In this document: positions 1 through 64,000 of the stretch, in pieces | Layout of the letters: every line of letters starts with the position of its first letter | Position numbering within the stretch: position 1 is the first letter of the stretch | From: Cyanobacteria bacterium P01_D01_bin.156 | GTDB lineage: Bacteria; Cyanobacteriota; Cyanobacteriia; Phormidesmidales; Phormidesmidaceae | NCBI GenBank assembly: GCA_039024555.1 | Contig: JBCCQQ010000010.1 | Location: forward strand, 32,001-96,000 | Length of the DNA: 64,000 nt | Direction of reading: 5' to 3' | Translations under genes and position numbers: made by a program | The notes under the pieces: generated by a model | Databases searched by the model: none | What the model saw: only the letters and a program-made list of their open reading frames with translations | Told to the model about the DNA's origin: nothing

Positions 1-688
1 CCTTGGAACAATGTCTAACATTCACATGTCTGTGATGATAACTAGACCATAACGCGGCCACTAAGGGTGTCAGCCGTTAACGACTGTTTGCACATCGAGC
101 ACTGTTATAGTAATCAGGGAAATTATCATGATGCTCAAATATATTGCTTGGTAGGCTTCGCAGAACTACTTCTGTAGGAATTTTCTTGGTGCATCAGGGC
201 AACTGTTGAAGCTTAAAACATCAGCGCTATCAAATCTGTTGATTTCAGTGTCTATTGGTTTCAGTAATAGACGCTAGAAAAAGACAAGCTAAACGTTGCA
301 GCTCATAATTATTGGTCTGACACAGTAGCTATCAGCCAAGTTTCCATAATTTACAGATTGCTTATTTTTCTGGGCTGGAATGTTCCGATTCCTGAACTTT
401 TCCGAGTCTTGTCAACAACTGTTCGGATTCTTTGTAATTAGCTTGTTGATTAAGATATCGGGGGTGCTTTACTAGCGCTATTTTTTCATGTCTTTATAGC
501 CATATTCAGATCAAAACTGAGGATGTGAGCTTCGGTTCAAGCCATCTATTCGAAGTTCTGATCAATTGTCAGAGTAATCTACAGCAAGCTGTTAATTGTA
601 TTTAGCCGTTTGCACTGCCCATTGCTATGTAAAGTTCTGGCAATTACCTGACAGTTATATGCGCAAAGCTATCTTTTTATTTTTGGAG

Positions 689-3520
689 ATGCCTGAAGTG
701 AAACGAAAGCACTTCCTAAAGGGTATACCTGCTGTCGCTACACTCTCAGTCTTAGTCGTTTTAGGTCTGAAAAATTTTGCTGTTGATTTTGACCAATATA
801 GAAGCTACAGTGCCCTAATTTCAGATCAGCTGGTCAATGAAGCCGATGTTCAACTAGCATTGCAAAACATTCGCTATACCATTTCTCAAAATAGTCAGTC
901 CCTCAACGTCGCTTTACTAGAAGCGGAAAAAGTTCAGCTTCAACTGACAGAGCAAATTCCTCCCTCTCTTTCAGACAGAAATAAAAATCGGCTACAAAAA
1001 CAGCTAGAGTTCAATGCTGAACTTCTAGAAGAAAAGCGTCAGCTCATTGAACAACTTGAAGGGCACCACGCCAAAGTAAGAACCGCCCTAGCTCAAGAGG
1101 CTAATTTATTAGAAGGGCTAGATGGTAATCTGCGGCTAGAAGTGGAAGCTTTGCTAGATGACTTATCTCTTTATGCAGTGACTAGTAATGAACAGCTGAT
1201 CCTTGACATTGACGTAAAACTCCAGCGCTTAGAGAACAGGCTCGGCATCAATACAGCAACCCAACAACGCATCAATCAGGCCACTCAAATTCTCCTAGAG
1301 AATAAGCCTGTGGCGGATCAGCTAGTCGATGAAGTATTTGATTTACCCCTAACTAATAATATTCGGGCTTTAGAAAAACAGTTTGCTGAGATTCAGCAAA
1401 CGACTCGAGGAAGAGTTGAACTATACCGTAGTTTAATCTACGCTCTATTATTTATCAGTTCGGGCGTTGTATCCTTTTGGGTTATCAGTCGTTTACGTCG
1501 CTCAAGCCAACATACCGTCAGAGTGTTAGAGAGTATCACGGATGCATTTATTGCTGTGGATCGTAAGTGGGCAATTACCTACGTAAACGCTCAGGCTGCT
1601 GATATCCTCAAGTGCGAGATTTCCGGACTATTAGGACAAAGTTTTCTGCAAGTATTACCCGAATCTTTGGGCAAGCGGTTTACTGGGTACTACCGTGATG
1701 CTGTCATTAAAAAATTGAGAGTAGTTAGCTTTGAAACTTACTATAAGCCTACCCAACGCTGGTTAATGGTAAGAGGTTACCCTAGTCGAGATGGGCTATC
1801 TATTTTCTTGCAAGACTTTACTGAACGCAAACAAGCTGAGGAAAAGCTATTAGAACTGAATCGTGACCTTGATAATCGGGTCAAAGACCGTACAGCCCAG
1901 TTGGCCAATGCGATGGAGGAGGCAGAATCAGCCCGTGTAAAAGCTGAAGATGCCAATCGCTCCAAGAGTGAATTTCTCGCCAATATGAGCCATGAGTTAC
2001 GGACGCCTTTGAATGCCATTATCGGCTACAGCGAAATGCTGGAAGAAGATATCTATAGCATTGGTGAAGATGAATTTGTTCCTGATCTACAGAAAATTCA
2101 AGGGGCTGGCAAACACCTATTGGGGCTGATTAATTCAGTGTTAGACCTCTCTAAAATTGAGGCTGGTCGCATGGAACTCTTTGTGGAAGAGATCCATGTA
2201 CAAACCCTGATTAAAGAAATCATGGGAACTATTCAGCCACTGGTACAGAAAAATTACAATCAGCTGTTTGTGTCCTGCCCCGATGACATTGGTACCATGT
2301 ACGCTGACCAGGTAAAGCTACGGCAAAGCTTGATTAACCTTCTCAGTAATGCTTGTAAATTTACAGAGAATGGCAAAATCACCCTAACAGTTAGCCCAAC
2401 TAGCATTAATCACCAGACAGGTACACAGGAAAATGGTGTGCAGTTTATGGTGACAGATACGGGTATTGGTATGACTCCAGAGCAAATGAGTAAAGTATTT
2501 CAAGCATTTACTCAGGCCGATACATCAACTACCCGTAAGTATGGCGGTACTGGATTAGGGCTGACTATCACCAAACAATTTATTTCCATGATGGGTGGAG
2601 ATGTCTTGGTGGATAGTACCTACGGTGAGGGAACGACATTCACACTGATGCTCCCGAGAACAGTGGATGCAGAGAATTTATCAGAGGAAACATTCTTTGC
2701 GCCTCCCATACCGCGTACTGAACGGGAAACTGTTTCAGCCCTTTATGAACTATCTGAACAAACATCTGAAAAAACTATACTGCTTGTGGTTGATGAGCCG
2801 CAGACTCAAGAAAATTTGAAGAACTGGTTAGCTGACGAGGGCTATACAGCTATTTTTCCCGTGGATAGACAACAAGCCCTTGCCTATGTCGATGAGCTAC
2901 TACCGGATGTTATTCTGCTCGACGGCTTGCTCCCACGGCAGGATAGGGAATTTCTTTTAGAAGAAATCAGGGCTAGAACAGATTTGACCCAGGTACCTAT
3001 TATTTGCCTATCAGCTCCCGATGAATATGCTAATACTTATCAGCTAGGTGTCACCGAGTATGTCTCTAGGCCCCTGCAACCTACTAGTTTACTCAACACC
3101 TTAGAAAAGTATTTTCCAGAGTCTCCAGGACCTAAAATTTTAGTTGTTGAAGATGACTCGGATGCACGGGAAATCATGGGTCGATTATTACGCCAGTACG
3201 ACTGGACAATAGCGTTAGCTGCGAATGGACTACAGGCCCTTGACTATCTTCAAAAAACTGTCCCGGATCTGATTATTGTTGATTTAATGATGCCGGACAT
3301 GGATGGCTTTGAGCTAGTTAAGCGTCTGCGCCAGTCAACTCAGTGGGGAAGTATTCCAATTATCGTTATTTCAGCTAAAACGTTAACCGCTAGAGAACAA
3401 AAGCAATTAGAAGGTGTGGTCCGGATCTATCAAAAAGCAAACTTTAATCGCCAAGAGCTATTGAATGATGTCAAACGGATTGTATCTGCCAGAGCTAATA
3501 GTACATCAATGGCAAGTTGA
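689..3520 (+). CDS. Membrane hybrid histidine kinase (periplasmic DAHL-like sensor, PAS, HisKA, HATPase, two REC domains, the first atypical)
   Basis: H-box [17 protein letters not shown]-box [11 protein letters not shown]-boxes DTGIGM and GGTGLGL, two TM segments, PAS, C-terminal [15 protein letters not shown] track opens at 596 (TTG); ATG 689 is preferred because it aligns with the paralog start. Confidence 0.9.
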
Positions 3521-4122
3521 CAGGTCATATACCCATCACTGTAGAGCACCGTGGAAGAAGTATTTGCTGTAGCTGTGATAGTAGCAGAAAACTCCAGTAG
3601 CCAAGAGTTTCGGCCTGATAAATAAACGCTATAAAGACCGTGTTGACCACAAATATTTTTTATTATGAGCATTTATTTTCCGGAACTAATCGCTAGAGGA
3701 GAGCATCTTTATAAAGAAGTTTCGCATCTACTGAAATTTAGCCGTAATTAGAATTAGTGAGTGCTGGCATCAAATATTGCCCAATATTCGATTTTTAAAG
3801 CGCCATTATTTAGCTATGACTATCTAAATATTTTATAGAGTCAGTTAACCGTTAGTTAGATTGAATCTTTATTGCTAAGGGCAAGGTAAGAAATAAGTGT
3901 TTGTTGATCAAAGTAGCGCTACCAATATGATCTTCTGTCGGCTCCCATACCGATGGTTGTTGAACTCAGTCATTTCTCTCCTGGAGAGTACGGTTTTAGT
4001 GAGGCAGTTTCGTGCATGTGGTGAACTGAGGGATTTATATGTTCATCCGGATCATGTGTTGACAACAGCTTGTCAGTCGAGTTTATGACCACTCTCCTCA
4101 TATATACAGAGGTTTAGGAGGA

Positions 4123-6999
4123 ATGCTAGTGAATCGAGACGCTCTATTTCGAGGTGCAGGAGTCGCTGTTACTTTTCTGCTCCTTGCATTTTTAGGAATT
4201 AAAGGTAAATCTGTCGATGTGCGCCAGTACCAGCGTTACGCCGACTTGATTTCGAGCCAAGTTGAAAGTGATGCAGAAGTTGAACTGGCCTTGCTTAAGG
4301 AACGTTACACGGTTCTGCGGAATGACGAGCCCCTAGAGGAGGCATTGGCAGAAGAACTCTCTATTCAAGAAGAGCTCGCCAAAGAGGTTCCTGATTTTAT
4401 TTCTAAAGACGCCCAAGATACATTGCAGCAGTTAATTAGTCGGGATGCCCAGTTATTACAAGAAAAGACTGAGCTCATTAATCAATTTCAGCAAACCAAC
4501 TCGGAGCTGCAAAATGCCTTGGTGCAGCTGCCAAGTTTGGTTAATAACCTAAAGAATACCAGCGACGCTGATCTAGAACGGCTGATTGATGATGTCTTGA
4601 TTTACATTATGGCCACTGATGAGCAACTAGTGGCCACTATTGAGAAAGAGTTAGGTACTGTTGAGACTAAGCTAGATTCTAATGATTTCTCTAGTTCCGA
4701 TGATGTTGCACAGGTTGTTCAACTATCGCAGACGGTTTTACAAAATAAGCCCTTAGCCGATGCATTAGTCGATCAGGTCATCAACTTACCGCTTACTCAA
4801 AATATTAGAGAGTTAGAAGATGCCTTTGATCAGTCTAGCCGCAGTGCGTTTCGACGAACGGCACTCTATCGCAATACAGCTTACCTGGTGGCTCTCGCAC
4901 TCATTGGTGTGATTGCCTATAGTTTAATAGCTCGATTGAGGCAGTCGACCCAGCGGACAACAAGTGTCCTAGAAAATATTACTGATGCTTTTGTAGCCGT
5001 TGATCGTGGGTGGAAAGTCACCTATGTTAATGCGCAGGCTGCGGAAGTCTTAAAGCGAAATATTCAAGGACTTTTAGAACAGGATTTTTGGAAGATTTTT
5101 CCAGAATCTCTGGGCCTACGTTACCAGCAACAATATCGTCGGGCGATGGCTGAGCAAACGGTCGTCAGTTTTGAGACCTACTACGCTCCTACCCAACGTT
5201 GGCTACAGGTGCGGGGCTATCCTGGTCGTGATGGTCTGTCACTGTTTCTACAGGATGTTACGGAACGGAAGCAGGCAGAAGAGCAGTTGATGGAACTCAA
5301 CCGTGACTTGGATAGCCGCGTGCAGGATCGCACGACTAAACTCATGAAGGCTATGGAAGAAGCGGAAGAAGCGCGGGTTAAGGCAGAAGATGCCAACCGT
5401 TCTAAAAGTGAGTTCTTGGCAAATATGAGCCATGAACTACGGACGCCGCTCAACGCCATCATTGGTTACAGTGAAATGCTGGAAGAAGAAGCGACTGATG
5501 TCGGTGAAGACGACTTTGTTCCTGACTTACAAAAGATTCAGGGGGCAGGAAAACATTTACTGGGGCTGATTAATTCGGTGCTGGATCTGTCCAAAATCGA
5601 AGCGGGTCGGATGGAGCTGTTCTTAGAAGAATTTGCTATCCAAGACTTGGTAACAGATATTGCGGGGACCATTACGCCAGTTGCTCACAAAAATGAAAAT
5701 CATCTATCGGTGTTCTGTCCTGATGACATTGGTAACTTGCATGCAGATCAAACAAAGCTACGTCAAAGTTTGTTCAATTTGCTAAGCAATGCCTGCAAAT
5801 TTACTGAAAATGGTGATATTACTCTAACGGTAGAAGAAGTCTCTACGGTTGATAGTGATATCTATGACGGTCCATGGCTAAGGTTTATCGTTAGCGATAC
5901 CGGTATTGGTATGAAGGAAGATCAAATTGAAAAGATCTTTGATGCGTTTACCCAGGCCGATGCATCAACCACTCGAAAGTATGGCGGAACAGGTTTGGGA
6001 TTAGCCATTACCAAACAGTTTATCAATATGATGGGTGGTGATATCTCTGTAGAGAGTGCCCATGGCCAAGGAACAACATTTTCACTGCTGATTCCACAAG
6101 TGGTCCAGACTGCCAATGCTAAAGGGAAGACATTCTTTGCTCCAGCCCTATCTTCTGAAGGGGCATCGAGCCTGCCCAGTGGCGATATCACTAAGATAGC
6201 GACCAAACAAACAATTTTAGTGATTGATGACGACCAGGATGCTCGAGAAATCTTGCGTCGTTCTCTAAATGAGGCTGGTTATAACGTAGTTTGTGCAAGC
6301 AGTGGAGAGCAGGGACTGGCATTAGCAGAAGAGCTATTACCAGATGCCATTACTTTGGATGTAATGATGCCACAGATGGATGGATGGTCTGTATTGAGGC
6401 AGCTTAAAGAGACCCCCACGGTTGCGGATATTCCTGTTATTTTATTGTCCATTGTCGATGATCGTCCCCTGGGCCACAGTCTGGGAGCTGCAGATTATCT
6501 TACTAAACCCATTGATAGGCAGCGGCTGCTGGGAGTTTTAGAAGCTCATCTTTCCGGTCAAGCATCACCCACAATTTTGGTGGTTGAAGACGATGTCAAT
6601 GCCCGGGAGATTATGGGGCGCTTTTTACAGCGCCAAGATTGGACGGTAGATTTGGCCGCCAATGGGCGTGAAGCGGTGCATTATCTGGATGTGACAACGC
6701 CAGACCTGATTGTCCTGGATTTAATGATGCCTGAAATGGATGGATTTGAATTTATTCAGGTCTTGCGCCAAAATCCAGACTGGCAAGATATTCCTGTGAT
6801 TGTTGTTACGGCTAAAGCATTAACCGTTAGCGATCAACAGCAGCTGGAAGGCGTCGCACGGGTGTATCAAAAGGCCGATCTCAATCGTCAAGAGTTACTG
6901 AATGAGCTGCAGGCAGTTGTGTCAGCTAAAACAGTCTCAATGCCCAGTACAACAGATTCAGTGTCTAGCCCTGATAGGGTGTCTAGTACATCTGATTAA
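4123..6999 (+). CDS. Membrane hybrid histidine kinase, paralog of the previous gene, with two canonical REC domains
   Basis: Same architecture; REC motifs DVMMPQMDG...YLTKP and [18 protein letters not shown] immediately upstream. Confidence 0.93.
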
Positions 7000-7038
7000 C
7001 CCGCTAGTGACTGTAGGCTGAGGTTAATTAAGGGGATT

Positions 7039-9309
7039 ATGACAAAAATTTTATTAGTTGAAGATAATGAGCTCAATCGCGATATGTTAAGTCGGCGCCT
7101 TCGTCGTCGTGGATATGAGCTGTCAATTGCCGTAGATGGGGCAGAAGCGATCGCAATTGCCTCTGCCCAGACCTTTGACCTTATCCTGATGGATATGAGT
7201 CTGCCAGTGATGGATGGATGGGAAGCAACACGTCGTCTAAAAGCCCAACCCCACACCCAAAAGGTCCCCATTATTGCTTTGACTGCCCATGCTATGCGAG
7301 GCGATCGGGATCAAGCACTGGCGGCAGGATGTGATGACTATGATACCAAGCCTATTGATCTCAAGCGACTATTAAGCAAAATAAAATCCTTCTTATCATC
7401 AGAACAACTGGCAGATACGTCAAGTACTCCCAAACCTATCAAAACGAAGGAAAGTCCTGCGGCACCGGTGATTCCTATCAAACCAATCACCCCCATTGCC
7501 ACGCCAACTATTCTGCCGATATCTGCAACAACTTCCGAAACACCCGTTACACCAATTAATCCCGAACCTTTCCCCAACCCATCGGTTGCTCCTGAAGTTC
7601 AGTTGCCCAGCGGACTCCCAGCTGCTGCTACACCTAGTGATGATCTGTGGACTACTCCCTCTCCATCCTCTAAGGATGAACTATGGACCACCCCCTCCAC
7701 TGATGAGCTATGGTCACCCCCATTAGAACCAACCTCCCTGGATGTGGCCGGTATTAATCTAGATGTGAGCAAGAATGAGCCACCAGCCTCCCCGATTACG
7801 GCAAATATTCCAGACGTTGCGTCTGATGCTACTGAGGTCAAAGCTCCAGCTACTCTCGATGACGCAGATGTCAAAACTCCAATAGCTAGTGAAAAGAAAA
7901 AGAATATCTTTAGCGGCTTGCCCATTTTAGTGGTGGACGATAACGAAGATAACCGCGACATGTTAAGCCGTCGCCTTACCCGTCGAGGCTACTTAGCTGT
8001 TGTGGTAGAAAGTGGTGAAGCCGCTCTAGATTATATTGCCACCCATGCCGATGTAGCCCTAGTCCTTCTCGATATCATGATGCCAGGGATTGATGGTATC
8101 GAGACCTTAAAGCGTATTCGCAAAAACTACTCTCGTCAGCAGCTCCCTGTACTAATGGTTACTGCCAAAGCGCAGAGTGATGATATGGTCAAGGCTTTTG
8201 AACTAGGGGCCAATGACTACATTACTAAACCCATTGATTTTGCAGTGACCTTAGCTCGGGTGGAGACACAACTGGCGATTGTTAAAGCAACAAAGGTCAT
8301 AGATGAGCCTCCCCGATCCATTCGTCGTGCTCCAGAGGTTGCTGCTAAGAAACCCAGTGCACCACCTAGCACACCACTACCAGTAACTTCTGAAAAGACA
8401 GCTGAAAAAACAGCACCGTCTGAGCCTCAGCCAACTAGTGCAAACATTAGTCTGGTCCCTGACAACACAACGTTTTCTCGGTTCGCGGCAGATCGCTATC
8501 AGGTACAGTATTTCTTACGACAGGAGCCCCTCGGACCTCTTTCTATTGCCTTAGATAAACACACAGATTCTCTAGTCCTGTTGCAGACCCTCAAGGCGTA
8601 TTCCCAAGATACCGCTGATTTGTTAAAGCGAATCATGGAAAAAGAGACTGAAGCCTTTCAGCCACTAAGATCCCTTTTTCCAGGATATACCTATGGTCAA
8701 GTCGGAAACACGTTCTATATTGTCCATGGCTTGGGGGATACCTTCCATCAAGAGCAGTTACTACAGGCTAAATTGCAAAACCCTTGGCCATTGGAATCTG
8801 TTCTACTATTAATGGATCGCCTGCTGGAACAAGTCAGTGTCTTTCATCGCCACAACCAAATTCATACAGGGTTACGAGATGACTGTTTTATTCAGACCAA
8901 TGATTGGGAAACTAAGGGACAATCAATGGTTTTAGTGGACAGTGGTCTGGGCAAGCGAGTCATGATTGGCGTTAGCCAACAGTCTGCTGAATATCGCAAA
9001 CAGCTATTGATGCAGCGAGACTATCAGCCCTTGGAGCAGCGGATTGCTCGTCCCGTTATGAGTAGTGATGTCTATGCTCTGGGGTTAATCGGTCTGCAAG
9101 CACTGACTGGGCAATCCATTGATCAATTGACCATGCCCAGCGTTAGCGGAGAGCTACAGTGGCGTCAATTTACCACCATTCCCGATCCAATTGCAGAATG
9201 GTTTGAACAACTCATTCATCAGAGTCAGAATAAGCGCTTTGGCCATGCTATGGCCGCTCGCAACGCGCTTACTCCCCACCTACAGACTTACATGGCAGAA
9301 CCGGGGTAG
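7039..9309 (+). CDS. Response regulator: REC - Pro-rich linker - REC - degenerate Ser/Thr kinase-like domain
   Basis: DivK-like REC (VEDNE...DMSLPVMDG...KP), second REC (DIMMPGIDG), C-terminal kinase remnants (DSG, YQPLEQ, SDVYALG). Confidence 0.85.
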   Translation: MTKILLVEDNELNRDMLSRRLRRRGYELSIAVDGAEAIAIASAQTFDLILMDMSLPVMDGWEATRRLKAQPHTQKVPIIALTAHAMRGDRDQALAAGCDDYDTKPIDLKRLLSKIKSFLSSEQLADTSSTPKPIKTKESPAAPVIPIKPITPIATPTILPISATTSETPVTPINPEPFPNPSVAPEVQLPSGLPAAATPSDDLWTTPSPSSKDELWTTPSTDELWSPPLEPTSLDVAGINLDVSKNEPPASPITANIPDVASDATEVKAPATLDDADVKTPIASEKKKNIFSGLPILVVDDNEDNRDMLSRRLTRRGYLAVVVESGEAALDYIATHADVALVLLDIMMPGIDGIETLKRIRKNYSRQQLPVLMVTAKAQSDDMVKAFELGANDYITKPIDFAVTLARVETQLAIVKATKVIDEPPRSIRRAPEVAAKKPSAPPSTPLPVTSEKTAEKTAPSEPQPTSANISLVPDNTTFSRFAADRYQVQYFLRQEPLGPLSIALDKHTDSLVLLQTLKAYSQDTADLLKRIMEKETEAFQPLRSLFPGYTYGQVGNTFYIVHGLGDTFHQEQLLQAKLQNPWPLESVLLLMDRLLEQVSVFHRHNQIHTGLRDDCFIQTNDWETKGQSMVLVDSGLGKRVMIGVSQQSAEYRKQLLMQRDYQPLEQRIARPVMSSDVYALGLIGLQALTGQSIDQLTMPSVSGELQWRQFTTIPDPIAEWFEQLIHQSQNKRFGHAMAARNALTPHLQTYMAEPG

Positions 9310-9316
9310 TCATCCG

Positions 9317-12013
9317 TCATGAGCCATTACCAATAAGTACAAACGGTGCCCAGTAATAGGGTTCATGGTGCCCTTGATCTATTAGCTGTTGTTGAGCACT
9401 TTGGAGCGCTTGAGCTTTAGTGTTACCTGTCTGCAATGCCCGATAGAAAAGCTCCATTAGCGTTGATGTGGCGCGGTCATCGACCCACCATAGCGACGCT
9501 AATGCGGCTTGTGCCTCTGTGCGCTGGACCTGAAAGCCCATGCCTAAAATCTCTAACCCGTCCTCAATATGGCTAATGCCAGTTTGGCAGGCACTAAGTA
9601 CGACTAAATCTACATTGGGCAATGACCAATGACGTAATTCCTTGAGGGTAATCGTATCTCCATCCCCCAGTAAAATAAATGAGTTTTCGGGCTGCCCTGG
9701 AACAAAGGCGGCATGAGTTGCTAAATGGACAATATTTTGTCCATTTAATTGGTTTTCCAGATTGGCACGGGTAAAGTCTGTGTCGAGTAAAATTTGAGTG
9801 TCAGGAAATGTCTTCTGTAAAGCATGCACTTCTCGACCAGCATAAGGTAGCCCATTAAAATTCATGTTTTGCTGGGCAATTCGCTTTTCAAACGTTTGAT
9901 TAGTATTGGTAAAAGCCCCGGCTAACACACTCCATGGCTGTTGCGGTGAATGGGTTAAATCACCCACATTACTGGCTGTCAAGTTATAGGAAACATAGTC
10001 CTGTGTGAGCCATCGACCACTCTCACGATTATATAGAACAGAGAGCGGAATATAGTGAAGAATGCCGTCAGGAATGTAAATAATATGTTCGATGGCCAGT
10101 TTTTCAAGAGTTTTGTTGAAAGGAGCAATAATAGCGTCATATAGTGAGCTGGCAATGGCTTTAACGTCACTGCTGGGATCTACCAGTTGTTGACGTAGGA
10201 CATTGACTTGCTCTTCAATTTGATGCTTGCTCAAGCTAGTTGTTTTATGAATGGGTGCCCCATCTGCTGAGACAAGCAACAACTCTAAACGATCTTCAAG
10301 AATGAGAGGGTAGAGCACAGCAGACTCATAAGGCAAGGCATTAAGTTTTTGCTGGAGTTCTTTCAAGGAATCTGAGTGTAGCTCGGGATTCCTATTGAGG
10401 GTGTCTAGAGCTCCCTCTACATCGGGATATGCTAAGAACTCTTCCAAACTTAGAACTGGAGAGGTTTCGGCAAAGGTCTCTAATAGCAAGATCTGGTGCT
10501 GTTCTAACAGTATTCGCTCTCCAGTTAGATAGGGCAACTTCTCTTTGAAGTCAGGTTGTTCTGAGCGAACATCGTGGAAGTAGTCTTCAAGTTCTTGGAT
10601 CTTGAGTAAATCTAAAACCTGTTGTGCTTCAAAAACACGATTTTGCTTTAGTAGTAGGGCTACTAGTTCTCGATAACTGTTAGAAACGGTTTCGACATAG
10701 CGCTGCTGAGTTTCTAAGGGGAGCGATCGCACATTGTCTCGAATTTGCTCAATGTCATTAATAGCCTGTTTATAAAATGCGATCGCTAGCAGCGGCTGTT
10801 TTTGCTGAACTAGAGATTCAGCAAAACTGATAGTGGCCATGATTGTTCGTTGTCGCTCCCCTCCATCTAAAGCCAGTCGCAGGGCTTGATGATAGTTCTC
10901 CCAGGCCACAGCATAGTCTTCTGTAGCCGAGTAGGCCCTAGCAAGTGTGATTTTGAGGTTTATCCGCAGGCCTCTATCATAGAGGGAAGTTAACTCAAGT
11001 GCTTTATTAAGCAACGATATGGCGGACTTGAGTTCCCCTAAAAAGATATGCACGTTACCCAGATTATGTAACGTTGCACTAATGTCAGAAGGACGGCCTA
11101 AAGACACTTTGATTGCCAAGGCCTGCTGATAAAAATTTAGAGCAGCTGAGTAATTGCCCTGGCGATTTTCAACGACTCCAAGATTATCGAGTATTTGGCT
11201 AGTTTGCAGCGTGTCGCCACCTGTAGCATCTAGGGCAAGAGCCTGCTTATAAAATTGCTTAGCGGTTTCATAGTCTCCTAGGTGAGTCCAAATATTGCCA
11301 ATATTGATTATTGACTTGATTTGATCTTCAATAAAAATCTCATCCACATATTCAGCATAGCCTCTTTCAAAAACAGATTGAGCTTGAGTGTAGTGCTCAA
11401 TAGCATTAGGAAAATCACCATAATCCTCAGAAATAGCTCCCAATATGTAGTATGAGTAACCTAAACTGTCTGGTGTTACAGGTGCATCTAATGACAGCTC
11501 AATAACTTGATTTAGAAGCGCAATAGCCTGTTCTCGCTGCCCCAATTTAAAGGCTAACCGTCCCCAAGAATAGAATATATCTGCTCTCAAAGTCATTACT
11601 TGGGGGATTTCAATCATATCAGTAATGCCTAGAGCCTGTTGATAAGCTTCAACGGCTAACTGTGGCTGAGACATCTCATGATAAATCTGGCCAATTTTCT
11701 GTAATGTAATGGCTAACCCAATAGAATTATCATCTTGCCTGTAGAGATCCTTTGCCTGCTGAAACGTGTCCAGGGCAGCTGATAGCTGATCATCTATAAA
11801 TAGACGCTCCCCTACGTCTAATAACGTTTCTATTTGGACAGCTTGCGTTGGATGAGTCTGAGCTAGGATCGTAGGCGCTCCTAAACTTAGAAAAAAGACG
11901 AGACTTAAGCCCAGATTAATAGGTATTTTTTGTCGCACTAATCCTTTACTGCCAAAAGCTCCACACTTTGAGAGTACACAACGAATCCTCAAAGTGTGGA
12001 GTGTTTTTAACAC
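9317..12013 (-). CDS. TPR-repeat CHAT (caspase-like) protease, probably exported
   Basis: Multiple TPRs, CHAT dyad motifs HLATHA and LSACQTG, ASLWWV, terminal HEPYYWAPFVLIGN. Start codon uncertain; hydrophobic signal-like segment near the N-terminus. Confidence 0.9.
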   Translation of the reverse strand: MLKTLHTLRIRCVLSKCGAFGSKGLVRQKIPINLGLSLVFFLSLGAPTILAQTHPTQAVQIETLLDVGERLFIDDQLSAALDTFQQAKDLYRQDDNSIGLAITLQKIGQIYHEMSQPQLAVEAYQQALGITDMIEIPQVMTLRADIFYSWGRLAFKLGQREQAIALLNQVIELSLDAPVTPDSLGYSYYILGAISEDYGDFPNAIEHYTQAQSVFERGYAEYVDEIFIEDQIKSIINIGNIWTHLGDYETAKQFYKQALALDATGGDTLQTSQILDNLGVVENRQGNYSAALNFYQQALAIKVSLGRPSDISATLHNLGNVHIFLGELKSAISLLNKALELTSLYDRGLRINLKITLARAYSATEDYAVAWENYHQALRLALDGGERQRTIMATISFAESLVQQKQPLLAIAFYKQAINDIEQIRDNVRSLPLETQQRYVETVSNSYRELVALLLKQNRVFEAQQVLDLLKIQELEDYFHDVRSEQPDFKEKLPYLTGERILLEQHQILLLETFAETSPVLSLEEFLAYPDVEGALDTLNRNPELHSDSLKELQQKLNALPYESAVLYPLILEDRLELLLVSADGAPIHKTTSLSKHQIEEQVNVLRQQLVDPSSDVKAIASSLYDAIIAPFNKTLEKLAIEHIIYIPDGILHYIPLSVLYNRESGRWLTQDYVSYNLTASNVGDLTHSPQQPWSVLAGAFTNTNQTFEKRIAQQNMNFNGLPYAGREVHALQKTFPDTQILLDTDFTRANLENQLNGQNIVHLATHAAFVPGQPENSFILLGDGDTITLKELRHWSLPNVDLVVLSACQTGISHIEDGLEILGMGFQVQRTEAQAALASLWWVDDRATSTLMELFYRALQTGNTKAQALQSAQQQLIDQGHHEPYYWAPFVLIGNGS

Positions 12014-12731
12014 TATCTCTAGTGTGGTACGTATAAACTAATATCGGCTACATGGTTATGAAAAGGTATATTGACGACTGAATTTGCGAGATAACCATCT
12101 CATTGCTCGACGTCTGCGATTGGGACGTGAATCTGGACGTACGGGGGCTGATGTATCTGATGAAGAAGCGGTCATAGTGAACTACTTAGCCTAATTTTCT
12201 GCCGTTAGAATTTCCAACTTCGATGTAACAAGCGTGTTGCCGTTGATATCTTGATGATGAAATCTGGGGGATGGATCTGTCAGTACTCTTTGGGGTACTT
12301 TCAGTATCAATTTTGCTGTGTAGTCAAATGCTACATGGCTACTTGATATATTCCGGACAAGGTTTTAGCAAATCAACATCTATCGTTGCTGATCTAGAAG
12401 ATGGAGCGAGCAATAACGCTGCCTAAGGGGCTGGATATGATCGATCAAGCCAAGTCGAGGGTCTGGATGCTGGACAACTACTGGGGATTTTTTATCGCCA
12501 TTTCTTGACAGTGGCAACGGCCTAAAGATTGGCCTGATGAAAACTTTGACCTGACTGATAGCCGCTTATACATCCTGCTCTAGCCGACCGATGGACTGCA
12601 TAGATTTGATGATTTGCTTTGGACTGACCCAAACTTTACTTTTGTAAATTCCTCCGGACGAGTGCAGAATAATTTGACTTTGCCCTGATGAATAACTAGC
12701 CGTATAAATTGATATAGGTGGAAAGACGCTA

Positions 12732-13409
12732 ATGCGGACAGTTTTCAGGCGGAGGAACCCAGGGCAGTCAATGAATAATGCTCCAGATGAATTACGTCGG
12801 TTAGCTTGTGAGGCGTGTCGTTACCGTTACGGTAGCCCAGAACGCCAACGGTACCTAACCCAGTTAATTCAGATGGTAAAGCCCCATCTTTGGCGAGACC
12901 CTAACCCTTATTACCAGGATGCTCTGCAACAAACATGGATTTACTTATGCCAAAACCTGTGTGAAGGCAAAACAGCTAAGCCTTATGACCCTGATATTGC
13001 CAGTGTTGCAACTTGGTTAAATGCGTATCTTAAATTTCGACTATTAGATTTTTCTAACGCGACTAAACAAGAACGTCAACGCTGCATTTCTTCCTACACC
13101 GATGATGGCAAGACGACTAATATTGTGGAGACCTTAGTCGCTAAACCAGCCATTCCTCCAATCTTAGAGAGAGTTCAAGATTGGTTAGAACAGAACGCTC
13201 ATGAATTATGCCAGATTCATATCGCTAATCATCCGGAAATCAACTGTTATGAAATGATTCTTAGGCGGCTACCTCCAGAAACGCCTTGGCACGCAATTGA
13301 AACAGAATTTGGGGTGTCCTATAAAACTCTTGAAAGCTTTTATCGTCGTCAATGTAAACCTCGCCTTCGAGAGTTCGGGCGAGCCGAAGGTCATTTGAGT
13401 ACTCGTTAA
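12732..13409 (+). CDS. Cyanobacterial sigma-70-like protein
   Basis: YYQDALQQTWIYLCQN and SVATWLNAYLKFRL (region-2-like), C-terminal HTH TPWHAIETEFGVSYKTLESFYRR. Alternative start 12771. Confidence 0.75.
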   Translation: MRTVFRRRNPGQSMNNAPDELRRLACEACRYRYGSPERQRYLTQLIQMVKPHLWRDPNPYYQDALQQTWIYLCQNLCEGKTAKPYDPDIASVATWLNAYLKFRLLDFSNATKQERQRCISSYTDDGKTTNIVETLVAKPAIPPILERVQDWLEQNAHELCQIHIANHPEINCYEMILRRLPPETPWHAIETEFGVSYKTLESFYRRQCKPRLREFGRAEGHLSTR

Positions 13410-13461
13410 AGTTTAGTTTGTTGATTCCCATCACTGTCACAGCATTCCGGAGTATCCATCC

Positions 13462-14430
13462 ATGTCTTATTCATCACAAAATAACAATGTAACCATGTTG
13501 ACCTGGCCCATTACCCAACGAGGGAAACTAATTGCCCAACAGTTTGCCAATGCTCACTCTCATCCTGAGATTGCAGAGCGTGTTCGAAAAAATACTCTAG
13601 CGGTTTGGGTCATTCATGATTTCTTCTGTGCTTTAGGTATCGCCACGGATTTATTGACGAGCGATAGCTGGAATCCTGCCATGCAAGCCATAGAGGATGT
13701 GGCTGATTTAGTAGTGCCGGGGATGGGACAGCTAGAATGTCGTCCAGTTTGTGGCGAGAGCACTGTCTATATGCTGCCAGAAAACACTTGGGAGGAACGG
13801 ATAGGTTATGTTGCAGTCGCCTTGAACGAAGGAGTCGGGGAAGCTACTTTACTCGGATTTGCATCTGAAGTGCCTCCTACTCAACCTCAATTACAACGGG
13901 AACAACTACAGCCGATGGAGTATTTCCCAGCGTATCTCCATCAAATTCGTCATGAGAAAAGTACTCCAGAACGTTCTCAGCTAACACAGCTCAGTCAATG
14001 GGTGGAAGGCTATTTTGATGATGGCTGGCAGTTAGCAGAAGACTTGTTGGCTCAGTATATGTGGACTCCAGCTTTTCGGCAGAGCTCTCAACTGTTACAG
14101 TCAGAGACTGCTCAGCAAATTAAACGAGCAAAACAGCTTGACCTGGGACTTAAGCTGGGAAGAGAACACGTGGCTCTGGTGCTGGAAATTGGCCAGGATA
14201 AGGCGTTTACTAATGTGGGAGTCCGTGTATACCCTCTCGGCGGGCAGATGTATTTACCAGAGAGTCTTGTGGTCAAGATTTTAGATGAGACTGGCAAGGT
14301 ATATTTGACTGCCCAGTCGCGCAGTTTAGATAACTATTTGCAACTTTATTTTAGGGGGCATCGTGGGGAATTTTTTAGTGTACAGCTAGATTTAGCAGAC
14401 ATCTCTCTTGTGGAACATTTTATGATTTGA
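13462..14430 (+). CDS. DUF1822 family protein
   Basis: Motifs NTLAVW, SDSWNP, GQLECRPV, RIGYVAV and C-terminal DNYLQLYF..GEFFSVQL. Confidence 0.85.
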   Translation: MSYSSQNNNVTMLTWPITQRGKLIAQQFANAHSHPEIAERVRKNTLAVWVIHDFFCALGIATDLLTSDSWNPAMQAIEDVADLVVPGMGQLECRPVCGESTVYMLPENTWEERIGYVAVALNEGVGEATLLGFASEVPPTQPQLQREQLQPMEYFPAYLHQIRHEKSTPERSQLTQLSQWVEGYFDDGWQLAEDLLAQYMWTPAFRQSSQLLQSETAQQIKRAKQLDLGLKLGREHVALVLEIGQDKAFTNVGVRVYPLGGQMYLPESLVVKILDETGKVYLTAQSRSLDNYLQLYFRGHRGEFFSVQLDLADISLVEHFMI

Positions 14431-16853
14431 TGCGGAACAGTATGGTTAATCAGGTCAACCAGGACAATCCCCTCGGTAAGCTGGTAGTACTTAAGTTGGG
14501 TCCTGGCAACTTCCAGCAAGGTTTTGCCGTAACCCTGCAAATTGGTTTTGAGACAGAACGACCGACGTTAGAACTAACGGGGATGCTACCTCCAGCACCA
14601 GATTTACCAACGTTATACCATCAGTGGCAGGCGGCTTATCGACAAATGCAGGGGCCGAACCGTCTGGAAGCCCAGACCAGCATGGTCACTAATGTATCTT
14701 GGGTCGGGGATTGTCAGGAAAGCGCTGAGATGCTGTGCGATCGCATCAATCACTGGCTTATCCAGCCAACTTTTCAACCTATCCACAACAAACTGTTAGA
14801 ACAGCTAAATCCCGCTGATGTCATCCGACTCGTAGTACAAACAGAAGACCCCATCATCAAACGACTGCCATGGCACCAATGGGATCTGCTCCAGCGATAT
14901 CCCCAGGCAGAACTAGCCCTAAGTGCCCCGGTATACCAACAGGTGACAGCCCCTAGGCATCGACAGAAAACCGTTAGGATTCTTGCCATATTTGGCGAGG
15001 CAACTGGCCTAGATTTATCCACAGATCAGACCTTACTGCAAAATTTACCCGACGTCGATCTGCATTTTCTGACCGCGCCTAGTCGACAGACTCTCAATCA
15101 GTATCTATGGCAGTCCCAAGGTTGGGATATTTTGTTCTTTGCAGGCCATAGCAACAGCAATCACAAAAACGGACTGCTTAGTTTGAATGCTCAGGATAGC
15201 CTAACGATTCCTGAGCTGAAATATGCGTTGACTAAAGCGGTGCGGCGGGGGTTAGCGATCGCAATTTTTAACTCCTGTGATGGTCTAGGGCTGGCGGAAG
15301 ATTTGGCCGATCTCCATATCCCGCAAATTCTCATTATGCGAGAGCCTGTGCCAGATCGAGTCGCCCATGAATTTCTCAAGGGTTTTTTGGAAAATTTTTC
15401 CCACAATACACCGCTGTATCTATCCGTGCGGGAAGCCCGAGAGCGGTTGCAGGCATTAGAACATCAATTCCCCTGTGCCACCTGGCTACCGATGCTGTGC
15501 CAAAACCTAGCCCAGCAGCCCCCTACCTGGCAAAGTTTGCAGGGCCGGTCGTCAGTCATTGCCCAGAACAAGCAATCCAGGGAAGTACATCAGCCCTGGA
15601 TTGCCGTTGGGGTAGGAACTGCTATTACCGTTGCCACCCTGGGCATTCGTCTACTAGGGGGGCTGGAGCTATTGGAGCTAGCGAGCTATGACCGCTTTAC
15701 TCGCTGGTGGCCGTTCTGGGAAAACCCTGACTCCCGTATTGTTGTAATTGAAAATACAGCCACTGACCTAAAACAACAGGGATTGGATAGGACCTCCCAT
15801 ACATCCATTACCGATCAAACATTGCTGGCTGTATTACAAGAGATTGAGTCATTTCAGCCTAGGGTGATTGGTCTCGATATTTATCATGAACATGACATCT
15901 CTCCCGATTTGCCAGAATTAAAACAACAATTAGAGACTTCGGCCAATCTAGTTACCCTGTGTAAACACGCGTCCATCTCAACCGCAACACAGGGTATTGC
16001 CCCACCACCGAATGTGGACCTGACTTATGGTGGTCTAGGGTTTAGCGATTTGTTTGAAGATCGAGACGGGAAAGCCCGTCGTATTTTATTGGCAACAGAG
16101 CCCCCACCAGGATCTGTTTGTACAGCTTATAAAAGTTTTGCGGCCCTTGTGGCCGCTCATTATTTGGATGCGAAAGCGATAGAAAGGCCCCAAAGTCCTT
16201 GGTTGGATGATGTGTTTTGGTCTAACGATGAACAGTTTCAAATTAAACAGACCCAGATTCCTCCCTTACATCCGACTTCTGGAGGGTATCGCTTATCAAG
16301 ACAAGGCTTTGGAGGCTATCAGCAGCTACTTCACTATCGACATTTGCAGGATCTAGAAGCTATTGCAGACACCTACACATTATCGGAAATACTAAATGGG
16401 AAGGTTGCAAGGGAGGCACTGCGCGATCGCATTGTACTCATCGGTACCACAGCCCTTGAATTTGGTATGGGCGACATTGAAGAACGAGATTTTTGGGAGA
16501 CTCCTTACACCACTAGTGAGCGTCCTGAAGACATGATGCCAGGTGTTTTTATCCAGGCGCATATTATTAGCCAGCTGATTAGTGCGGTAGAAGATAATCG
16601 TCCCCTGATTAGCACCTGGAATGAAGGGTTAGAGATCGGATGGATTATCCTCTGGTCATTAGTGGGAGGTGTCTTGGGCTGGCATTTAACCAAAGGGAAG
16701 TTTTGGTTAATGTTCTTGACCCTAGAAACTAGTTTGTTTCTAATTTGCTGGATACTACTGGCAGTCCCTGCCATTTGGGTGCCCTATGTTCCTGCCGTCA
16801 TCGTCTTCACAGGCTCCACTATCACCGTTAATCACTACCGATATCGCCCATGA
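14430..16853 (+). CDS. CHAT-like + CHASE2 domain membrane protein
   Basis: FFAGHS and FNSCDG dyad motifs, MREPVPD, TM, CHASE2 (PRVIGLDIY, GFSD, VLIG, PGVFIQA), three C-terminal TMs; ATG overlaps the DUF1822 stop (TGATG). Confidence 0.88.
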   Translation: MRNSMVNQVNQDNPLGKLVVLKLGPGNFQQGFAVTLQIGFETERPTLELTGMLPPAPDLPTLYHQWQAAYRQMQGPNRLEAQTSMVTNVSWVGDCQESAEMLCDRINHWLIQPTFQPIHNKLLEQLNPADVIRLVVQTEDPIIKRLPWHQWDLLQRYPQAELALSAPVYQQVTAPRHRQKTVRILAIFGEATGLDLSTDQTLLQNLPDVDLHFLTAPSRQTLNQYLWQSQGWDILFFAGHSNSNHKNGLLSLNAQDSLTIPELKYALTKAVRRGLAIAIFNSCDGLGLAEDLADLHIPQILIMREPVPDRVAHEFLKGFLENFSHNTPLYLSVREARERLQALEHQFPCATWLPMLCQNLAQQPPTWQSLQGRSSVIAQNKQSREVHQPWIAVGVGTAITVATLGIRLLGGLELLELASYDRFTRWWPFWENPDSRIVVIENTATDLKQQGLDRTSHTSITDQTLLAVLQEIESFQPRVIGLDIYHEHDISPDLPELKQQLETSANLVTLCKHASISTATQGIAPPPNVDLTYGGLGFSDLFEDRDGKARRILLATEPPPGSVCTAYKSFAALVAAHYLDAKAIERPQSPWLDDVFWSNDEQFQIKQTQIPPLHPTSGGYRLSRQGFGGYQQLLHYRHLQDLEAIADTYTLSEILNGKVAREALRDRIVLIGTTALEFGMGDIEERDFWETPYTTSERPEDMMPGVFIQAHIISQLISAVEDNRPLISTWNEGLEIGWIILWSLVGGVLGWHLTKGKFWLMFLTLETSLFLICWILLAVPAIWVPYVPAVIVFTGSTITVNHYRYRP

Positions 16854-17623
16854 AGTGCATTTACTCCTTGACCAGTCATACGCCTTTTTATCTTGTTTTG
16901 TTGCTCCCGTTTAGCCTAGGAATAGCTTCTCCTGGGTTAGCCCATACGTCTAAAATTTTTAACAGACCGATCGCTGCGCCCACACTTTTGACAGGACGCC
17001 CTAGTAATTTAGGCTATCCCCAAGATGGCACCCGGCGGGGCGGTGGCAGTCGTGGTGGAGTATGCGATGTATCTCCGGGCACCCCTCCCTTAACGGCCCT
17101 CATGCCCGACACCAGTACCTGGACCGACAGTGAGCAATCTTCCCTAGAGGACGTTGTTTTTAGTTTGACTCAACAATCGTCTCCAGACATCTGGATTTAT
17201 GTTCCCTATATTATCGAGACGTCTAATCAGCTACTGTTTACCCTCAAAGACGACGCGAATAATCAGCTGATGCGGGTACAGCTAGCTTCTACAGAGAATC
17301 TTCCTTCCACCCCTGGTATTATTCAGGTCTCCTTTAATAGTCTAGGAGTCAATCTATTACCCAATGTGGATTACCACTGGTATGTGACGGTGAACTGTGA
17401 GCAAGGCCCTCCAGTTGTGGTGGATGGCTGGTTACGGCATCAGGTTGATCGAGCAGAGGACGCTCCTGAGCATACTTTTTTTGTAGATGACCTATCGTCT
17501 TTGGTTCAAACAACCAGTAGCGATGCTTCAGCCCGCATGGAGTGGCAAGCTTTATTGAAGGCTGTTGGATTAGAAGATATTTCTACAGCACCGATTGTCA
17601 ATTGTTGTCGTTTGGTTAACTGA
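16850..17623 (+). CDS. DUF928 family secreted protein
   Basis: Signal peptide, RRGGGSRG, LTALMP, WIYVPY, YHWY, W..LL..VGL, terminal CC; ATGA overlap with the CHASE2 gene. Confidence 0.85.
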   Translation: MKCIYSLTSHTPFYLVLLLPFSLGIASPGLAHTSKIFNRPIAAPTLLTGRPSNLGYPQDGTRRGGGSRGGVCDVSPGTPPLTALMPDTSTWTDSEQSSLEDVVFSLTQQSSPDIWIYVPYIIETSNQLLFTLKDDANNQLMRVQLASTENLPSTPGIIQVSFNSLGVNLLPNVDYHWYVTVNCEQGPPVVVDGWLRHQVDRAEDAPEHTFFVDDLSSLVQTTSSDASARMEWQALLKAVGLEDISTAPIVNCCRLVN

Positions 17624-17716
17624 GATCTTGCACCAGTCTCACTAAAGGCTTGGCAAGTGGACAAAAATCTGAAAAAACGGGTGTAACCAAACGAAAAACT
17701 GGAGGCCATGATAAAC

Positions 17717-17753
17717 CAGCCCCGGCAAACATGCTTGCCGAGGCTGTTTTTTT
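17717..17753 (+). terminator. Rho-independent terminator after DUF928
   Basis: CAGCCCCGGCAA...TTGCCGAGGCTG stem followed by T7. Confidence 0.7.
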
Positions 17754-17801
17754 GACGACGGATGATCCGCTGCAGGTGGCACTCTCCGCATCAGTAACGC
17801 T

Positions 17802-18317
17802 TTAGGAAGCCGTAGCCTTTAGAAATCGATTGGTAAACTTAAGGACATTGCCAAAATCTGTGCTGTTGGTACGCTTGCCATCTAAAAACGTATCCAGGAG
17901 AGAGTTGCTATTCTCAACGCTGCTAGATGTTGGAGCTCCCATATTCAACAGTTGCATAATCACAGGAAGTAACTTAGGCAAAATTGTCTGGGCAACGCCA
18001 ATATTCATCCCTGTTTTCTGCGCAACGGTCTGGGCTAATCGTTGTTGTAACTGAGGTGGAATCAAAGAGGTCACCATGTCGGCATTATCTGCAGTACCCA
18101 ACATCGAGGTGAGGGCGCTGCCTCCTAACTGTGTTTGTTTTTGTTTTAACAAGGGCTGCAGCGTTGCTCCTAATACAGTCATCATGGACTGCATTTGTTG
18201 AGAGTTAACACCCTGGCTGACAGCCAACTGCTGAACGGTTGTTGTGACTTGTTCTAGCTGGCCAACACTCGCCTGCTGGTTAGGGTTATTGATGGCGCTT
18301 AGAATTTCAAAAAACAT
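17802..18317 (-). CDS. DUF937/YidB-like protein
   Basis: MFFEILSAINNPNQQ...LAQTVAQKTGM...LPKLLP; typical cyanobacterial family member. Confidence 0.7.
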   Translation of the reverse strand: MFFEILSAINNPNQQASVGQLEQVTTTVQQLAVSQGVNSQQMQSMMTVLGATLQPLLKQKQTQLGGSALTSMLGTADNADMVTSLIPPQLQQRLAQTVAQKTGMNIGVAQTILPKLLPVIMQLLNMGAPTSSSVENSNSLLDTFLDGKRTNSTDFGNVLKFTNRFLKATAS

Positions 18318-18322
18318 GCTTT

Positions 18323-21300
18323 TTACTTCTCCTCATGCTTAGTAATCGCCAGGGTGACTTCGCCAGTGTTGTCATCTGGGTAAGTATCCACAAAAAAGGC
18401 ACAGAGGGTAGCGGGTTCTCTAACGGTGAGTGTCAGACTATCGTCATAACCGTTGAGGGTAGTCCACGTAGTGCTAACCGGTATTCCTGTTTGGGGATTG
18501 ATGACAGTGCCACCGTGAATCCATAGAATTACAAAAGGCTCACCGGGGTGACTGTCATCGCCATCGTAGTTAAAGACGCCATCCTTGATTTTCAGACTGT
18601 ATAAACCTGGTGACAGATAGTGCGTACTCGCCACAGTGTGTTCGATATGGTGCAGCTGATGTGCATCGAACATAAGGGCATTTTTACGACTGTGAACTTT
18701 AACAGTTTGGCCCTGGTCCTTGTCAGTCTGGCTTAGGGCTAGGCCACCGGCCATAGCGGCTCCAACGGCGGCCATATCAGTGGCGCTTACCCCGGTGTCT
18801 CCATCTTTAGTTTCATCAGAAGTGCTGACGTCAGGTGTCTGAAGTGGCTTGATGACGTTGGAACGGGCCAGCATGAGCCAGTCACCACCCGGTGCTTGGT
18901 AACCGACCTCTGCCAAGTAATCACTATCCCCATTGGGTAGGGGGACTGTGCGATCGCAATCTGCTTCAGCCAAATCGTAGGTTAGCGTGCTCTTAGGAGA
19001 CTGTTGATTAATATCCACATCAGTCACATCATGGATTCGCAGCTGATACGTTTGGCCGCCCTCAGCTTTGACCGCAGTTTTTGCCGCTTCTGGCACATCC
19101 CAGACAGCGTATGCCTTTTGTGAAGACTGGGACGACAGTTTAATACTGCTGGACGGTACTGAAACATCCTCGCCAGAGGGCTGATCGTTTTTGTTACCCA
19201 TGGCTGCAGCGCCAGCCACGCCAGCCACAGCCCCTCCCAAAATAGCGGCACCTGGAATACCTGACTGGGCAACCTGCAGTGGCTCAGACTGGGCTAAAGG
19301 CAGCCATCTTCCCTCAGCGGTTTGGTAGCCCACAGCTGCCATGTAGTTGCGATCCGCAGCCGGAAGGGCAAACTCCGCATCCACATCCTGGTCAGAACAT
19401 TCCACCTGAGCAGCGGGTTCTGGTAGGTCTGCCCCAGGCTGATAGTCCGTAACATCGTAGAGCTTAGCCACCATCGTTTCTCCCCCCTGACGGCGTGCTG
19501 CCGCTAGGGACTCTGAGGGAATGTCCCACTGAGCATGCAGCCGCTTGCCATTGGGACTGGCTAACAATAGCTCACCAGGATGACCAGAGATTAGTTCTAA
19601 ATCGGTTTTAGTAGCCGCTTCGTTGGCCGCCTTATCCTTACCGCCCAGCTTAGCCGCGCCCAAAGCCGCAGCACCAGCCAGAGCGGCACCAGCCCCCATG
19701 GCACCCAAGTTAGGACCCTTAGGCGCAGCCCCATCAACGCCCAGCTGCATGGGGACCCGTACCGGATCAGATTTAACAATCGGTAGCCACTTTTTATCAG
19801 CACTCAGATAGCCAAGTTCTGCACAGTAGCTGCGATCGTCCGCCTGAATGGGGATGTGTAGGTCTGGATGCTCTTCAATACAGGGATATTCCCCCACAGG
19901 TGCTGGCAAGGGGCCTTGTTTCGGTCGGCCGGTTACATCGTAAACGCGTAGGGTCAAGTCTTTGCCTCCCTCGCGCTTAACTGCTGCTAGCTTCTCCTGG
20001 GGAACTTCCCAGTAAGCATAGGCATTCTGGCCATCACGGGGAGTGAGTACCAGTCGGGACTTATCCAGGGCCCCAGCAGCGCCGACCGCCGCCGCTCCGG
20101 CCGCTGCCGCTCCGGCGACTCCGGCAGTCGCGGCTCCGGCCCCAGCTGCTGGGGCTGCGGCCCCACCACCTTTCTTTAGCAACCACCACAGCAACCCTCC
20201 CAGCACAGGAATGGCAAATAATGGCAAAATCCACCAGGGGAAGCCGCCACGTCCAGCTGCTTCAGCACCTGCAGCCGCTACCACATCGGCATCAGAAGGT
20301 GCAGCGGTGGGTGGCGTATCTATAGGGGCGGCTGCCGAATCAGTCCCTGTGGCTGCATCAGTGCCAGCGGCATCAGCCGTTGCAGCTTCGGGATCGGTTG
20401 CGACCGCTGTGCCGTCATCTGCGGCAGCTGTGTCGCTATCTGCGACCGCTGTGTCGCCATCTACGGCTGCACCAATCACTTCTTCTCCAGGGTTAGACGT
20501 TGCGAAACCAAGGAAGGCAAGCGTAGCTGGATCAGCGTCTGCCTTGTAAACAAAGGCTCGATACTGAGAGTAAGGATAACGAGGATCGTCTGGCAGAGTC
20601 TTATGCATTGGAATGATGCGGACATCATCACGTTCTAGCACTTGGGAAACCACCGAGTAGCCAATACCATCCTCACCCAGAGCGTTGATGACAGTCTCTG
20701 TTTCATCGTCATCAATGGGTGCTGCTGTCGCACCTGTCTCAAAGGGTTTTCCCTCAAATACGGTGTAGGTACTGAGGGCGCGGCGGGTATCGCTATAGTC
20801 TGGACGATCAACAAAGCGAATGGGTAAATCAGGACCGCCTAGCGCTGACCAATTGGTAATGTCTCCACGAAAAATCTGAGCAAATTGCTCAAAGGTCAGG
20901 TCCCCTTCAAAGGGGTTTTCTGGCCCTACGATAATTGCCAGCTTTTCCCGTTGCTCCAGGGGAACTTCCACCACACCCTGATTTCTTTCTTCCTGGGTTA
21001 GGGGACGACCAGAGGACAGCACGTCAATGTCCCCATTAATCAGTGCTTCAAACGCCTCATCGGTGCGGCTGGCGTCTAGCTCCACATCCACATTGGGATA
21101 CTGCTGCTCAAATCGACCTTCTAGTTCTTCGTTTGTCAGCCGCATACTGGTGGAACCATCCACCCTTAAGGTCGTACCGTCGGGCAATGACCCGGGAATT
21201 GGAAAGCTTTCGGGCACTTCTCCAAAAGCTTGGGCCTGAGCCTGACGAGAAAAACTTTCACCAACGGCCTGAGACACCGTTGCCGCTATCAGACAGGTGG

Positions 21301-21334
21301 TCGCGAATTTGATCAAGGACATTTTGCGATACAC
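18323..21334 (-). CDS. PstS-like substrate-binding domain + TM + three DUF4912-like repeats + C-terminal beta domain
   Basis: RVDGSTSM, IFRGDITNWSALGG, TM FPWWILPLF, repeated AYAYWEV/LRVYDVT/YCAELGY motifs. Confidence 0.8.
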   Translation of the reverse strand: MYRKMSLIKFATTCLIAATVSQAVGESFSRQAQAQAFGEVPESFPIPGSLPDGTTLRVDGSTSMRLTNEELEGRFEQQYPNVDVELDASRTDEAFEALINGDIDVLSSGRPLTQEERNQGVVEVPLEQREKLAIIVGPENPFEGDLTFEQFAQIFRGDITNWSALGGPDLPIRFVDRPDYSDTRRALSTYTVFEGKPFETGATAAPIDDDETETVINALGEDGIGYSVVSQVLERDDVRIIPMHKTLPDDPRYPYSQYRAFVYKADADPATLAFLGFATSNPGEEVIGAAVDGDTAVADSDTAAADDGTAVATDPEAATADAAGTDAATGTDSAAAPIDTPPTAAPSDADVVAAAGAEAAGRGGFPWWILPLFAIPVLGGLLWWLLKKGGGAAAPAAGAGAATAGVAGAAAAGAAAVGAAGALDKSRLVLTPRDGQNAYAYWEVPQEKLAAVKREGGKDLTLRVYDVTGRPKQGPLPAPVGEYPCIEEHPDLHIPIQADDRSYCAELGYLSADKKWLPIVKSDPVRVPMQLGVDGAAPKGPNLGAMGAGAALAGAAALGAAKLGGKDKAANEAATKTDLELISGHPGELLLASPNGKRLHAQWDIPSESLAAARRQGGETMVAKLYDVTDYQPGADLPEPAAQVECSDQDVDAEFALPAADRNYMAAVGYQTAEGRWLPLAQSEPLQVAQSGIPGAAILGGAVAGVAGAAAMGNKNDQPSGEDVSVPSSSIKLSSQSSQKAYAVWDVPEAAKTAVKAEGGQTYQLRIHDVTDVDINQQSPKSTLTYDLAEADCDRTVPLPNGDSDYLAEVGYQAPGGDWLMLARSNVIKPLQTPDVSTSDETKDGDTGVSATDMAAVGAAMAGGLALSQTDKDQGQTVKVHSRKNALMFDAHQLHHIEHTVASTHYLSPGLYSLKIKDGVFNYDGDDSHPGEPFVILWIHGGTVINPQTGIPVSTTWTTLNGYDDSLTLTVREPATLCAFFVDTYPDDNTGEVTLAITKHEEK

Positions 21335-21456
21335 GATTTTGTTCCCAACTAAGTAGACGGCACAAGGACGATTTCAAAAGAGCGTAGAGAATGCGAGATG
21401 CACTGAATGCGACTAACAATGATTTTTATGGGTGACGGATAACTGAGATCGATTGA

Positions 21457-21849
21457 CTAAATGGCAGTCACCGAAAGGGTTAACTCTCCACCGTGGTTTC
21501 CTGTGCTGGTATCGAAGAGCAGAGCACAGAGAGTTGCAGGTTCAAGCACCTCCAAAATCAGTTCATCGGTGTAGCCGTTAAGGGACGCCCAAGTAGCGAC
21601 CACCTCAGTATCCGTCTGTTTATTGATTACCTTGCCACCGTAAATCCATAGCAGGACCCAGGGTTCGGCTTGATCGCCAATACCAGTGACATAGGGCGTG
21701 TCGCCTTCTAGCAGTTTGATCCGATTAGTTCCAGGTTGCAGGTTCACTGACACCCCGTTATCTTGAATCGCCGTCATCTGTTCGGGGCTCAGACGATAGC
21801 AATTGTGCTGACTGTGGACCTTGATCTCTGCAACTACACCGCTTTCCAT
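21457..21849 (-). CDS. Hypothetical protein; stand-alone homolog of the C-terminal domain of the downstream gene
   Basis: Shares KVHS, EPxVxLWIxGGxVIN, WxxLNGY and EPATLCA with the C-terminus of 18323..21334. Confidence 0.75.
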   Translation of the reverse strand: MESGVVAEIKVHSQHNCYRLSPEQMTAIQDNGVSVNLQPGTNRIKLLEGDTPYVTGIGDQAEPWVLLWIYGGKVINKQTDTEVVATWASLNGYTDELILEVLEPATLCALLFDTSTGNHGGELTLSVTAI

Positions 21850-22185
21850 GATTCCAGCTTCCTTTGATGTCTCAGTGAAGAACTTACAGGCCCGTGCTTA
21901 AGGGTAAATAAAGTTGTCTGTGGATTTGGTCAAATGTGAGTCCGTTGCTGAGCCAAATCATGATTTCTTTCTGAAAGATGCTGACATAGGGCAGACCGCA
22001 CAGATTGATTCATAAACCAGCAACGACGGGGGTAATTTCCCATTAGCAGGAGCTTATGAGAATCACCATTGTCAAACCATAGACCGAATCATTTTCTAGA
22101 ATAATCTTCCTTAACAATAAAAAAGGATCGTATAGCCGTACATAAGCAAACCAGATAGATGAAATCTCCACACATCTAAAAGAGC

Positions 22186-22215
22186 AGATCGTAAGTACTA
22201 AAGATCGCATGTACT
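22186..22215. promoter_or_regulatory. Tandem LexA-box-like sites upstream of sbcC
   Basis: AGATCGTAAGTACT (22186) and AGATCGCATGTACT (22202); each has two mismatches to the cyanobacterial LexA consensus RGTACNNNDGTWCB. Confidence 0.4.
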
Positions 22216-22249
22216 TGTTATCTTAGATGCAGGCTGTCAAGCTACATCA

Positions 22250-25237
22250 ATGATTCCGAAGCGGCTAACCCTAATTAATTTTCTGAGTTATCGAGACGTG
22301 ACTCTCGATTTTTCAGGGCTGCACGTGGCTTGTATTTGCGGGGCAAACGGTGCAGGTAAGTCTTCTTTGTTGGAGGCTATGGGCTGGGTCGTGTGGGGCC
22401 ACAGCCGAGTTGCCACCGATGATGATGTAATTCACTTAGGGGCCAAAGAGGTCAAAGTTGAATTTCTTTTTGAGCATCAGGGACAGGTATACCGTATCCT
22501 GCGGGGCCGGCGACGGCGACAGGGTGGTTTTTTAGAATTTCAAATTGAGACAACTGAAGGATTTCGCAGTTTAACCCAGCGAGGGATGCGGGCAACGCAG
22601 CAACTGATTTTGCAGCATCTTAAGGTGGACTACGAAACGTTTATTCATTCAGCCTATTTGCGCCAGGGACGTGCGGATGAATTTATGCTGCGACGTCCAG
22701 GGGAGCGTAAGCAAATTTTGGCGGATTTGCTAAAGCTCAGTCAGTATGACCGCTTGGTGGAAAAGGCCCGAGACCGCTGTCGTAGCTACCAAGCTGAAAT
22801 TAAGGTGCTGGAGACAGCGCTGGTCCAGGCGGAAGAAACCTTGGCCCAGCGTAGTGCGATCGCAACTCACCATCAAACCCTGCAATCCCAAACCAGTCAG
22901 CAGCAAGAACAGCAGCAGACGACCCAGCAGATTCTTGACCAGCTGCGACAGCAGCAGGGTCAATGGCAGCAGCAGCAACAAGCCCTAAGCCATATCCAGC
23001 AACGTTTGCACCATCTACAGCAGCAGCAAAGTCAGCTGCAATCAGAATTGCTGCATTTACAGCAGCAGGGTCAAACCTTACAAACCGAGCTGGATCATGC
23101 CGTTGTGATTGAAGCGGGGTACGAACAACTACAAAAACAGCAGCAGGTAGAGATCGCCTACAGTCAGCGATTACCCCAATATCAGCAGGCCCAACAACAG
23201 CGTATGGAGCTCCTGGGTCAGCACCAGCGCGATCGCACCCATTTAGAAACGGCAATCCACCACGAAGAACGCCACCTGACATCCCTAGATGAAACCATTG
23301 CCGAACTGAAGCACGGTCAGCATCAGCGGGAAACCGTGGAAGTCACCCTGCAGCAGCTCCACCAGGCCCGGCGACAGTTGCGCAATCTGGATCAGCGTCA
23401 GGTGGAGATAGCTCCTCTGCAACAGCGTCGTCAGCAGGTGCACACCCAGCTTAAGCAGGCATCTGCCCGGTTAGAGGCTCGTCTAGAAGCCATTAGCCAA
23501 ACTCAGGCCACCTTAGCAGTGGAGCATCCGCCGGACCTACCCAAAACCTTGGCTGAAGTGCAGCATCAGCTTGTCTATCTGGAGCAGCGACGGGCTTACC
23601 AGGCTCAGGTAAGGCAAAAGGGACAGGAACGTCGAGACTTTATGGCCCTTTTGCAGACAGAGCAGCGTCAGTGTGAAGAACAGCTAGTGCAAGTGGACCA
23701 GAGGTTAGAACTTTTGAATCAGCCGGATGCCCACTGTCCCCTATGTGAACAACCTCTGACAGACCATGGTCCCCAGGTTTTAGAGCAGCTAAATCAGGAA
23801 CGAGAAACACTCCAGCAACGCATCTGGGGGATTCGGGAACAGCTCACTACCTCAGAGCGAGAGATTCAGGTACTGCGCCAGGAGTATCGTCAGCTGGAGA
23901 CAGAATTGGAACAGTACAGCCAAGTTCTACAGGAGCACGGCGCTCTACAGTCTCAACTGTCCGCCGCTGCCGAAGCCCAAACCCGGCTGCAGGCCCTAGA
24001 GCAGGAGCGCAACCATCTGGAGCAATGTTTAGATTCAGAAGACTATGGAACAGAGCTACAGCAGGAATATCAACAGCTAAAACAGCAAATTGCTCAGCTA
24101 GCCTATGATGAACGAGACCATGCCCTGGCTCGTAACCAGGTAGAGAAGCTGCGCTGGGCAGAATTTAAACAAGCAGAACTGGTTCAGGCTGAAAGACAAT
24201 TGGACCAGCTACAGGAAAAACGACGGTTGGCGGAGCAAGCCTTGTGTGAGTTAAAAACTCGACTGCTGCAGTTTGAGCAACCGCCTGACGACCTGTTGGC
24301 CCTGGATAAAACGCTGGCGGCCCTGGACTACGATCCTGAAGAACACCAGCGGCTACGGCAGCAGTTGCAAGCACTCTCCCAATGGCAGCTGCGCTATCAA
24401 ACGTTGCAACAGGCTCGGGCCACCTTGCCAACGTTAGACGAACGACGGCAGACGTTACTGCAAGCCCAGGCAGAGTATCAGCAGGAATGTCAACAGCTCC
24501 AGACCCAGCTGGATGCCATTAATGCTGACCTGCTACCAAATGTTAGTGAAAAAATTCAGGATTTGGAGATTACCCTGGCCCAGCTACAGGTTCAGCGTGA
24601 AGCACAACTGAGTCGGCTGGGGCGGTTGGAGCAGCAGCTCACTCAGTTAGATAGCTTGCAGCAGCAAACCGACGAACAGCGGCAACAACTGCATCAATAT
24701 CGTCATCAGTTCAAGGTGTACCAGGAGCTACAGCAAGCCTTTGGGAAAAATGGCATCCAGGCGCTGATGATTGAAAACCTGCTGCCCCAGCTAGAGGCGG
24801 AAACAAATCAGATTTTGGGACGCCTCAGCGCGCACCAGCTCCATGTGCAGTTTGTGACCCAGCGTTCGGGGCGTACTGACCGTAAGAGGCTGATCGATAC
24901 GTTAGATATTCTGGTGGCGGATACCCAGGGCACCCGAGCCTATGAGACTTACTCTGGCGGTGAAGCATTTCGGGTCAACTTTGCAATTCGCCTGGCCCTA
25001 GCACGGCTGCTGGCCCAGCGGTCTGGACTGGCACTGCAGATGCTGATTATTGATGAGGGGTTTGGCACCCAAGATAAGGCAGGATGCGATCGCTTAGTGG
25101 CCGCGATTAATGCGATCGCTCCAGACTTTGCCTGTATTTTGTCCGTTACTCACATGCCCCACTTTCGTGAAGCATTTCAGACCCGTATTGATGTTACAAA
25201 AACTGAAATGGGCTCCCAGGTAAGAATATCGGGCTAG
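22250..25237 (+). CDS. sbcC: SbcC/Rad50-family exonuclease ATPase subunit
   Basis: Walker A GANGAGKS, long coiled coil, Zn-hook CPLC, signature YSGGE, Walker B IIDEGFG. Confidence 0.92.
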   Translation: MIPKRLTLINFLSYRDVTLDFSGLHVACICGANGAGKSSLLEAMGWVVWGHSRVATDDDVIHLGAKEVKVEFLFEHQGQVYRILRGRRRRQGGFLEFQIETTEGFRSLTQRGMRATQQLILQHLKVDYETFIHSAYLRQGRADEFMLRRPGERKQILADLLKLSQYDRLVEKARDRCRSYQAEIKVLETALVQAEETLAQRSAIATHHQTLQSQTSQQQEQQQTTQQILDQLRQQQGQWQQQQQALSHIQQRLHHLQQQQSQLQSELLHLQQQGQTLQTELDHAVVIEAGYEQLQKQQQVEIAYSQRLPQYQQAQQQRMELLGQHQRDRTHLETAIHHEERHLTSLDETIAELKHGQHQRETVEVTLQQLHQARRQLRNLDQRQVEIAPLQQRRQQVHTQLKQASARLEARLEAISQTQATLAVEHPPDLPKTLAEVQHQLVYLEQRRAYQAQVRQKGQERRDFMALLQTEQRQCEEQLVQVDQRLELLNQPDAHCPLCEQPLTDHGPQVLEQLNQERETLQQRIWGIREQLTTSEREIQVLRQEYRQLETELEQYSQVLQEHGALQSQLSAAAEAQTRLQALEQERNHLEQCLDSEDYGTELQQEYQQLKQQIAQLAYDERDHALARNQVEKLRWAEFKQAELVQAERQLDQLQEKRRLAEQALCELKTRLLQFEQPPDDLLALDKTLAALDYDPEEHQRLRQQLQALSQWQLRYQTLQQARATLPTLDERRQTLLQAQAEYQQECQQLQTQLDAINADLLPNVSEKIQDLEITLAQLQVQREAQLSRLGRLEQQLTQLDSLQQQTDEQRQQLHQYRHQFKVYQELQQAFGKNGIQALMIENLLPQLEAETNQILGRLSAHQLHVQFVTQRSGRTDRKRLIDTLDILVADTQGTRAYETYSGGEAFRVNFAIRLALARLLAQRSGLALQMLIIDEGFGTQDKAGCDRLVAAINAIAPDFACILSVTHMPHFREAFQTRIDVTKTEMGSQVRISG

Positions 25238-25617
25238 ATAGTAAGCGATAGGGGCAATTAAGGTATGTGTGGTTTCGTCACAGATATGACATAAAATAAC
25301 CACAGGTTTTCGTGATTTTGTAGTCTATGTAACAGCCTCGTTGACCACGTAAGTTCCAGTTTGCCAAATTGTTGTTCCGAGAAAACAGATTTTTGGCAAT
25401 TGTGGCGATGAGGCCTTTAATTTTTAGAGAATGAGAATATTTGTCGCTGACAGAGAGCCAGCACTGGTTCTGTTAAAGAAAAAATATGACCGAGTGATTC
25501 GAGAGTGCGACAGCCAGTATTGCGAACATCTCAGGTGGATCTTTAACCATCCTAATGTCTAGGTAACTTAGTTCAATCGCTCGGTACCCTAGGCGATGCA
25601 GTCCGCCATAGCATTTT

Positions 25618-27054
25618 ATGCAAGTCCAAACACCCGACTGGGTTAAGCATGCCGTCTTCTACCAAATTTTTCCCGATCGCTTTGCCCGTACCCAGCGGCA
25701 GCCTTTACCCCCAGCTATGCATGTCCCTCTAGAGGCGTGGGATGCACCACCTACGTTGGAGGGCTATAAGGGCGGTGATCTGTGGGGAGTGGCAGAAAAC
25801 TTAGACTATCTGAAAGACCTAGGGGTAAATGCCATTTACTTTACCCCCATTTTTCAGTCCGCCAGTAACCACCGTTATCACACCCACGACTACTACCAGG
25901 TAGATCCGTTGCTGGGGGGCAATGAAGCCTTTGCCGATTTGTTGAAAGCGGCCCACCAAAGAGAGATTAAAGTTGTTCTCGATGGGGTGTTTAACCATGC
26001 CAGTCGGGGCTTCTTTTTCTTTAACGATATTCTCGAAAATGGGCCTAGCTCCCCCTGGCTTGACTGGTTCAAGATAGAAGGCTGGCCCCTGTCTGCCTAC
26101 GATGGAGCAAAACCCGCCAACTATGAGAGCTGGTGGGACAATCGAGCCCTGCCGGAGTTTAACCACGACAATCCCCAGGTGCGGGAATACATTATGCAAA
26201 TAGCCGAGTACTGGCTGCGTCAGGGAATTGACGGCTGGCGGCTGGATGTTCCCTTCGACGTTAAAGCAGATGGATTCTGGCAAGAGTTCCGAGAACGGGT
26301 AAAGGCCGTTAACCCAGAAGCCTACATTGTGGGAGAGATTTGGACCGATGCTCGACAGTGGTTGGATGGTACTCAGTTTGACGGGGTGATGAACTATCTG
26401 TTTACTGGACCCGCTCTAGCGTTTACGGCCAAAGACAACGTAGTTATGAAACTGGTGGAGCAGCCGGCCTATTTTCCCTATCCTGCTTTAGATGCCCAGG
26501 GCTATGGGACAAAGATAGATGAGTTGTTGGCATTGTATCCGTGGGAGATTCAACTGACCCAGCTAAATCTGTTGTCTAGCCACGATGTTGCCCGTGCCCT
26601 AACGGTTATCAGTGACGATCAGACTAGTTTTGAGCTAGCCGTGCTGTTGCAGATGACCTTTCCAGGTGCTCCCAGTATCTACTACGGTGACGAAGTGGGG
26701 GTGGCGGGTGCCCACGATCCAGACTGTCGTCGTGGCTTTCCCGCAAGTGCTCAGTGGAATCAAGAACTACTCACACTCCACAAGGAACTGATTGCCCTAC
26801 GTCACGCTCACCCGGCTTTACGCACAGGCCGTTATAAAACGGTTGTAGCGGAGGGCGATACCTATGGCTTTGTCCGTAGTGAAGGGGGTGAAGCCTTACT
26901 GATTGTTATTAATACGGGTGAAACTGCACATCAGATTACGCTCTCGGATATGGAGTTAACCCCCCGCTTACTTTGGGGAACCGCTACTATTGACGCGGCT
27001 AATCATCGCCTTGAGGTGCCACCACGGGCAGGGGCCATCCTCATTGAGGACTAA
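25618..27054 (+). CDS. nplT: GH13 neopullulanase/cyclomaltodextrinase
   Basis: FYQIFPDRF, DGVFNH, GWRLDV, VGEIW, SHD, YYGDE. Confidence 0.9.
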   Translation: MQVQTPDWVKHAVFYQIFPDRFARTQRQPLPPAMHVPLEAWDAPPTLEGYKGGDLWGVAENLDYLKDLGVNAIYFTPIFQSASNHRYHTHDYYQVDPLLGGNEAFADLLKAAHQREIKVVLDGVFNHASRGFFFFNDILENGPSSPWLDWFKIEGWPLSAYDGAKPANYESWWDNRALPEFNHDNPQVREYIMQIAEYWLRQGIDGWRLDVPFDVKADGFWQEFRERVKAVNPEAYIVGEIWTDARQWLDGTQFDGVMNYLFTGPALAFTAKDNVVMKLVEQPAYFPYPALDAQGYGTKIDELLALYPWEIQLTQLNLLSSHDVARALTVISDDQTSFELAVLLQMTFPGAPSIYYGDEVGVAGAHDPDCRRGFPASAQWNQELLTLHKELIALRHAHPALRTGRYKTVVAEGDTYGFVRSEGGEALLIVINTGETAHQITLSDMELTPRLLWGTATIDAANHRLEVPPRAGAILIED

Positions 27055-27072
27055 TGGTAGTTATTAATGGGG

Positions 27073-27711
27073 TCAGTTACTTTGTAGCAGCCAAACATTT
27101 TCTGTGGCGGCACATTTTCCTTTAAGACCACCAGGCACCTGATTGCTGTTTAACAGATTTAATGTATAGCCGTTGTCATAGTGGTGGCAAACTTCCTCAG
27201 CGCTAATGGAAAATGGTGGGCCTTGCATTACGGTTTGGTCGTATTCGTAGCTGACGAGTAGCTGTGGTGCCGTAGCCGTAATCTCCATGAGATGGGTAGT
27301 ATATCGAGGACGTATCTCCTGGGGCAAGGCCACTAAAGCCGCTCTGTCGTAAATGGCATTGATGGAACCCAACATCGTGCTAGACAGATCAAAAATATTA
27401 CCGACAAAGATGTCGATATTTTCTGCGCTATAGCGTTTGAGTTTGCCAGTATCTGAAATGGTTGGCTCTACGTCAAGTTCTTGAAATAGCTGTTCAATGG
27501 CTATTTCGATTAATTCAGCTCCGGCAACCCGATAGCCACGGGATAAGAGCCAAGCAATGTCGAGGGTTTTGCCACAAAGCGGTACAAATACGCGGGCGCC
27601 CTCACTTAAAGCAAGCTTTTCGAAGTGATTGACCAATAGAGGATTTGCTTTACTTCTGTGGAACGCAATTTGATTTTGCTCCCACTTTTGACGCCAAAAA
27701 CCTGTGTCCAT
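27073..27711 (-). CDS. tpm: Thiopurine S-methyltransferase
   Basis: FW..KW..NQIAFH, RVFVPLCGK, YDRAALVALP, GPPFS. Confidence 0.9.
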   Translation of the reverse strand: MDTGFWRQKWEQNQIAFHRSKANPLLVNHFEKLALSEGARVFVPLCGKTLDIAWLLSRGYRVAGAELIEIAIEQLFQELDVEPTISDTGKLKRYSAENIDIFVGNIFDLSSTMLGSINAIYDRAALVALPQEIRPRYTTHLMEITATAPQLLVSYEYDQTVMQGPPFSISAEEVCHHYDNGYTLNLLNSNQVPGGLKGKCAATENVWLLQSN

Positions 27712-27894
27712 ACTATTTGGGGCGTTGCCGACCGTTTGGATGATTTAATCCATCACATTCCGAGGATCGAATAGTTTTGTGGATCGCTCCATCCGTCAAG
27801 GCAGCAACGATTTATAGAATCTTGTTCTTTACCTGACCATTATGGACGATGTTTAGACCGTTTTGCCTGGTTCCGGCTGAACGATACAATCTCG

Positions 27895-28596
27895 ATGCAG
27901 GTGCCCCTCAAGAAACCAATGGCTGAACCCTCTAGTCCCAATCATGCTGTATTTAGTGAACAGACACTTCAACAGATGATGCAGCGGGCCAATATTTCTA
28001 GCCAACGGGCTTTGGCTGAGCAGGCAGGGGTTTCTCGCTGGCAGGTGCAACAGCTACGCCAAGGCAACATTGATACGATGCGGTTAGCGGTTCTCAAAAA
28101 ACTAGCGTTGGCGTTGGAGTGTGCCTTGTCTGAGTTATTAGACGCATTTGATTCAACCTCAACAGGGTTAGAAAAGACGACTGGAGACCCTAGTGAACAA
28201 AATGAAGTAACTCTCCTGCGACAGGAATATGCTCGCTTGGAACAACGGTTAGAACAACAAAGCCAGAGTCTAAAGACACAATTTCAAGCGGAGTCGTTGC
28301 AAGTATTGGAGTCTTGGCTAACCTATTGGCCTACAGCTGCTAAAGCTGCTGCCGAGCGCGATGGGTTTGATGCAAAAAAGCTATTGCCGCTGGTAAAACC
28401 TGTTGAGCGCCTGATGGAAACTTGGGATGTTATATCTATTGGTACGGTGGGTGAACAACTTCCCTATGATCCACAACAGCACCAGTTGGCCAGAGGGGTG
28501 GCCCAATCTGGTGAGCTGGTGCGTATTAGTCATGTAGGGTACCGTCACAGAGACAATCTGCTGCAGCGGACCAAAGTAGTCCCGATTACTCCTTAA
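27895..28596 (+). CDS. XRE-HTH protein with coiled coil and GrpE-like C-terminus
   Basis: SQRALAEQAGVSRWQV HTH; C-terminal YDPQQHQL...VGY...RTKV. Confidence 0.75.
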   Translation: MQVPLKKPMAEPSSPNHAVFSEQTLQQMMQRANISSQRALAEQAGVSRWQVQQLRQGNIDTMRLAVLKKLALALECALSELLDAFDSTSTGLEKTTGDPSEQNEVTLLRQEYARLEQRLEQQSQSLKTQFQAESLQVLESWLTYWPTAAKAAAERDGFDAKKLLPLVKPVERLMETWDVISIGTVGEQLPYDPQQHQLARGVAQSGELVRISHVGYRHRDNLLQRTKVVPITP

Positions 28597-28936
28597 AAGA
28601 ACACTCCACGGTGATTTGTAAGTTCGCTTCAGCACTGCCCTCTGTAATATAGGGAATACCTGCAGAACCAGCGATTTTAAGACCAAATTCCAGATTTACC
28701 TTATCTACATTGCCACTGCCTAATTCTTGGAAAGCATTGAGGACATATCGGGTGTATTGGGTAATGGTGTTTTTTACGGTGGGTAGCTGCTGTTGTATTG
28801 CCGATGAAGCGGAGCCCTTTGACACCCGCCCAGACTCACCACTGGTGCTTGGAGCTGTTGGTACATCATTACGATCCACAGCCTCAATATAGATCGTGGT
28901 GCCGTCGTCTAAGGTAATCGGTGCAAGTTGAGTCAT
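28586..28936 (-). CDS. CU044_2847/Trypco1-like protein
   Basis: LDDGTTIYIEA, VNLEFGLKI..AGIPYITEGSAEANLQITV. Confidence 0.7.
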   Translation of the reverse strand: MTQLAPITLDDGTTIYIEAVDRNDVPTAPSTSGESGRVSKGSASSAIQQQLPTVKNTITQYTRYVLNAFQELGSGNVDKVNLEFGLKIAGSAGIPYITEGSAEANLQITVECSFKE

Positions 28937-29053
28937 TGTTTGTACTTAAGTAGATGCTGTTCTTTCTATACCCAGTTTGAAAGACTCACTATCGTTGATA
29001 TGAAAATGCAGTGGGTGAAGTTAGTCAGCTTTTAGACCATTTGCTTAACCATT

Positions 29054-29072
29054 ATTGAAAATATTTATTAAT
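29054..29072. promoter_or_regulatory. Putative Fur box upstream of the fur paralog
   Basis: ATTGAAAAT-A-TTTATTAAT, an imperfect 9-1-9 repeat; a weaker match lies at 29265-29283. Confidence 0.4.
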
Positions 29073-29374
29073 TACCCTGTAGACGTGATTGCAAGTGACT
29101 GAATATACTTATTGGGAGCTATAGCTAACTATAAAATCTTAGTAGCGTTGGTTTATGGCTCTATATTTAATAGATATGGTGTTTAGAACTATTGATGTGA
29201 AACGGTGTTACTAACTTTGAAAGGCTGAATTAGTGTATGCGCTCCCTATCTAATGCCGTTTATAAATAAGAATGAGTATCGATTTAACTAATGTAATCCG
29301 TACATCGATAGGCCGGTACATAGCCCCAACGGTATGGCCCAAGGCACTTCGAATCTGTTTCAAGAAAACACGCC

Positions 29375-29833
29375 ATGTCGTTCTATTCAGATGATGTCTG
29401 GAAAGCTGAGCTCAATTCTCGTGGTTATCGCTCCACACCCCAGCGTCAGAAAATTCTCAACATTTTCCAAACTCTAAGCCAGGGCAACCATTTGAGTGCT
29501 GAAGAACTCCATGAGCTGCTTAGGCGTGACGGCGAACGTATCAGCCTTTCAACGGTTTATCGCACATTGCATCTATTGGTATACATGGGACTGCTTAGAG
29601 AACTCGAATTTGCCGAAGGGCATAAGCATTACGAACTCAACCGTCCACTACGGGATCACCACCATCACCTAGTGTGTGTTCAATGTGGGCAAACCACAGA
29701 GTTTAGTGAAAATAATATTGACCGCATTAGCCAAGGCCATGCCGATAGTTCCGGCTATCACGTGCTGGATTGTCAGCTGATGTTGTATGGCGTCTGCCCC
29801 AGCTGTCGCTCGCGCAGTGCAGCGTCAGGTTAG
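29375..29833 (+). CDS. fur: Fur family regulator (FurA-like)
   Basis: TPQR..IL, HLSAEE, ISLSTVYRTL, GHKHYE, HHHHLVCVQCG, CPSC. Confidence 0.88.
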   Translation: MSFYSDDVWKAELNSRGYRSTPQRQKILNIFQTLSQGNHLSAEELHELLRRDGERISLSTVYRTLHLLVYMGLLRELEFAEGHKHYELNRPLRDHHHHLVCVQCGQTTEFSENNIDRISQGHADSSGYHVLDCQLMLYGVCPSCRSRSAASG

Positions 29834-30415
29834 ACAGTTTGTCAGGATTAATTTCTATTTAACGTAAGAAAATCTAGTCCACACTTTAAGGTTATTGATA
29901 TAGATCTGCAATAACCTGATCCATAGCCATAGAAATAAATCAATGGCTACGGATATAAGAACAAATATCAATAGAGACTTTTTTAAGGACGTAGGTGATT
30001 TTTGGCATTACTTAGCAACTGTACAGGTATATTGTCTTGTGTTGCTAAGACTCAATAGTAGTATTTTATGTGCATTGACAGGGCTAAGTTTTCCTAAACC
30101 TCTTTATTTCCAGTGATCTAAAAGATTCTACTTAGCATTTCATGGACTCAAACGGATTATTTTTATTAGCTATTGATGTCAATAAGCTTTTATGGGATAA
30201 TTCTGCGTGTTCTGTAAAATTACTGATAATTAGACCTAATAATGATTTTGCTTTGCGATAGGGACTGTTTGTAGGCAGTTCAATGTTGCCTGGTCAAAGT
30301 TCAGGACAATGGTCTATTTCGGTGGTTTTTGGTGAATGCCAAATCAGATCGAACGGTACTTTTTCGAATCGCTCTACTGTCTAGTTTCCATTTTTAGAAA
30401 AAATTTTCCGATGGA

Positions 30416-30434
30416 AATGAAAATAGCTTCTAAT
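30416..30434. promoter_or_regulatory. Putative Fur box upstream of futA
   Basis: AATGAAAAT-A-GCTTCTAAT, about 55 bp before the futA ATG. Confidence 0.4.
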
Positions 30435-30489
30435 AGGCTGGATTGTTTTGACATAGTGCGGCAGTAGTCAACCAGAAGGATCGGAATCT

Positions 30490-31542
30490 ATGAAATTTTC
30501 ACGACGTTCTCTTTTGATTAGCGGTGCTGGTTCTACAGCAGCATTTGCAGCAACTCAAGTATTTCGTCCCAAGCGGGGGGTAGCCCAGACCGGTGCTGTA
30601 AACCTCTATTCGTCTCGTCACTACAACACTGACGATGTCCTCTACGAAGAGTTTACTAACAAGACAGGCATCCGAGTTAATTTGCTGGAAGGTAAGGCAG
30701 ATGAACTCTTAGAGCGGATCAAGGCTGAAGGCGATCGCAGTCCTGCGGATGTGTTTATGACCGTAGACGCGGGTCGTCTATGGCGTGCAGATCAAGCAGG
30801 TGTCTTTACCCCTGTGTCTTCTAGCACGTTAGAAGCGCGTATTCCTGAGAGTCTGCGTCATCCTGATGGTCACTGGTTTGGTTTTTCCAGACGGGCGCGG
30901 GTGTTCATGTACAACAAAGGTATGATTGATCCTGCTGACCTATCTACCTACGAGAGTCTGGCAGATCCCCGTTGGAGCGGTAAGATCTTGACCCGTTCTT
31001 CTAGCAATATCTATAGCCAGTCTTTAACGGCTTCTATCATTGCAGCCAATGGTGCTGCCGCTGCCGAGCGCTGGGCTAGGGCATTTGTAGCGAACTTTGC
31101 CCGTACTCCTGAGGGGAATGACCGTGCCCAAATCGAAGCCGCTGCTGCTGGCTTGGGTGGCCTAGCAATTGCTAATACCTATTACCTACCCCGCTACGCT
31201 AAGGATTCAGACCCTGCTAAGCAGGATATTTTTAAGAAGGTTGGTGTTTTCTTCCCTAACCAAGATGGACGCGGTACTCACGTGAATATTAGTGGTGCAG
31301 GTGTAGTTAAGTCTGCTCCTAACAAGGAGAATGCTATTAAGTTCTTAGAGTACCTCTCCAGTAACGTGGCCCAAACATTCTTTGCTCAAGGTAACAATGA
31401 GTATCCTGTTGTTGCAGGTACCCCAGTAGATCCTGTTGTAGGTGCATTTGGCCAGTTTGACCCTGATACTGTTAACGTTAATGAGCTGGGTGAAAATCAG
31501 GCTGAAGCTGTTCGTATCATGGACCGCGCTGGTTGGGCATAA
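30490..31542 (+). CDS. futA: Fe(III) ABC transporter substrate-binding protein (FutA/IdiA)
   Basis: Tat motif SRRSLL, YSSRHY, TVDAGRL, ANTYY, THVNISG, NNEYP. Confidence 0.93.
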   Translation: MKFSRRSLLISGAGSTAAFAATQVFRPKRGVAQTGAVNLYSSRHYNTDDVLYEEFTNKTGIRVNLLEGKADELLERIKAEGDRSPADVFMTVDAGRLWRADQAGVFTPVSSSTLEARIPESLRHPDGHWFGFSRRARVFMYNKGMIDPADLSTYESLADPRWSGKILTRSSSNIYSQSLTASIIAANGAAAAERWARAFVANFARTPEGNDRAQIEAAAAGLGGLAIANTYYLPRYAKDSDPAKQDIFKKVGVFFPNQDGRGTHVNISGAGVVKSAPNKENAIKFLEYLSSNVAQTFFAQGNNEYPVVAGTPVDPVVGAFGQFDPDTVNVNELGENQAEAVRIMDRAGWA

Positions 31543-31641
31543 GCCTTATGGCCACAGATATATGAGGTTCACCCCGATAAAATCATCGGGGTGCAATGCT
31601 TATCCAGATAATTAGAGCGAGAAACACATTCCTCTCTAAAG

Positions 31642-31682
31642 ACACCTTGCTACATTGGTTCAATATGGCAAGGTGTTTTCTT
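31642..31682 (+). terminator. Terminator hairpin after futA
   Basis: ACACCTTGC...GCAAGGTGT stem followed by a T-rich tract; a second hairpin CACCCCGAT/ATCGGGGTG lies at 31570-31593. Confidence 0.6.
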
Positions 31683-31713
31683 GCATGTCTTTTTAGGAGA
31701 TAGTTTGAAGCAA

Positions 31714-32487
31714 CTAGACTTCTTCAGTATTTAAGGTTTCTAGATCTGCCCGAGTAATAATTTCTGGTGTGATGAGGTAAAAAACGCTAGCCAGTCCTTC
31801 TCCAAAGACATTGAGATACTTTACTTCAGCGTTTGGATCACTGGGCTTGTTTATTTTGAAGATAGTTTGGTTGTTGTATCGCTCATCATCTTCTGGAGTC
31901 ACGTCATCCAGTGTGTAACCCTGATCTTCTAAATCCTTTTTGAGGGCTTTGGCTGCATCACTAAAGTTCTTGTCATCTACGGTACGACAGTTTTCTAAAC
32001 CATAGCTACCACAGCCAGATGCTGACCCGGCAATATGGGGAAAGTCATCATTAAAGACAAAAGCAATGCCCGCTTCGGGACCATTATCTTCAGGCTCTGG
32101 TAATGTTTCTTCTTCGAATGTTGGTTCCAGGTCATCCAATTCTTCGAAATCTTCAGTGTTTTCTATGATTTCGGGAAGTTCTTCAGGGAGCTCAACGAGT
32201 AGTGGTTCTTGGATTACCTCAGAAGCTGCAACGGGTTCTGCAGGCTCAATTACTTCAGGTTCTGGAACTGCGGGTTCGGGGGCTGTAACACTGGGGAGAG
32301 TAGTCAGTGAGATCGCGCCGCTTTCCTCCAAAATATCCTTAGGTTCAGGTTCTTCTGCAGTTGACCACCATTTAGGCGCAGGCATCAGTAGCAGCACCCC
32401 ATGGAGCGCCACCGATAAAATAACCAAGAACCATAAACCTGAACTGGCTGGCAAACGATTTATTAAAGATGGCTTAACCAACGCCAT
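31714..32487 (-). CDS. Membrane-anchored acidic Pro/Glu-rich protein with a TonB-like SxxxH anchor
   Basis: TM ILSVALHGVLL, EPEP-rich spacer, C-terminal domain with two Cys that is not recognisably TonB_C. Confidence 0.65.
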   Translation of the reverse strand: MALVKPSLINRLPASSGLWFLVILSVALHGVLLLMPAPKWWSTAEEPEPKDILEESGAISLTTLPSVTAPEPAVPEPEVIEPAEPVAASEVIQEPLLVELPEELPEIIENTEDFEELDDLEPTFEEETLPEPEDNGPEAGIAFVFNDDFPHIAGSASGCGSYGLENCRTVDDKNFSDAAKALKKDLEDQGYTLDDVTPEDDERYNNQTIFKINKPSDPNAEVKYLNVFGEGLASVFYLITPEIITRADLETLNTEEV

Positions 32488-32903
32488 AGATTATCGTTGT
32501 TTCAGCTTACTGTCATCAGTTTAACCCGAATTGATATCCCTATTGCGACTGGCTCCTTTAAAGTTTTGGATGGTTAACTATCAAAACTGATATCAGTCTA
32601 TCCGGCTGAAGTGATTGATGAACAATGCTTATATAGGTGATGCTTATCAAGCTAAGTAGGCTGTACCCTTCTACTAGAAAAAATAGTAAAGATTTAACTA
32701 TTGATACAGCCTGTCATCTAGACGTTTTAACAATGAGTGCAGCTCTTACCTGACTGGAGAAAGTCTATAGGCAGAAAAAATCTTGGGAAGAATCTACACA
32801 TCATTTAGCCCCATAATTTGTCTCTCCTATTTTTAAGTCTTTTTTCTCTAGGATTGAGCAAGACGCTAGAAAAACATAAATGTGGGCTTTTCGAGAGAAA
32901 ATT

Positions 32904-33266
32904 TTAAGCTGATATTGTATTTTTTGGGAGAATGCGCTGACTCCAATCCTGCGCTAATTGTGCAATCTCCTGACGTTTTTCTTCATCGTCCCACCAATCT
33001 AACCAATTTAGCTTCCAGCGACTTAGCAACCGCTGCAAGTCACTTAGTTCCAAAGCCTGTTCCAGATTCGTCTCTAAATCAATACCTGTCACTATCCATT
33101 CAATAAAAAACTGACTCTCCCTGACTAAATGTTCAAAAATAGATTCTCCTGTACCACTGCTAGCAAATATCTGAATACGAGTCAGATTCAATACAAGACT
33201 ATTTAGCTGGGTTTTTTGGTCAGTCTGAAGGAAGTGAGTTTTAAGGATTTCCCAATCTACTCCCAT
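32904..33266 (-). CDS. Hypothetical protein coupled to the DUF5674 gene
   Basis: 120 aa, ESQFFIEW motif; start overlaps the end of the upstream gene. Confidence 0.65.
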   Translation of the reverse strand: MGVDWEILKTHFLQTDQKTQLNSLVLNLTRIQIFASSGTGESIFEHLVRESQFFIEWIVTGIDLETNLEQALELSDLQRLLSRWKLNWLDWWDDEEKRQEIAQLAQDWSQRILPKNTISA

Positions 33267-33738
33267 TGCATTTCAACTCCTTCTAGAAAAGATCTGACTA
33301 TTTTCTCTATCCTTTTACGCAATTCGAGATCTTGAATTTTCATCGAACGATTGTTGGCGCTGGGACGAATATTGATAATCGATTCAAATCCTATAGATTG
33401 ATTAGTGGGGTACCAGTCGGCTCCCCAAATATTACGCTGTTCACTGCCGTCATCCAATAAAACTAGTTCACAATCGGCGTGCAATTCTCCGCCTCCGGCC
33501 AAAACTTGACGTTCAACATCCACCGCCATCTTAATGTAAATTCCTAGTGGAGCGTCAAGACTGAGATTTGGGATCGATGAGAATCGCCTTTACTACCGCT
33601 AGACCTTATCAAGAATGCGATTCACGACTCACTGAATAACTGGGTCAATCCTAATTTTTAGCTTTGACGCTCCACTAGAGCCTCAAGCATTTGATTGATT
33701 TGCTCAGGAATAGCCTGCCCTCTAATGATTACGATCAT
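33257..33738 (-). pseudogene. DUF5674 family gene interrupted by a MITE
   Basis: ATG 33738 gives MIVIIRGQAIPEQINQMLEAL; removing the insertion continues in frame as GIYIKMAVDVERQVLAGGGELHADCE... (116 aa restored). Confidence 0.85.
33544..33678. mobile_element. MITE-like element of about 130 bp
   Basis: Inverted ends CTAGTGGAGCGTCAA ... TTGACGCTCCACTAG; CTAG (or TA) target is duplicated; too short to encode a transposase. Confidence 0.85.
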
Positions 33739-33805
33739 GATTCATTGTTCTTTCCCTAGGCTAGAAATGTTTGATATTGGAAGATACGATATTGCTAAGA
33801 GAAGA

Positions 33806-35467
33806 TTATCTTTCTTTTGCAATACGCCAGCTCAATAAAATTACTGGCAATAGTCCCACCAACAAAATTACCAATGCCGGTGCTGATGCCTCTACTAATC
33901 TCTCATCAGACGCATACTGATATACCCGAACCGCCAGCGTGTCAAAATTAAATGGACGCATCACCAGCGTGGCGGGTAACTCTTTCATCACATCCACAAA
34001 CACCAGCATAATGGCCGTCAAAAGACTGCTGGTCATCAATGGCGTATGGATTTTCACTAAAGTCTGTGAGGGAGAACACCCCAAACTACGGGCCGCATCA
34101 TCGATGGTGGGACGAATTTTACTTAGACCCGACTCCACCGTACCTAGTGCCACGGCTAAAAACCTAACCAAGTAAGCAAAAATCAATGCGGTTATGGTGC
34201 CACTAAGCAACAGACCAATGTTGTTGCCCGTGGTCGCCTCTACCCAGGTCGCTAGCTTTCTATCTAGCTGGGCCACCGGGATTAAAATACCCACAGCGAT
34301 AACCGCACCAGGAACCGCATAGCCCATGGAAGCCAGACGTACCCCTAGTTCCACCGTAGGTTGCTTGGTCAGACGTTCGCCATAGCCAAGCACCAGAGCA
34401 ACAACGACGCCAATAATGGCCGTGAGGCTTGCCAAAATCAGACTGTGCTGAGCTAATTCTAGAAAGCGGTTGTCTAGGGTTTCATCTAAGTTAGTTAGGG
34501 TCATATGGGCCAACAGACTGCCGGGCAGCAGCAGACCAAGGGTGATGGGAAGACCACAGGCTAGGGTGGAGAACCAAGCGCGGATGCCCTGCAGTCTATA
34601 GGCTTGGGGACGCTGAATGCTGTTGTTGGCTTGGTAGTATTTAGCCTGACGACGCGACCAGCGCTCCAGCACAATCAAAATAAAGATAAACACCATCAGC
34701 ATGGCCGATAGCTGGGCGGCGGCTACCTGAGCTCCCATGCCAAACCAGGTGCGATAGATGCCGGTGGTAAAGGTGGTTACCCCAAAATAGTCCACGGTGC
34801 CAAAATCACTCAGGGTTTCCATCAGGGCCAGGGACAGTCCGGCTGCAATGGCAGGACGGGCCAGGGGTAGAGCCACTCGAAAAAAGCTACGCCAGGGATT
34901 GCACCCTAGGGACCGGCTGGCTTCTAGGGTGCAGGTAGATTGTTCTAAAAAGGCCACCCGCGCCAGCATGTAAACGTAGGGATAGAGGGTGAGGCTAAAC
35001 ATCGCGATCGCACCCCCAATGGATCGCACATCGGGAAACCAATAGTCGTTGACAGATTCCCAGCCAAACAGCGATCTCAGCCCGAGCTGCACCGGACCGT
35101 AGTAATCGAGCCAGTCCGTGTAGGTATAGGCCAACAAATAGGCCGGGGCCGCCAACGGCAGCAGCAGCGCCCATTCGAATATGCGACCTCCAGGAAACCG
35201 ACACATGGTCACCAGCCAAGCGGTACCAATGCCGATCGCCAATACCCCCATGCCGACACCCACCATCAAAATCAACGAATGGGTAATGTACTGACTCAAA
35301 ACCGTAGAGGCCAGGTGGCTAAATACCCCTTCACTAGGGGAAAGTACGCTGCCGAGTACCACCAAGATGGGCACTGCTACCAACAACGCAATTAGCCATA
35401 TAACGATGGTCCAGCCGTTAAGGGGGGACTGGCCTGTGGGCGTTGGCAGGACTTCGGGAGAATTCAT
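33806..35467 (-). CDS. futB: Fe(III) ABC transporter permease
   Basis: Multi-TM, EASRSLG and DAARSLG EAA loops, KELPATL. Confidence 0.92.
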   Translation of the reverse strand: MNSPEVLPTPTGQSPLNGWTIVIWLIALLVAVPILVVLGSVLSPSEGVFSHLASTVLSQYITHSLILMVGVGMGVLAIGIGTAWLVTMCRFPGGRIFEWALLLPLAAPAYLLAYTYTDWLDYYGPVQLGLRSLFGWESVNDYWFPDVRSIGGAIAMFSLTLYPYVYMLARVAFLEQSTCTLEASRSLGCNPWRSFFRVALPLARPAIAAGLSLALMETLSDFGTVDYFGVTTFTTGIYRTWFGMGAQVAAAQLSAMLMVFIFILIVLERWSRRQAKYYQANNSIQRPQAYRLQGIRAWFSTLACGLPITLGLLLPGSLLAHMTLTNLDETLDNRFLELAQHSLILASLTAIIGVVVALVLGYGERLTKQPTVELGVRLASMGYAVPGAVIAVGILIPVAQLDRKLATWVEATTGNNIGLLLSGTITALIFAYLVRFLAVALGTVESGLSKIRPTIDDAARSLGCSPSQTLVKIHTPLMTSSLLTAIMLVFVDVMKELPATLVMRPFNFDTLAVRVYQYASDERLVEASAPALVILLVGLLPVILLSWRIAKER

Positions 35468-35563
35468 AGAGTGAGCATGGGGAGATGTGCCCCATTGTCA
35501 GCCATCAACGCCCTTTGCAGCAACCAGGGTGGAGGAACTTAGGCAGGGTGAGATGATTTTTTT

Positions 35564-35618
35564 GAATTAGGAATTAGGAAGTCGGAATTAGGAAAGGGGG
35601 ATTCCGAACTCCGAACTC
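35564..35618. repeat. Heptamer tandem repeats with inverted partner (STRR-like)
   Basis: GAATTAG GAATTAG GAAGTCG GAATTAG ... TTCCGAAC TCCGAAC. Confidence 0.7.
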
Positions 35619-35625
35619 TTCTATC

Positions 35626-36753
35626 ATGATCCCAGCACAATCGGAACTCTTCTCCATGACGGCAAAGCGGGTTTTAATCATTGGTGGCAGTGGCCGCATC
35701 GGTCGTAGTGTGGCAGCCGACTTGTTATGCCACACGGATGTGACCATGACCCTAACGGGCAGACGTTACCAACCGACTTTTGAACTATCTTCTCGACAGC
35801 GTTACCAGAGTTTATCTCTAGAGGATCATCCAGCGTTACAGCAGGCGATCGCAGCCCATGACTTAGTGATCCACTGCGCTGGTCCCTTTCGCATCCGAGA
35901 GTTAACGGTGCTGATCCAGTGCATTCAACAGGGTACGCCCTATGTTGATGTGGCCGATAGCCCGGATTATGTTAGTGAGGCCCTGGCCCTAGGAGAGAGT
36001 GCAAAGGCGGCTGGAGTGACCTGTATTGTTAGCACCGGAGTATTCCCTGGCATTTCTAACAGTATGGTGCGCCAGGGAATTGAACGGCTTGATTCTGCAG
36101 AAGATGTGCACCTGAGTTATTTGGTGGCCGGTTCGGGCGGAGCGGGAGTAACGGTAATGCGCACCACGTTTATTGAACTACAGACACCGTTTCAGGCCAA
36201 GGTGAACGGTGAGTGTGTGTGGATTCAGCCCTATTGCGATCGCGAAGTGCTACCGTTTCCTGACCCTTATAACCAAGGAGCCGGTGTGTATTGGTTTAAC
36301 ACCGTGGAAGCATTTACCCTGACTCGTTCCTTTCCCCAGCTCCAGAGTGTTATTACAAAATTTGGTTCTCTCCCCGATGGGTACAATCGCTTGACTGGGC
36401 TAATGACACACTTGCCCCCTAGCTGGTTAAAAAATTCAACCGTAGTGGAGTTTTTGTCCCAGGTGAGTTATGCCATGACCCAAGTTAGCGATCGCTTTAG
36501 CGGTACTGGCATTGCCATGCGTCTAGCTATTCAAGGACATCGCCACGGTGTGCCCGCCACCTATCTGGCAACTGCCACTCACCCCGATACGGCTGCCACC
36601 GCTGGGTATGGCACCGGTAGTGTGGCCCAGCTAATCTTAGACGGTCGGCTGGTACAACCAGGAGTATGGCCAGTGGAACAAGCCCTATCGACGTCCCTAT
36701 TTGAAGAGACATTGGCAGAGCGACAGTTCTCGATTAGCAGTGCTTTTGAATAA
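35626..36753 (+). CDS. Saccharopine dehydrogenase-like oxidoreductase
   Basis: GGSGRIG Rossmann motif, HCAGPF, GVFPGISN. Alternative start 35656. Confidence 0.85.
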   Translation: MIPAQSELFSMTAKRVLIIGGSGRIGRSVAADLLCHTDVTMTLTGRRYQPTFELSSRQRYQSLSLEDHPALQQAIAAHDLVIHCAGPFRIRELTVLIQCIQQGTPYVDVADSPDYVSEALALGESAKAAGVTCIVSTGVFPGISNSMVRQGIERLDSAEDVHLSYLVAGSGGAGVTVMRTTFIELQTPFQAKVNGECVWIQPYCDREVLPFPDPYNQGAGVYWFNTVEAFTLTRSFPQLQSVITKFGSLPDGYNRLTGLMTHLPPSWLKNSTVVEFLSQVSYAMTQVSDRFSGTGIAMRLAIQGHRHGVPATYLATATHPDTAATAGYGTGSVAQLILDGRLVQPGVWPVEQALSTSLFEETLAERQFSISSAFE

Positions 36754-36756
36754 CTT

Positions 36757-36799
36757 CAATGCTGGTTTAGGGCAGTGCTGGTTTAGGGCAATGCTGGTT
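36757..36799. repeat. 16-bp tandem repeat, about 2.7 copies
   Basis: CAATGCTGGTTTAGGG CAGTGCTGGTTTAGGG CAATGCTGGTT fills the gap between convergent genes. Confidence 0.75.
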
Positions 36800-37962
36800 C
36801 AAGACATGCTCAATACAGGAGCCAAAGATACGTACTTCATCCAAGCGCGCATGGCATATTGCACGTAGTCTATGCGTACTTCTGTAGCTCGTTGGTTAAA
36901 AGCAATTGCAGCAGCTCGTCTTGAGCGCAATGGCCCTACAGCTCTAGGAATTGCTCCAGCCCACTCTCCATCACGAATTTGAGCCTGTAGCAGAAAGTTG
37001 ATTCCTCGCCGTACGGCACAGTGGATTTGTTTCGTCAGTCTAGTGTTGACTGGCAAAAAAGTTAATGCTGCCAACAACCCTTCTATCCAGGCAGCCGTTG
37101 GTAACGTAACTCCATCTTTTGAAAATCCTCCACTGTAGTGAGGTTGCCTAGGAGTATCAATCTGTTGTCGTAGTAACAGTTCACAAACCCGAGTGGCATA
37201 GGCGACTAACAACTCTTTAGGCATCGGCATCCCAACTTTAGAGTTGAACGAGAGTAGTTTAGATATCGCTAATAATGTCCACGGATTGATATCCGCCATT
37301 GATGCAGGCTTTCCATGGCGAACAAGACTCTCTAGGGCCACACAGGCTGTTTCTAACCAAATACTGTAACGATCTTTTTCATGGAGCATCAGTAGTCCCA
37401 GCGTAGCTTCCATGGGATAGTGCTTGAGAGATTGAGGCCTCTTTTTACCTCCAAATAGTGGAATATAGCGAGCATAAAAACTCTTATCTCCCTGCTGCAT
37501 ATAGACAATAAAGCGCCCCAGAGCTTGTAAATATTCGATGGATACAACCTCTTTTTGTATTGTATGCAAGCTTAAGAAAGCCAACAAACCTGTTCCTGCT
37601 CCATCTAGCCCTGCCTGCAGGGGGCGAGTGGTATTGTGCATTTCAGGTCTTGCCCAAACTGCTAGAGTTGTTTGGGATCCTGGAATCGGTTGAACAGCTT
37701 CTTTAGATAGATAATTGGCAGACGTTTTGACCGCCCTACGTACATTTTCACTGGGACAATACTGGTTATATAGAGAAAGGGCATACACACAGCCTGCATG
37801 GTGCAGTATGTTATATTTTGGCCTAAGTTTTACACCAGAATTAGTATTAATACGATATCTAAACATCCCATTTTTCTGCAGGTTGTTTATTAGATAGCCA
37901 GCTGCTTGATCTATTGCCCCCTGAACGACGTCGATTTGCACAGTCGTTTCTACTTTCAGCAT
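36799..37962 (-). CDS. Alpha/alpha-toroid (six-hairpin glycosidase/prenyltransferase-like) hypothetical protein
   Basis: GMFRY, YNILHHAG, FIVYMQ, FLLQAQI, VRIDYVQ motifs. Confidence 0.55.
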   Translation of the reverse strand: MLKVETTVQIDVVQGAIDQAAGYLINNLQKNGMFRYRINTNSGVKLRPKYNILHHAGCVYALSLYNQYCPSENVRRAVKTSANYLSKEAVQPIPGSQTTLAVWARPEMHNTTRPLQAGLDGAGTGLLAFLSLHTIQKEVVSIEYLQALGRFIVYMQQGDKSFYARYIPLFGGKKRPQSLKHYPMEATLGLLMLHEKDRYSIWLETACVALESLVRHGKPASMADINPWTLLAISKLLSFNSKVGMPMPKELLVAYATRVCELLLRQQIDTPRQPHYSGGFSKDGVTLPTAAWIEGLLAALTFLPVNTRLTKQIHCAVRRGINFLLQAQIRDGEWAGAIPRAVGPLRSRRAAAIAFNQRATEVRIDYVQYAMRAWMKYVSLAPVLSMS

Positions 37963-38138
37963 GTCAACAGCACCGTTTCATTAATGTAGTACTCTATTTG
38001 TTGCCAAAACGAGTGTTACATTAACGGTTACATTATAGGCTTTTCATAAAGTTTTGATAAAGCTCTTTAAAGAACACCTCTATCAGAAACTAAGGACAGT
38101 CCCTACTACAACTAAAAAAATTAGACTACTTAGGAAGT

Positions 38139-39398
38139 CTAGTCCATCACTCTGGGGGTATAGTTCACCCAAGGGGCATTAAGCGCTAGGGCCACATTCA
38201 TGTATTCAAAAGATTCCACGAGCCACCCTACTCGATCGAGGGTACATGACTCCTGAATGTGAAACAAAATACCAAAGCGATCTTCAAACCACGAGCGAAT
38301 CGTACGTCTAAATAAGACAAGCTTTAACAAAACAGCGGTTACAACTTTGGCCCCAACGGTTTCAACCAACCGCTTAAAATGCGCCATTTCAGGTCGCTCT
38401 ATGGTGTTGCTTACCAGTAGCTTGAGCAACCGAGTACACATTTGAGTAATGGAAATATCTGTAAGGGGAGTTGTTGTTTGCCCCGCAGAACTCACCAGAA
38501 CCTCCTTGACCAGTTTACTAAACCGGTTGTTCTGATAGCGCTCGTCCACATGCACCAGGGGTTCCATAACGTACTTGTAAAACGGCTCCACAAAGTCTCC
38601 CGTGGTTCGAAACTGAGTTACCCCACCTTCAAAAATCTGGGCTTGGTGCCGATAGCCATTCCGCCGCTGAGGGTGATACAACCCAATCGCTTCTCGCAGT
38701 TTTCTATGCTCTAACCGGGAGGGGTTAACGGCTTGGTCAAGATTGCCTTGACGCTGGGCTTGCCAGTAATGAGTCAGCTGTTGATTCAGCTGCTGAGCCT
38801 TTTTCTGACGCTGCAGCTGAATACTTTCACGCTGGCGCACGGGAATATCGCGGGTCGCTGCTACAGACTCATAGATAAAGAAGTAATCCTTAAAGCAATC
38901 ACCAAAGGTAACGACTTTCTCCTCTACCTCGTCATTTAAAAGACGCATCTGACGCTGTAGCGGGACATACAAATGCTCACTATTTGCATAGTCCGCCATA
39001 GCCTTGACCAACTGCTTGACCTGACGCCCGGTGGGCTGGCGCTCTGGCAGATGAGTGGCTCGTTCTACTAAAAATCTGAGGTCTGCGTGGCGGTGAGCCT
39101 CCATACGCCAGGGATTACCAATGGTGTAGAAGCATCGGTTAATCACATAGGGCAAAATTTTGTCTGCCTCTGGCGAATCCAGAATATTCATCAGTGCATT
39201 ACGCACAGATCTGGGATCAAATTCGGTAAATTCAAACTCTGTACAGCTGACCGTACCCTGGAAGAAAAGACTGTAAAACGCATCAGTAGCAAGTTTTGAA
39301 TCTTTTAATCGGGATAGACAGCGAACGTAGCTATACACCTCACGTTCGGCCCGAGTTACTGGGCGATTTGCAAAAAATTCTCCGGCGTTAGAGTACAT
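38139..39398 (-). CDS. Conserved cyanobacterial hypothetical protein
   Basis: 419-aa ORF; INRCFY.IGNPW, LLKLVL, RFGILF, WLVESFE..NVAL. Confidence 0.7.
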   Translation of the reverse strand: MYSNAGEFFANRPVTRAEREVYSYVRCLSRLKDSKLATDAFYSLFFQGTVSCTEFEFTEFDPRSVRNALMNILDSPEADKILPYVINRCFYTIGNPWRMEAHRHADLRFLVERATHLPERQPTGRQVKQLVKAMADYANSEHLYVPLQRQMRLLNDEVEEKVVTFGDCFKDYFFIYESVAATRDIPVRQRESIQLQRQKKAQQLNQQLTHYWQAQRQGNLDQAVNPSRLEHRKLREAIGLYHPQRRNGYRHQAQIFEGGVTQFRTTGDFVEPFYKYVMEPLVHVDERYQNNRFSKLVKEVLVSSAGQTTTPLTDISITQMCTRLLKLLVSNTIERPEMAHFKRLVETVGAKVVTAVLLKLVLFRRTIRSWFEDRFGILFHIQESCTLDRVGWLVESFEYMNVALALNAPWVNYTPRVMD

Positions 39399-39546
39399 CG
39401 AAAGATTGGATCCCTTTGGAATCTGTTCTTAAAACAGTCTACGTAATTGATAGCGCAAAATATACTTAAGATCCAGTCTGATTCAGTGATTTTCAGGACT
39501 GTATCAAAAATTCATCAAAAAAGTTTGGGATACTGAGCTGCCAAAA

Positions 39547-42288
39547 TTACTTAATAGTGCCTCCTAATCGCTGTATAGAGAGGAGTTCATCGTTTGAAAA
39601 CCCCTGATTGTGGTAAAAAATGTAGCCTCTGTATTGATCCAGATCACTGACGGTCTCCCACACCCTCAAACACTGCTGATGTTCAAGGTCCCAAAGGCTC
39701 ACTGTGTGAGTGTTTTGGCACAGTAACCACTGGCCATCATTGCTAATGGAGAGAGCATAGGGAAGAGTCGGTAGCACGACACTTTTTTCCGAGACGGGCA
39801 ACCGGTGGTGCCATATATCTACCCTGTGATCTACGTCACACAGTGCTAAATATAAACCGTTTTCACTAAAAGCGGCTTTATGGGGTTGGCAGGCGACCTC
39901 TAACTGTTCGATATGAGGGGCCATAGAGTCTTCGGGTGAGGTCTGTTCAATGGGGGTAAATGAGCGTACGACTACCTCAGGATTCGAAGTTTGATAGTCA
40001 TCATTGACCACCGCTTCAACCACCTGTAGCTCAACATCGTTCCAGCCAAAGGCAAGAAAATGCCCGTAAGGATTTAGAGGCAGGGTCGCTTTTTGAGCCG
40101 TGTAGCTGTCGGCTCTAAGATTTCGATGCCAGATCCGAATTAGATTATTGTGGTCGTGTCCGGCTAGCACCTTACCATCAGGGCTAAATGCCAGGTGCCT
40201 GACAATGTTGGTGAGTTCGGGTAAGGGCGTACCTGCAGTGTCTTCCCACATGAGGTCCCAGAGATAAACCTGCCCACTGCTCACCCCGGCTGCAATTAAA
40301 TTGCTGTCTGCTCTTAGACTAGTGCTACAAATAGCTGCCTCACTGGAGAGGTTATCGTAGGCTTGTTCGTTAACAGTTAAATTATCCCAAATGTGGAGAG
40401 TCTGGTCTCCTAGCGTTACCACTAACCGATTATCCTGAGTGATGGCGATATCGTTGATGGGGACTCCTAAATCTTGACACCATTCTAGGGTGAACCGTTG
40501 TTGAGTCTGCTGATAAACTTGCAGCCAACCTTGTTCATCGCCAATGGCGACAACGTTCCCTTGGGGATGCAAGGCTGAGACGGTCGTGCCCTGTAATCCT
40601 GTCATTAAGGCGGTGTTGTTGAGCTGACAGTCGCGAAAAGTATATGGCTGTAGCTGGGGACTACTTAAATTTACGTGCCACAGTGTTAATCCTGCCCAGA
40701 TGTCTTCTGGCAGCTTGAGGTTGAGGTGGTTGGCTAAGTTCAGCAGGTTGCCAGCGGCACAGCTTTGGGGCTGTTTTGGAAATATGATCAGTTGACGTAA
40801 CAGGCGATTAATTTTCTCCCCTAGGGCATTCGCCAAATGGGTTTGTTGAAGAGCGTTAGCTACAGGCTCTAGAAGATACTGTTTAAGTTCTCGTTGAGAG
40901 TCAGTGGGGGCATTGGGGATAATAAAGGGATATCTGTGAAACAGCGTTAGCTCTTCGCTGGTCAGCTCTTGTAAAAAGATGGTTTGTAGTTTCTCTAGTA
41001 GATATAGACGAAAATAGCCTGTATTGAGCTGACACAACCCTTCTTTTTCGGAATAAAACTCCAGAAAATGTCGCCGGTGCAGTTTACCCCAAGCTTGCAT
41101 GAGCTGGGGCTGGGTAAATGGCAGTATTAGGGGCCATTCTCTTATTTGAGTCCAAGAAAGGGGACGAAAGACTAGCCAATATAATAGCTCCTGTTCAGTC
41201 TCTGAGTGAGCTGCAAATATCTGTTCAAAATAGCTGGTTATGCTAGGCGACAGGGGTAAAAGATTCGTGATAAATTGCTCAATCTGATTGGCGTAGAAAG
41301 ACTTTAAGGTTTCCACACTCTTATGTATAAGGCTAGGGTTTCCACCGCATAGTGCATGTAGCTTTTCCCAAGCAGCTGCTTGTTGAGCTAGGGAAGACTC
41401 TAAATAGGGATAAAATTTAATTAACAGTGCCTTTGTGTCAGCAAATGAAAGACCGGTTACGGTTTCAATGGGAATTTGTTGGTCAAGATTGGTGGGTTGA
41501 ACGGCGGTTATCCATAGCACACAGCTTTTGGTGCTGACTGTTGTTGTAATCTCTCGAAGAAATGTTTGATAGTCAGGGTCGTCAAGGAAACGCTCGCCCT
41601 GTTCAATCAGAATCAGGCATGGATGCTGGTTGAGAGTTTGAATCACCTGTTGACGACTTTGCTCTAGATTAGGGCTGGATGTTATGTCATTGTCTGGGGG
41701 AGCAAGTTTCTGATGCCAGGTGAGCCAACTGGGGGATTCGTAAAATGAATGGCGAATTATCTTGGAAAATAGTTTGTTGAGCTCTGGCTCTAGGGTTTGT
41801 AGTAAGTGACTTTTCCCAATGCCGCTGCCCCCTGTCAGTACAACCAGGGGACTACTGCGATCGCAAAGGGTATCTAGCAGCTGCGATCGCACTCCCGACT
41901 CTATTTCCACCGCTGATCTAACAGGTGTAGCATCCCCCTCAGGTGTGGCTATCAAAGAAAAAGAAGAGGAAGCGATCCCTTGGGAGAGCTGTCTGTAGTC
42001 TCTGTAACGGCGCTCGGCGATTTCTTTAAATTTAGGTTTAGTGACCTTATCTTCTTCTGGCCATACTTTACCTAAAAATCTCCATAGCTTAAATCCAATT
42101 TCTCGGTGTAGAGTCTTTGGCGAATAAACTATGCTAGATTGAGCCATGCGTCTAGCCATTTCGCTGTAGGACAATCCTTCCCAAGTCCAGCGCAGAATGG
42201 CCTGCTCGGCATCCGTTAACGGACGTTCCCCATAGGATTGCACACAGTCATTGACATAGGCTAAGACATCCTCAAAGTCGAACTCCAT
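39547..42288 (-). CDS. wHTH - STAND (NB-ARC-like) NTPase - divergent WD40 protein
   Basis: N-terminal LTDAEQAILRWTWEGLSYSEMA...GFKLW, Walker A GGSGIGKS, GGNP, AAGNLLNL, degenerate WD repeats. ATG 42288 is preferred over 42309. Confidence 0.82.
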   Translation of the reverse strand: MEFDFEDVLAYVNDCVQSYGERPLTDAEQAILRWTWEGLSYSEMARRMAQSSIVYSPKTLHREIGFKLWRFLGKVWPEEDKVTKPKFKEIAERRYRDYRQLSQGIASSSFSLIATPEGDATPVRSAVEIESGVRSQLLDTLCDRSSPLVVLTGGSGIGKSHLLQTLEPELNKLFSKIIRHSFYESPSWLTWHQKLAPPDNDITSSPNLEQSRQQVIQTLNQHPCLILIEQGERFLDDPDYQTFLREITTTVSTKSCVLWITAVQPTNLDQQIPIETVTGLSFADTKALLIKFYPYLESSLAQQAAAWEKLHALCGGNPSLIHKSVETLKSFYANQIEQFITNLLPLSPSITSYFEQIFAAHSETEQELLYWLVFRPLSWTQIREWPLILPFTQPQLMQAWGKLHRRHFLEFYSEKEGLCQLNTGYFRLYLLEKLQTIFLQELTSEELTLFHRYPFIIPNAPTDSQRELKQYLLEPVANALQQTHLANALGEKINRLLRQLIIFPKQPQSCAAGNLLNLANHLNLKLPEDIWAGLTLWHVNLSSPQLQPYTFRDCQLNNTALMTGLQGTTVSALHPQGNVVAIGDEQGWLQVYQQTQQRFTLEWCQDLGVPINDIAITQDNRLVVTLGDQTLHIWDNLTVNEQAYDNLSSEAAICSTSLRADSNLIAAGVSSGQVYLWDLMWEDTAGTPLPELTNIVRHLAFSPDGKVLAGHDHNNLIRIWHRNLRADSYTAQKATLPLNPYGHFLAFGWNDVELQVVEAVVNDDYQTSNPEVVVRSFTPIEQTSPEDSMAPHIEQLEVACQPHKAAFSENGLYLALCDVDHRVDIWHHRLPVSEKSVVLPTLPYALSISNDGQWLLCQNTHTVSLWDLEHQQCLRVWETVSDLDQYRGYIFYHNQGFSNDELLSIQRLGGTIK

Positions 42289-42337
42289 AGATTCACGGTA
42301 AACGCACACAACCCTTACATATTGAGGAGCTTACCGT

Positions 42338-42536
42338 AAGTCATATGACTTTTTTGTGACTATATGACTTTTTTTATGACTTCTTTAACCTCTCTAGGTC
42401 CTGACTTTTTATAAAAGTCAGTTGATGGTCAATGACTTTTTATGACTTATGGGTTTGAGAAAATCTCAAATCCATGACTCAGACAGATGACTTTAAGCGG
42501 ACTAATCAGACTTTTCCCTTGTCATCATGTAGTCAT
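42338..42536. promoter_or_regulatory. Array of TGACTT boxes in a divergent promoter
   Basis: Nine exact TGACTT (7 on +, 2 on -) in 42338-42493 plus variants, including two palindromic pairs. Confidence 0.7.
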
Positions 42537-42590
42537 CGAGCTTAACGCTTTGATGCATGTAGCACATTTATAAATCAGGGAAATCAACCC

Positions 42591-42764
42591 ATGGCTGAAA
42601 TGTTTATCGGTTTAGGTCTAAGCGGTTTGCTAATCGTGATGTTTGGCAAGTCTCCTAGCAAGTCCAAACCAAAGCCTGACAATAAGGCAACACTGACTCT
42701 GGTTCTCAACGGCCAAGACTACACGGTTAAGGAAGTCAAGGGTGCCAGTTTTGAACAGCATTGA
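42591..42764 (+). CDS. Small single-TM protein (57 aa), absent from the ORF track
   Basis: MAEMFIGLGLSGLLIVMFGKSPSKSKPKPDNKATLTLVLNGQDYTVKEVKGASFEQH*; purine-rich AGGGA upstream; hydrophobic N-terminus followed by Lys-rich segment. Confidence 0.6.
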   Translation: MAEMFIGLGLSGLLIVMFGKSPSKSKPKPDNKATLTLVLNGQDYTVKEVKGASFEQH

Positions 42765-42844
42765 TAACAACGGCTGCTGCAAAACTTCTAGGAAATATCC
42801 ATAGGAACAGCAGCTACCCACACCCCATTAGGAGGACACAAACT

Positions 42845-43171
42845 ATGTCTATCCGCTCGTACTTAGCATCTATTTTCTACGTTACGCCTTCCCCGATGCC
42901 CCAGGCCCTGAGCTTTATGGAAGCCCATGGCAGAGTAATCGAACCCATCAAACCTAATGCCACTGGTCGTGTAAATCTGCAAGGTGTTTCTTGGCTGGCG
43001 CGCTGTCCCGACACGCTACTCCATCCCTTACCGGTCGATACCCCCATTCAAGTCGTTGATCGAGTGGGCCTAACCTTACTAGTGAGACCCATCGCAACAA
43101 CAGCAGCCATCTGCGGAGAACCGCGTCATACCGCTCTTCGCTCGGCAGCTGTGGATAACAGTGCCGCATAG
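42845..43171 (+). CDS. NfeD-like OB-fold protein
   Basis: GRVIEPI..GRVNLQGVSWLARC...VVDRVGLTLLV; AGGAGG RBS before ATG 42845. Confidence 0.8.
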   Translation: MSIRSYLASIFYVTPSPMPQALSFMEAHGRVIEPIKPNATGRVNLQGVSWLARCPDTLLHPLPVDTPIQVVDRVGLTLLVRPIATTAAICGEPRHTALRSAAVDNSAA

Positions 43172-43178
43172 CAATGCT

Positions 43179-43317
43179 GGAGTATCAACATAAAAACGGC
43201 ATGATTTTCCCAAGGAATTTGGAATTCGGAGTTAGGAATCTGGAATGCTCACCCTTTCCGAATTCTGACTTCCGAATTCATTCCTCGCCGAAGTTTTCTG
43301 GATTAAATTGATACTCC
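43179..43317. repeat. 139-bp inverted-repeat element with an internal heptamer hairpin
   Basis: GGAGTATCAA...TTGATACTCC ends; internal GGAATTT/GGAATTC/GGAGTTA versus TTCCGAA repeats. Confidence 0.6.
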
Positions 43318-43368
43318 GATACCGCCCTAATTCACCTGACAAACCATATCGTTCTCTCGGAGATTCCT

Positions 43369-43599
43369 ATGCGTAGAAGTCATCATTACTCACGGTTTTA
43401 CTACGTTCTTGGCAAACTATTGCGTGGCTTTTTTATTCTGGCGTACGGCTTTTTGATTCTTAGCCTTTTGCTCGTCATTGCCATGGGGTTTGAATCCGCT
43501 TGGGCATTTTTAACCACCCTAGGGCCATGGATATTCAAACTTGGCCTTACCCTTGGCTGTGGTGTTGCTATTCTGGCGCTGATTGAATCCTTACCTTAA
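43369..43599 (+). CDS. Small two-TM membrane protein
   Basis: 76 aa, two hydrophobic segments, GGAG RBS. Confidence 0.65.
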   Translation: MRRSHHYSRFYYVLGKLLRGFFILAYGFLILSLLLVIAMGFESAWAFLTTLGPWIFKLGLTLGCGVAILALIESLP

Positions 43600-43797
43600 T
43601 GCGCGTCCGCTTTTGATTACCCATCATGATTAGGGCGGTAGGCAAGGCCCACTTTCATGTCGCACTCGATGTTTATGCAGCATAATTTCGAATAACTTCG
43701 CCTTACTTCGCAGTGGTGGTTCTGGCTGCAGACACCTCATTGAGGTTTCCTAGATACCGTTGCCAATATAGAGGCAGCCGTGTCTTCTTAAGTGCAT

Positions 43798-45024
43798 ATG
43801 GTTTCTAGATTTTTACGTTACCTGGGGCGTTTTTTGCGCCGTTCTCGCACCATCAATAATGAACCACTCAATAAGGTGAGTCTGGTCGTCATTATTCTGG
43901 TGGATATTGTTATTTTGTCCAATGTGTTTATTGGCTTAAATGATATCGCCCAGTGGCCGATTTCCCCGGAAGCCGCTTACCCCTGCTACGCCGAGTGGAG
44001 TGACTACCGAGATAATCAGGCCGATGATAAGGATTTTGATTTGGTGCGTCGAGTCGCCAGTAGACAAGTTATAAACGTAACGTCTGCCTATAACCGAGGG
44101 GCTGTGGATCGACTCGGTGAGGTGAGCCCTGTTTGTTTAGAGTATGAACAGGTTCGCGATGGGGTTCGCCAGCCAGCCGCTGATGCTCTTTTGAAAACGC
44201 TAAACCAGAAAGAAGGCGAAATCACTGCCCTAGAATTATCGAATAGTACTATTCGCCAACAGTACGACTCTACACTCCTCGAAGAGATTGCTGGGCAGCC
44301 CCGCGAGCAGTCTATTAACCAGACCGGAGCAGCCGAGGCGAAGGCCACTCTGGCTGAAAATGATGCCAAAATTGAGACCCTAGAGGCTGAAATCTCAGAA
44401 TTAGAAACCAAGCTGGTTGAAATCCCTGAAAGTGCTGCATTTTTAGAATTTCTTGCTCAGGAGCCTACGTTTCAAACGGTTGAGCAAGCTTATGAGAAAG
44501 CCAGATTTTGGTACCCTACCATTCAGTTAATCTTTCAGGCATTGTTTTTGGTGCCGTTGATGGTGGTTACCCTAGCGGTGTATAAGCTGGCTCAGCGAAG
44601 ACGCTATGGTCTAGTGGCGCTGCTTAGCTGGCATCTGCTGGTGATTTTCTCCATTCCTCTCATTCTTAGAGTGTTTGAGTTTTTCCAGGCGGGTGTTATC
44701 TTTGCTGTTGTTTTTGATGTTGTTAGCGCGTTATTTGGCCAACTGCTGTTTTTGGTCAGCTACATCTATATTTTGTTGATTCCGTTGTTGGGTTTTGGGG
44801 TAATTAAGCTGGCCCAGCGGTTTGTGTTTAACCCTAAGTTACAGGCGGCGGGGCGGGTACAGAAGTCACGCTGCATCAAGTGTGCGAAAAAGATAAAGCT
44901 GCACGATACTCATTGTCCCCACTGTGGTTACCATCAGTATCGAGAATGTGGCCACTGCCATCAGCAGACGTACAAGTATTTGCCCTACTGTAGCCACTGT
45001 GGCACGTCTCAACCTGTTGGATAG
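43798..45024 (+). CDS. Membrane protein with coiled coil and C-terminal double zinc ribbon
   Basis: N-terminal TM, periplasmic coiled coil, several TMs, four CxxC motifs at the C-terminus. Confidence 0.75.
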   Translation: MVSRFLRYLGRFLRRSRTINNEPLNKVSLVVIILVDIVILSNVFIGLNDIAQWPISPEAAYPCYAEWSDYRDNQADDKDFDLVRRVASRQVINVTSAYNRGAVDRLGEVSPVCLEYEQVRDGVRQPAADALLKTLNQKEGEITALELSNSTIRQQYDSTLLEEIAGQPREQSINQTGAAEAKATLAENDAKIETLEAEISELETKLVEIPESAAFLEFLAQEPTFQTVEQAYEKARFWYPTIQLIFQALFLVPLMVVTLAVYKLAQRRRYGLVALLSWHLLVIFSIPLILRVFEFFQAGVIFAVVFDVVSALFGQLLFLVSYIYILLIPLLGFGVIKLAQRFVFNPKLQAAGRVQKSRCIKCAKKIKLHDTHCPHCGYHQYRECGHCHQQTYKYLPYCSHCGTSQPVG

Positions 45025-45160
45025 TGTCGTAAGCGTAGGGCTTCTTGATAGCTTTAAGTCAGGGTGAGCACTGATGAAGTTGTGGCTGAGATATCGGTGG
45101 TTGTACAGATTTGACGTGCGGTGCAGTGTGGGAATTCTAAACGTGAATTCTCTTATAGCC

Positions 45161-45189
45161 AGCCTTTGGCAACCTTGCTAGGGGCTTTT
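45161..45189 (+). terminator. Possible terminator
   Basis: AGCCTTTGGCAA/TTGCTAGGGGCT stem with G-U pairs, followed by a T-rich tract. Confidence 0.45.
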
Positions 45190-45401
45190 ATTTCTATTTT
45201 ATGAATGTTGCTGAGCACCAGGCAGTTGAATCTCAGATAGTTGTTGCGGATGTTGCAGCCCCCTTGTTTGCGCAGTATAGCCTTGCTGTCAATGTAGTGG
45301 TGCTGTTGTTTGCAGTGATGATCGCGAGCTGGCCCTATAAGGAAACTGAGTAAGGTTTAGTAAGGGTTCTAACATTTGGTGGCTAAGAGATGACGTGTTT
45401 T

Positions 45402-48400
45402 TTATTCAGTCATTTTGGGTGTTGGTAGATCTCTCGTCCCAGGATGCTTTTCTGTTGTCGCAGGTGTATCGGTAGGGTCATAACCGATGTCGCCTACAAA
45501 GCAAAAAGATAGGGCTAAGTGGAAGGTGTCGCGGTCAATTTCAAACCGCTCTCCTAAGATTCGAGTAATGTCACCTTCAAATCGCCGCCATTCCATGTGG
45601 GCGTAGAAATTGCTCTTAGCGGGTGGGTTGAGGCTTGTGTAGAATTCATTCCACTTTAGAGTCAGAGATGGATTGGGATCTAGGGTACTGACATGCTCAT
45701 CAAATCGAGCGTCGAGTTCTTGGAAAACGTCTCGCATGAGGCTGGGATAGCGACCGGATAGGGCTAGGAAAACAAGCACTACTTTTTTGCTTTCTTCTGT
45801 GGGTTCGCCCCGCTTGGACCAAATGACCTTGAGTACTTTGTAAATATTGGTTAGCCGTTTACCGGTGCGGGGGGTAATATCCACGTGGTTGCAGCATTCC
45901 ACTAGCAGGTCGAACTCGGCTTGATCAAATTCGGTTACGGCAATGATATTGCCCATGGATTGGCCTGATAGTTCTGATGGCGTTGGCTGCTGGGGCTCTT
46001 GTTGTGGTTCTGGTGGTGGCTCTTGGAACTTCTGTTCTGGTGATTGAGAGCCTATTTTTTGGTCCAGGAGTGGCTCGGGAGCTGATCCTGTTTGTTGTTC
46101 TTGATCCGAGTCTGCTACTTGTTCAAAGTCAGCTTCTAGGCGTTGTTCCAAGAATGGTTGTGGAGTCTGTTGGAGCTCAGACTCTGATGCTGTTATTTGC
46201 CTTTCTTCCTGGTCTAGTGTTTGTTCTTGTTTTTGTCTTGGGGAACGTTTAGGCTTGGCTTTTGGGGCTGATTCCTTAGGTTTACGCTGTTTGGGCGTTG
46301 GTGATGCTTTTGGTGTCTGGCTTTGCTTGGGTTGTGTCTCGTTGTCTGGTGCGATTTCAGTTTGTTCTGGATCCTTAACCTGTACTTGTTCGGCCAGGTA
46401 AGATTTTACATTTTTTTGGGAAATGGGGCGCATGCGGTAGGGGATCTGGATGATTTTTTCCAGATAGTCCACACCGGAGGGTACACCGCCCCGTTTGAGG
46501 ACGCCCTGATACACTTCTTCGAGGGCACGTGCAATGTAGCGATCGTCAATGGCTAGGACGACGATAAAGAGCTTGGTTTTGAGTAGGAGTTGAACAGCCT
46601 CTAGAACCTGCACCACCCGGTCGGGGGGGCAGCGGTCTAGGTCGTCGATGTAGACCACAACTCGGGCAGGGCCACGGGGAAAGAGCTTTTTCAGAGCTTC
46701 TGCGTTGTGGGGGCCGGGGGTGAGCTGCTGGGTAAGGTCGTAGAGGTCCTGCTGGATTTGTTTCATTAGGCCCAGATGCTGGCCATAGGCGTTGTCATCC
46801 AGGCGGGAATTGACAAAGTCTAATAGGGAAGGGGCATCGGCGATGATGCCAATGCGTTGGCGTTGTTCGTTGATTTGGAGTTTTAGTTTGGCGATGTCTT
46901 CAGCAATGGCGGTAGTATCACTCTGCTTTTCCGCCAGTAGGCTTTCCCGTTCGCTTTGGATGCGGGCCTGTTCTTTTTGGACGGCCTGAATGTAGTTCCA
47001 GACAATGGGCAGAATCGAAAGCAGCGCGGCGATCCAAGATTGGAGTGCTGTTGGTAAGCCCGTGGCGTTGAGCCAGGTTTGTATGGTTTGCCAAAGATAT
47101 TTGGCAAACTGAAGGATATCGGTGGGGGAGGGTAGGAAGGGAAATTTGTCGGGTTGGCGGAAGTAGACGAACCCAAAAGCCAGAAAGAAAAGAGTAACGA
47201 ATCCGGTCAGGCTTTGGAAAGCGGCTGGGATTTTAGCTATCGTTTGTCCTTTGGTAGTGAATTCTTCAATTTGTTCTTCGCTGTAGCGCTGGCGCAGCAC
47301 TGTATTCAGCAGGGGTTTCCAGATGGCTGCAAACTTTTCGCGGGAGAGTTTTTGATCTACTTCAAATTCGATTTTGCTGAGGGAGCGTTGCAGTTCCCGT
47401 TCTTTTGCCTGGAGGCTAGCTTCTGCTTTTGTTAGTTGGCGACGTTCTTGTTGGCGGATATCGCTGAGGGTATTCCACAGGTAGTTAGGCTCTTTCAGGT
47501 TTTTGAGTTGGGTTTGATCCAGTTTTTTATTGTGATCTGATTTTTCAAGTTCTTGAGTAAGAAATTTGGTTCGCTTGCTCTCGTCAAGGATATAGATAGA
47601 TTGCCAGATATTCCCACCCTCTCTGAGGATTTGGGCATATTGCTCTTGTTCTTGTGGTAACTTTTCAGCTGTTAGCAAGGTTATAAATTCAGAACTGAAT
47701 TTATCTGATTTTTCAGATTTGGGATCCCATTGTTGTGCTCGATTTCTTCGTCGTTTCGGGAAACCAACAAAAAAGAAAAATAGACTTAACTCAATAATGT
47801 TTTCTATCCAGAACTTTTCGTTATCCCATAGCTCGGGTGGGGCGTAGTATTGGCGAAATTGATTATATTCACCAAGTTTACGATTTCCTAGAATGTTGCA
47901 TACATTGTCGATTGCCGAATAAGTTGAATTTATAACCAGGGGAAATCTTGTTTCGAAGCCACTTTCTATCAGTTGGTGAATTGTGCTGACAGCAAGAGAG
48001 ATAATGCCAACTAAAATGCTGATAATACCTATGATACTGTGAGTCATAGGTTGATAAATGTTTAGATCTAGATTCTTCAAAAGAGTTGAACTAAAATAGA
48101 GCCATGGATATACAATTCGCTTTACAGGCTGATATATCCAAGTATCAAATCGTCGATCTGGCTGTTTTAAGTCTTTTTGAGAAGTTTGTTTTTTAAGCCA
48201 AAATCGATAGTGTTTTCTGAAGTTTCTTAACCTCTTCATTGTAGGCCAAGCAATCCTAAGTGAAAACCACTTTTGTCTATTTCGGTTTTGAGTGCGAGTT
48301 TTATTGCTGTGGTTATTTTTTTTGTCTGAATATTGATTCTGAATGAGAAATTCCCCTAGCTGTTGTTCCCAACTAATCTGGCGGTTGAGTTCGAAGAATA

Positions 48401-50453
48401 TTTTCTGCATAAGGCTAGCCCATAGGTTTTCCTTGGCATAGCTCCAAGCATCAAATTTAATTTGGTAAATATGCCCTACATAGGGAGAATGTCTACCTGA
48501 ATAAGGTCCCCAAACTTGAGGTGGTGTCAATGCTTTAGTGCGAATGGCATTGATTTGGGATTGAATAAGATGCATGGCAAAAGATTTACCACTGCCCCAA
48601 CTGCCCAAAAGGGCAACCGCTAGGGGCGGCTTCAAGAGCCGCAGCATCAACACTTGGGTCAGGGCATCTAACTCATCTTGGATAAATAAGGCATCTTCAC
48701 CTTCTGCAAGATCATTATTAAAACTTTGAGGAATGGAAATCCGTTTAGGATTGATAGGCCAAAGACGAATGGTTCTATCAGAACTGCTACTAGCAATAGT
48801 GTTGCCATCAGGGTTAAAGACAACAGACCAGACAGGATTCGAATGTCCTTGGAAAGGTTCACAAATGGAGTTGCCGTTTAAATCCCATATCCGAATAGTG
48901 TTGTCAGAGCTACCACTGATAATAGTGTTCCCATCGGGGCTAAAGGCAACAGATAAGACAGCTCTCGAATGTCCCTGAAAGGATTCACCGATAGGGTTAC
49001 CGTTCAAATCCCATAGTCGAATGGTGTTGTCATAACTGCCGCTGACAATGGTGTTTCCATCAGGGCTAAAGGCAACAGATAAGACGGTATTCGAATGTCC
49101 CTGAAAGGGTTCACCGATAAGGTTACCGTTCAAATCCCAGAGCCGAATAGTGTTATCCTGACTCCCACTAATGATGGGATAACTTAACCCTTTCGAGGTC
49201 GCTATACGAACGGGACCAAAGGCAACAGATAAGACAGCTCTCGAATGTCCCTGAAAGGGTTCACCGATAGGGTTACCGTTCAAATCCCAGAGCCGAATAG
49301 TGTTGTCATAACCGCCGCTGACAATGGTGTTTCCATCGGGGCTAAAGGCCACAGACATGACAGCATCCGAATGTCCGTGGAACGGCTCACTGGTAAGGTT
49401 ACCGTTCAAATCCCAGAGCCGAATAGTGTTGTCCTGACCGGCGCTGACAATGGTATTTCCATCGGGGCTGAAGGCCACGGACATGACAGCATCCGAATGC
49501 CCCTGGAACGGTTCTCGAATAGGATTTCCCTGCAAGTCCCACAGTCGAATAGTATGGTCAGCACTGGCACTAACAATTGTCTTTCCATCGGGGCTAAAGG
49601 CTGCGGACCAGGCAGTATTCGAATGTCCCTGGAGGGTCTTGCCGATGCGGTTTCCCTGCAAATCCCACAGTTGAATAGTTTTGTCCAAACTACCACTGGC
49701 TAATGTGTTGCCATCAGGGCTAAAAGCTACAGACCTAACATAATCCGAATGTCCTTCAAAAGGTTTTTCTATGAGATTGCCATGTAAGTCCCATAGTCGG
49801 ATAGTTTTGTCATCACTGCCACTAACAATAATTTTTTCATTTATAAAAGCTACAGTCCAGACGTCATCTAAATGTCCCTTGAAGGGGGTGTTGATTAAAT
49901 TGCCGTGTAAGTTCCACAGCCGAATAGTTCTGTCAGCGCTACTACTGGCTAATGTGTTGCCATCAGGGCTAAAGGCAACAGATAAAACGGTGTCCAAGTG
50001 CCCCTGAAATGGTTCACCAATAGGGTTACCATTCAAATCCCATAGTCGAATGGTGTTGTCATTGCTGCCACTAGCAATAGTTTTTCCATTAGGCCCAAAA
50101 GCTACAGACCAGACAGGAGCTGAATGACCCTGGAACGGTTCTCCAATAGGATTTCCCTGCAAGTCCCACAGTCGAATAGTATGGTCAGCACTACCGCTAA
50201 CAATTGTCTTGCCATCGGGACTGAAAGTCACTGAAAAGACAGACCTTGAATGTCCCTGAAACGGATTACCGATGGGATTACCCTGCAAATCCCACAGTCG
50301 AATGGTTTTGTCATCACTGCTACTGACAATGGATTGACCATCGGGGCTAAAAGCTACAGACCCAATAGTATCCGAATGTCCTTGGAAGGGAGCCCTGATG
50401 ACTACAGGACCATTTTTTTGCTTTCCCGGCTGCGCTGGTTGTGCTACATCCAT
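45402..50453 (-). CDS. WD40-repeat + KAP-family P-loop NTPase with TM segments
   Basis: 13 GH...WD repeats, Walker A GSWGSGKS, FDAWSY, Walker B YIDDLDRC, YLEKIIQIPY, TPR..KRL.N. Confidence 0.88.
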   Translation of the reverse strand: MDVAQPAQPGKQKNGPVVIRAPFQGHSDTIGSVAFSPDGQSIVSSSDDKTIRLWDLQGNPIGNPFQGHSRSVFSVTFSPDGKTIVSGSADHTIRLWDLQGNPIGEPFQGHSAPVWSVAFGPNGKTIASGSNDNTIRLWDLNGNPIGEPFQGHLDTVLSVAFSPDGNTLASSSADRTIRLWNLHGNLINTPFKGHLDDVWTVAFINEKIIVSGSDDKTIRLWDLHGNLIEKPFEGHSDYVRSVAFSPDGNTLASGSLDKTIQLWDLQGNRIGKTLQGHSNTAWSAAFSPDGKTIVSASADHTIRLWDLQGNPIREPFQGHSDAVMSVAFSPDGNTIVSAGQDNTIRLWDLNGNLTSEPFHGHSDAVMSVAFSPDGNTIVSGGYDNTIRLWDLNGNPIGEPFQGHSRAVLSVAFGPVRIATSKGLSYPIISGSQDNTIRLWDLNGNLIGEPFQGHSNTVLSVAFSPDGNTIVSGSYDNTIRLWDLNGNPIGESFQGHSRAVLSVAFSPDGNTIISGSSDNTIRIWDLNGNSICEPFQGHSNPVWSVVFNPDGNTIASSSSDRTIRLWPINPKRISIPQSFNNDLAEGEDALFIQDELDALTQVLMLRLLKPPLAVALLGSWGSGKSFAMHLIQSQINAIRTKALTPPQVWGPYSGRHSPYVGHIYQIKFDAWSYAKENLWASLMQKIFFELNRQISWEQQLGEFLIQNQYSDKKNNHSNKTRTQNRNRQKWFSLRIAWPTMKRLRNFRKHYRFWLKKQTSQKDLKQPDRRFDTWIYQPVKRIVYPWLYFSSTLLKNLDLNIYQPMTHSIIGIISILVGIISLAVSTIHQLIESGFETRFPLVINSTYSAIDNVCNILGNRKLGEYNQFRQYYAPPELWDNEKFWIENIIELSLFFFFVGFPKRRRNRAQQWDPKSEKSDKFSSEFITLLTAEKLPQEQEQYAQILREGGNIWQSIYILDESKRTKFLTQELEKSDHNKKLDQTQLKNLKEPNYLWNTLSDIRQQERRQLTKAEASLQAKERELQRSLSKIEFEVDQKLSREKFAAIWKPLLNTVLRQRYSEEQIEEFTTKGQTIAKIPAAFQSLTGFVTLFFLAFGFVYFRQPDKFPFLPSPTDILQFAKYLWQTIQTWLNATGLPTALQSWIAALLSILPIVWNYIQAVQKEQARIQSERESLLAEKQSDTTAIAEDIAKLKLQINEQRQRIGIIADAPSLLDFVNSRLDDNAYGQHLGLMKQIQQDLYDLTQQLTPGPHNAEALKKLFPRGPARVVVYIDDLDRCPPDRVVQVLEAVQLLLKTKLFIVVLAIDDRYIARALEEVYQGVLKRGGVPSGVDYLEKIIQIPYRMRPISQKNVKSYLAEQVQVKDPEQTEIAPDNETQPKQSQTPKASPTPKQRKPKESAPKAKPKRSPRQKQEQTLDQEERQITASESELQQTPQPFLEQRLEADFEQVADSDQEQQTGSAPEPLLDQKIGSQSPEQKFQEPPPEPQQEPQQPTPSELSGQSMGNIIAVTEFDQAEFDLLVECCNHVDITPRTGKRLTNIYKVLKVIWSKRGEPTEESKKVVLVFLALSGRYPSLMRDVFQELDARFDEHVSTLDPNPSLTLKWNEFYTSLNPPAKSNFYAHMEWRRFEGDITRILGERFEIDRDTFHLALSFCFVGDIGYDPTDTPATTEKHPGTRDLPTPKMTE

Positions 50454-50683
50454 CTCGACAGCAATTCCCCGACATCATCATCCTGGCTGCTGCCCATGGT
50501 AGCAACGCAAGAAAACGCGATCTAAATATCTCCACAACAGAAAAAAAATCAAACCCATGAATTGACCAACAACCCATTTCAAATCCAGAGCCAAGGCTCA
50601 TTCACTTAGCCACAGCACGCTCCCACCTCCATTGCCCGCTCAAATTGCGTTAATATTTGCAAAGAAAGTTTACATTTTTAACT

Positions 50684-51472
50684 ATGGGTTCTGGTCCCTC
50701 CATCCTTTCGCGCTGGCTACGGCCTTCTGACTGGCAGCAGTTCAAGCAACCATCCACCGGCTTTATCGAACTGCGCCACCTCAGCAAAAATTTTATGGAA
50801 GGGGCCACCCAGCGACAGGTACTCAGTGACCTCAGCCTCACCTTTGACGAAGGTCAATTTATTGTGCTGCTGGGCCAGAGCGGCAGTGGCAAAAGTACCT
50901 TACTAAATCTAATTAGCGGCATCGAACGACCCACAGCGGGCGAAGTGCTAATCGACGGCGTACCCATCACCAAATTGGATGAGCGTACCTGCACCCTGTT
51001 TCGCCGTGACGAAATCGGCATCATCTTCCAGTTCTTTAATCTAATTCCCACCCTGACGGTGCTAGAAAACGTCACCCTGCCCCAGGAGCTAGCAGGCAAC
51101 GCACCAGGGGATGTTGAAGCTCAAGCGACATCAATTTTAGACAGAGTGGGTCTGGGCGATCGCACTTCTGCCTTCCCCGATAAACTCTCCGGCGGTCAGC
51201 AACAGCGGGTGGCCATTGCCCGTGCCCTGGTCCACGAACCCCGACTAATCTTGGCGGATGAACCCACCGGTAACCTGGACGAAGAAACTGGCGAGACGGT
51301 GCTGCAGTTGCTGCTAGACCTCACCCGCAATGCAAACAAGACCCTGATTATGGCCACCCACAACCCGGACATTGCCAAGTACGCCGACCGGGTGCTGCGG
51401 GTTCACGAAGGCCAATTAGAAGATGCTACTGCCGAACTTAAGACCGCATCTCAGGGGGCAGCCGTCGCCTAA
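50684..51472 (+). CDS. ABC transporter ATP-binding protein (LolD/MacB-like)
   Basis: [25 protein letters not shown]. Confidence 0.92.
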
Positions 51473-54120
51473 TGTCTGTTTCCCCTTCTCCTAATGGGCA
51501 GGCACAAGGCCAGCCCCTACTGTCCAATGCCCCTCTGTGGCGGCTGGCCTGGCGACGTATCCAGCGCCGTCCGTTTCAGTACGTTCTGTTTATCTTGGGT
51601 ATCGCCATCGGTGTAGCCATGATGGTGTCCATTGACCTGGCGAACGGGTCAGCCCAGCGTGCCTTTGCTTTGTCTACAGATGCCATTGCCGGACGCACTA
51701 CCCATCGCATTGAGGCCATTTCTCCCGTTGGTATTGACGAATCTCTCTATCAAGAACTGCGTACCGACCTCGGCTATACCCGCTCCGCCCCCATCGTCGA
51801 AGGCTATGTGGTGGCAGAAGATTTGGACCGCCAGCCCATGCGGCTGGTGGGTGTGGACTTTTTTGCTGAGGCTCCCTTTCGTAGCTATTTGGGTAGCAAC
51901 AGCGATAGTGGTGCAGGTGTAGAAGCGCTAACCACATTTCTCACCGAACCCAATACGGTCATTCTTGCGAAGGATACCGCTGCTGAATATGGCGTGCAGG
52001 TGGGCAACAGTTTAGAACTCACACTGGCGGGCCAGCCCATTGATGCCAAGGTGGTGGGCATTTTGCAACCGGCCAACGCCCTTACCCGCGACGCCCTCAG
52101 TAATGTGTTGTTCACTGACATCGCTTCGGCCCAAGAAGTGTTGGGGATGCAGGGTCACCTCAGTCACATTGACCTAATTGCGGATAGCGATGCAGACCTG
52201 GCTCCCATTCAGGAGATTTTGCCGGAAGGGATAAAACTGGAAACTGCTCAAGCCCAGAAAAATGCAGTACAGCAGATGACGGCGGCCTTTGAACTAAACC
52301 TGACGGCTTTGAGTTTGTTGGCCCTGGTTGTCGGTATGTTTTTGATCTACAACACCGTCACCTTTAGCGTCATTCAGCGGCGTAAGCTATTTGGCACTCT
52401 GCGCTGTTTGGGCGTTACCCAAGGGCAGCTGTTCCAGCTGATTATGGGGGAATCCCTGGTACTTAGCATTGTGGGTTCTATTATTGGTCTGGGTCTGGGT
52501 GTAGTCCTGGGTCGCAGCATTGTAGGACTGATTACCCAGAGTATTAACGACTTTTACTTTGTGGTGTATGTGCGGGACATTAGCCTCAGCAATATCACCC
52601 TGGTGAAGGGCATGGCCATTGGTATTTTTGCCGCCCTATTTGCGTCGCTGATTCCGGCACTGGAAGCCATGGGCACCTCACCTAATAGCAGTCTGAAGCG
52701 CTCTACGTTAGAGGGGAAAGTGCAACAGATTTTGCCCTGGCTAGTGCTGGCCTGGGGACTCTTTACCATCGGTGGTGCTGGGTTGCTGAGCCTGAAAAAT
52801 GGCGGATTGGTGATTGCCTTTGCCGGTCTGTTTGCGATCTTGCTGGCGGCGGCGCTGTTAACCCCACCGCTTACCGCCGCACTGATGCAGGTGTTTACCC
52901 CGGTGCTCAATGGACTGCTAGGGGTGATTGGCAAGATGGCTCCGAGGGATATTATTCGGTCGTTGAGTCGGACTTCGATTGCGATCGCATCCCTAATGGT
53001 GGCAGTCTCCGTTATTGTCGGTGTATCCGTTATGGTGGGCTCCTTTAGAACCACCGTGGTGCAATGGCTAGACCAAACTCTCCAGGCGGATATATATGTT
53101 ACTCCACCCAGCACTACAGCCAATCGAGTGTTGGGCAGCGTTGACCCTAGCGTTGTTGCCGAAGCCTATACCTGGCCCGAAATTGACCATATTGTTACCT
53201 ACAACGACACCGATGTAGACGTTATTGCCTTTAACCGCGATACGGCATCTTCCGAATTCACCGTTAACCGCTCCGCCAAACTAATCTCCGCCGATGGCGA
53301 CGTGTCCGACGGTCAGCGTCCCTACGCCTGGATTCGCGATGATGTAAAAGACCCCTGGCCCCAGCTGGATTCTGGCGAAGGGGTGATTATCTCCGAAGCC
53401 TTGATGCTGCGTGCCGGTGTTTCTGCTCCCCCGGAAACGGTCACCCTAAAATCTCCCCAGGGGCCAATGACCTTCCCGGTGGTAGCAGTGTTCTATGACT
53501 ATTCTTCCGATCGCGGTACCATTCTTCTCGATAACGATCTGTATTTAGAAGCTTGGCAAGACAACAGCATCGCTTCCCTTGGTTTGTTTGTAAAACCTGG
53601 CATTGATGTGGATGGCGTTGTTTCCCACCTAAGACGCACATTTAAAGGTCGTCAAGATCTGGTTGCCCAGTCTAACCGCAACCTGCGTCAGGGTTCTCTC
53701 GAAATCTTTGACCGCACCTTTGCCATCACTGGGGCCTTACGACTGCTTGCCGTTGTGGTTGCGTTTATTGGTGTACTTAGTGCCCTGATGAGTCTCCAGC
53801 TAGAACGCACCCGAGAGTTGGGCATTCTCCGCGCCAACGGCATGACTCCATTACAAATGTGGCAAATCACCCTATTGGAAACGGGCATCATGGGTAGCCT
53901 GGCCGGATTTTTTGCCATGCCCCTGGGCTATGTCCTTGCCTGGATCTTGATCTATGTGATTAATGTCCGCTCCTTTGGGTGGACCCTCCAGATGCAGATC
54001 GAACCGGGCTATTTCTGGCAAGCCTGGATTGTTGCCGTAGTTGCTGCCCTGCTAGCTGGTGTATATCCCGCCTGGCGACTTAGCAAAATGGTTGTTGCCA
54101 CCGCTATTCGGGAGGAGTAA
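51472..54120 (+). CDS. FtsX/MacB-like ABC permease (AttFG-like)
   Basis: Duplicated MacB-PCD/FtsX architecture; INVRSFGW. Confidence 0.88.
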   Translation: MSVSPSPNGQAQGQPLLSNAPLWRLAWRRIQRRPFQYVLFILGIAIGVAMMVSIDLANGSAQRAFALSTDAIAGRTTHRIEAISPVGIDESLYQELRTDLGYTRSAPIVEGYVVAEDLDRQPMRLVGVDFFAEAPFRSYLGSNSDSGAGVEALTTFLTEPNTVILAKDTAAEYGVQVGNSLELTLAGQPIDAKVVGILQPANALTRDALSNVLFTDIASAQEVLGMQGHLSHIDLIADSDADLAPIQEILPEGIKLETAQAQKNAVQQMTAAFELNLTALSLLALVVGMFLIYNTVTFSVIQRRKLFGTLRCLGVTQGQLFQLIMGESLVLSIVGSIIGLGLGVVLGRSIVGLITQSINDFYFVVYVRDISLSNITLVKGMAIGIFAALFASLIPALEAMGTSPNSSLKRSTLEGKVQQILPWLVLAWGLFTIGGAGLLSLKNGGLVIAFAGLFAILLAAALLTPPLTAALMQVFTPVLNGLLGVIGKMAPRDIIRSLSRTSIAIASLMVAVSVIVGVSVMVGSFRTTVVQWLDQTLQADIYVTPPSTTANRVLGSVDPSVVAEAYTWPEIDHIVTYNDTDVDVIAFNRDTASSEFTVNRSAKLISADGDVSDGQRPYAWIRDDVKDPWPQLDSGEGVIISEALMLRAGVSAPPETVTLKSPQGPMTFPVVAVFYDYSSDRGTILLDNDLYLEAWQDNSIASLGLFVKPGIDVDGVVSHLRRTFKGRQDLVAQSNRNLRQGSLEIFDRTFAITGALRLLAVVVAFIGVLSALMSLQLERTRELGILRANGMTPLQMWQITLLETGIMGSLAGFFAMPLGYVLAWILIYVINVRSFGWTLQMQIEPGYFWQAWIVAVVAALLAGVYPAWRLSKMVVATAIREE

Positions 54121-54170
54121 CAAGAATGAGTTTGTTTAGATCATTAATGTCAGGCATAGAAGAATCTCTA

Positions 54171-54267
54171 TCCCCCTTTAGAAGGGAGATTACAGGGGGT
54201 CTTCGAGCACCTGCACTAACGACTGAAGACCCCTCTGCCTCCGGCACCTCCCCTTGGTAAGGGGAGG
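54171..54267. repeat. REP-like CCCCTT/AAGGGG hairpin pair
   Basis: TCCCCCTTTAGAAGGGAGA and perfect CCTCCCCTT-GGT-AAGGGGAGG (54247-54267). Confidence 0.65.
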
Positions 54268-54325
54268 ACGAACTTAAGCATTCTCTATACACCACAAAAC
54301 TCTCCTCCTAAATCGTTATCTCCCC

Positions 54326-55486
54326 ATGAAACGCCTTCCCCTCGTCCTTCTTTCCATTGCCCTCGTCCTGACCGTTGCCCTCTGGCCCCGACCAGGCATC
54401 ACCAACAGCGGCCAAGCCTCCGTTGAATGGCTCTCTGGCCAGGATGCTGAAACCTCTCAAAACTTTGCCCGAGTTACTGAACCCAAGGCCCTAAGCTTCC
54501 CAGAAGATCTAGGTGCCCACAGCGAATACCAAACCGAGTGGTGGTATTACACCGGCAACCTAGAGACTAAATCAGGACGAGAGTTTGGCTATCAGCTCAC
54601 CTTCTTCCGTCGTGCCCTCACCCCAGAGACAGCAGATGTCGCAAACGTATCTGACTGGCGTTCCAATCAGGTGTACTTCTCCCATTTCACCATTAGCGAT
54701 ATCAAAAACAACGACTTCTACCCCCACGAACGCTTTAGCCGTGGCTCAGCTGCCCTATCCGGAGCCCAGGCCACGCCCTATCGTGTGTGGTTAGAAGACT
54801 GGTCAGCAACAGAGACCGAATCGGGTAACGTCCATCTTGTTGCGGATGCTGATGATGTGGCTCTGGATTTAACGCTGGCAGAAACATTGCCCCCGGTGCT
54901 CCAGGGAGATCGGGGTTATAGCAAAAAAGGTCCTGAACCAGGTAACGCCTCTTACTACTATTCCATTGTGCAACAGCAGGCTGAGGGCACCATCACCGTA
55001 GGCGATGAAGCCTTTGATGTGAGTGGTCTCACCTGGAAAGATCATGAATATTCCACCAGTGCCCTTAGCCCAGGCACCATCGGTTGGGATTGGTTTTCAC
55101 TTCAGCTAGATGATGGTTCAGCCCTCATGCTCTATGGTTTGCGTTTAGAAAATGGAGAGATTGCCGATGTGTCTGCCGGTAAGTATGTTGGCGCTGATGG
55201 TACAACTCAGACCATTGACCACACCGACTGGCAAATTGATGTCTTGGATACCTGGCATAGCCCCAATAGTAAAGCTGATTATCCCGCCCAGTGGCATATC
55301 GAGATTCCCAAGCTAGAGCTGGTATTGGATGGCAAACCGCTAATGTCTAACCAGGAGTTAGAGTTTGCTAGAACCTATTGGGAGGGGGCCGTTAGCTTTA
55401 TCGGTACGGTCGCCAATCAGCCGGTGAGCGCGAAGGGCTATATAGAAATGACCGGCTATGCCGATCGTCTAGATGCTGTTCTTTAA
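54326..55486 (+). CDS. AttH/CrtC-like lipocalin-domain protein
   Basis: FPEDLGAH..EWWYYTGNL, ASYYYS, WKDHE, GWDWFSLQL, YWEG, GYIEMTGY. Confidence 0.85.
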   Translation: MKRLPLVLLSIALVLTVALWPRPGITNSGQASVEWLSGQDAETSQNFARVTEPKALSFPEDLGAHSEYQTEWWYYTGNLETKSGREFGYQLTFFRRALTPETADVANVSDWRSNQVYFSHFTISDIKNNDFYPHERFSRGSAALSGAQATPYRVWLEDWSATETESGNVHLVADADDVALDLTLAETLPPVLQGDRGYSKKGPEPGNASYYYSIVQQQAEGTITVGDEAFDVSGLTWKDHEYSTSALSPGTIGWDWFSLQLDDGSALMLYGLRLENGEIADVSAGKYVGADGTTQTIDHTDWQIDVLDTWHSPNSKADYPAQWHIEIPKLELVLDGKPLMSNQELEFARTYWEGAVSFIGTVANQPVSAKGYIEMTGYADRLDAVL

Positions 55487-55776
55487 GACTGACGATTTGT
55501 CCTTGCTGATTTAGAAGACAAAGCTGGCCAGGTTTATAGATTTGGTTGGCCTCATAAAATCACTTTGATGAGCAGTGTGACTTTTCCTGCTAACCTTAGA
55601 ATCGTCTTACAGCAGGGACTTACGCTGGATTAAATCCAGCGCTCATGGGGATGTTTTCCGCTAAAGGGACAGCTGGTTGGATAGCTCCAGCGATCGTGTC
55701 TCTTCAGTTTAATGAACAAAACCATGATTTTAATTTTTAACAAGCCCTTAGCTATAATTGTGGGCAACTTTCCTGG

Positions 55777-56397
55777 ATGCCAGGTATGACCAATCTGCTC
55801 GTTAAATCTGTACAGGCAGCAGTGCCGATTAATCTGTCTTCGCTGACAACCCTGGCAAAGATGAGCAATCAGCAGTTCTATGAGTTTTGCCGCACAAATC
55901 CTGAGCTGCGGATTGAGCGTAGTGCAGACGGAGAAATTATTGTAATGCCCCCCGCCTTTTCGGATACTGGCAACCGTAATGGCAGAATCTTCGGCCAGCT
56001 TTTCATTTGGTCAGAGGCAGACGGCACAGGCGAAGCCTTCGATTCTAGTTCGGGTTTTACGCTACCCAATGGAGCCATGCGTTCTCCCGATGCAGCGTGG
56101 ATTTTAGCTGAGCGTTGGCGGGCGCTGACTCCAGAACAGCAGGCATCATTTGCTCCAATTGTGCCCGATTTTGTTGTGGAACTCCGTTCTAGCAGTGATA
56201 CACTAGCGAGTCTTCAAGAGAAGATGGAAGAATATATCGCCAATGGAGTGCGGCTAGGTCTATTAATTGACAGAAAAAGTTGCCAAGTTTATATTTATCG
56301 CCCTAGTCAGACAATAGAGGTTTTAGAAAACCCTGAATCTGTTAGCTGTGAACCCGAACTGTCAAAGTTTGAGCTGAAGATGGCTAAGATTTGGTGA
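55777..56397 (+). CDS. Uma2 (DUF820) family endonuclease-like protein
   Basis: FDSSSGFTLPNGAMRSPDAAW, PDFVVELRS, KMEEYIANGVRLG. Confidence 0.9.
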   Translation: MPGMTNLLVKSVQAAVPINLSSLTTLAKMSNQQFYEFCRTNPELRIERSADGEIIVMPPAFSDTGNRNGRIFGQLFIWSEADGTGEAFDSSSGFTLPNGAMRSPDAAWILAERWRALTPEQQASFAPIVPDFVVELRSSSDTLASLQEKMEEYIANGVRLGLLIDRKSCQVYIYRPSQTIEVLENPESVSCEPELSKFELKMAKIW

Positions 56398-56553
56398 GAT
56401 TGTGTCACCGAACTCAGTTGGGCAAACCCAACTGGTTATGAGGGCAATCCGACCTCCACACAAGAATTATTTACGGATAGGCTATTAGAGAGCGGTAGAC
56501 ATTGAGCCGCTCACCCATCCCAGCAACAGAAAACCCTATCCAACAAGCTAATT

Positions 56554-57171
56554 ATGCTGCAATCACTTCTCGATTTGCTGCAGCAGATCGATCTATCCGC
56601 CCTTGGCGATCTCAGCGAACTTGACTGGACTAATATTGCCACCTATGGCGCTCTAACGGTAGCGTTTGCCGGCATAGTCTGGACCACAGCTAAAAACTTT
56701 CTCAAAGTACTATGGCAGAAAACCGAAGGACTGATTGGGTTTACCGTCAGTACCCTGGTTGTTATCTCTCTTTGGTACACCCTGCTGCGAGTCCATGTCA
56801 GCATTTCCTTTAACCTGGACAAAGAAGTTTTTGATAATCTTCTTTGGTTCTCGGCAATTCTCTTTACGCCCTATTATTTAATTCATTACAATCTCCTCAT
56901 GGGTTTCTTGGTAACGGTTGTTAGAACCCTGGAGCTTGTTTTAGATCTGCTTATTTTCTCCTGGTTCCCAAAAAAAGCAGAACAGAATCGTGAAAAATGG
57001 AAAAACCGCATCGGTGGTCTGTCCCACACTTGGAAGGACGCTGTAGGCTTCCTATTGCGGAAAGAGCCTGCCCTAGTTCCAACGGGTGAGGTTTCATCAA
57101 ATGAAGTAACCACCAATGACTCAAACATTGCTGCCATGGAAATCGGATCAGATGAGGCGGCTGCAACCTAG
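56554..57171 (+). CDS. Hypothetical membrane protein
   Basis: 205 aa with 3-4 hydrophobic segments. Confidence 0.6.
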   Translation: MLQSLLDLLQQIDLSALGDLSELDWTNIATYGALTVAFAGIVWTTAKNFLKVLWQKTEGLIGFTVSTLVVISLWYTLLRVHVSISFNLDKEVFDNLLWFSAILFTPYYLIHYNLLMGFLVTVVRTLELVLDLLIFSWFPKKAEQNREKWKNRIGGLSHTWKDAVGFLLRKEPALVPTGEVSSNEVTTNDSNIAAMEIGSDEAAAT

Positions 57172-57327
57172 ACCAAAGCGATAGCTGATTTAGAGGATGA
57201 AACGTTTTGCATACCTGCATCTTTTAGATAAAATCATGCTTCAAAGCACCAAAGCTACAACGAACACATTCAGCAGACGGATTGGGAAGTTACGATAGAC
57301 CCATAGAGGAATTTTTGGTGCTTCCTG

Positions 57328-57927
57328 ATGTCTGCACAAAAGTTTGATCGTCGACTGCTTTTGCGGCTAGGGCCTGCTACCCTGGCTTCGTTTTTATCCG
57401 TAACCTGTAGCCAATCAGTATTCTCAAAAAAGACGACAAATAAATCGCTGACAGTGACACCCGCCTGTGGTGAGGATGCGGTTACTCCATCGCAAACGGC
57501 TGGTCCTTTTTACACACCGGACTCTCCAGAGCGACAGTCCTTATTAGAGCCAGGATTTTCCGGTGATGTGATGGTACTCACGGGGCGAGTGCTATCGTCG
57601 CAATGTGTCCCTGTGGCTGGAGCCTTAGTAGACTGTTGGCATACCAATACCCAGGGTGAGTACGATAACAGTGGCTACCAGTTCCGTGGTCATCAGTTTA
57701 CGGATGCCGATGGTCGATATCGCATCGAGACCATTGTTCCTGGACTCTATCCTGGACGCACCCGTCATTTCCATATGAAGGTGCAGGCTGCCAATCAGGC
57801 AATACTTACAACACAGCTTTATTTCCCAGGGGAACCCGAAAACCAAGGAGATTTTCTCTTTAACCCATTACTCTTAATGTCGATGAGTGACGATCTTAAA
57901 CACGCAAGCTTTGATTTTGTTGTGTAG
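57328..57927 (+). CDS. Intradiol ring-cleavage dioxygenase-like protein with Tat-type signal
   Basis: GPFY, GEYD, PGLYPGRTRHFH (Tyr/Tyr/His/His ligands), TTQLYF; DRRLLL. Confidence 0.85.
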   Translation: MSAQKFDRRLLLRLGPATLASFLSVTCSQSVFSKKTTNKSLTVTPACGEDAVTPSQTAGPFYTPDSPERQSLLEPGFSGDVMVLTGRVLSSQCVPVAGALVDCWHTNTQGEYDNSGYQFRGHQFTDADGRYRIETIVPGLYPGRTRHFHMKVQAANQAILTTQLYFPGEPENQGDFLFNPLLLMSMSDDLKHASFDFVV

Positions 57928-57957
57928 CAGCCAATGATTAACTGTATGGGCCAGTTA

Positions 57958-58569
57958 TTAAAGAACCGTTGGCGGTAGATCAACGCCAATCATGTTGTGA
58001 TTAATGTCCGTGGCACAGTCCACCGTAGTAACGTATTCCCCGTCAATTTCTACAGTGACCCCCCCTTCAGGCGGTTGCTCAATATTTAAGCGATCGCGCG
58101 CCCAGAAAACGGTGTAGAGAGTATTCCCATTGGGCACGCTGACTGAATAGCTTTCATATCGGCCAAAGCCCTCCCACTGATAGGTAGAGGCTTCATTCCT
58201 AGGAACATTCAGCACTAGTTCTGGCTGCTGTTCTGGACCAAACACATACTGAATCGAGCTGCCCAGGTCATTGACTTCAAGGACTTTACCCTGAGCTGTT
58301 CGACAAAAAAATAAAGAGCTGCCGAAGCCTTGAGCAGCTTCTGCAGGAGCAGAGGCCTCAGCGGCTCCGGCTATGTCTGTTGTCGGATCAGATACAGCAG
58401 AATTCCCAGCGGTGGGAGTAACCAGTGGGGCCACACTTTCTGTGGCAGCTGAGTCAGTAGCCTCTAAAGTAACGCTCTCTGAAACAGCTGAATCAGGTGT
58501 ACAGCTACCTAGAAGCATCGCTATGACTAGCAAATAGCCTGAACTCATGGACCACGAGAACTTCATCAT
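57958..58569 (-). CDS. Hypothetical lipoprotein
   Basis: Lipobox LLGSC, Ala/Ser-rich linker, C-terminal domain with two Cys. Confidence 0.7.
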   Translation of the reverse strand: MMKFSWSMSSGYLLVIAMLLGSCTPDSAVSESVTLEATDSAATESVAPLVTPTAGNSAVSDPTTDIAGAAEASAPAEAAQGFGSSLFFCRTAQGKVLEVNDLGSSIQYVFGPEQQPELVLNVPRNEASTYQWEGFGRYESYSVSVPNGNTLYTVFWARDRLNIEQPPEGGVTVEIDGEYVTTVDCATDINHNMIGVDLPPTVL

Positions 58570-58590
58570 TAGCCCTCTGCCTCCCTATCG

Positions 58591-61500
58591 CTAAAGCATG
58601 GCTAAACGTTCCCGTAGTAGCTTGGCCTGAGTTTCGGCTTCTACTAGAGAATCCCGCGCTTCCTGCACCACATGCTCAGGAGCTTTGCTTACAAAACCCT
58701 TGTTGCTTAAACGACCGTTGATGGATTTGATCTCTCCTTCTACCTTGGCTAAGGATTTTTCTAGCTTTTGCTTTAGGGCATCCACATCTACCAAACCGGT
58801 TAATGGAATTAGCACCTGTACAGTACCAAATACCCCAGCAAACATCTGTCGATTGTCTGTTGGCTCATCGATTGTGAATTCTGAGCTATCTGAACCAGAC
58901 GTTTCCTTGTTAAAGGTACCTACCACTTCATCCCAGAATTCGGTGGTATTATCCCAAAGCTGTCGCCGGTTTGTACCCTTCAGCAGATAGCGCCCACCAA
59001 ACCAGGTGGTGTACCCGAAACCAATCATCTGGAAAAATCTGCCCACAAACGGTAGCGTATTCAGACCTTTCACCACAGCTGCAGCTAGTTCTAGGCTTAC
59101 AGCGCTTAGTAACAACAACAGCGCTACAGACGCTGGCTTTTTAGCTGCGTTGTAAGCTTGATTTGCGTATCCTAGGGGATGCTTTAACAGGGTTTGAATT
59201 GCATCAACTCCATCCCCCCAGTCGATTTCTGGAAGGGCGTCAGGATCAGATGAGTCTGTTTTTTCAGTCTCCTCAGATGGTTCAACACCTTCATCCGTTG
59301 GTGTGGCCACCGGTAATGTGGCTGCAGTCAAAGTAGTATTACCAATAGTTAGGGCTTCTACCTTTGCAGCATCTTTTAGATACACCTGAGTAGCGTTTAG
59401 AATGCGGATCTCGTCGGTGTCATCCGTTTTCAAGATGGCTTCAATCTTGGCCGAGGGTTTTACCCCCGCTGCGGCCCGTAGGTTACGAATAGTACGGATG
59501 GTGCCAATCAGTAGATCAAAGTCTTTTTCTAACTCAGCATCTACCAGATCCGTTTGGACAGTGGGATAGGGCTGTACGGCTAGATAGGTATTCTCATCTG
59601 CCTGGGTCAGGGTATGCCACACTTCCTCAGTGATGTGGGGTGTGAAGGGATGCATCAACTTGAGAATGCCATCCAGCACAAAGGACAGAGTTTGCTGAGC
59701 CACTCGCTTGGAGCCCTCGTCTTTACCGTAAAGGCGAGGTTTTACGAGCTCAATGTACCAGTCGCAAAAGTCTCCCCAGGTAAATTCGTACAGTACCTTG
59801 GCGGCTTCACCCATGCCGTACTTATCGAGATATTCCCGAGTGGTTGTAATGGTTTGATTGAACTTGGAGAGAATCCACTTGTCTGCCAATTCCAGTTTGG
59901 CAGTGTCAGGTTCACCTAAATCAGCAGGTGTTTTGCCACCCAAGTTCATCATCACAAACCGAGAGGCATTCCACAGTTTGTTGGTAAAGTTTCGAGATGC
60001 CTCTACCGAGGAGGATTCATCGGTTTTGCGGTTATAGTCTAGACGAATGTCCTGTCCGGCACCTGCCACTTCACGGATTAAGGTATAGCGTAGGGCATCG
60101 GTGCCATACTTGTTGATCAGCACCAGTGGGTCAATCCCATTGCCCTTGGACTTGGACATTTTCTGATTTTTCTCGTCCCGAACCAGTCCGTGGATATAGA
60201 CGGTCTCAAAGGGCATAGTGTCGGTAAAATGCCCCGCCATCATGGTCATGCGGGCTACCCAGAAAAAGATAATGTCAAATCCAGTTACCAATGTGGTGGT
60301 GGGGTAGTAGGTTTGAAAGTCTTTGGCGGTCTCATCGGGCCAGCCCATGGTGGAAAAGGGCCATAAACCAGATGAAAACCAAGTGTCGAGAACGTCGGGA
60401 TCTTGTTTTAGTTCAACATTGTCTCCAAACTGTTCAGCCGCCTTGGCCTTTGCTTCTTCTTCGGATGCGGCAACAAAAAAGGGCGTATCGTCCGTAATCT
60501 CTCCATTTGTTTGGCTAACGGCATACCAGGCAGGAATTTGGTGACCCCACCACAGCTGTCGAGAAATACACCAGTCTCGCAGGTTCACTAACCAGTCTCG
60601 GTATACCTTAGTCCACCGCTCAGGAACAAACTTAGGAGATTGGTGATTGTCCAAGGCAGCTAGAGCTTTATCTGCCATGGGGCGAATTTTGACAAACCAC
60701 TGGGTGGATAGCAGAGGTTCTACTGGTACCTTGCCGCGATCGCTATAGGGAACGCTGTGCTGATAGTCTTCAACGCGTACTAGAGCATCCACCTCATCCA
60801 GGGCTGCAACTACCTGTTTGCGGGCTTCAAACCGGTCCAAGCCTTCAAACTTGCCCGCGTTTTCATTCATCGACCCGTCCTTGTTCATGATGTTAATCAT
60901 GGGCAGGTTGTGGCGCTCACCCATAGCAAAATCATTGGGGTCGTGGGCCGGTGTGACCTTGACGCAGCCGGTACCAAATTCTTTGTCTACATAGTCGTCG
61001 GCAATGATGGGAATCTCGCGACCCACCAAAGGCAGGGTGAGGGTTTTGCCCACCATGTCCTGGTAACGCTCATCCTGAGGATTGACGGCCACCGCCGTAT
61101 CTCCCAGCATGGTTTCGGGTCGGGTGGTGGCCACTTCCACATAACCGGACCCATCGGTCAGCGGGTAGCGAAAATGCCACAGGTTGCCGTCAACGTCCTT
61201 ATTCTCAACTTCTACATCCGATACGGCAGACTGGCTGGCGGGACACCAGTTGACCATGTAGTTGCCGCGATAAATTAGACCTTCTTCGTAGAGCTTAGTG
61301 AAGGCTTGCAGGACCGCTTTGGACAGTCCTTCATCCATGGTGAACCGCTCGCGGGTCCAGTCTACGGAAACGCCCAGCTTGCGCAACTGGTTAACAATGG
61401 TACCGCCGGACTCTGCTTTCCATTCCCAGGCGCGCTCTAGAAACTTTTCGCGGCCTACATCTTCTCGGTTTTTACCTTGGGCCTTGAGTTCTCTTTCCAG

Positions 61501-61788
61501 AATGGTTTGTACAGCAATGCTGGCGTGGTCAGTACCTGGTAGCCACAAAGTATTGCGACCATTCATCCGCTGGTAACGTACCAGGGTATCAATCAGTGCA
61601 TTCTCAAAGGCATGCCCCATGTGAAGGCTACCAGTGACGTTCGGTGGCGGAATCACTACGCAAAACGGGTCCCCACCATGGTCTGGATCGGCCTTAAACA
61701 CAGCATTATCTTCCCAAGCGGCTTGCCACTTGGACTCGGTCTGAGATGGATCGTACTGGCTCGATAGGTTGGGGACAGTTGCGGTCAT
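58591..61788 (-). CDS. valS: Valyl-tRNA synthetase with CAAD insertion
   Basis: [30 protein letters not shown]-terminal coiled coil; hydrophobic CAAD insert. Confidence 0.97.
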
Positions 61789-61874
61789 TGCCTGAGGGTG
61801 TTTAGCTTGTTACTGACTAACTCAATAATGTTAGGCCATAACTGGAAAGTCCGGAGTGTTATCCTGACAACGCA

Positions 61875-61913
61875 AAAATTTAAGGGGAAGTGCAGCACTT
61901 CCCCTTAAATTTT
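61875..61913. terminator. Perfect 19-bp inverted repeat, likely terminator of 61973..62308
   Basis: AAAATTTAAGGGGAAGTGC-A-GCACTTCCCCTTAAATTTT. Confidence 0.7.
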
Positions 61914-61972
61914 ACGTGTAAGTTCTTAAGTCCTATCAGCGTTGCTCTGCGATTAAGGCTAAAAGTCCGTCT

Positions 61973-62308
61973 TTAAAGCTGCTCTTCAACGACAGGTGTG
62001 TCTGTCACACTCGGTTGAGCGTCGATAGCTTCTTGCTGACGGCGGCGAAAATCACTGGCCGCTTCGTTGATGTTGCGATCGCTCTTACGACTAAATTCAC
62101 CTGTACTTAAACCATCGGCCCGGCGCAGGTTGCCTATAATGTCGGTCAGGCTCAAATCGCTGCCGCTAAACACCTCGTTACTATTGACATCCCCACTGAG
62201 ATCATCAAAGCCGCCATTGACTTGAGCCATGACTGGAGCAGTGACTAAACCCAGGGCAAATCCCAGACCGGTGACAGATGCCAATGTGTATTTAAGTATG
62301 CTTTTCAT
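61973..62308 (-). CDS. Small secreted hypothetical protein
   Basis: Signal peptide ending VMA-Q; NINEAASDFRRRQQE. Confidence 0.7.
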   Translation of the reverse strand: MKSILKYTLASVTGLGFALGLVTAPVMAQVNGGFDDLSGDVNSNEVFSGSDLSLTDIIGNLRRADGLSTGEFSRKSDRNINEAASDFRRRQQEAIDAQPSVTDTPVVEEQL

Positions 62309-62408
62309 GGTGAGGGTCTAAATAGTGCTGCAATTAACCATTCATGCCTACAGTTTAGCAAGACTATCTAGCATTGGTGTAAAGTCTGCGGCAGTTTTTG
62401 AATTGGTT

Positions 62409-63035
62409 CTAAGCCTCTGGTGGATCGTCTGAAAGACTGAAGATAGGCAGCATTAGCCCCCAAATAATGGCTGCCAGTCTCAGCCCTGCTACGACAGCCA
62501 TCCCCACAATCGCAGCCCATGGCTGAACTACACCAAAGGCTTGCAAAAGCAGATACATGCAAACACCCACAATCGCGGCGGTGGCATAAATCCGACTTCG
62601 CGTAAAGATTACGGGAATATCCGCCAATAGGACATCTCTTAGTAGGCCACCAGCTGTCCCGGTAATCGTTCCCATCACCACAACAAGCAGATTGCTGAGG
62701 GTAACCTGTTCTGCAATCTGTGCGCCACTAATTGAGAAAAGTGCTAAACCAAAGGCATCCGCTACTAGTAATGCTTTATGGGGCGGTGTGAAGAATTTGG
62801 CATAAATCACTGTTAATAAAACCGCACCTAGAATAACGGACAGATAAATGGGGTGCTCTATCCAAAAGACAGGATGTCGATCTAGCAAAATATCCCGTAG
62901 GGTGCCACCACCAGTTGCTGAAACAGCAGCAACAACGATAACACCCAATAAATCAAGTCGCTTTCGCCCAGCCGCTAAGGCACCACTAACTGCCGAGACC
63001 GCTACACCCAGCAACTCTAAAATATAGATAACCAC
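62409..63035 (-). CDS. TRIC/UPF0126 (YadS-like) membrane protein
   Basis: GGGTLRD and GGLLRD repeats, DAFGLALF. Confidence 0.88.
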   Translation of the reverse strand: MVIYILELLGVAVSAVSGALAAGRKRLDLLGVIVVAAVSATGGGTLRDILLDRHPVFWIEHPIYLSVILGAVLLTVIYAKFFTPPHKALLVADAFGLALFSISGAQIAEQVTLSNLLVVVMGTITGTAGGLLRDVLLADIPVIFTRSRIYATAAIVGVCMYLLLQAFGVVQPWAAIVGMAVVAGLRLAAIIWGLMLPIFSLSDDPPEA

Positions 63036-63043
63036 TGGCTACA

Positions 63044-63919
63044 TTAGGAAATGCGGCGGTTGATCAGAGGATAGGTGAGGGCTAGAGACCCCACGCAGAA
63101 GCAGACCAATAGCACCAGGGTGGTTCCCATGGAAATTTCTCCCCAGGCGGTTTGCATCACAATGCTGCTAAGGTTCCAGTCGTTGTGCAAATACAGGTAG
63201 CGGATGGGTTCGATTGCGTAGCTCAATGGATTTAAGCTGGCGACGGTACTTAGCCATTTAGGCATAAAGGACAGTGGCACCAGAGCTGTGCTGGCAAACA
63301 GCAGCGGTAAATTGGCGACAAAAATGACGGCAATTAGTTCAATATGGCCGGGTAGAGCAAAGGCTAGCCCCAAACTAAAGGCTGTTACTCCCAATACCAG
63401 CATAAGAATAATGGCCATCATCAGCCCCAGCCCCGCAATGCTGGGAAGTCCCGCCCCAAGAAATGCGCTCAGGGCCACAATTGCGGCTGTTTGGACCAAG
63501 CTCATGGCCGCAATAAACAATGCCGAGGCGATAACAATAGAAAATCGTGAGACCAGCGGCGCTACCAATAGACGGTTCAAAAAGCCAAATTCTCGGTCAA
63601 ACATCACCGGCAGGCCAGCATTAAGAGCACCCCCAAAGGCGGTAAAGACAATAATCCCGGCGCCGATAAACTGACCGTAGTTGACGCTATCGCCAAATAA
63701 CCCCTGGGGCACATTCTGAAACAGAGCCCCAAACAGGATCAGCCACATTAGCGGTTGAATAATGCCAGCAGCCAAGGTGGAGGGGCGGCGCTGTAGCTGA
63801 ATAAATAGGCGTTTGGTTAGGGCCAGGGTTTCCTGGATCAACTCGCTGACACCAGGAGATGCGATCGCATCATCTTTCCACTGCTGTAGCTGACTATTTT
63901 GAATACTGGAACTGCTCAT
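63044..63919 (-). CDS. ycf38: ABC-2 type transporter permease (Ycf38-like)
   Basis: RLFIQLQRRPS, FDREFGFLNRLLVAP, NPLSYAIE. Confidence 0.8.
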   Translation of the reverse strand: MSSSSIQNSQLQQWKDDAIASPGVSELIQETLALTKRLFIQLQRRPSTLAAGIIQPLMWLILFGALFQNVPQGLFGDSVNYGQFIGAGIIVFTAFGGALNAGLPVMFDREFGFLNRLLVAPLVSRFSIVIASALFIAAMSLVQTAAIVALSAFLGAGLPSIAGLGLMMAIILMLVLGVTAFSLGLAFALPGHIELIAVIFVANLPLLFASTALVPLSFMPKWLSTVASLNPLSYAIEPIRYLYLHNDWNLSSIVMQTAWGEISMGTTLVLLVCFCVGSLALTYPLINRRIS

Positions 63920-64000
63920 AGGAGTAGTGAATTTTAGACTTTGAGGTTGAAGTTATTTGCCAAAGTTTATGAGGTCAGGGTAGTTAATTTTAGACGCTCT

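Follow-up and report, generated by a model that had tools for sequence, protein, structure and literature searches.

The 302-bp gap between the start of a STAND ATPase gene (42288) and the first gene of a divergent small-gene cluster (42591) contains a dense array of TGACTT boxes, and this array is a real, conserved and locus-specific cis element beside the STAND gene. The best explanation, with a probability of roughly 0.6, is that the conserved array functions in cis as an operator within a divergent promoter region and that its putative binder is the N-terminal LuxR-type helix-turn-helix (HTH) of the adjacent STAND protein, i.e. by analogy with multi-box STAND activators, an oligomerisation-dependent operator of an HTH-NACHT-WD40 protein whose HTH would read the boxes. 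Positions throughout are those of the window, the whole 64-kb stretch of DNA that was analysed.

A dense box array between divergent genes

Nine exact TGACTT/AAGTCA hexamers lie within 156 bp (42338-42493), against an expectation of ~0.09 per 160 bp; across the genome the hexamer occurs 3695 times in 6,618,991 bp (0.56 per kb). There was no overall enrichment in the whole 64-kb window, with 38 copies seen and 36.9 expected, and nine of the 38 were inside the array. The possibility that such clusters are common genome-wide, raised in the preliminary description, was not borne out, as a genome-wide hexamer count identified the array as the single densest TGACTT cluster of the 6.6-Mb genome, followed by a coding repeat on contig C21 with five copies and then two loci with four. 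The copies on contig C120 belong to a CRISPR repeat that happens to include AAGTCA; this CRISPR array (C120:1-1000) has a ~35-nt repeat containing AAGTCATGAG and spacers of ~35-38 nt. A position-weight matrix built from the conserved boxes gave 9 matches and 134.7 bits at the array and at most 3 matches and 36 bits elsewhere in the genome. Clusters of at least six copies of any 6-mer per 160 bp were present at only 50 loci genome-wide, and the 14-bp palindrome at the left end of the array has a single occurrence in the genome. The unique strong cluster and the single palindrome fit a regulator that is local and dedicated, not global.

The individual boxes are located as originally described, with ATGACTT on the plus strand at 42345, 42364, 42376, 42432, 42442 and 42487 and on the minus strand at 42338, CTGACTT at 42401 (TGACTT at 42402, the preceding C at 42401) and reverse copies at 42338 and 42415. 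The perfect palindrome AAGTCATATGACTT at 42338-42351 (AAGTCA-TA-TGACTT, 7-2-7-like when the flanking T/A is counted) and the second palindrome CTGACTTTT-TAT-AAAAGTCAG at 42401-42421 are likewise present, as are the variants TGACTA (42356/7), TGACTC (42474/5), TGTCAT (42519-42525) and AGTCAT (42530/1), and the whole array sits in the gap between the STAND gene and the divergent small-gene cluster. Of the nine exact boxes, seven point the same way. Successive plus-strand boxes are spaced at 11, 8, 12, 25, 31, 10, 32 and 13 nt, so that the spacing rule first suggested (10-12 or ~31 nt) describes six of the eight intervals and fails for the other two.

Conservation among relatives

A DNA search with positions 42200-42800 against 21 other genomes of the genus and 19 more distant genomes recovered the orthologous region in 11 of the former and in none of the latter. 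Ten orthologous intergenic regions, from this genome and nine relatives, were aligned, and an array was present in all ten, in line with the earlier proposal that arrays should recur beside orthologous genes. The longest intergenic block with at least 90% identity is GTAAGTCATATGACTTTT (42336-42353), with the palindrome at its core, and the other conserved blocks are mostly boxes (ATGAC+TTTTT, AAAAGTCAG, TGAC+TTTTATG, TGAC and GACTTT). Five of the nine exact boxes were retained in at least eight of the nine relatives and two more retain their core, and overall six to seven boxes are kept per orthologous region.

At the palindrome, the right half is retained in 9/9 and the left half in 8/9 of the other species. 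Box 2 (ATGACTTTTTTT, 42364-42375, plus strand) lies ~20 nt, i.e. two helical turns, from the right half of the palindrome and keeps its TGAC in 9/9 relatives. Box 3 is a reverse box (AAAAGTCAG, 42413-42421, minus strand) in a block of at least 90% identity, its AAGTCA being present in 9/9 relatives, and it forms an inverted pair, 16-17 nt start to start, with box 4 (ATGACTTTTTATG, 42432-42444, plus strand), the TGACT of which is retained in 8/9. Boxes 5 (ATGACTC) and 6 (ATGACTTT) occupy 42474-42494 on the plus strand; the variant at 42475 retains TGAC and the box at 42488 retains GACTTT in 9/9 relatives, where box 6 reads C/A-GACTTT. The boxes at 42357, 42377, 42402 and 42443 are specific to the lineage of this genome, the corresponding plus-strand segments (42356-42362, a GTGACTA variant, 42376-42382, 42401-42409 and 42442-42448) being kept in 0-1 of the nine relatives, and relative G002 has its own additional tandem ATGACTTTTTAAT units. 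From these sequences, box number appears to drift via local duplication of box units.

The geometry of the conserved boxes is also largely fixed. In all ten regions, 57 nt separate the palindrome's centre from the aligned STAND start and box 2 is at +20 to +22 relative to the palindrome; the reverse/forward pair is at +71/+87 in 7/10, with insertions shifting the pair in the remaining three. Two species have no ATG at the aligned STAND start, and the probable start there is a TTG 9 nt further in, behind AAGGAG. The matched intergenic DNA is 69-79% identical between species, whereas the flanking STAND protein is 41-48% identical, and the conservation of boxes and DNA despite a diverged STAND protein indicates that the gap is under purifying selection centred on the boxes. 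Since the orthologous loci are related, their agreement represents conservation and not independent replication.

Co-occurrence with the STAND gene and second arrays

A search of 173 genomes of the family for the exact palindrome gave 12 carriers, namely this genome, ten bearers of a STAND orthologue and one with a chance match inside a glycosyltransferase gene. Within the genus, all but one of the 11 relatives with the STAND gene have the palindrome, and the ten genomes that lack this gene do not. Two relatives, G011 and G021, have extra, unlinked arrays, ordered as at the main locus (the palindrome, then a box at +21, then the reverse/forward pair), at L091 ~3005-3125 and L090 ~2900-3010, respectively, neither of them next to a STAND gene. 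The array in G021 is upstream of a gene for a serralysin-like metalloprotease, and the other is flanked on its two sides by an NfeD-like gene and by the gene for a 285-aa protein with no family match, which looks exported, judged from its N-terminus. No upstream array was found at six other places encoding homologues of the G021 metalloprotease. The unlinked second arrays imply a binder that acts in trans on a very small regulon, which in this genome would, from the distribution of arrays, be this locus alone.

Genes of the conserved module

The conserved module comprises genes for a 419-aa protein (p419), the STAND protein, a 57-aa protein, an NfeD-like protein and a 76-aa protein. The STAND gene (39547-42288, minus strand, 913 aa) encodes an HTH, a P-loop/nucleotide-binding oligomerisation domain (NOD; ~41413-41883) and a WD40 sensor (~39664-40698, approximately residues 531-875). 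The P-loop GGSGIGKS is visible, as in a STAND NOD, and the AAA_16 and NACHT Pfam matches are below their cut-offs (26.1 and 23.8 bits). Downstream of it on the same strand, and always co-located with it, is the p419 gene (38139-39398), the product of which is 57-68% identical in 6/6 orthologous loci and has 33 homologues. A confident all-helical model was predicted for p419 (pLDDT 89.8), for which no fold match was obtained: Foldseek gave TM of 0.2 at most, the best VIA-align row (Z 5.8) was generically helical, and the ESM Atlas returned nothing usable. Precomputed Pfam labels for p419 are PF27138 and PF27130, and there was no HTH or other DNA-binding signature in it by Pfam, NCBIfam or fold searches.

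On the plus strand, the first divergent gene encodes a 57-aa small membrane protein (42591-42764) with a conserved start region, detected by tblastn at 4/6 loci. It is followed by a gene for a protein with an NfeD-like C-terminal OB domain (42761-43171; Pfam PF01957, 6.6e-11), the relatives of which (3/6 loci) align from residue 23-29 onward, and for which the ATG at 42845 is the more likely start. The last conserved member of the cluster encodes a 76-aa membrane protein (43369-43599; 5/6 loci) that within the genus occurs only at STAND-array loci, and a 410-aa protein beyond the cluster was not conserved at the orthologous loci. NCBIfam models did not match the N-terminal domain of the STAND protein, the small proteins or p419. 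A STAND orthologue was present in 10 of the 21 genus genomes, and an eleventh copy is truncated at the end of its contig; the 152 other genomes of the order gave none. Together with the confinement of the 76-aa protein to these loci, this distribution indicates that the genes of the module occur together or not at all. There was neither a tRNA gene nor a composition break around it, and PADLOC reported nothing meaningful at the locus, only a weak HEAT-ARM match.

The putative promoter and leader region of the STAND gene (42289-42337, minus strand) contains the conserved elements CACACAA (42305-42311) and AGGAGT/ACTCCT (42325-42330). A scan for consensus sigma-70 promoters gave none in the gap of this genome and none in that of G002. 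The gap of G017 gave one 10/12 match (TTGAGA-17-AATAAT, with box 2 within the spacer), which is not conserved, and no promoter was therefore called. An Rfam scan of 41800-43800 found nothing in the intergenic gap and two sub-threshold matches elsewhere. In the minus-strand leader, an upstream ACUCC (42325-42330) is complementary to GGAGU at the start codon (42282-42286), and in two species the complement of the leader ACUCC is the Shine-Dalgarno sequence instead of the start codon. This pairing, which has almost no covariation, could be a start-site-masking hairpin.

The N-terminal domain of the STAND protein

The N-terminal domain (residues 1-108; 41965-42288, minus strand), hereafter the N-domain, is covered by no Pfam or NCBIfam model, and no other DNA-binding domain is recognisable in the conserved module. 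Pfam matches were weak (HTH_38 E 0.032, GerE 0.069, Sigma70_r4_2 0.22), the GerE match reaching 13.2 bits and so remaining under the gathering score of 23.5, and there was a weak match to SdiA. An AlphaFold2 model from a 41-row alignment (pLDDT 94.5) predicts five helices and no strand. The best Foldseek rows for this model were the DNA-binding domains of DosR, RcsB, FixJ and NarL (E 0.5-1, TM 0.56-0.61 by target length). With VIA-align, the NarL-DNA complex 1je8_A gave Z 6.8 at an rmsd of 2.4 over 64/66 residues and the DosR-DNA complex 1zlk_A gave Z 6.7 over 65/65 residues. NarL, DosR, ChrA, RcsB, DegU, VqmA, TraR and GerE scored Z 5.7-6.8 with the whole target domain covered, sigma region 4 scored lower, and nine of the top 12 rows were LuxR-type domains. 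The note supplied with VIA-align rates a Z of 6.8 as middling, and an unrelated helical protein nearly ties with this top score. The agreement of four methods (Pfam and SdiA weakly, Foldseek and VIA-align) points to a LuxR/GerE-type tetrahelical HTH, not a winged one, and the N-domain is predicted to be of this type on fold evidence that is moderate. The winged HTH of the preliminary description thus stands as regards an HTH at the N-terminus of the STAND protein and not as regards a wing.

The PDB titles of the matched LuxR-type structures describe binding to heptamer or inverted-repeat DNA sites. NarL follows a 7-2-7 rule, in which heptamer half-sites are arranged as an inverted pair with a 2-bp spacer, accompanied by extra heptamers in either orientation. 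The array at this locus resembles such a site layout, with an inverted heptamer pair separated by a 2-bp spacer and further heptamers in either orientation.

An exhaustive HMMER search, superseding a word-indexed homologue search with residues 1-135 that had found only three proteins, gave 111 cluster representatives that begin with this domain. Among the 67 longer N-domain proteins, NB-ARC was present in 38 and NACHT in 25. Of the 121 genomes sampled from the cyanobacterial class, 88 gave a match to the family profile, with more than 430 matches in all. In the STAND protein of this genome, conservation of the HTH (39-48%) does not exceed that of the remaining sequence (41-49%). The predicted recognition helix of this HTH is TLHREIGF, after a 5-residue insertion, where the orthologues have TLRGVYGY, with identical boxes; this divergence of the helix with unchanged boxes counts against tight helix-box coupling, as far as the helix can be predicted. 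A paralogue in G017 (contig C113, L034:1-1700) has ~190 aa of extra N-terminus with two tandem HTH copies and then NACHT, and no TGACTT array was found upstream of it.

Arrays beside other N-domain-STAND genes

At a distant orthologous locus, L082 (p419 41% identical), the sequence includes TGACTTTTT twice, TGACATTTT, a reverse TGACAAAAA and a GGACT..AGTCC pair; there is no palindrome, and the divergent gene differs. L082 and the orthologues have in common the helix signature x-x-T-[LMV]-R/H and TGAC[TA]TTTT boxes. At L082:6498-7097, a gene for an ECF sigma factor follows the STAND-p419 pair and an SRPBCC/polyketide-cyclase-like gene.

Two further lineages, the loci of which were picked without regard to arrays, have related boxes, and the recognition-helix signature differs per lineage. 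In the lineage with the predicted recognition helix Y[CL]TEGH[VI][KR]D (hereafter TEGH), AAGTCGG boxes are found on the sense strand of the gene in the upstream gap, spaced at 9-10/13/9 nt, at four loci in three genera (five boxes in G005 at L028:1241-1283, four in G180, four (+1) in G178 and three in G047; loci L117, L118 and L119 in addition to L028). A fifth TEGH-lineage locus (G175) has scattered AAGTCGG copies only, and four loci with other helix types have 0-1 AAGTCGG boxes. At L069 (G232, from a different cyanobacterial family), eight AAAAGTCAGG-type boxes with ~10-nt spacing lie directly upstream of the gene (~1364-1470), the related box there being AAGTCAGG. As the boxes of the window read AAAAAGTCAT on the STAND sense strand, all three arrays share an A-rich stretch and AGTC core in the same orientation, and differ in the bases that follow.

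There does not appear to be a wider trend of this kind. No clear array was present at 38 of 41 other loci of the domain family, and only L069 was comparable. The repeat upstream of the N-domain-STAND gene at L041 (G198, ~1360-1410) is an STRR-like tandem heptamer (CTTCTGA x5) and does not resemble an operator. In the 300 nt upstream of these 41 loci there were 27 copies of AAGTC, compared with 26.4 expected (rank 220/512), i.e. no enrichment, and no array accompanies the five further N-domain genes in this genome. A 6-mer over-representation test on 29 family-wide loci and seven same-genus paralogues flagged only L041, L028 and, weakly, L031; this test is too blunt for arrays of 3-4 boxes, as shuffles reach 4. 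An array accompanying the N-domain as a general rule is therefore not supported by the loci compared. The proposed covariation of motif and HTH accordingly holds for the orthologues (10/10 aligned) and for the two lineages with related, different boxes, and does not extend family-wide.

Comparison with characterised regulators

The HTH of MalT is C-terminal, and the MalT box is GGA[T/G]GA. The module described here is like MalT/LAL regulators in joining a STAND ATPase to a LuxR-type HTH and in having several short boxes in the putative target promoter region. It is unlike them in that the HTH is N-terminal (residues 1-108) where theirs is C-terminal, the NOD is NACHT/NB-ARC-like, the sensor is WD40 instead of a SUPR/TPR type, and the box is ATGACTT(T). 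According to one account of MalT, inducer-driven multimerisation leads to cooperative box binding and RNA polymerase recruitment (PMC4381067). The term MalT-like in the preliminary description is thus apt for a STAND ATPase with an HTH of MalT's DNA-binding class and a multi-box array; the HTH is at the opposite end, and the NACHT/NB-ARC-like ATPase and WD40 sensor indicate that the protein is not a member of the MalT family.

The SARP domain is an OmpR-type winged HTH with BTAD. The order of domains at this locus (DNA-binding domain, NOD, repeat sensor) is that of AfsR/SARP regulators, unlike which the N-domain is predicted to be all-helical and LuxR-type, there is no Trans_reg_C or BTAD among the Pfam matches, and the sensor is WD40 and not TPR. 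Published accounts describe the SARP-NOD-TPR order for AfsR (PMC10936776) and the binding of heptameric direct repeats by such regulators of Streptomyces (PMC5930380). The DNA-binding domains of NarL, DosR and GerE, the best structural matches to the model over the whole N-domain, are switched by phosphorylation or small ligands, whereas here the HTH is fused to a STAND ATPase. By this comparison, the protein would work like MalT/LAL and AfsR with a different domain order, NOD clade, sensor and box.

The tripartite arrangement (N-terminal output, NACHT, C-terminal repeats) is also that of bNACHT and prokaryotic NLR-like proteins, with the reservation that the NACHT match here is below the Pfam cut-off and that PADLOC gave only the weak HEAT-ARM match. 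Transcription-regulatory domains are listed among the predicted N-terminal output classes of bNACHT proteins (bioRxiv 10.1101/2022.07.19.500537), and an ECF-like HTH is noted as pointing to a transcriptional response (eLife 2021, PMC8195603). The accessible parts of this literature on predicted DNA-binding N-termini name no target DNA sites, and those of the literature on cyanobacterial TGACTT sites and LuxR-NACHT-WD40 proteins contain no such operator; supplements may list the architecture.

Proposed mechanism and alternative explanations

If the adjacent STAND protein is the binder, its resting, ADP-bound monomer would bind weakly through the HTH, or only as a dimer at the 7-2-7-like palindrome, a site that would overlap the possible -35 element of a STAND promoter (minus strand; ATGACT, 17-18 nt, TATGTA, placed by eye, the consensus scan giving no match). 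On meeting its ligand, the WD40 sensor would cause the NOD to exchange nucleotide and oligomerise, the clustered HTHs would cooperatively occupy the phased boxes and recruit RNA polymerase, and both the STAND-p419 operon and the divergent operon of small membrane proteins (57-aa, NfeD-like and 76-aa) would be switched on. The output is taken as activation because there is no consensus promoter in either direction; the geometry would suit autorepression at the palindrome equally well. A more specific version is tentative, namely that a ligand, possibly a phage or invader cue, causes the LuxR-HTH-NACHT-WD40 protein to polymerise on the phased heptamer array and so fires a private regulon. It is similarly speculative that this regulon comprises the NfeD-like and 57-/76-aa membrane proteins and, in relatives, the serralysin-like protease, and lineages of the N-domain might conceivably read different AAGTC-core boxes (AAGTCAT, AAGTCGG and AAGTCAGG) as part of the same scheme.

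The serious rival is a genuine operator with another binder, either p419 or a regulator encoded elsewhere, the N-domain then being e.g. an adaptor. This is rather unlikely, although several observations would suit it: p419, for which no fold could be assigned, is at every orthologous locus and at the distant L082, the second arrays in G011 and G021 are away from the STAND gene and imply action in trans, most N-domain-STAND genes have no array, and the recognition helix of this genome has diverged while the boxes have not. However, p419 has no HTH or other DNA-binding signature, arrays with related cores are found beside N-domain genes in the TEGH and L069 lineages, and the single strong target in this genome argues against a global regulator. 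Action at the RNA level, through 5' leader repeats that are bound by an RNA-binding protein or form regulatory hairpins, is very unlikely. The shared orientation of seven of the nine exact boxes, the potential of the CTGACTTTT/AAAAGTCAG arms to form a hairpin and the predicted pairing of the minus-strand leader ACUCC with GGAGU at the start codon would be expected of it, but conservation of the two reverse boxes is among the highest in the array (9/9 and 8/9), in keeping with recognition of double-stranded DNA, the hairpin at 42401-42421 is specific to this genome, there is no Rfam match, and the covariation term is only -0.28 kcal/mol, with one compensatory pair in 19.

There is still less to suggest iterons or a partition site of a plasmid or integrated element, a highly improbable origin given that no rep, par or integrase genes are present in the conserved module, that no replication initiator or partition gene is found among the neighbouring ORFs, that the module coincides with no tRNA gene or composition break, and that relatives carry the locus on contigs of 7.7 and 8.2 Mb. 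The resemblance lies in the irregular direct and inverted short repeats, AT-rich gap and small genes alongside, which have an iteron- or centromere-like look, and in the presence or absence of the module as a unit within the genus. That the array has no function and arose by local slippage or duplication within a T-rich spacer has an equally slim chance of being correct; box number does vary, and extra copies have arisen via tandem duplication in this genome and G002, but all ten loci retain the core boxes and the distances between them where the flanking protein is only ~45% identical, and the same box order appears again at unlinked loci. Binding by p419 or an unlinked factor is consequently the alternative that weighs most against binding by the STAND protein's own HTH, the RNA, iteron and slippage explanations each being unlikely.

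Significance for STAND regulators

STAND/NLR proteins usually signal via enzymes or death-fold adaptors, with transcriptional outputs known for MalT/LAL and AfsR, and in the literature consulted a transcriptional output of NACHT/NB-ARC-type proteins in multicellular bacteria is so far only predicted. The N-domain heads hundreds of cyanobacterial STAND proteins, and this locus offers a concrete candidate DNA target. Its boxes are defined, their geometry is fixed, natural variants exist and altered boxes occur in two sister lineages, which together make the idea of a ligand-gated transcription factor testable. If the N-domain does bind the array, the locus would also define what such a sensor switches on. 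If, more speculatively, each lineage reads its own AAGTC-core box, the boxes would provide a ready-made recognition code for a family present in 88/121 sampled cyanobacterial genomes.

Other features of the genome

Two features outside the module were also observed. At 45402-50453 (minus strand), 2.8 kb from the module and not conserved with it, is a gene for a 1683-aa protein made up nearly entirely of WD40 repeats (at least 13 Pfam stretches). Elsewhere in the genome, six TCCACA/TGTGGA copies within ~70 bp (contig C58:33881-33947) look like a DnaA-box cluster and are a candidate oriC.
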